Source: an uncultured virus (IMG/VR IMGVR_UViG_3300027815_000008) (lineage: Duplodnaviria > Heunggongvirae > Uroviricota > Caudoviricetes). From it: 20,000 nucleotides of DNA. The notes under the pieces were generated by a model. It was not told the origin of the DNA. It made no database searches and worked only from the letters and a program-made list of their open reading frames with translations. How positions within the stretch are numbered: position 1 is the stretch's first letter; every line of letters starts with the position of its first letter. Where the stretch lies: IMG/VR virus record IMGVR_UViG_3300027815_000008; one strand, given 5' to 3'. The position numbers and the translations under genes are program-made. Shown here piece after piece: positions 1-20,000 of the stretch.

Positions 1-737
1 GGCGTGTGACTAAAGATAGAGCCCACCTCCGTAGATGCCGGGGCACCCGCAGCTCCTGCAGCCCCCGTATAGGCGTTGAAGCGAGTGTTATTGTAGGCAA
101 TAGCCCCCTGCCCCTCCAGGCTACTGAAGGTCGTGTAGTCAAACAAACAATTACGTACCCAATCAAGGTTGATTAGGCCCTCCTGCCCAACCCCAGCTGT
201 ATTCCTATCACTCGCCCTACAAATGATGGGGTACCTGAACGTGCACGCGTCCATGTATAGCCGCAATATTGCGTTAACAGCCACTTGGGGTATGAAGTCC
301 CCGATAGCATGAAAGACCCGCCCCCCGGACGGACCCTTCGAGGCCGTAACATTCTTCAGGATAAGGGAGGCTATTTGCGGGCTGGAGATGAATGGGGGCG
401 TCTGCGCATCAAACTGAAATAGGGTGGCGTAGTCCTCGAACCGAACACCGATAAATGTCGTGGTGATACCGGCGCGCAAACTAAACGCGGTGGTGACACC
501 GCTACCCGCCGTCAAGTTGAACCGCACCACACCCTCAGCTTGGATCACCGCCCCATTCTTGTCCGGCGTGAAGTTGTTGAGCTGGTCCCTGTAAATCCCC
601 GGCAGCAGGTGCAACACCGCGCCACCCGAAGGGCTGTAGGTAGAGTAACCCACGGCGAACGAGGCTTTGGCAGCAACGGCCGAGAGCCCAGTATTCGTAT
701 TGTTCCCGAAGACGGGATCCACCCATATATCTGGCAT
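1..737 (-). CDS. Right-handed beta-helix (DUF1565/pectin-lyase-like) protein, possible tailspike; 3' end runs off the window
   Basis: Absent from the ORF track; translated by hand. ATG at 737 follows TAGGAG, which overlaps the upstream stop, and the frame is open to position 1. Sequence MPDIWVDPVFGNNTNTGLS...VLHLLPGIYRD...RNCLFD...RFNAYTGAAGAAG parallels 1744..2970 (TDFYVDVNTGSDASAG...IIIRKGLYQE...KNCIIHD...TFTAYPGATAAAG). Confidence 0.8.
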   Translation of the reverse strand, partial: MPDIWVDPVFGNNTNTGLSAVAAKASFAVGYSTYSPSGGAVLHLLPGIYRDQLNNFTPDKNGAVIQAEGVVRFNLTAGSGVTTAFSLRAGITTTFIGVRFEDYATLFQFDAQTPPFISSPQIASLILKNVTASKGPSGGRVFHAIGDFIPQVAVNAILRLYMDACTFRYPIICRASDRNTAGVGQEGLINLDWVRNCLFDYTTFSSLEGQGAIAYNNTRFNAYTGAAGAAGAPASTEVGSIFSHT

Positions 738-747
738 GACTGATCTC

Positions 748-1740
748 CTAGGCGGTTACCGTCAGGTCTTCGCCGATCTCGACAGCGGAAACATCAAACA
801 GACTCTTGAGCGTGTCATTCTTTCCCACAAGTAACACGGCCTTACGCCAGACCCCTGTGGGCTGTGCTGCAGAGAACAAGAGCGTGCCCACAAAGACTTC
901 TGGCCCACCCACGTGCCGAACAGGGATAAGCCCCCCAGACGCGTGCATGTAGACCGTGTAGGTCACGTGCCAGTTAGCCGGATTCGAGAAGTAAGCGTCC
1001 GCGACCACCCTGGGTTTGTTCTTGATATTCTTGGCTGTGAGCACTGAGGTCAAGGGTACATCAGCGTAGGCCGCCTTGGAAAGTGCGGAGGTCGTGATGT
1101 TCCCCACGGCGTCTACCAAGAACGAGCCCAGGTTGCCCGGATGACCCTGGTACTCGGCCTCCATACGTCGCAAGATGGGGCGTATAGCAACGCTACCACC
1201 TTGGAGCTCTACCTTAAACAGCCGGGGGCGAGGCTTGATATTGGAGAATACGACCTCACCTTTGAACTCCAGGTTGAGACGCATGATCTGTGGGGGACTG
1301 CCCCCCGCAACTATACTGCTCCCGCCGAACTCCACCTCCAGTCCCCGCAAGCCCGGAATACTGAGCCCCCCAGCAACAACGTCGCCGGAGAACTCCACTT
1401 CCAAGGAGAGGAGCTTAGGAGGAGCCCCCTCACCACCTAGCGTAGGAGCCCCTTTATACTCCATGACCAGCCGAAGGGGGGATGCCGACCCAGTAACGCT
1501 GGCTACAGGGTTCCCTTGGAACTCCAGCTCCAACCCCTGGATCTTGAACAGCCCAGTGGGGAACGGGGCAGGGTTCCCGTGAATCTCTATGGCCAACTCC
1601 CGCGGGGTCGGCCCCGCAGAGATCATGGCAATAGGCAACCCCTGAATCTCGATCTCGAGGCGATACGGGTTTGGGTCTGCCCCCAGAAAGGGCAGGCCTT
1701 GCAGCTCGACCTCAAAGCCGCGGGGGTTTGGCAGGGCCAT
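748..1740 (-). CDS. Hypothetical protein with ten ~20-aa tandem repeats and a distinct C-terminal domain
   Basis: 330-aa ORF starting 3 nt after the upstream stop. Repeat core hydrophobic-x-hydrophobic-E-hydrophobic-x-G is visible ten times. Confidence 0.8.
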   Translation of the reverse strand: MALPNPRGFEVELQGLPFLGADPNPYRLEIEIQGLPIAMISAGPTPRELAIEIHGNPAPFPTGLFKIQGLELEFQGNPVASVTGSASPLRLVMEYKGAPTLGGEGAPPKLLSLEVEFSGDVVAGGLSIPGLRGLEVEFGGSSIVAGGSPPQIMRLNLEFKGEVVFSNIKPRPRLFKVELQGGSVAIRPILRRMEAEYQGHPGNLGSFLVDAVGNITTSALSKAAYADVPLTSVLTAKNIKNKPRVVADAYFSNPANWHVTYTVYMHASGGLIPVRHVGGPEVFVGTLLFSAAQPTGVWRKAVLLVGKNDTLKSLFDVSAVEIGEDLTVTA

Positions 1741-1743
1741 GCG

Positions 1744-2970
1744 TTACACACCCACGGTCGTCATGAGCATTCTGGCTTGGAAGTACAGGGCCGTGATGTT
1801 GAGGGAGGTGCTCTTTGCCGCGAGGTTCCAGGTGGGCGAAGCATCCCCAAACAAAAACGATACGGTAGATGTGCGATACCCAATCTCTCGCGCAGCCGTC
1901 CCCAAGGAGTTGTCGATAACCAGCTTGGAGCCGGACGCAGGAGTCGTGTCCTCATCAGCCACCCAACCGAGGGCCTTGATGGTCACGGTCGTGGGGAATA
2001 GATAGACCTTGGAACGAATACGTGCACTGGACGCTGTGGGTGCAGTACCCGTATCTATTTGCCAAGCACCCCCCTGGAAGAGGCCCGGGCCTGGGGTGGC
2101 CCCGGCGGCGATAGCATCGGTCCCCGCGCCCCCTGTACCGCCATTCAAAGCCGGATCCCACCAGAGTGCATCGTTCTCCCAACCGGGCGGGGCAAAGGTG
2201 TTGAACAGGCCCGTACCAACCCGCAGAGCCGGCTGGAACGTGGCGCCAATGTTGGACCCCTTCTCCCCCACGCCACGAAGCGCACTGGCTGCGGTAAGGG
2301 CGAAGTTCCCCCCAGCAGCATTCACAAAGCCGGGGCTAGTTGTGGAGGAATCGAGGTTGCCCGCGGCTGCAGTGGCGCCAGGGTAGGCAGTGAAGGTGAC
2401 CGCAGCGGCCCCATTGAGCGTCAGCCCCAGGGCATCGTTGTCATGAATGATGCAGTTCTTGATCTTGCCCGAAGCCCCGAAGCTCGAGAAGTTCTCGAAC
2501 GCCGCCCCATGCCCAACGATCGTGCAGTCATGTAGCTTGACCACAAACTGAGAATTTGCCGTAGAGGCCCGGATAGCTACCGTACCGGTCTTCGACGCTG
2601 CCCGGAAGAAACAGTTGTCAAAGATGCAGTCCGTCGAGGGGTCCTCGAAGGGTCGGCTGGTGTAGTTGGTGAACTTGATGCCCTGCAGGAAGATCATCCC
2701 GGCAGTGAAAGGTGAGGGGAGATTGAACAATTTGAGCTGAGTACCCTGCCCGTCGATGTTCACGTCCTCATCGAAGGCCAGGAGGGGTGACCCTATGTTC
2801 ACGCTCTCCAGAAGGGGCTCCTGATACAAGCCCTTGCGAATGATGATGCGATCCCCCGAGAAGCCGCTGGCTATCTCATTGGCCTTCTTGATGGTCTTGA
2901 ACGGCGCCGCCAGCGACCCAGCACTGGCGTCACTGCCAGTATTCACATCCACGTAGAAATCAGTTGCCAC
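1744..2970 (-). CDS. Right-handed beta-helix (DUF1565/pectin-lyase-like) protein, possible tailspike/depolymerase
   Basis: GTG start with a GGGAGG RBS. N-terminal YVDxxxGSDxxxGSLAAPFKTIKKA and GDRIIIRKGLYQE motifs, Asn/Cys ladder (FDNCFF, LHDCTI, IKNCII), closing motif PGFVNAAGGNFALTAAS...NIGA. No signal peptide. Confidence 0.75.
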   Translation of the reverse strand: MATDFYVDVNTGSDASAGSLAAPFKTIKKANEIASGFSGDRIIIRKGLYQEPLLESVNIGSPLLAFDEDVNIDGQGTQLKLFNLPSPFTAGMIFLQGIKFTNYTSRPFEDPSTDCIFDNCFFRAASKTGTVAIRASTANSQFVVKLHDCTIVGHGAAFENFSSFGASGKIKNCIIHDNDALGLTLNGAAAVTFTAYPGATAAAGNLDSSTTSPGFVNAAGGNFALTAASALRGVGEKGSNIGATFQPALRVGTGLFNTFAPPGWENDALWWDPALNGGTGGAGTDAIAAGATPGPGLFQGGAWQIDTGTAPTASSARIRSKVYLFPTTVTIKALGWVADEDTTPASGSKLVIDNSLGTAAREIGYRTSTVSFLFGDASPTWNLAAKSTSLNITALYFQARMLMTTVGV

Positions 2971-2985
2971 GATAATCCTCCCAGG

Positions 2986-5900
2986 CTAGTTGAAGTCCAA
3001 GCGTAGTTCCCCGATGCGCGCCTTATCAAGCTGCCCGGCGTAAAGTGTGAGTCGAAGCGTGACGTAGCCCCCCGCGGTGAAGGCCCCGGCCCCCACAGTG
3101 ATGGCGGATTCCGTCCAGGTCGTATTCTGTAACGCTCCCCCGTTGGTGAGCGTCACTTCCGCGTTGTTGGTTCCCCACATACGGGCCTCTACCTTCGCCA
3201 TACCCCCCAACCCCTGGATCACCTGGTTGAAAAGCCGTAGCGCGTTCCACGACACGAAGTTCGCCGGCAACCGAAACCTCACGACAACCGATACGTCGTT
3301 GGTGCCGGTTGCGTCGGTTGTCCACTCATAGAAGTTGTGGAAGTTCGTCGGGTCAAAGCCAGTTGTCAGGCCCAGGGCACCCGCCTCGTTGAGTGTCCCA
3401 TCAAAGAAGACAACAGCCCCCATGTACTCCGGCACCAGCGTGTCTATGAAGTTGGATGGGGCAGCCGCAACCGCTTCCCCGACATCCTTCCATACCGTAC
3501 CGTCATTGGTGAACTGGACCTTATTGGTCGTGTCCTCGAACCTCAACCCAGGCTTGTTGACGTCAGCATTGTTGAAGAGCACGCTCTTGTTGCCTGCCCC
3601 ACCGTTACCCAGGGAGAAGGTATTCGCATTGGTCCCCGTATCGGTGTTCGGACTATGCAGTCTGGCATCTTGCGTGGTGACGTAGGGGTTGCCCGAACCC
3701 GGCGTCCCCGCAGTGCCGGTCATTGCATCGTTCTCGTTCTGTGCGGGTAGCCGAGTGTCTTGATGGGTTACAAATCTGTTGGTGTTGGAGGGGGCCGGCT
3801 GCCCAGAGATGATCTGGGCGGCATCCCGGTTCGCCTGGGTTAGCATACGCAGGTCTGTGTCCGTCACAAACCGGTTGAAGGTGGAGGGGGCTGCCTGGCC
3901 TGTGATGGTCTGCAGGGCATCGTTCTCGGACTGGGTAGGGACACGGCCATCAGTATCTGCCACCGCAGCGGGAAGCGCCGGGTTGGCGGGGTCATTGGTG
4001 AGTACAACTACCCCCAGAACACCCGCCCCGGCCTTGGGTATCGAGGCGGAGGTTACGGTAAGGCGAGCCTCTCCTGAAACTATGTCAATAGAAGCGAGAT
4101 CCCCCAGGACCTTCAACCGAGAAGTCAGGCCTTTATCCACCGATTCGTCAAAGATCGATATGTTCTGAGCATCAGCTGCACGGCCAGAGAGGCCTGTGAG
4201 CACGATCTCGTCGGCGCCCCCATCCTCATGGGACGCCTTGTGGCTGGCTGCCGGGCGGGCGTCGCTCAGCCGGGTATCAGCATTGGTGACGTACTTGTTC
4301 GTGCCAGAAGGGATACCCGATGTCCCCGCCAACGCCAACTTCTGGGCTGCTGTAGGTAACGACGGGATTGCGTCTGCGCCCGTCGTCTCATGATCCGCCC
4401 CGTGACCAAAATCCGAGATCGTGGCCTTGAGCTGCGTGCCGGAATGGTTAGCCCGCGCCCGGTCCGCCACATGGTAATGCGCAGAGGAGTCCCCGCCATC
4501 GATCAGGTCGGTTGCCTGTGCCCCCGTGAGATTATTCACCTGCGCGCCCGACTCAATCGTGTCGAGCTTCAGTTTCTGCGCAGAAGCGAAGAGCCCCATC
4601 TGAGCGTCCGTGGTAGCGAGCATCCGGGGGTCGTTGTCCCCCACAGCCTTTGGGTTGGTCGCAGTAGCCGCGGCTACAGAAAGCTTGGTGACACCCTTGA
4701 TAGTATCGGAGGCGTCCACGGGCGCTGCTGCGCTGACCGTAACCGTAAGTCGGTTGGCGGAGACCGCGGCAGAGACCATGGCCCCTGCAAAGTCGATCTC
4801 CGTCACTGGACCCAGAGAACCCCCCTCGTCGAAGGCCTTCAACGTACCGGACGCCCTGATCCAGTAACCCGTCGTGGGGTTATCGTCTGGACGCTCGTCC
4901 CCGGCAGTAGCTTGAGCGTCGTATCGATAGAACGCGCCAGCGTCCTCAATCAACCGGACCTGCTTGTCCTGCCGGTTGGCTGCCACGATCGCCCGGAGGT
5001 CTATAAGGGCCTGTACCGGGGCGGCGTAGAAGCCCCCCACAGAGGCCACCTGGGCCTTCACTGTGGCCAGGGTGGCCAACTGGGTGTCCAAGGTAGGGTC
5101 GACCCCAACGATGGCCGCTGTGAAGGCCCTGGAGCCGTCTGCCTTGATCCAGGCGGTGTCGGTCACGCTGACCGCTATAGGCCCAGGTCCGGAAGCCGGT
5201 GCGGAAGAGAGTTTGGCAATGCCTTTGACCGTCACAGCGGCATCAGGGGTAAAACCCAGTTCAACGTAGGCAACACCGTCGTGGGAAAATTCCCACTTCC
5301 CGGTCACCTGGTTCCAGCGCTGTCTTGGTGGGTTGGTTTGCCCGGTAGCAGCCTCCAACACCTTGTCGGACACGGCAGAGCCGTCTCCGATCGAGAAGAT
5401 GTTCGAGCTGGTCCCAAGGTCGGCATTCCGGGCGTGCATCCGCGAGTCGTTGGTGCCCACTGCAATAGGTTGGGTCGCGTTGGCGGGAGCCGTCGTGAGT
5501 AACACAACCCCTTTGAAGCTGGTTGAGGCGTCCGTGATGCCCACACCCTGGCTGATATTGATATTCACGCCGCCGGTACCGTCATCAGTGACGTTGACCC
5601 CAGACCCTGCCCAGCTAAACGTCGTAGCACCCGCCAAGACCAATGCAGCGCCCAACTTGGCGTTAACCCCACCCGCGGGCGTCTGGAAAGCCGACCCGGT
5701 CCAGGTGCGGTAAGCGGACAGGTCAGATCGGTAGATCGTCAACCCGGCGTCAGCGGACACCAGACCTGTTGTTGACGGATCAGCTGTGGCCGCGGGTATC
5801 CGCACGCCTTTGGTGCCCAGGCCCAGGTCCACACGCCCATCAGAGCGCACCTTGAAGAGCGCAGTACCGGCCAGGTTGGATACCAGGAGGTCGGAGGCAC

Positions 5901-6531
5901 CGGCGCTATCTGGGAGGCGAATGCGTAAGTTCCGACTGGCGGCGGGCTGGATCTGGATATCCCCTACGGAGTCGGTCAGAACCTGACCAACCAGGTCCCC
6001 TACGAAGTCCGCATACCGCCAAGCTGCCCCGGTATAGAAACGCGGTCTGGCGGTGCCGCTCTCCACGTAAATATCGCCGACTTGAAGCCCTTGAGTAGGG
6101 TCTGTGGTAGCTACGGGGAGGCGGGCGGCGAACCCAGCAGCAGGCACGAGACGTACCTTGCCGGCCGAGCCTACCGTGATGTCCCCCACGGTGTTGGCTA
6201 CCGACGGTGAAGTACCCGTAAGAGTCAGGTTACCGGATTGGGTAACCACACCGGCCGTAGAGACTTGAAACTGATTACCGGACCCAGGATTGATTGCGAA
6301 CGCGCCGGTAATAGTAAGAGCGCCCAGACCGGTAAGCACTGGAGCGCTGATGCTTGCCGCCGTCAGCACGCCGGCTGTAGTGACCGAGAAGACTTCACCG
6401 GTGCCCGGATCCAACGAGATGCGGCCCGTAGCTTTGAACGTCGTCACCCAGCTGGGTTTGGTACCGGAATTCAGCTCCGCCTCGGTCAGGAAGGCGCCTT
6501 CAGCACCGGCTACGTGCGTCTTGGTTCCCAT
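2986..6531 (-). CDS. Long tail-fibre-like protein (1181 aa)
   Basis: GGGAG RBS; Ala/Gly/Thr-rich. Four copies of a DASxxxKGVxxLSxAPA-type fibre repeat, a RANHSGTQxxxTISDF motif, and four PSxxNx(Y/F)VTxxDxR(L/M)-like repeats. Confidence 0.75.
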   Translation of the reverse strand: MGTKTHVAGAEGAFLTEAELNSGTKPSWVTTFKATGRISLDPGTGEVFSVTTAGVLTAASISAPVLTGLGALTITGAFAINPGSGNQFQVSTAGVVTQSGNLTLTGTSPSVANTVGDITVGSAGKVRLVPAAGFAARLPVATTDPTQGLQVGDIYVESGTARPRFYTGAAWRYADFVGDLVGQVLTDSVGDIQIQPAASRNLRIRLPDSAGASDLLVSNLAGTALFKVRSDGRVDLGLGTKGVRIPAATADPSTTGLVSADAGLTIYRSDLSAYRTWTGSAFQTPAGGVNAKLGAALVLAGATTFSWAGSGVNVTDDGTGGVNINISQGVGITDASTSFKGVVLLTTAPANATQPIAVGTNDSRMHARNADLGTSSNIFSIGDGSAVSDKVLEAATGQTNPPRQRWNQVTGKWEFSHDGVAYVELGFTPDAAVTVKGIAKLSSAPASGPGPIAVSVTDTAWIKADGSRAFTAAIVGVDPTLDTQLATLATVKAQVASVGGFYAAPVQALIDLRAIVAANRQDKQVRLIEDAGAFYRYDAQATAGDERPDDNPTTGYWIRASGTLKAFDEGGSLGPVTEIDFAGAMVSAAVSANRLTVTVSAAAPVDASDTIKGVTKLSVAAATATNPKAVGDNDPRMLATTDAQMGLFASAQKLKLDTIESGAQVNNLTGAQATDLIDGGDSSAHYHVADRARANHSGTQLKATISDFGHGADHETTGADAIPSLPTAAQKLALAGTSGIPSGTNKYVTNADTRLSDARPAASHKASHEDGGADEIVLTGLSGRAADAQNISIFDESVDKGLTSRLKVLGDLASIDIVSGEARLTVTSASIPKAGAGVLGVVVLTNDPANPALPAAVADTDGRVPTQSENDALQTITGQAAPSTFNRFVTDTDLRMLTQANRDAAQIISGQPAPSNTNRFVTHQDTRLPAQNENDAMTGTAGTPGSGNPYVTTQDARLHSPNTDTGTNANTFSLGNGGAGNKSVLFNNADVNKPGLRFEDTTNKVQFTNDGTVWKDVGEAVAAAPSNFIDTLVPEYMGAVVFFDGTLNEAGALGLTTGFDPTNFHNFYEWTTDATGTNDVSVVVRFRLPANFVSWNALRLFNQVIQGLGGMAKVEARMWGTNNAEVTLTNGGALQNTTWTESAITVGAGAFTAGGYVTLRLTLYAGQLDKARIGELRLDFN

Positions 6532-6540
6532 GGTCTCCCT

Positions 6541-8967
6541 CTACAAGCCAAACAAAGCCCACATGAACTGGGTCGTGGCATCCGTGCCGGTGTTCTTGAC
6601 CTCGAACGTGTTCAAGAGCTTGTTCTGTGTCCCGTATGCCCCAACGGCTGCCAGCCCGCTGCCGACCAGCGGCGTAATGGCCACATGATACGCTGTGAAG
6701 TTCATATTATGAGTAATGGTTCTTGTGCCGGCACTCCCCGCAAAGGTTGCCGTGCCCGTAGCGAGTAACTTACCGCGCGCCACAACCGCGTACGTCTTGA
6801 TTGCATCCGTGAACGCCGCACCCCCCTCAATAGGAGTAGCGGAGTAGACCTGAACCTGAAAGCTGGAGATCACCTTCGAGATAACCAGGTGCTTGAGCGT
6901 GCCGTCGGTGTACTCCCAATAATCACCGGATACGACACGCTCGGCGTTGAAACTAGCCGACGGTGCCGAGATCGTCTTCGTACCGTCAACGTACGCAAGC
7001 GCAGCATCGGTACGACTAGCAACCCGGGTAAGGCTGACAGGTACGGTCGATGTATCGAAGATAGACCAGCGGAACTGTGCCGTCGCGCTCGAACCCGTGT
7101 GCTTTACCTCAAACGTGTTAGGCGTGATACTGCGTACCCCAACCACGCCCACAGCAGCGACCGTTCCAGAGCCCATCAGGTCGATAAGGATAAAGTAACT
7201 CGCGAGGTTCTTGTTATGCGCTATCGACTTGACCAGCGTGCCGAGCACGAAGTTATCGATACCAGAGGCCACGAGGGGCGACCGGACTACGGGCGGGATC
7301 GCGTATATCATGTAGTTACCGGTTACCAGGTTCAGGTTGCCCGTATTCTTTATCTGGAACTGGTCCGCCAAGTGCTGCACAGGCACTTCCCCGAAGTTAC
7401 CGACCGTAGCGAGCGATGCGTTGAAGTTCGGCGTGACCGTGACTGCATAGGACTGAAGCGAGAGGCTGTGCGTGACGGTGACGCCCACCACACCCTGGAA
7501 CGTGAACGCACCAAACTGCACTGTCAGGAACTGCGCTGTATTGGCGCCAAGTTGCGTCGGAACGTTACCGCCGCCTCCACCACCGGTCCCTGTAGCAATC
7601 AAGTGGAAGAACCGGGCGATCGTGTTCAAGTTGTCGATCGGGAACTCTTGTAGGTTAAACCTACGGGGGATCAGAACATCGATATCCCGCCCGTCCGTAT
7701 CGAAATCAAGAAAGTTCCCGTCGATATTCCTGATCTTGAACTCAAGCAAGAAAGGCTGATTCGGGTTGTCCGTGACCAGAGACAGGAGAACAACGGGCTC
7801 CCCCGGTGTATGGGAACTCGAAAGAGTCGTAGTACACCGCAAGGTACCGCGGTTCCCGTTCGACGGCTCAATATTGCTTGTAAACAAGGTATCGACCGTA
7901 CGCAGCTCTTCGTTCAGGCCGCCAGGATTGATAACAATAGCTGTACCGGGCGGCATCAAACTCTCGAAGATGCTTGTCGACTTTACGACAACCTCACCAC
8001 CGAAACTACCCACACTCCAATTCCCAGAACCGGTAGCCACGTTTGAGTGGATCAACGCCTCACCAGCAAGGGGCGCATAGATCTTTGTGCCCGTAAGTAG
8101 ATTCGTCACAATGCCTGGAGGGTTGATTTGAATGGCCGTACCGCCGGCAAATATCACGATACCTATGAAGACCGCGTTGTTGACAACCACGAAGAACTTA
8201 CCGAGATTAGCCAGAACCCCGACACGGTCCACGATGAATGTACGGTCTAGGGCTATGTAGTCCTTGGCTAGCGTGACGACATTGTTTGTCGGCGGCTGTC
8301 GACGCGATATAAGAGAGAGCGGCACCGCCAGAGCATGGACAGCGTACCCGTTGACCGTGACTGGGAACCAACTCAGGCTGTCCCGTACGAATGCCGACTC
8401 GTTGGGGATAATCCCTCTATCCGTAGGGGCAAACGCCACGGTTTCGTTACCTATAATAGCCCGCAGATCAACGGAGTTTGTGAACCCGGTCTTGATGCCG
8501 CCGTAGTACGTGTAGCCATGAAGCAACTTCGCAAGCAGAGGGTTAGCCCCTATAAGGTCCTGCGAGGAAAGCACACGGTTCGTTGCGGACAGGCCCCCAG
8601 TAGCTGCCTTGATCGCCGCCTGCTCGGCGACCGTCAAAAGTCCTGGATGTATGTGCTTCTTGAAGGCGTACCGAGCGTCCCCGGCACCTACAGAAAGCAG
8701 GTCAACATTCACGACACCCACGTTGGCGTCCTGGGCATCTTGTGCCGCCTGTACCGGGTCAGGGTTAATGGGCGTCTCGTTCCGTACCAGGGTCGGTAAC
8801 CGGGTCGGATCAAACGTAGCGACCGACGTCCCACCAGATGCGCCCAGAGCCGCAGCTTTAGCCTGCCCCGCCTTGAGCTTGTCTATCTGGTCCTGAAGGC
8901 TATCGATGCTCGAGGCAACGTCCTTACCCGCTACTCTCGATTCACCTGGTGAGATGACCTTGGACAT
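6541..8967 (-). CDS. Virion appendage/fibre-like protein with three C-terminal beta-sandwich-like repeats
   Basis: 808-aa ORF with a GAGG RBS. N-terminal coiled coil. Three repeats: VTHSLSLQSYAV..FQIKNTG, IAHNKNLASYFI..FEVKHTG, ITHNMNFTAYHV..FEVKNTG. Confidence 0.7.
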   Translation of the reverse strand: MSKVISPGESRVAGKDVASSIDSLQDQIDKLKAGQAKAAALGASGGTSVATFDPTRLPTLVRNETPINPDPVQAAQDAQDANVGVVNVDLLSVGAGDARYAFKKHIHPGLLTVAEQAAIKAATGGLSATNRVLSSQDLIGANPLLAKLLHGYTYYGGIKTGFTNSVDLRAIIGNETVAFAPTDRGIIPNESAFVRDSLSWFPVTVNGYAVHALAVPLSLISRRQPPTNNVVTLAKDYIALDRTFIVDRVGVLANLGKFFVVVNNAVFIGIVIFAGGTAIQINPPGIVTNLLTGTKIYAPLAGEALIHSNVATGSGNWSVGSFGGEVVVKSTSIFESLMPPGTAIVINPGGLNEELRTVDTLFTSNIEPSNGNRGTLRCTTTLSSSHTPGEPVVLLSLVTDNPNQPFLLEFKIRNIDGNFLDFDTDGRDIDVLIPRRFNLQEFPIDNLNTIARFFHLIATGTGGGGGGNVPTQLGANTAQFLTVQFGAFTFQGVVGVTVTHSLSLQSYAVTVTPNFNASLATVGNFGEVPVQHLADQFQIKNTGNLNLVTGNYMIYAIPPVVRSPLVASGIDNFVLGTLVKSIAHNKNLASYFILIDLMGSGTVAAVGVVGVRSITPNTFEVKHTGSSATAQFRWSIFDTSTVPVSLTRVASRTDAALAYVDGTKTISAPSASFNAERVVSGDYWEYTDGTLKHLVISKVISSFQVQVYSATPIEGGAAFTDAIKTYAVVARGKLLATGTATFAGSAGTRTITHNMNFTAYHVAITPLVGSGLAAVGAYGTQNKLLNTFEVKNTGTDATTQFMWALFGL

Positions 8968-9020
8968 CCACGCCTCAAACAGTAGTTTGAACTACTATAT
9001 GAATCCCCTAGGAGGAGCAA

Positions 9021-9200
9021 TCAGGTCTTGGGTGTAACCCGTACGAGGCTGGGCTGCATATCGGCCTGCTCAGCCAGCTCTCCAGGGATCTCGAAGGTCC
9101 CGTCGGAGGCTCGGATGAACTCCTGCCGCCCGATCTGGATCTTGTAGATCATAAGGTCCTTGCCCCGGTACGTAACCGGCTCAAGAGGGTTGTCCGCCAC
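9021..9200 (-). CDS. Small hypothetical protein (59 aa)
   Basis: Below the ORF-track cutoff; translated by hand. GGAGGT RBS 5 nt before GTG. Product MADNPLEPVTYRGKDLMIYKIQIGRQEFIRASDGTFEIPGELAEQADMQPSLVRVTPKT. Overlaps the upstream gene end by 20 nt and fills the apparent gap. Confidence 0.75.
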   Translation of the reverse strand: MADNPLEPVTYRGKDLMIYKIQIGRQEFIRASDGTFEIPGELAEQADMQPSLVRVTPKT

Positions 9201-9534
9201 GGTCCACCTCCATCAGTGTCCTGTCTGCCGGGTACGGCATCTGCGATAACTCGATCTGCAATGCCTGAACAAGTTTCTGCAAGACCTCCAGTACCAGCCC
9301 GTAGTGAACCGGCCGGTTCGCGTGCTTGATCACCGGCAACTCCGCGTTATTGTTCGTGATCTTGATGGTTACCTCGGCATCAAGTTTATCAGGCAACGCA
9401 GAAGCTAATGAGGCGGGGTCAGCAAGAAGGCGTTGAAGTGCCGTACGCTGCTCGGGGGTAAGGTTGTTGACCATCGTCATCACTTCAACGGGTGCCGGCC
9501 CGTTCGAGGGCTTGACCTTCGGGATCTTGTGCAT
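9181..9534 (-). CDS. Hypothetical protein (117 aa)
   Basis: AAAGGAG RBS before ATG; co-oriented and closely spaced with its neighbours. Confidence 0.75.
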   Translation of the reverse strand: MHKIPKVKPSNGPAPVEVMTMVNNLTPEQRTALQRLLADPASLASALPDKLDAEVTIKITNNNAELPVIKHANRPVHYGLVLEVLQKLVQALQIELSQMPYPADRTLMEVDRGGQPS

Positions 9535-9555
9535 CGAGTTCTCCTTTACGTACGG

Positions 9556-11664
9556 TTAAGTAGCCTTGGATTTGCGGTGATACCTATACCACAGCTTGAA
9601 ATCTGGATCCAAGGCTTCGTGGAACTTGATTACGTTACGGGCGGTTGGCCGCGTACCAGGCAGGTCGGATACGATATCAAAGTCATCCCCCGTAGGGTTC
9701 GTATCCGTACCGTAGAGCAGCAACTGCCCGTCGCGTACCACGTCGATCATCGGCTGCCCATCCGGACCGAATGCCACGTTGTATCCCAAGGGTGCCGTAG
9801 TAGTAACGAAGTTGATGTAGAACGCCGTACCTGCCGGGAACCCGGATACGGCGTGCAGCACACGATCCAGACGTACCGGCCCACGCAGATAGGGAGACAA
9901 GTTATCGAGCGCGTCCCCCATCGTTGCTACAGCAGTCGGCGCTTGCCCGGACTGCGTACCGTCGAAAATACTGGGCCCGTTGTAGGTAACGAGCGGCTCG
10001 GCGCCTGCCGTGCCCTGGATGGTGCCAGAGGCGGTCAAGCTGGTAACGGTCGTTGCAGCTGCGGTAAGCGTGCCAGAGATAGCCGCAGAGCCCGCAGTGA
10101 CCGCCCCGGAGACGTTGACGGCCGCAGTAAAGACGTTGGACCAGCGGTCGGCACTGGCTCCCAGCGTCCGTGTGCTGTCGACCGGAGACAAAGAACTGAT
10201 CTTGCCCAGTACCGTGACGGTGTCGGTCGCGGCGTCCCCCAATGTAGTATTCCCGTTGACGGTGAGGTCAGAGCCAACCTGTACTGAGCCGGTCGAGATG
10301 ATCTGGGCACCGGTAATAGTGCCCCCGGCTGCGATGGCTCCCGTAACGTCTACCGTAACGCCGAAGAACGTGCCCCAACGGCTAGCACTCGCAGTGGCGC
10401 CCAGGTGCCGAGTACCCGTCGGGATCAAGTTCGAGGCAATCGAGGCGGTGACGGTCAACGTGTCCGCTGCAGCGTCACCCAGTATGGTGTTGCCGTTGAC
10501 CGTCAGGTCCGTACCGATGACCGCAGTAGCTGTCGTAACAAGCGTACCGGCAGCAACAGGGCCTGTGGTGGTGAACCCACTAGCAACGATCGGTCCCCCT
10601 GCATTGAATCCGGCAGTGATATCCATTGCGCCGGCATAGATAACGCCCCAACGCAGTACGGCTGAGCCCACGTCTACGGTCGCAGTCGTGAGCGGCAAGA
10701 GAGTACTCGTGAACCGACCCGTCACCGCAATCTGGTCGGCGGTACCATCACCCAGGTTGACGTTCCCGTTCAAGCTCGTAGCCCCGGTAACGGTGAGCGC
10801 ACCTAGAGTGAAAGTACCCGTGCCGTCTACGTTGTTGGCTTGGAAGCTGAACGGCTTGTTGACCTTGAGCTTCTGTGCGCCCGCAGCGTTGTCCCAGAAA
10901 AGGCTGGGGTCAACGGTTACACCCGCCGCCTTCAGCGTTACCGACGGGTTACCTGCACCAGCCGCTGCGTTGACGGTGAAATCTAACGATGCGCTTCCCG
11001 GGATAGATGCGGTCGACAGGATTGATAGAGCATCGACCGTGGTCACCCAAAGCTTGTTCAATCTGGCGCCAGAAGTCCCGACCTCAGCAGTGGCGTCGTT
11101 GAACGTCAGCTTCTGCCCATTACCCAGCTTCACACCAAGGTTGGCCGTAACAAGACCAGAGAAAGCCGCATCGACTAGCGTGGCTCCAGCACCTGCCACG
11201 TTCAGGACACCGTTCACCGTCAGCGTCTTACCGCTTGGAACGGTAGCGCCCCCATTGGCCGAGATAAGCCCTTCCACCGTAAGCGCGCCGGTAGAAGCGA
11301 CGAACGACAGCTTGATGGGATCGGTACCCAGTACACCGGACCGCCAGGTCCAGTTCTGACCTCTGGCTTCAACCCCGGAGTAAACCGTCAGGCTACCAGG
11401 GGTCGTAGCGTCCCCGATCTGCGTATCGCCTTGGAATGAAGCGTTTTGTGCTTCCGAGACCGTGACCTGTTTGAAGACCGTAACACCTTGAACGGTCAGG
11501 TTCCCGCGGACGGTGGCGTTACCCCGCAGGTCAAGGTTGGCGTCATTGGTCACACTATCGGTGCCATGAAGCACGACGGAAATAGGTCCGCCGAAGCCGT
11601 GCGTGCTCCCACCGAGCTCGAGCAGGTTACCCTTGATTAGTAGCGGGTTTACACTGGTTCCCAT
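9556..11664 (-). CDS. Beta-rich fibre/decoration-like protein (702 aa)
   Basis: Start moved to ATG 11664, which has a GAGGAG RBS. Three copies of GNxxLGDxxxDxxxVT/L...LxP...(L/V)GxxxxRW and many GxLTVxG motifs. Confidence 0.75.
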   Translation of the reverse strand: MGTSVNPLLIKGNLLELGGSTHGFGGPISVVLHGTDSVTNDANLDLRGNATVRGNLTVQGVTVFKQVTVSEAQNASFQGDTQIGDATTPGSLTVYSGVEARGQNWTWRSGVLGTDPIKLSFVASTGALTVEGLISANGGATVPSGKTLTVNGVLNVAGAGATLVDAAFSGLVTANLGVKLGNGQKLTFNDATAEVGTSGARLNKLWVTTVDALSILSTASIPGSASLDFTVNAAAGAGNPSVTLKAAGVTVDPSLFWDNAAGAQKLKVNKPFSFQANNVDGTGTFTLGALTVTGATSLNGNVNLGDGTADQIAVTGRFTSTLLPLTTATVDVGSAVLRWGVIYAGAMDITAGFNAGGPIVASGFTTTGPVAAGTLVTTATAVIGTDLTVNGNTILGDAAADTLTVTASIASNLIPTGTRHLGATASASRWGTFFGVTVDVTGAIAAGGTITGAQIISTGSVQVGSDLTVNGNTTLGDAATDTVTVLGKISSLSPVDSTRTLGASADRWSNVFTAAVNVSGAVTAGSAAISGTLTAAATTVTSLTASGTIQGTAGAEPLVTYNGPSIFDGTQSGQAPTAVATMGDALDNLSPYLRGPVRLDRVLHAVSGFPAGTAFYINFVTTTAPLGYNVAFGPDGQPMIDVVRDGQLLLYGTDTNPTGDDFDIVSDLPGTRPTARNVIKFHEALDPDFKLWYRYHRKSKAT

Positions 11665-11829
11665 GCTGCGACTCCTCTTTAGGTTCACCCAAGCTTACCG
11701 CAAGCTTCAGCACCCAGTCCAGGGCCAAAACTGGAAACCAGGGCGCAGAACCGCGCCTCCTTTCCGGTATAAGGACTATAGGAGAGAAATGCTCCTCCGG
11801 CACAGCTCCAGCCGGGCCAAAAAAGGAGC

Positions 11830-11857
11830 CCTGTGCGCTGCAACCCCAGCGCACAGG
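11830..11857. promoter_or_regulatory. Perfect 11-bp inverted repeat in the divergent intergenic region (operator or minus-strand terminator)
   Basis: CCTGTGCGCTG-caaccc-CAGCGCACAGG. An A6 run at 11819-11824 gives a U6 tract 5 nt after the stem on the minus strand. Confidence 0.45.
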
Positions 11858-11900
11858 TCATAATCCCGGCGCCCACGACGCCTACAATATCGAGGGGAGA

Positions 11901-12374
11901 GTGACCATGGCCACCACAACGACAGTAATAGAAACCAGGTTCTTGGTGCGAACCCTGGCCCAGGTGGGCCGGGTTTGTCAGTCCCTGGACCAGGCCCTGG
12001 GCCTGGTATGGAGGTGCCGTGAGGCGCAGGGGTCCACCTCCTGGCACCGGGCCAACAACCTCCTTCAGGAGGTGTTAGGAGCGGCGGCACTGAATGTGAT
12101 CATGCAGGGGTTCAACCCCTGCACCCTCAGGGTAGGACCCGATGAGCTGGTCTATAAGACCGGGTCAGGCATAAGCCTGACCGTGTTGCGGGCGGATGTC
12201 CGCCCGGACCTGTGGAGGGTCGAGATCCACATACCAAGAACTAGAAACCGGAGCGTGAGCCTGGCCCTCTGCCGCTCCCCCGGCGGTTGGAAGGAGGTGT
12301 ACCCCACGCCCGTGGCGTGGGGCACCTCCAGGAAAGAGTACCGGCAGGCACTGCTGCTGCTGCAGCACGCCTAG
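11901..12374 (+). CDS. Hypothetical protein (start GTG 11901 or ATG 11907)
   Basis: Purine-rich GAGGGGAGA RBS, with TACAAT at 11883-11888 just upstream. No family recognised. Confidence 0.65.
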   Translation: MTMATTTTVIETRFLVRTLAQVGRVCQSLDQALGLVWRCREAQGSTSWHRANNLLQEVLGAAALNVIMQGFNPCTLRVGPDELVYKTGSGISLTVLRADVRPDLWRVEIHIPRTRNRSVSLALCRSPGGWKEVYPTPVAWGTSRKEYRQALLLLQHA

Positions 12375-12385
12375 CCCCAAAAGGT

Positions 12386-12676
12386 CCCACCCCCACCGGT
12401 CTATCCGGTGGGAAACTCCAGCAACCTCGACTGGATACCTGGTGGGTTAGAGGATGGTTCGATAGGGCCGTAAGGCCCAGCGGGACGAAGTCAAGCATCC
12501 GTGAGGATGGATTGGCTGTTCCCGCCCGCCCATGGCTCTGCAAGCCAACTGAATTGCAGAGGGTGGTGACCAACACCTGCGTAGTTAGAAATCCTGCGTC
12601 CCCCCAAGACAGCAAACCGCTGTGGGATGGATACAGGTTCGGGCACCGGGTAGCCTAGAAATAGACCCGGCATCTT
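12386..12676 (+). ncRNA. Candidate structured non-coding RNA, family not recognised
   Basis: Intergenic segment with at least seven hand-identified stems, three GNRA tetraloops (GUAA, GUGA, GAAA) and long-range closing helices. See finding. Confidence 0.6.
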
Positions 12677-12697
12677 ACACCAAGGAGGTGATTAAGG

Positions 12698-12988
12698 ATG
12701 AAAGCAATCGAGAGGGCCCTGGAATGGGCCCCCCTCCAGCGTCGATTTGACGCGGAGGGCCGGGAGATCCCCCGCTGGTGGGGGATCACCCGGGCAGGGG
12801 AGCCCATAAAATGGGCTCCCAGACCACGGGGGGTTAACCCCGACCAGGGGGATAGAAACACCCCCTGGTATCAGGCGGAGAGCCACCGTCACGTGGACGG
12901 TGGAGTCCACGTCTTCGGCACGCTGGCCGAGGCGATGGACGCATTCCTGGAGGAGTGCGAGGGGCGATCCCCACTCCCCATCAAGTAA
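12698..12988 (+). CDS. Hypothetical Trp-rich protein (96 aa)
   Basis: Near-perfect RBS AAGGAGGTGAT before ATG; immediately followed by terminator-like hairpins. Confidence 0.8.
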   Translation: MKAIERALEWAPLQRRFDAEGREIPRWWGITRAGEPIKWAPRPRGVNPDQGDRNTPWYQAESHRHVDGGVHVFGTLAEAMDAFLEECEGRSPLPIK

Positions 12989-13041
12989 GCACCCGCCTTA
13001 CGAGGCGGGTGCAGGAGAGGGGCTCAGGCCCCTTCTTCTTT
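12989..13041 (+). terminator. Double hairpin between convergent genes; probable intrinsic terminator
   Basis: GCACCCGCCT-tacg-AGGCGGGTGC (10 bp, UNCG-type loop), then AGGGGC-tcag-GCCCCT followed by TCTTCTTT. Confidence 0.7.
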
Positions 13042-13051
13042 GCCCCTGAAC

Positions 13052-13507
13052 TTAATATGCCCAGAAATCCTCATCCCCGATATCCTCGCTGAAGAATGGG
13101 TCTTCTGGCATGAGGCTTCTCGTGCCCCCCTCATACGCCTTGGCATACCCCGTATCGATCAGCCACTGGTTCACAGAGGTCGTTTCCCCGGGCAGGAAGA
13201 CTTCGGCCAGCGTCCGGCCGTACTTCTCGACCTTCAAGACTTTGATTACTAGATCCTGGCCTGTGATGGTTTTGGCGTCCTCGAACGTCGAGACCTCTGT
13301 CCCTGCCAGCCTGGTGGCCAAGGCTATCGTCGACGCCTTTCCTTTTTTTACTACCTCAGGGTCGCCGCGGATCTCCGGGGCATCGATATGAGCCAGCCGG
13401 ATCATGACTTCCAGAGACAAGTCCATCCACAACCCAACACGGACTCTGATCGTGTCAGCATCGTGGACGTAAAGCAGCGTGGCGTTGTACGTGAAGTTGG
13501 GTTTCAT
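13052..13507 (-). CDS. Staphylococcal-nuclease (thermonuclease/SNase) family protein
   Basis: Motifs VHDADTI, IRLAHIDAPE, EKYGRTLAEV and VNQWLIDTGYAKAYEGG match the SNase catalytic layout. Start set at ATG 13507, just after the upstream stop. Confidence 0.9.
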   Translation of the reverse strand: MKPNFTYNATLLYVHDADTIRVRVGLWMDLSLEVMIRLAHIDAPEIRGDPEVVKKGKASTIALATRLAGTEVSTFEDAKTITGQDLVIKVLKVEKYGRTLAEVFLPGETTSVNQWLIDTGYAKAYEGGTRSLMPEDPFFSEDIGDEDFWAY

Positions 13508-13514
13508 GGGACGG

Positions 13515-13922
13515 CTACTTCCCTTGGTACATGGCATTGGGGGCCTGTCGGGCGTCTTGTTGGAAGCCCCCCTTGATAATGATCGGGGGCCTGCTCTCGG
13601 ATCTTCGCAGCAGAGCCTGAAGATCTTCTTTCATGCTGTGCTGGTCTCTGGCCAGGATCTCGACGCGGGCTTTGAGCTGGCCTACGAGTAAGACATCTCG
13701 AAACCACTCTACAGCTGGATCTTTCAAGAAGCTCCACAGGATGCCTGCCACGATGCCAGCTGCCGTGAGAAGGCCGGTCAAAGCCTTCCATTGCTTTTTC
13801 GCCAAGCTCCAGAGCGTGACGCCCCGGAGCCGTTGAATCAGCTCAGGTAGCTCTTCCAAAGCCTTGAGTTTGTCCTCAACGACCGTAAGCCTGGCGCTGG
13901 CTGTAGATGTTTTGGTTGTCAT
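13515..13922 (-). CDS. Small single-TM coiled-coil membrane protein, holin/XhlA-like architecture
   Basis: Coiled coil (RLTVVEDKLKALEE), hydrophobic segment (ALTGLLTAAGIVAGILWSFL), second coiled coil. The holin-like label is inferred from architecture only. Confidence 0.65.
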   Translation of the reverse strand: MTTKTSTASARLTVVEDKLKALEELPELIQRLRGVTLWSLAKKQWKALTGLLTAAGIVAGILWSFLKDPAVEWFRDVLLVGQLKARVEILARDQHSMKEDLQALLRRSESRPPIIIKGGFQQDARQAPNAMYQGK

Positions 13923-13931
13923 CTGAAACCG

Positions 13932-13982
13932 TTACCAGCTTTCAAGACAAGCATCGTAGATGTACGTGAGGTTGGGTTTCAT
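13932..13982 (-). pseudogene. 16-codon mini-ORF that is a remnant copy of the nuclease 5' end
   Basis: MKPNLTYIYDACLESW versus nuclease MKPNFTYNATLLYVHDAD. 13961-13982 matches 13486-13507 at 21/22 nt. Confidence 0.65.
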
Positions 13983-13986
13983 AGGG

Positions 13987-14892
13987 CTATCTCCCAGGGC
14001 TTGAAGTGGGACTTGGTGCCTGCCCCACTCGTAAAGCGTCCCGGATCTCCTGGATATCTTTTCTTTGCTGGGCTTGGTTTACTTGATCTAGCTTTTGCTG
14101 GGCCTGGATTCTATCCATCGTAGGTTTCAGGTCTCCTGTGAGTTGCTGTTTTAACCCAGGGATAACTTCGACACTGGATTGGACTTGTTGCAGCGCCTCG
14201 ATTCCAATACTCAAGAGCAACCCAGTGACCCCTACCAGGAAAAGCAATAGTACGAGAATGCAGCCCTTGAGAAACAGACTTGCCTTCGCCCATTGCCGGC
14301 TGGTGACCGTGGACAAGGTCAAGGCTGCTGCGTCCGAGATAGCCGTAGCTGCCTGTGTCTGAGCCGTACTGGCAACCATACAGGCGCTCGCTGCGGCTTT
14401 GCTACAAACCAAGATACCCTCCTCGATCTTGGCTCTGGACACGGTCTCCGAATCCATGTGAGCAACCAAAGTCTCTGCTAGAGCATCAAACTTGGTCTCC
14501 AACCGCCTGAAACCTGTACGTACGCCGGCCTCTCTGAGCAAACCCCAAAGGAAATCCACGAGCTTGGCGGTATCCAAGACATTCTTGGACAAGATGAGCT
14601 GCCCGGGGATCTTGGGGAGAGGGTCCATCCCAGTAACAAAGACGATCCCGATATGGGGGCTATGACTTCGGACCCAATCCGCCAGCGGGGCGCCCCCCAT
14701 CCCCGACATATTATAGTCCGCCAGGATGGCTCCTACAGGGCTGGCGATATCGGTCTGTTCTATCCGACGCTGAGCGGCCTCCCCACTAGGATGGCACTCG
14801 ACCAAGAAGCCCGCTTCGGTAAGCGTCTTGTTCAGCAGGAAAAGATCGTCGGGCTCGTCGTCAACAAGAAGAACCGTCCAACGTGGGATCAC
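13987..14892 (-). CDS. Receiver (REC) domain + transmembrane helix + coiled-coil protein, paralog 2
   Basis: VLLVDDE, ILADYNMSGMGG (D59), VFVTG (T87), ILSK (K103). TM segment GCILVLLLFLVGVTGLLLSIGI. GTG start overlaps the upstream TGA (GTGA). Confidence 0.85.
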   Translation of the reverse strand: MIPRWTVLLVDDEPDDLFLLNKTLTEAGFLVECHPSGEAAQRRIEQTDIASPVGAILADYNMSGMGGAPLADWVRSHSPHIGIVFVTGMDPLPKIPGQLILSKNVLDTAKLVDFLWGLLREAGVRTGFRRLETKFDALAETLVAHMDSETVSRAKIEEGILVCSKAAASACMVASTAQTQAATAISDAAALTLSTVTSRQWAKASLFLKGCILVLLLFLVGVTGLLLSIGIEALQQVQSSVEVIPGLKQQLTGDLKPTMDRIQAQQKLDQVNQAQQRKDIQEIRDALRVGQAPSPTSSPGR

Positions 14893-15824
14893 GGTATTCG
14901 TGGCTTCTTTGGGGGGTTCACCGGTATGGGGCTAGCCCTGGGCGGGGTATGCGGAGGCTCTTGCAAGTGCTCCAGAACTTGCTTGACGTCATCCCTCATC
15001 CGCTGCTGCCCCTCCTGGAATTTCGTCTGCTGTGTTTCGATTTTGTGAATGGCGGGCTTGATGTCCCGCTGGACCTCTTCCTGGATTTTCAAGATATCCT
15101 GGACCTTGGTGTGGGCATCCCTGGCAAAGTACGACCCCAGCATAAAGATGCTCCCGACCAGCCCTGACACGACAACAACGACAACGCTGCCTGCCCCCCG
15201 GGTCAAGGGATCAAGTCGGTCCCACCATCGTTTGGACACGGTTGCTAGAGTTGTCTCCAACAACTCCTTCTTCAAGTCTACGGACATGTCGTGGGCCGTC
15301 TTGGATACGACGCAAGCTTGCGTGGCTGCAGCGCTGCATACAAGTATGGCTTCTTCGACCCGACTAGACGACGCTGCTGCGGCTACAATATGAACTTTCA
15401 GGGTGTCCGAGAGCCCATCGACTTTTGTTCCTAATTGGGTGAACCCTGACTGGACAATGGCAGCTTTAAGGGCTCCCCAAAGGGAGTCCACCAAGGCATC
15501 CATATCAAGTCCGGTTTTGGCCAGAACACGATAGCCCGGCAATACGGGAAGTGGGTCATCCCCTGTGATGAACACGACCCCTATATGCGGACTGTGATTG
15601 CGGGTCCAGTTGGCCAATGCCAGCCCGCTAAGCCCCGGCATATGAAGGTCCGTGACGAGTACGCCTACTGGGTTGTTATGGTCCGCTTGGGCAATACGGG
15701 CTTTGGCAGCTTCTCCCCCCGTATAGCACTCCACCAGGAACCCGGCCCTCGTAAGCCCTGCCTCAAGGACCTGGCACATGCCGGGGTAATCATCCACGAC
15801 CAGGACTGTCCAAGTGTTTTCCAT
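14889..15824 (-). CDS. Receiver (REC) domain + transmembrane helix + coiled-coil protein, paralog 1
   Basis: VLVVDD, LVTDLHMPGLSG (D59), VFITG (T87), VLAK (K103). TM segment GAGSVVVVVVSGLVGSIFMLGSYF. Pro-rich tail. Confidence 0.85.
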   Translation of the reverse strand: MENTWTVLVVDDYPGMCQVLEAGLTRAGFLVECYTGGEAAKARIAQADHNNPVGVLVTDLHMPGLSGLALANWTRNHSPHIGVVFITGDDPLPVLPGYRVLAKTGLDMDALVDSLWGALKAAIVQSGFTQLGTKVDGLSDTLKVHIVAAAASSSRVEEAILVCSAAATQACVVSKTAHDMSVDLKKELLETTLATVSKRWWDRLDPLTRGAGSVVVVVVSGLVGSIFMLGSYFARDAHTKVQDILKIQEEVQRDIKPAIHKIETQQTKFQEGQQRMRDDVKQVLEHLQEPPHTPPRASPIPVNPPKKPRIP

Positions 15825-15826
15825 GG

Positions 15827-16036
15827 CTACTCCGGGATGTTCTCTGGTTGAAGCTCGTCCAGCATCAAGAGGGCCAGCTGAGCCTCAATAATATCCATCC
15901 TCAACCTCAAGCTTCTCAACGTACTCGAAGCCGCCTCTGCATCCCCACCGGCGATCTGCACGATCATCTCCACCAGCAAAGAGCAGGCTTCTTCGTTTGC
16001 TCTTTGCGCTACTTCGATTACAAACTTTCGGTCCAT
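15827..16036 (-). CDS. Small acidic helical hypothetical protein (69 aa)
   Basis: Fills the gap in the operon, with its stop 2 nt before the REC gene ATG. No strong RBS. Confidence 0.6.
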   Translation of the reverse strand: MDRKFVIEVAQRANEEACSLLVEMIVQIAGGDAEAASSTLRSLRLRMDIIEAQLALLMLDELQPENIPE

Positions 16037-16054
16037 CGCAGGTGGGGCCTAGCC

Positions 16055-16870
16055 TCAATCCCAGTCATACCCACAGACGTACAGGTACAATGAACGGGTC
16101 GTGTCGGCGACATCAATTTTGTAGTACACCTGCTGGCTGCTCGTTATAGGGCAGGGGAACTGCGTATACCCATAGGTATTCGCAGTCACGTTGGTCATCC
16201 AGGCATGACCAACGACGCCGTCTGGCCCAAAATGCACCAGCCGTGCTTCGAGGTTGGATATAAAGGCCAAGGTAAAGCGAGCATTCCTGGACTGTGGGGA
16301 TACTCTGCTGGACAGTGACACAGCCGTCCAGGTTGTGGCGTTACCCCCCGAAAGTATCGCTGGAAGCGAGTCGTAGTAATGCACGGTCTTCCCGACCCCT
16401 GAGTATGCAAGGATGTTGCCGGCGGCGTCCAATCGGGCAATGGTAGCCAGGGCAAAGTAAGTGTAGCCTGACGGAAGCGTGGGACTGGTTGCAGAGGCGC
16501 TCCAGGTAGACGCCGTTGTAGTTCCGTTGGATATGACATAGCCATAGATGAAGCTGCTGATCGAAAAGGCCCCGGCCTGGTCCCGACCGTTAACCGCTGG
16601 GCCTGCCACGCTCTTGTCCGGGACAACCGATACGCTGGTAACGGTTTTGGCGGTGTTGTTGGAGTCCGCAAGTGTCAAAGAATTCGCCGTAATCGTGCCG
16701 CTGTTTGCGCTGGTGTAGACGGTTAACAAGTTAGCCCGGGACCCTAGCGTATCCACACCGCCAATGACCTTGACCACGCCCGTCACATGGTTGAACTCCA
16801 GGCCCCCTCCAACCACGAGAAGGCCACAAGAAAGCATCCCGACCAGCAAGCCCAGCTTTCTGTAGTTCAT
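16055..16870 (-). CDS. Signal-peptide-bearing tail-fibre-tip-like protein, paralog 4
   Basis: N-terminus MNYRKLGLLVGMLSCGLLVVGGG; shared core LTLADSNN...VISNGTTTA...SPTLPSGYTY. Confidence 0.8.
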   Translation of the reverse strand: MNYRKLGLLVGMLSCGLLVVGGGLEFNHVTGVVKVIGGVDTLGSRANLLTVYTSANSGTITANSLTLADSNNTAKTVTSVSVVPDKSVAGPAVNGRDQAGAFSISSFIYGYVISNGTTTASTWSASATSPTLPSGYTYFALATIARLDAAGNILAYSGVGKTVHYYDSLPAILSGGNATTWTAVSLSSRVSPQSRNARFTLAFISNLEARLVHFGPDGVVGHAWMTNVTANTYGYTQFPCPITSSQQVYYKIDVADTTRSLYLYVCGYDWD

Positions 16871-16876
16871 AAAGCC

Positions 16877-17377
16877 CTACAGCTTGAGCTTCAACGCGGC
16901 TATCTCTGCCGTGAGATCGTCCTTCTGCTTGGTCAGATCAGCGTCCCCTGGCAGGTCTACCAGGAGATCGGTCACGGCGTTGAGCTTTTTCTTGGACTCG
17001 ACCAGCGCCGCAAGCGTGCTCTTGCGCTGGGCAGCCTTGATATCCACCAGAAGATCGGCTTCCGGGCGGCAGCAAAGATGAGGCTTTCCCGGGACCTCTT
17101 CTTCGATACGCAGCGTGGGAACACGCAGGCCCTGTGCCAGGTCCTGAGTGGCCTTCGTGGGTTCTGCGTCACAGGCGGGATGGCCGCACATGTCTTTGAA
17201 TGGCAACACCAAGACCTCTTCTCCTGGACCAGGCGTGCCCACGGCCTTGGGGTTAGACTCGCCCTGGTTCATCTCCAGCACGACCTTAGTGGCGCTGTTG
17301 ATGCGAAAGACATGAAACCCAGGGTCTGCCCACGCAGAGACCTGTACGCAGAACAAGAACATGATCACGAGTTTCAT
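16877..17377 (-). CDS. Secreted hypothetical protein with a Cys cluster and C-terminal coiled coil
   Basis: Signal peptide MKLVIMFLFCVQVSAWA with an AxA cleavage site; TAGGAG RBS; CGHPAC and CC motifs; heptad-patterned C-terminus. Confidence 0.8.
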   Translation of the reverse strand: MKLVIMFLFCVQVSAWADPGFHVFRINSATKVVLEMNQGESNPKAVGTPGPGEEVLVLPFKDMCGHPACDAEPTKATQDLAQGLRVPTLRIEEEVPGKPHLCCRPEADLLVDIKAAQRKSTLAALVESKKKLNAVTDLLVDLPGDADLTKQKDDLTAEIAALKLKL

Positions 17378-17385
17378 AAAGGCTC

Positions 17386-18216
17386 CTAAAAGTCGTCGTA
17401 GTACCCGTTCGTGTAAAGGCTTGTACGGTCGGACGTATCTGCGTTGCGGTACGTAATGTTCGTTCCGTCCGTGAGAACTTGAATCGGGACGTATACCGTA
17501 GGCGTTGCAGCGGGGGAATCAAGAGTAAAATAAAGGGAGCCTGTCGTCCAGCTTGTCCCCGGCCTGACAAAGTACGCGGCACTGGTTTGTGCCCCAGACG
17601 CACTGCCGCCGCTCTGAACGCCCAGCATAACCATTCGGGTTGTTGTGGGCACGAATGCTGTGACATCAACATTGGTGTTGGACGTAGCTGCCCCGTTTGA
17701 CAGAATGAGGATCTCGCCGTTCATACAAAAGGTGCCTTGTTGGACAAAATCCAGGAAAGTGCTGGTCCCATTGTTCCGTACCCACCCGACACGACGCTTG
17801 AACGTATACGTCGCAGGCAGCGTCGGGGAAGCCGTGGACGCAGAGAGCAACCCGGCAACGGTCGTGCCGTCGTTCTTGCAGATGACCCAGATACTCCTCC
17901 AGGCGGAAGCTGAATCCAACCCCGAAGCATCCGGGCCGTTGACCCCAACGGCAGCGGAGATGTCCAGTGTCAGGGAGATGTTGCGGACGACGCGGGCGTA
18001 CCCGTCCGCATCAGCCAGGGCAAGGGCGTCGGCGGCAACCGTGACGGTGTTGGCCGTGGCGTATTGGACTAGCAATGCCTGGTAAGCACCCAGGGGGGCC
18101 TCCCCACCCAGGCCCCTGACGGTGCCCGTCTGGGTGCTCATGTCCATGCTGCCAGCACCTAGAAGTAGCAGGCTGGCACAGAGAAGTCCTGATAGGAGAG
18201 CCAGCTTGGTTTTCAT
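17386..18216 (-). CDS. Signal-peptide-bearing tail-fibre-tip-like protein, paralog 3
   Basis: Start moved to ATG 18216 (MKTKLALLSGLLCASLLLLGAG, AAGGGA upstream). Core DISAAVGVNGPDASGLDSASAWRSIWVI...KRRVGWVRN. Confidence 0.85.
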   Translation of the reverse strand: MKTKLALLSGLLCASLLLLGAGSMDMSTQTGTVRGLGGEAPLGAYQALLVQYATANTVTVAADALALADADGYARVVRNISLTLDISAAVGVNGPDASGLDSASAWRSIWVICKNDGTTVAGLLSASTASPTLPATYTFKRRVGWVRNNGTSTFLDFVQQGTFCMNGEILILSNGAATSNTNVDVTAFVPTTTRMVMLGVQSGGSASGAQTSAAYFVRPGTSWTTGSLYFTLDSPAATPTVYVPIQVLTDGTNITYRNADTSDRTSLYTNGYYDDF

Positions 18217-18238
18217 AATGTCCCTTCTGCGCCTGTTG

Positions 18239-18433
18239 TTACTGGCTACTCCACAGATTGTCAAAGTACACTATAACGGCTATGTGGGCCGCGCCGACGC
18301 CGGAAAGGTCCGCCGTCGAGCACTGGTTGCGCTCCAGCACGAGACCATCAGATACGCGGATCCGCATGACGTGGAAGAGAGGGTCGGCATACGCCGCAGA
18401 TGCCAGCATAAGAAATAACCCGATGGTTTTCAT
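18239..18433 (-). CDS. Short (64 aa), possibly truncated paralog of the 16877..17377 secreted protein
   Basis: ATG at 18433 after TAGGA. MKTIGLFLMLASAAYA-DPLFHVMRIRVSDGLVLERNQ aligns with SAWA-DPGFHVFRINSATKVVLEMNQ. Confidence 0.7.
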   Translation of the reverse strand: MKTIGLFLMLASAAYADPLFHVMRIRVSDGLVLERNQCSTADLSGVGAAHIAVIVYFDNLWSSQ

Positions 18434-18440
18434 ATGGATC

Positions 18441-19226
18441 CTAGAGGTTGTCAAAATACCCCCCCTGGTCATAGAGATCTAAGTTTCCACCCGATTCGAC
18501 CCAGTATTTGATATTCTGGGTCGTGGAACACGGCACCCAGCCCATGGCGGACTCCGGGGCTTTTACGACCGCCACTTGTGGACCCTGACCAGCATATGTC
18601 AGATAGCATGTTCCTGCATTTCCTTGTAAGTAGGCGTGATACAAGCTGGCTGTAGGCGGGATATATGCGCTAACATCAATGTTTGTTGCGGTAGTCGCGG
18701 TGCCAGCAGAAAGGATATTCGTACTGCTGGTACCCTTCTGCACCCACCCGCCACGCTGTATAGATGTGATAAAATTACTGCTTGCATCGTTCCGTACCCA
18801 TCCAACACGCCTCTTGTACGTGTACCCAGATGGCATTGTGGGGGCTGTTTGTGACGCCGATAACAGCCCCGCCGTTGTCGTGCCATTGGAGATAACCCAG
18901 ATGCTTCTCCAAGCACTTACAGAATCCAGACCTGAAGCATCTGGTCCGTTAGCGCCAACGGCAGCCGAGATATCTGGGGTAACACTAACGGCATTGGCAA
19001 CCTTGCCAGAGTTGTTCGAGTCCGCCAGGGTGATCGTATCGACAGTGACAGTAACCGTATTGGCGGTGGCGTACTGGATCAATAAGTTGGAGTAGCTACC
19101 CAGAGGGATGGCGTCTCCAACGACCTTGAACGTTCCTGCCTGATGGTTGATCTCCAGGCTGGCGCCCATTGCAAGCAGGCACCCCAGGAAAAGGCCCAGG
19201 GTCAAGAACAGCTTTAAGGGTTTCAT
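18441..19226 (-). CDS. Signal-peptide-bearing tail-fibre-tip-like protein, paralog 2
   Basis: Start moved to ATG 19226 (TAGGAG RBS; MKPLKLFLTLGLFLGCLLAMGA). Same conserved core as paralogs 1 and 3. Confidence 0.85.
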   Translation of the reverse strand: MKPLKLFLTLGLFLGCLLAMGASLEINHQAGTFKVVGDAIPLGSYSNLLIQYATANTVTVTVDTITLADSNNSGKVANAVSVTPDISAAVGANGPDASGLDSVSAWRSIWVISNGTTTAGLLSASQTAPTMPSGYTYKRRVGWVRNDASSNFITSIQRGGWVQKGTSSTNILSAGTATTATNIDVSAYIPPTASLYHAYLQGNAGTCYLTYAGQGPQVAVVKAPESAMGWVPCSTTQNIKYWVESGGNLDLYDQGGYFDNL

Positions 19227-19233
19227 AGGGCTC

Positions 19234-20000
19234 CTACAGATTGTCAACCCAGCCACCAAGTAGATAGAGAGTCAAATTACCGGCAGTTACCTTGTACTGT
19301 ATAACCTGAGAAGTAGAACAAGCCATCCAATAACCGCCGCTCTCTGACGCACTAGATCCGACTATGTTTCGTGAGTATATCTTACAGGAGAGATATCCAA
19401 TATTTCCGCTGGCCATTACCAGGTACACGTTGGTCATTGTCGCTGTGCTGGGCAGATGCGCGCTTAGATCAATGTCCACCATAGTAGTGCTTGTGCCAGT
19501 ATTTAATACTTGCTGATCTCCGCCGCCGAGTTGTACTAGCATGTTTCGTTGGGTGAACGGAATAAAGGCGCTACTCGCGTCATTCTTGACCCACCCGACC
19601 CTGCGCTTGTACGTGTACCCGCTGGGCATCGTAGGGGCCGTGGTGGAGGCGGATAACAAACCAGCCGTGGTAGTGCCGTTAGAAATGACCCAGATGCTTC
19701 GCCACGTTGAGACAGCATCCAGACCAGAAGCGTCTGGACCGTTTGCTCCCACGGCAGCTGAGATGTCAGGCGCTACGCTGACAGTGTTGACGACTTTCCC
19801 AGAGTTATTGGAGTCTGCCAGAGTAATGCTGTCTACCGTAACCGTAACTACGTTGGCGCTGGTGTAGACGATCAAGAGGTTGGAGTAACTTCCAAGAGGA
19901 ACAGCATCTCCAACGATCTTGAAAGATCCTGTGGTGGAGTTGATCTCAAAGCCAGCGCCCGTAATGCCCAGGCATATCAAAGCCAGGCCTAGAACAACAC
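19234..20000 (-). CDS. Signal-peptide-bearing tail-fibre-tip-like protein, paralog 1; 5' end outside the window
   Basis: Frame stays open to the window edge (..VVLGLALICLGITGAGFEIN..). Core nearly identical in protein to paralog 2. Confidence 0.85.
   Translation of the reverse strand, partial: VVLGLALICLGITGAGFEINSTTGSFKIVGDAVPLGSYSNLLIVYTSANVVTVTVDSITLADSNNSGKVVNTVSVAPDISAAVGANGPDASGLDAVSTWRSIWVISNGTTTAGLLSASTTAPTMPSGYTYKRRVGWVKNDASSAFIPFTQRNMLVQLGGGDQQVLNTGTSTTMVDIDLSAHLPSTATMTNVYLVMASGNIGYLSCKIYSRNIVGSSASESGGYWMACSTSQVIQYKVTAGNLTLYLLGGWVDNL

Follow-up and report, generated by a model that had tools for sequence, protein, structure and literature searches.

A hairpin-saturated cassette with a structured non-coding spacer in a groundwater phage genome

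Results

A plus-strand cassette between minus-strand genes

The DNA analysed here, called the window in the following, is a stretch of 20,000 nt from an uncultured virus (IMG/VR IMGVR_UViG_3300027815_000008; Caudoviricetes). It resembles a piece of a large phage genome from groundwater metagenomes; its long open reading frames lie nearly all on the minus strand, and contigs of ~196 kb carry its proteins. Few protein families are recognisable in it, namely a beta-helix/tail protein, tail-fibre-like segments, a staphylococcal-nuclease homologue (13052-13537) and two receiver-domain proteins (13987-15824). Flanked by the tail-fibre genes on one side and by the nuclease/response-regulator block on the other lies a cassette of ~1.2 kb (~11860-13045) that is oriented opposite to its neighbours, on the plus strand, and consists of a reading frame (orf155), a spacer, a second reading frame (orf96) and terminator hairpins. 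The G+C content is 0.62-0.63 in the cassette compared to 0.55-0.60 in the adjoining DNA, and GC3 of the two reading frames is 0.76-0.80 compared to 0.55-0.71 in 17 neighbouring genes.

Both borders are marked by hairpins. At the left edge, upstream of a tail-fibre gene, the terminator and hairpin scans revealed an intrinsic-terminator-like hairpin on the minus strand (11830..11857), with a perfect 11-bp stem followed by a T run; this minus-strand terminator (11857-11830) is a hint that minus-strand transcription also enters the cassette. The 3' end (12989..13045, plus strand), apparent from the terminator scan, the folding z score and the loop census, contains a hairpin of 10 bp capped by UACG (12989-13012) and a terminator-like hairpin with a T-rich tail (13018-13033). 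Plus-strand terminator-like hairpins were found 3' of orf96 only; the same scan gave no such site in the interval between orf155 and orf96. A promoter scan of 11500-13300, which covers the sigma-70-like type only, returned 0 sites, so that the spacer itself has neither a terminator nor a promoter in these scans. Phage morons are recognised by a terminator of their own and a composition unlike that of their neighbours, and the cassette has both. With its opposite orientation, higher G+C content, own terminator and orphan genes it would be moron-like.

The two reading frames

orf155 (155 aa; 11907..12374, plus strand) starts with ATG at 11907 or GTG at 11901, has the ribosome-binding site GAGGGGAG and is packed with perfect hairpins. 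orf96 (96 aa; 12698..12988, plus strand) is the most structured segment of all, and its Shine-Dalgarno sequence AAGGAGGUGA (12682-12691) is the strongest in the window. G+C by codon position is 0.61/0.50/0.81 in orf155 (P = 1e-7) and 0.69/0.52/0.77 in orf96 (P = 1e-3). The codon scores of both are positive in their own frame only, but at 0.12 (orf155) and 0.16 (orf96) they are below those of all 17 neighbouring genes (0.30-0.49).

Neither frame has an informative relative. Among 5.8 billion protein clusters orf96 matched only itself, as did an 808-aa structural protein in the neighbourhood, and the single match of orf155 among 1.84 billion proteins was weak and driven by repeats. No entry of Pfam, PHROGs, NCBIfam or PADLOC matched orf155, orf96 or the frames that overlap the spacer, and the ESM Atlas had no usable match for the reading frames of the cassette. 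The predicted folds are poor (ESM pLDDT 0.47 and 0.52, the latter for orf96; AF2 pLDDT 53 for orf155). Length is of no help: in 2000 random sequences of like make-up, a reading frame of at least 96 aa arises with P = 0.59 and one of at least 155 aa with P = 0.10, and four other frames of 104-124 aa overlap the cassette. Since frames of such size are common by chance, their length is uninformative on coding, and since both are orphans with low-confidence folds, their coding status follows from composition and ribosome-binding sites only. These make it probable that orf155 and orf96 are coding and were acquired from a G+C-richer source.

One could also take the whole 1.2 kb for one giant non-coding RNA, with both reading frames as chance frames in G+C-rich sequence. 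The ease with which such frames arise, the overlapping frames, the orphan state, the poor predicted folds, the low codon scores and the extreme folding excess described below would all agree with this. However, the period-3 G+C of the two frames is absent from the spacer, the codon scores single out the proper frame, both frames are preceded by a ribosome-binding site, that of orf96 being the best in the window, and no family of large RNAs was matched. We therefore regard this reading as very improbable.

A single orphan sequence

Relatives were searched for at the level of DNA. With blastn in 'distant' mode, 12300-12760 and 11690-13050 gave no match to GenBank phages, and neither did 11690-13050 to plasmids. 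Exact patterns of 21 and 18 nt were found at 0, 2 and 0 loci in IMG/VR; both loci are chance matches in unrelated DNA with dissimilar flanks. A degenerate probe made from the open frame over the spacer (12287-12658) found nothing in IMG/VR and nothing in the species genome collection; in JGI metagenome contigs it retrieved only a contig whose sequence is that of the window over a length of 17,714 nt. With proteins as anchors, IMG/VR gave nothing for orf96, the tail fibre or the nuclease, and the genome collection gave nothing for the response regulator. Two DNA sequencing runs of groundwater metagenomes carry DNA of the window and may be where it comes from; no RNA run is among those listed. 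Contigs of four sequencing runs, searched at 80% likeness, again contained only the same contig, with no variants and no joints. In the collections searched, the cassette is a single orphan sequence of one groundwater phage, with neither a homologue nor a variant. A description of such a cassette was not found in literature listings and abstracts, which is not proof of its absence from print.

The spacer is non-coding and folds better than chance

The sequence between the two reading frames had been flagged in an earlier note, made from the letters alone, as a candidate novel RNA of ~300 nt. From the stop of orf155 (12374) to the ATG at 12698 this spacer measures 323 nt (12375..12697, plus strand), and by folding, shuffles and composition it is a non-coding chain of ~8 hairpins, three of them with GNRA caps. 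The complementary segments listed in the note are all present in the sequence where they were said to be. The spacer has no period-3 G+C (P = 0.63) and codon scores of about zero in all frames, in line with the intergenic, non-coding nature ascribed to it.

The minimum free energy of the spacer is -137.2 kcal/mol on the plus strand (z = -4.31) and -133.5 kcal/mol on the minus strand (z = -2.87; 100 dinucleotide shuffles each); in a second run with 60 shuffles, z was -3.8 and -2.5, respectively. The fold is better than that of dinucleotide shuffles. Fifteen segments of equal length from other parts of the window, folded on both strands, gave 30 control values with a mean z of -0.60 (sd 1.04, minimum -2.76), and the plus-strand value of the spacer lies beyond 30 of the 30. 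Once corrected for G+C by means of 492 segments of 323 nt, taken from both strands of the window, the energy of the spacer is no more than 1.7 sd lower than the trend. This modest distance, and the fact that the proposed six-base long-range helices, switch and pseudoknot are at chance level (see below), would fit an ordinary G+C-rich intergenic stretch with meaningless helices. Against this stand z scores of -3.8 to -5.0 relative to dinucleotide shuffles, beyond all controls, the enrichment of GNRA loops and the position of the spacer inside the most hairpin-rich 1.2 kb of the window, which render chance hardly credible.

The failure to match the spacer to a known RNA family was borne out as well. 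The 4227 models of Rfam 15, among them tRNA/tmRNA, RNase P, group I/II introns, riboswitches, small ribozymes, GOLLD, ROOL, OLE and HEARO, yielded no match at gathering score anywhere in the window. In permissive searches (E <= 10 over 12200-12900; E <= 1 over 11650-13150) no sub-threshold match fell inside 12375-12697, and the top match, which lies outside the spacer, reached 21.8 bits compared to a gathering score of 41.5. ARAGORN reported 0 tRNA or tmRNA genes.

Local hairpins are robust, closing helices are not

On the plus strand, the spacer begins with two hairpins at 12392-12412 (8 bp) and 12417-12435 (5 bp), with pair probabilities of 0.75-0.99. The central hairpins at 12465-78 (GUAA loop), 12480-12525 (a long arm with a GUGA loop) and 12536-61 have pair probabilities of 0.80-0.99. 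Folding further gives an imperfect long hairpin at ~12588-12640 and a GAAA-capped hairpin at 12646-12670. The GNRA loops themselves are at 12470-73 (GUAA), 12501-04 (GUGA) and 12658-61 (GAAA). Taken together, the local hairpins of the spacer are robust (0.75-0.99).

The helices that were thought to close these hairpins into a multi-junction architecture did not withstand refolding. In a fold of 12375-12700, the pair probability was 0.04 for 12386-91/12441-46 (CCCACC/GGTGGG), 0.01 for 12451-56/12671-76 (AGGATG/CATCTT) and 0.03 for 12575-79/12634-38; a competing 9-bp helix, 12383-91/12562-71, was preferred at 0.96. Imposing the first two closing helices costs 4.6 kcal/mol. Fifteen extra bases, or DNA parameters, restore the first three-way junction (12386-12446) to the minimum-energy fold, in which it was found in two of the four contexts tried. 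Since the closing helices change with the context, the robust object is the chain of ~8 hairpins and not one settled global fold. The pseudoknot or switch suggested for AGCCAA and TTGGCT has to be abandoned, too: by simple arithmetic, ~11 complementary pairs of six bases are expected by chance in 300 nt. A switch based on AGGAUG and CAUCUU was dropped for the same reason.

This bears directly on the idea that the spacer is a discrete, trans-acting RNA or ribozyme of ~300 nt, excised or separately transcribed, with a compact, GNRA-stabilised multi-helix body. Three of the five tetraloops of the spacer are of the GNRA type, compared to 10 of 236 in the remainder of the window (P = 0.001, Fisher test), the folding excess is biased to the plus strand (-4.3 vs -2.9), coding signal and Rfam match are both absent, and the three-way junction does appear in half of the contexts. 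However, the spacer has no promoter or terminator of its own, its closing helices are unstable across contexts (0.01-0.04), it contains very few G-U pairs, all other parts of the cassette are more structured, and no homologue was found and hence no covariation and no conserved core. A discrete multi-junction RNA, as put forward in the earlier note, is thus doubtful and in our judgement unlikely.

Hairpins saturate the whole cassette

The folding excess runs past both edges of the spacer and into both reading frames. With RNA parameters, z is -5.87 for 11860-12385, which holds orf155, and -10.08 for 12690-13045, which holds orf96 and the 3' end. For the frames alone it is -4.9 (plus) and -6.3 (minus) in orf155 and -7.8 (plus) and -7.3 (minus) in orf96. 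The five most over-folded of the 492 segments of the window all start within 11921-12721 and cover the flanks of the spacer. The spacer is the least structured third of a hairpin-saturated cassette. In a scan for perfect hairpins (stem of at least 6, loop of 3-9, nested alternatives counted), 41 of the 84 matches in the window sit in 11830-13045; the cassette region has 39, compared to 3.8 +/- 2.7 (maximum 17) in 200 first-order random sequences. The hairpins disregard the borders between coding and non-coding DNA.

The excess depends on the choice of synonymous codons. Shuffling synonymous codons among identical residues costs orf96 and orf155 35-38 kcal/mol of folding; the corresponding z is -6.6 for orf96 and -5.4 for orf155, and -0.6 for the neighbouring nuclease gene that served as control. 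Since synonymous shuffling weakens the folding, the hairpins would be superimposed on the code if the reading frames are coding.

RNA or DNA

In the stems of the cassette, G-U pairs are rare: 14 of 359 pairs (3.9%) on the plus strand, compared to 219 of 1476 (14.8%) in the 15 control segments and ~10-12% in shuffles. Because the stems are almost purely of the Watson-Crick type, the excess is nearly strand-symmetric in the reading frames and equally strong with DNA parameters (z = -10.1 for 12690-13045 and -5.0 for the spacer), and energy is unable to separate RNA from single-stranded DNA. The plus strand had been proposed on the grounds of GNRA loops and G-U wobbles. The loops do favour it, but the wobbles do not, as the spacer has 5 G-U among 97 pairs on the plus strand and 6 among 101 on the minus strand. 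In the cassette as a whole, 4 GNRA loops and 1 UNCG loop are found among 15 tetraloops of the plus strand and none among 13 of the minus strand; the rest of the window has 13 of 236, an enrichment with Fisher P = 0.002. Judged by these counts and the scans, two things only, the loop types and the terminators, appear to favour RNA of the plus strand.

It is therefore conceivable that the hairpins act in DNA, as a field of palindromes that fold when the DNA is single-stranded or supercoiled (for instance at a site of replication, of recombination or of a pause in injection), or are neutral products of palindrome-making replication errors, the RNA being incidental. From the strength with DNA parameters and the strand symmetry of the reading frames, DNA-level palindromes fit as well as RNA, and the scarcity of G-U pairs, well below the ~12% of shuffles, and the disregard of hairpins for coding borders point in the same direction. 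What speaks against it is that stable RNA tetraloops are present on the plus strand only, that the 3' untranslated region is biased to the plus strand (z = -6.5 vs -3.5 on the minus strand for 12989..13045), that a reading frame with period-3 composition is maintained on either side of the spacer, and that a clear switch of skew was not seen at the cassette. Furthermore, no hairpin family recurs within 11500-13300; since all hairpins differ in sequence, they have no protein-binding motif in common and do not form a family of repeats. On balance, we consider an origin at the level of DNA rather unlikely.

A precedent would be the injection-stop region of phage T5, a palindrome-rich non-coding stretch of phage DNA. 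Like it, the cassette presents ~1 kb of clustered inverted repeats in a phage genome whose structure is equally strong with DNA parameters. Unlike it, the cassette overlaps two coding-type frames, has RNA tetraloops specific to the plus strand and is bounded by terminators.

The start of orf96

The last hairpin of the spacer region is small (12671..12700, plus strand; -7.2 kcal/mol). Two pairings make it up: CAUCUU with AAGGAUG, a segment that includes the orf96 start codon, and CACC with GGUG, which belongs to the Shine-Dalgarno sequence; GGUG and AUG are predicted to be paired, with unpaired probabilities of 0-0.06. As a possible expression platform the hairpin is weak. The start region of orf96 has -8.5 kcal/mol, the other 17 gene starts span -2.6 to -11.3, and in several of them, too, the start codon is predicted to be paired; the spacer does not contain a terminator. 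Because the burial of the orf96 start is no stronger than that of other genes, translational control is not specifically indicated. The position of the spacer makes the suggestion of a cis-regulator of the 96-aa gene plausible, but the predicted burial of the start codon and of part of the Shine-Dalgarno sequence does not set this gene apart from the others of the window.

Discussion

The spacer between orf155 and orf96 is a real and unusual sequence feature, but to call it one section of a hairpin-saturated cassette is more apt than to call it an independent, ribozyme-like RNA of 300 nt, and as an RNA it is a candidate. Our tentative explanation, to which we assign a probability of about 0.4, is that it forms the untranslated section between the two cistrons of a hairpin-armoured phage mRNA. 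One bicistronic transcript of the plus strand would comprise orf155, the spacer, orf96 and the terminator hairpins and would be, coding parts included, a nearly unbroken string of Watson-Crick hairpins. The spacer would extend this string with shorter, GNRA-capped hairpins, of which the small last one would hold part of the Shine-Dalgarno sequence and the AUG of orf96. We infer that such armouring may unite both cistrons in a single transcript that is compact, withstands nucleases and probably persists for long, and that the spacer may set how easily ribosomes initiate on orf96. A ribosome that ends orf155 at 12374 could unwind, from their 5' strand, the helices beginning at 12383-12391; since these helices are within its reach, coupling to the translation of orf155 is possible.

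If a plus-strand transcript with these hairpins exists, it would be a clear example from nature of a DNA phage message in which nucleic-acid structure has moulded the coding sequence no less than the protein has (z of -5 to -7 on synonymous shuffling). This would bear on how phages protect or time particular messages, and the spacer could then count as a candidate cis-acting RNA element of a new kind. At present, the cassette is of value as a lead for transcript mapping and probing rather than as an established new class of RNA.

Structured intercistronic regions and 5' leaders are known to set the translation of downstream cistrons, as in the long-range coupling of MS2-type RNA phages and in the leaders of ribosomal-protein operons. 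By analogy, it is such a structured intercistronic leader that the spacer would work most like. It is non-coding, lies on the sense strand directly 5' of a strong Shine-Dalgarno sequence and is followed by a start codon in a predicted helix; as in MS2-type coupling, its upstream helices begin so close to the end of the preceding cistron that a terminating ribosome could reach them. It differs from intercistronic leaders by its 323 nt and ~8 hairpins, by coding regions on both sides that are even more structured than itself, and by a start occlusion no stronger than that of other genes. The armoured mRNA as a whole is reminiscent of the mRNAs of hok-type toxins, which are highly folded and long-lived: a small message is compactly folded including its coding part, and the translation start lies in structure. 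However, the reading frames of the cassette are not short hydrophobic peptides, and an antisense RNA gene or a known family was not found.

The preferred reading could be taken one step further, to a phage RNA with two functions. Near-total folding into Watson-Crick pairs, preserved within both reading frames through the choice of synonymous codons, would protect the transcript from single-strand-specific RNases of a host defence or of the phage, and the GNRA-rich central 300 nt would adopt a compact tertiary core with a role of its own, be it decoy, scaffold or ribozyme. We consider this a long shot. In this connection the large ornate RNAs GOLLD and ROOL come to mind, which are described as phage- or prophage-associated (PMC5737381; bioRxiv 10.1101/2024.12.08.627333). 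The cassette shares with them the phage context, the many hairpins, the GNRA loops and an unknown function; unlike them, it does not match their Rfam models, its non-coding part is only 323 nt and the rest of coding type, and it has no family of homologues.

Dense, short, G+C-rich hairpins with nearly perfect stems are also reminiscent of REP/BIME elements, MITE-like elements and mosaic bacterial hairpin modules. Unlike in these, the hairpins of the cassette lie inside reading frames, and none recurs in 11500-13300 or in phage, plasmid, viral and metagenome collections. REP, BIME and MITE repeats were rejected on the grounds that there is no second copy in 11500-13300 or in phage and plasmid records, a search that covered 22.7 kb of the ~196-kb contig.

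Several other identities were considered and rejected. A transposon or MITE lacks its terminal repeats, a diversity-generating retroelement or retron lacks a reverse transcriptase in the window, and a CRISPR-repeat mimic was suggested only by a 14-bit match with E = 5.5. Stop-codon reassignment would add only ~32 codons to orf155 by read-through of its TAG. For a group I intron, no intron model in Rfam was matched even at E <= 10, a search that a very divergent core would escape. An intron of whatever type is contradicted by the frames, which do not join: the frame of orf96 is closed by a TGA at 12689-91, two codons before an ATG with its own Shine-Dalgarno sequence.

Hairpins in the probable coding regions of the cassette

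Nearly all of the sequence of orf96 (12698-12988, plus strand) and orf155 (11907-12374, plus strand), the two ORFs on either side of the non-coding spacer 12375-12697, is arranged in perfect hairpins with stems of 6-10 bp. Both are orphan ORFs and probably coding. Their folding depends on where synonymous codons are placed, as seen from z values of −6.6 for orf96 and −5.4 for orf155, compared with −0.6 for the neighbouring nuclease gene (13052-13537) that served as control. These hairpin-built ORFs are more striking than the hairpin-rich spacer flagged in the earlier note.

Residues 12-64 of orf155 are weakly similar to repeats of ~63 residues in P0002, a metagenomic protein of 601 aa, with ~30% identity over five stretches and an E value of 4e-9 that is inflated by repetition. 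This similarity possibly reflects a tail-fibre-type repeat, or it may be spurious.

Six of the ten occurrences of GGAGGTG in the window (both strands) fall inside a 680-nt stretch (12010-12690), where they take the form of segments resembling either a Shine-Dalgarno or an anti-Shine-Dalgarno sequence, with pairing possible between them: 12010-16 can pair with 12323-29, for instance, and 12035-41 can do so with 12293-99.

Isolation of the phage and its other genes

Judged by sequence comparison, the phage is very isolated. Its large structural proteins are without a Pfam family, and the 808-aa one, the only one of them searched in this way, had no relatives among 5.8 billion protein clusters. 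A search of IMG/VR with the tail fibre, the nuclease and orf96 gave no relatives of any of the three. Two tandem proteins of ~300 aa each (13987-15824, minus strand), uncommon cargo in a phage, carry a response-regulator receiver domain at the N terminus. No family was assigned to their C-terminal parts, and no close relatives were found in the species genome collection.

At the left edge of the cassette lies a strong intrinsic-terminator-like hairpin on the minus strand (11820-11857; 11-bp stem followed by a T run). It would stop minus-strand transcripts leaving the cassette ahead of the tail-fibre-like gene and suggests that the cassette is crossed by antisense or read-through transcription. 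The tail-fibre-like gene itself (9556-11688, minus strand) resembles fibre or baseplate proteins of cyanophages and roseophages in short segments only, and it probably starts with the ATG at 11664, which carries a AAAGAGGAG ribosome-binding site, rather than with the GTG at 11688.

Follow-up and report, generated by a model that had tools for sequence, protein, structure and literature searches.

In known phage lysis clocks, timing depends on the accumulation of holin, on membrane potential and on antiholins. According to the accessible part of the report on T4 holin T, a short cytoplasmic amphipathic helix is needed for hole formation (PMC12162936), and the N4 protein gp63 is described in the available text as a C-terminally anchored pinholin with a single transmembrane (TM) helix and a cytoplasmic helical part, regulated near the TM helix (PMC12642591). 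As a precedent for a holin fused to a receiver (REC) domain, gp63 was rejected, because "Receiver domain" is a mere name for a cluster of mutations, with no REC fold, in the available sections of that paper (PMC12642591). The CheY-like proteins gp11/gp30 of the Alteromonas phages A5, V22 and P24 are treated as auxiliary, with their role unassigned, and the accessible parts of the papers make no link between them and lysis (PMC10579305, PMC7289586). REC domains that lack helix α4 exist among phosphotransfer intermediates, including CckA-Rec, Sma0114 and SdrG, and are phosphorylatable, as stated in the available text of PMC9981736. Our search of the literature on phage RECs with membrane or lysis functions, which covered mainly open-access articles without their supplements, found no REC-TM fusion in phages. 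This agrees with an earlier sequence-only reading, which was aware of no described system with such an architecture.

Here, we analyzed a 20,000-nucleotide (nt) stretch of DNA (the window), which sits in a 195.6-kb metagenomic contig (L001) of which about 26 kb was read. L001 occurs in two groundwater runs, from which it may derive; no RNA data set containing it was listed, which has no bearing on expression. The window carries a pair of genes encoding REC-TM proteins (Table 1). On sequence grounds, these proteins belong to an undescribed family of 17, best filed as an apparently phage-borne response regulator with a new membrane output; the family may comprise holins, an identity that we put forward as a candidate only.

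Receiver domains joined to a membrane body

Both genes of the pair are intact minus-strand open reading frames (ORFs), and the GTG start of the second overlaps the upstream stop of the first by 4 nt. Their products share 118/295 identities (40%) in an ungapped BLASTP alignment (E value of 1e-76) and are sisters in the family tree (support 94/93, unstarred), and the two coupled paralogues that the sequence-only reading had placed here were thus recovered. Compared over 295 codons, the two genes have identities of 0.55, 0.65 and 0.30 at first, second and third positions, the last being near saturation, which argues that both are old, maintained coding genes. The earlier reading had also confined the module to 13987..15824; the pair stands, but the boundaries do not, since a third, REC-less member at 13922-13515 belongs to it too. 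The 69-aa protein encoded just upstream of the pair matched no family in Pfam or PHROGs.

Table 1. Features around the REC-TM genes (window positions unless L001 is named)
Feature	Position	Strand	Remarks
Seventh gene of the exported block	L001:4874-5800		Signal-peptide-like N-terminus
Fibre-like and chaperone-like genes with signal-peptide-like N-termini	16055..19998	(-)	Six in the window, seventh upstream
Soluble helical-looking protein, 69 aa	15827..16036	(-)	Ends 2 nt before the start of REC-TM protein 1
REC-TM protein 1 (P0001, 311 aa)	14889..15824	(-)	ATG start; GGAG ribosome-binding-like site upstream
REC-TM protein 2 (P0002/P0053, 301 aa)	13987..14892	(-)	GTG start; paralogue of protein 1
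16-codon stub, degenerate copy of the nuclease gene 5' end	13932..13982	(-)	Repeats
REC-less family member (P0256, 135 aa)	13515..13922	(-)	Body profile match
Staphylococcal-nuclease-family gene	13052..13507	(-)	PF00565, E 9e-10; phrog_452 endonuclease, E 7.5e-23

Each protein of the pair matches Response_reg (PF00072) at residues 7-90 (47.6 and 42.5 bits against a cut-off of 30.2), and no other Pfam family passes its cut-off, which bears out the lack of a DNA-binding or enzymatic output domain noted before. The alignment likewise confirms all five catalytic residues, D11, D12, D59, T87 and K103, in both paralogues. An AlphaFold2 model of P0001 built from 17 sequences (mean pLDDT 83.8, pTM 0.50) places the REC at residues 5-120, with five strands and helices 1-3 followed by a loop where helix α4 is expected. 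Fold searches with the full-length model as the query matched the REC part alone. Closest in shape were the REC structures of DctD (1L5Y/1QKK), HupR (2VUH) and StyR (1YIO), which have the same fold (Z about 19, up to 19.1; rmsd 2-5 Å) and share with P0001 an α5 extended into a helix. Unlike in ordinary RECs, the output of P0001 and P0002 is a membrane-spanning body and not a DNA-binding or enzyme domain.

The spacing between the catalytic Thr and Lys is 14-18 residues in 17/17 family members, whereas in ordinary short RECs (48 examined, 35 measurable) it is 22 in 24/35 and at most 17 in 6/35. The residue at K-3 is never aromatic (V, I, T or L in all 17 members), a Pro at K+1 is kept in 14 of the 17, the window pair having none after K103, and both the Y-T coupling pair and the α4-β5-α5 output face are missing from the family REC. 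According to the accessible part of PMC9981736, CckA-Rec, Sma0114, SdrG and MrrA have a missing or disordered α4, as do the window RECs, and like the family they probably make no allosteric use of the 4-5-5 face; they differ in being soluble or part of hybrid kinases and in carrying the FATGUY motif. In place of this motif, the present family has a variable Pro-rich loop after the β4 Thr and the membrane body, and FATG(G/Y) at β4 is absent from the alignment (A2). Given that the α4/Y-T face is absent and α5 continues into the linker, α5 would be the only exit for a phospho-signal.

In the model of P0001, α5 runs on as one helix over residues 108-190 (pLDDT 84), followed by a Trp-rich juxtamembrane helix at 193-203 and a long helix at 206-288 that includes the hydrophobic segment. 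The TM helix lies at about 211-229, the outer helix extends to residue 288, and a Pro-rich tail follows. Past the REC, both window proteins contain a single hydrophobic segment that begins near residue 211, in keeping with the one TM helix per paralogue proposed earlier. A single Kyte-Doolittle peak above 1.5 was found in 16/17 family members, hydrophobicity being scored with the Kyte-Doolittle and Eisenberg scales. In 18/18 proteins (the 17 members and the REC-less gene product), at least one Trp immediately precedes the TM helix or lies at its beginning. The outer helix measures 36-107 residues across the family. The sequence-only reading had described a coiled coil, of which the long predicted helix remains, but heptad periodicity is clearly above that of shuffled sequences (at most 2 of 200) in just 3/18 proteins. 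Finally, K and R are more frequent before than after the TM helix in both window proteins, and this bias, the single TM helix and the lack of a signal peptide predict a body with N-in/C-out topology.

As far as the available texts describe them, T4 holin T and N4 gp63 share with the predicted layout of this body a single TM helix in N-in/C-out orientation and, as the control element, a cytoplasmic or interfacial helix adjoining it; they differ in having no sequence match to the body and no phospho-switch (PMC12162936, PMC12642591), and T4 holin T differs further in its globular periplasmic domain and dedicated antiholins (PMC12162936). The body had been called holin-like, and in layout the resemblance stands, but in searches of Pfam and PHROGs (17 members each) and NCBIfam (window proteins and two bodies), no profile for a holin, antiholin or spanin matched any family member, any body or P0256, the product of the REC-less gene. 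Holins are diverse, so the absence of a profile match is compatible with a holin function.

By sequence comparison, the same body is also encoded alone, as a holin-sized protein beside the capped pair. This protein, P0256, consists of a helix, a Trp-rich segment, one TM helix (about 48-66), an outer helix and a Pro-containing tail. It matched the HMMs of the family C-terminal body with 17-18 bits, a score reached by 0/1000 shuffles, and hhalign against the family body gave 81.9% (E value of 1.1e-5). P0256 is closest to P0092, a member from another phage (score 88, 0/300 shuffles as high), whereas its score of 33 against the neighbouring window protein is at the level of shuffled sequences (94/300 as high), which ruled out a recent partial duplicate of the neighbour. 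Atlas searches with the body and with P0256 yielded sub-threshold leads only.

The stub between P0002 and P0256 shares with the nuclease gene 5' end a 25-nt repeat at 92% and a 15-nt repeat at 87%, and its alignment with that end (13457-13510) scores 45.5, which 0/1000 shuffles reach; the nuclease start at 13507 was chosen, and the longest ORF begins at 13537. From these repeats, we read the stub as a putative recombination scar. The remnant of the nuclease 5' end at this place suggests that the nuclease was at one time preceded by a capped gene as well as by an uncapped gene, which recombination later brought together; capped and uncapped forms would then occupy the same slot. The stub ORF, with a ribosome-binding-like site to itself, ends 9 nt short of the REC-less gene and may couple the translation of the latter to its own. 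The nuclease gene closes the transcription-direction unit that holds the pair and the REC-less gene.

Distribution of the family and state of the receiver

A full HMMER search with the pair over 1.84 billion representatives listed 150 matches. The family was defined as the 15 non-window matches (227-340 aa) with similarity beyond the REC plus the window pair; the remaining 133 rows, for the most part multi-REC signalling proteins, were excluded. One excluded row, P0138 (118 aa, from a contig of 1.1 kb), is a family-like REC that could be a fragment. Almost the whole family escaped word-based protein searches, and the full HMMER search alone recovered it. All 15 homologues derive from metagenomes (Logan, ENA or JGI data), and for none of them is NCBI, UniRef or nr listed as a source. 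Long contigs carry P0059 (129 kb), P0111 (137 kb), P0060 (75 kb), and P0054 and P0055 (45 kb). Two narrow scans of 185,579 species genomes, each with one or two short peptide patterns and of low sensitivity, revealed no member. Nothing came of scanning viral contigs with P0001 as the query, with a DNA pattern taken from the window or with four sub-alignments, and only the P0092 query gave a locus; a metagenome scan returned this contig alone. In cultured-phage records, tblastn with P0001, P0059, the REC-less gene product and two bodies gave REC-part or chance matches only, and no member was found in 39 viral records capsid-related to the phage that carries P0092 (mostly fragments, 2/39 at least 90% complete, no positive control). 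Within the reach of the narrow pattern scans and the source lists, no homologue was found in chromosomal two-component operons, and the refuting outcome named in the sequence-only reading was thus not seen.

All five catalytic residues are present in 9/17 members, and the phospho-Asp is kept in 12/17. By the definitions given in the accessible part of PMC12632262, 8/17 members qualify as pseudo-receivers and 5/17 as aspartate-less receivers; the family differs from the pseudo-receiver class in that it mixes both states, with the two window proteins outside the class. As a control, 132 non-family matches of the same search supplied 242 REC domains, 241 of which keep the Asp, compared with 10/15 non-window members (Fisher p 2e-6), the control being biased to intact RECs because its matches were found by REC likeness alone. 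On the family tree, Asp loss amounts to five changes (bootstrap 4-5), of which well-supported branches force only two, and several Asp-less rows are long branches. As judged from this tree, the phospho-Asp was apparently lost more than once.

These counts bear on phosphorylation as the control proposed in the sequence-only reading: the architecture is borne out, but strict phosphorylation gating as the core job of the family is weakened by the 8/17 members without the full catalytic set and the 5/17 without the Asp, and phosphorylation is probably modulatory rather than essential. The membrane body is the part kept in capped, pseudo-capped and uncapped forms, and the natural series from intact REC through pseudo-REC to no REC suits the question of what pseudo-receivers do. 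The cREC of jumbo phages was set apart by its description, as it is tied to NAD-processing genes in the available text of PMC7824862 and none was seen here.

Genomic setting in two phages and a comparison with A5

We take the contig to be that of a phage; no capsid, terminase or portal gene was seen in the visible 26 kb, and none of the ORFs scanned there is a housekeeping gene. The pair follows the fibre-like block, as the claim of a tail-fibre setting had it. Four genes of this block are paralogues by alignment, and relatives of one fibre-like gene are annotated as tail fibre in 4/6 phage records. In a model of the fibre-like protein, whose N-terminal half has pLDDT < 50, the C-terminal domain fits the tip of the Bdellovibrio fibre Bd2133 (Z 10.1 versus 7.2 for the next unrelated row; rmsd 2.6, 96 aligned); a PDB sequence match for this protein was not found. 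The block is preceded at L001:1499-4893 by a GT9 glycosyltransferase-methyltransferase fusion and more methyltransferase-like genes, possibly for modification of virion or host-surface glycans. Downstream of the REC-TM unit lie the nuclease gene and further large virion-like genes. At window 11685-13040, the minus-strand structural region is interrupted by a short island that comprises two ORFs on the plus strand (157 and 96 aa, neither assigned to a family) and a stretch that is G+C-rich and Pro/Gly-like, and terminator-like hairpins occur at 11830-11857 (-) and 13017-13034 (+); a promoter/terminator scan was uninformative. No kinase was found among the 20 window ORFs scanned of 100 listed, which upholds, for these ORFs, the earlier statement that the window lacks a histidine kinase, and no cognate histidine kinase was seen within about 26 kb of the 196-kb contig.

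Neighbourhoods were read for 2 of 16 family sources, the second being G001, the virus record (89,959 bp, 72% complete) in which the P0092 gene lies. G001 carries terminase, portal, capsid, tape measure, integrase and repressor genes and is a temperate phage. The P0092 gene is the second-last of its structural (terminase-to-fibre) operon; collagen-type fibres precede it, and a weak BppU-like gene follows. G001 has one REC gene and no HATPase domain in its 90 kb. Besides the REC genes, the sole tblastn link between L001 and G001 is a C-terminal domain at residues 1029-1181 encoded by window 2986-6531 (-), which G001 has in a tail-region protein of 247 aa (32% identity over 156 aa, E value of 2e-13). 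Elsewhere in G001, L002:16310-16876 and 16946-17893 encode an ECF-type sigma factor and a macro-domain-like gene, and tRNA-like stretches were seen by eye in spurious ORFs at about 43-46.5 kb.

The sequence-only reading had proposed a search for lysis genes nearby. An adjacent endolysin or spanin was found in neither phage: none was detected among the 26 ORFs scanned in the visible part of L001 (about 26 kb), none adjoins P0092, and the sole lysin candidate in scans of G001 (PHROGs on 91/116 called ORFs; Pfam on 130 ORFs, mostly from 183 unassigned candidates) is a CHAP-domain ORF about 18 kb off on the opposite strand. An unrecognised lysin near the REC-TM genes is possible. Among the fibre genes of G001, L002:6391-6876 encodes a 161-aa protein with one N-terminal hydrophobic segment and no family above cut-off, which could be an alternative holin candidate.

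The cultured Alteromonas phage A5 (OP481051, L049:10251-12365) has a free REC gene within an apparent lysis cassette: genes for a fibre, a chaperone and a TM-helix protein come first, then the free REC, an Rz-like spanin (phrog_4297, E value of 3e-8), a small membrane gene and the endolysin, the REC thus standing three genes before the endolysin. Spanin profiles in PHROGs matched A5 gp12, whereas none matched the family. According to the available parts of the papers, gp11/gp30 resemble the present genes in that a phage REC comes directly after tail fibres and next to small membrane genes; they differ in that the REC is free-standing (PMC10579305, PMC7289586). Its neighbours A5 gp10, gp12 and gp13 have no detectable homology to the body (137, 14 and 34 of 500 shuffles as high), and the shuffle test ruled them out as an unfused body. 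Judging from gene order and profile matches, a phage REC inside a lysis cassette exists in A5, in a different family, and A5 offers a tractable cultured system for the control of lysis by a REC.

Candidate functions

We tentatively favour a lysis-timing protein of the inner membrane, that is, a class III-type holin, a pinholin or a regulator of a holin, with the REC as an optional cap. This assignment is suggested by the body standing alone as a 135-aa gene, the Trp before or at the start of the TM helix in 18/18 proteins, the unbroken run of α5 to residue 190 in the model, the post-fibre position, the layout of T4 holin T and N4 gp63, and the A5 cassette. It is weakened by the lack of a holin match and of an adjacent lysin or spanin, by the small number of neighbourhoods (2/16), by the exported fibre-like block next door, by the alternative holin candidate of G001 and by the lack of detectable homology between the A5 membrane proteins and the body; three divergent holins in a row would also be unusual. 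The sequence-only reading had proposed a membrane protein gated by host phosphosignalling, for which the architecture, the phage setting and the want of a described system speak, while strict gating is weakened and no adjacent endolysin or spanin was found in the two neighbourhoods read.

A lysis-timing protein of this kind would be expressed late with the fibres, as gene position in two phages suggests, and would insert N-in/C-out on the strength of the topology features given above. The bodies would self-associate via their long helices, and D59 of an intact REC would be phosphorylated by a kinase of the host, by a small phosphodonor or by a kinase encoded in the unread part of the phage. 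The signal would leave through α5 into the linker helix and alter how the interfacial helix packs, and with it the threshold at which the membrane opens, by analogy to T4 holin T. Lineages without the Asp or the REC, of which both kinds are seen, would keep a signal-independent version. If true, direct phospho-input on a holin would give phages a hitherto undescribed means of sensing the state of the host; even without the lysis link, the family would represent an undescribed, apparently phage-borne output module of membrane-acting response regulators.

Possible, though not probable, is that the body organises the envelope, anchoring or gating exported fibre-like proteins while the REC serves in the cytoplasm as a switch or for docking, either for virion finishing at the envelope or for display on the infected cell. 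Such a role is suggested by the position of the gene in both phages, where it follows the only signal-peptide-bearing block among the genes tested. In L001, signal-peptide-like N-termini were found in 7 consecutive genes, a block that ends one small gene upstream of REC-TM protein 1, versus 0/15 other genes tested, and in G001 they were found in 4/6 genes directly upstream versus 0/20 other late genes. The test was a crude hydrophobicity script with gene starts chosen by the analyst, and n is 2 phages, whose fibre blocks are not detectably homologous. Signal peptides are odd for virion fibres assembled in the cytoplasm, and the exported fibre-like genes may serve export-dependent virion finishing or host-surface display. 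The fibre tip domain resembles a Bdellovibrio fibre (accessible part of PMC10769870), which fits the organiser, but lysis genes too normally follow fibres, the outer helix has only 36-107 residues, and its fibre partners are putative.

A strictly phosphorylation-gated holin, in which host state sets the burst time and lineages tune or drop this control by losing the Asp or the REC, is unlikely, as 8/17 members lack one or more catalytic residues and 5/17 lack the Asp. With such gating, the phage would mix two capped subunits and one uncapped.

The phosphate sink that the sequence-only reading had also raised, here a sink or decoy for kinases, tethered to the membrane, that would damp the two-component signalling of the host either in the lysogen or at a late stage of infection, appears quite unlikely. 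It draws support from the complete catalytic set of both window proteins, the REC being the best kept part of the pair (64/116 identities versus 5/27 in the TM helix), the α4-less RECs among phosphotransfer intermediates (available text of PMC9981736) and the REC gene of G001 without a HATPase domain in 90 kb (72% complete). As the core job of the family it is weakened, since the Asp that a sink requires is missing from 5/17 members, although Asp-less members could still block kinases as decoys. Moreover, the phage keeps a gene for the body with no REC, the family lacks the FATGUY motif, and the conserved 70-residue linker, the interfacial helix and the outer helix exceed the needs of a tether.

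Signalling owned by the phage itself, such as superinfection sensing in which an event at the envelope is detected by the outer helix and phosphate passes between the REC and a phage kinase encoded in the unread 170 kb, is decidedly unlikely. Most of the contig lies beyond the 26 kb read, and viral REC and kinase proteins exist according to the fold search, but G001 contains no kinase domain and neither does the visible 26 kb.

That the pair is an ordinary orphan response regulator of a bacterial chromosome, and the contig not a phage, is hardly credible: capsid, terminase and portal are absent from the visible 26 kb and the fibre tip resembles a bacterial (Bdellovibrio) fibre, but the fibre relatives are annotated as tail fibres, the scanned ORFs hold no housekeeping gene, no member was found in the pattern scans of 185,579 species genomes or traced to NCBI, UniRef or nr among the 15 homologues, the window shares its tail-region domain with G001 (32% over 156 aa), and the homologue P0092 sits in that phage together with terminase, portal, capsid and tape measure.
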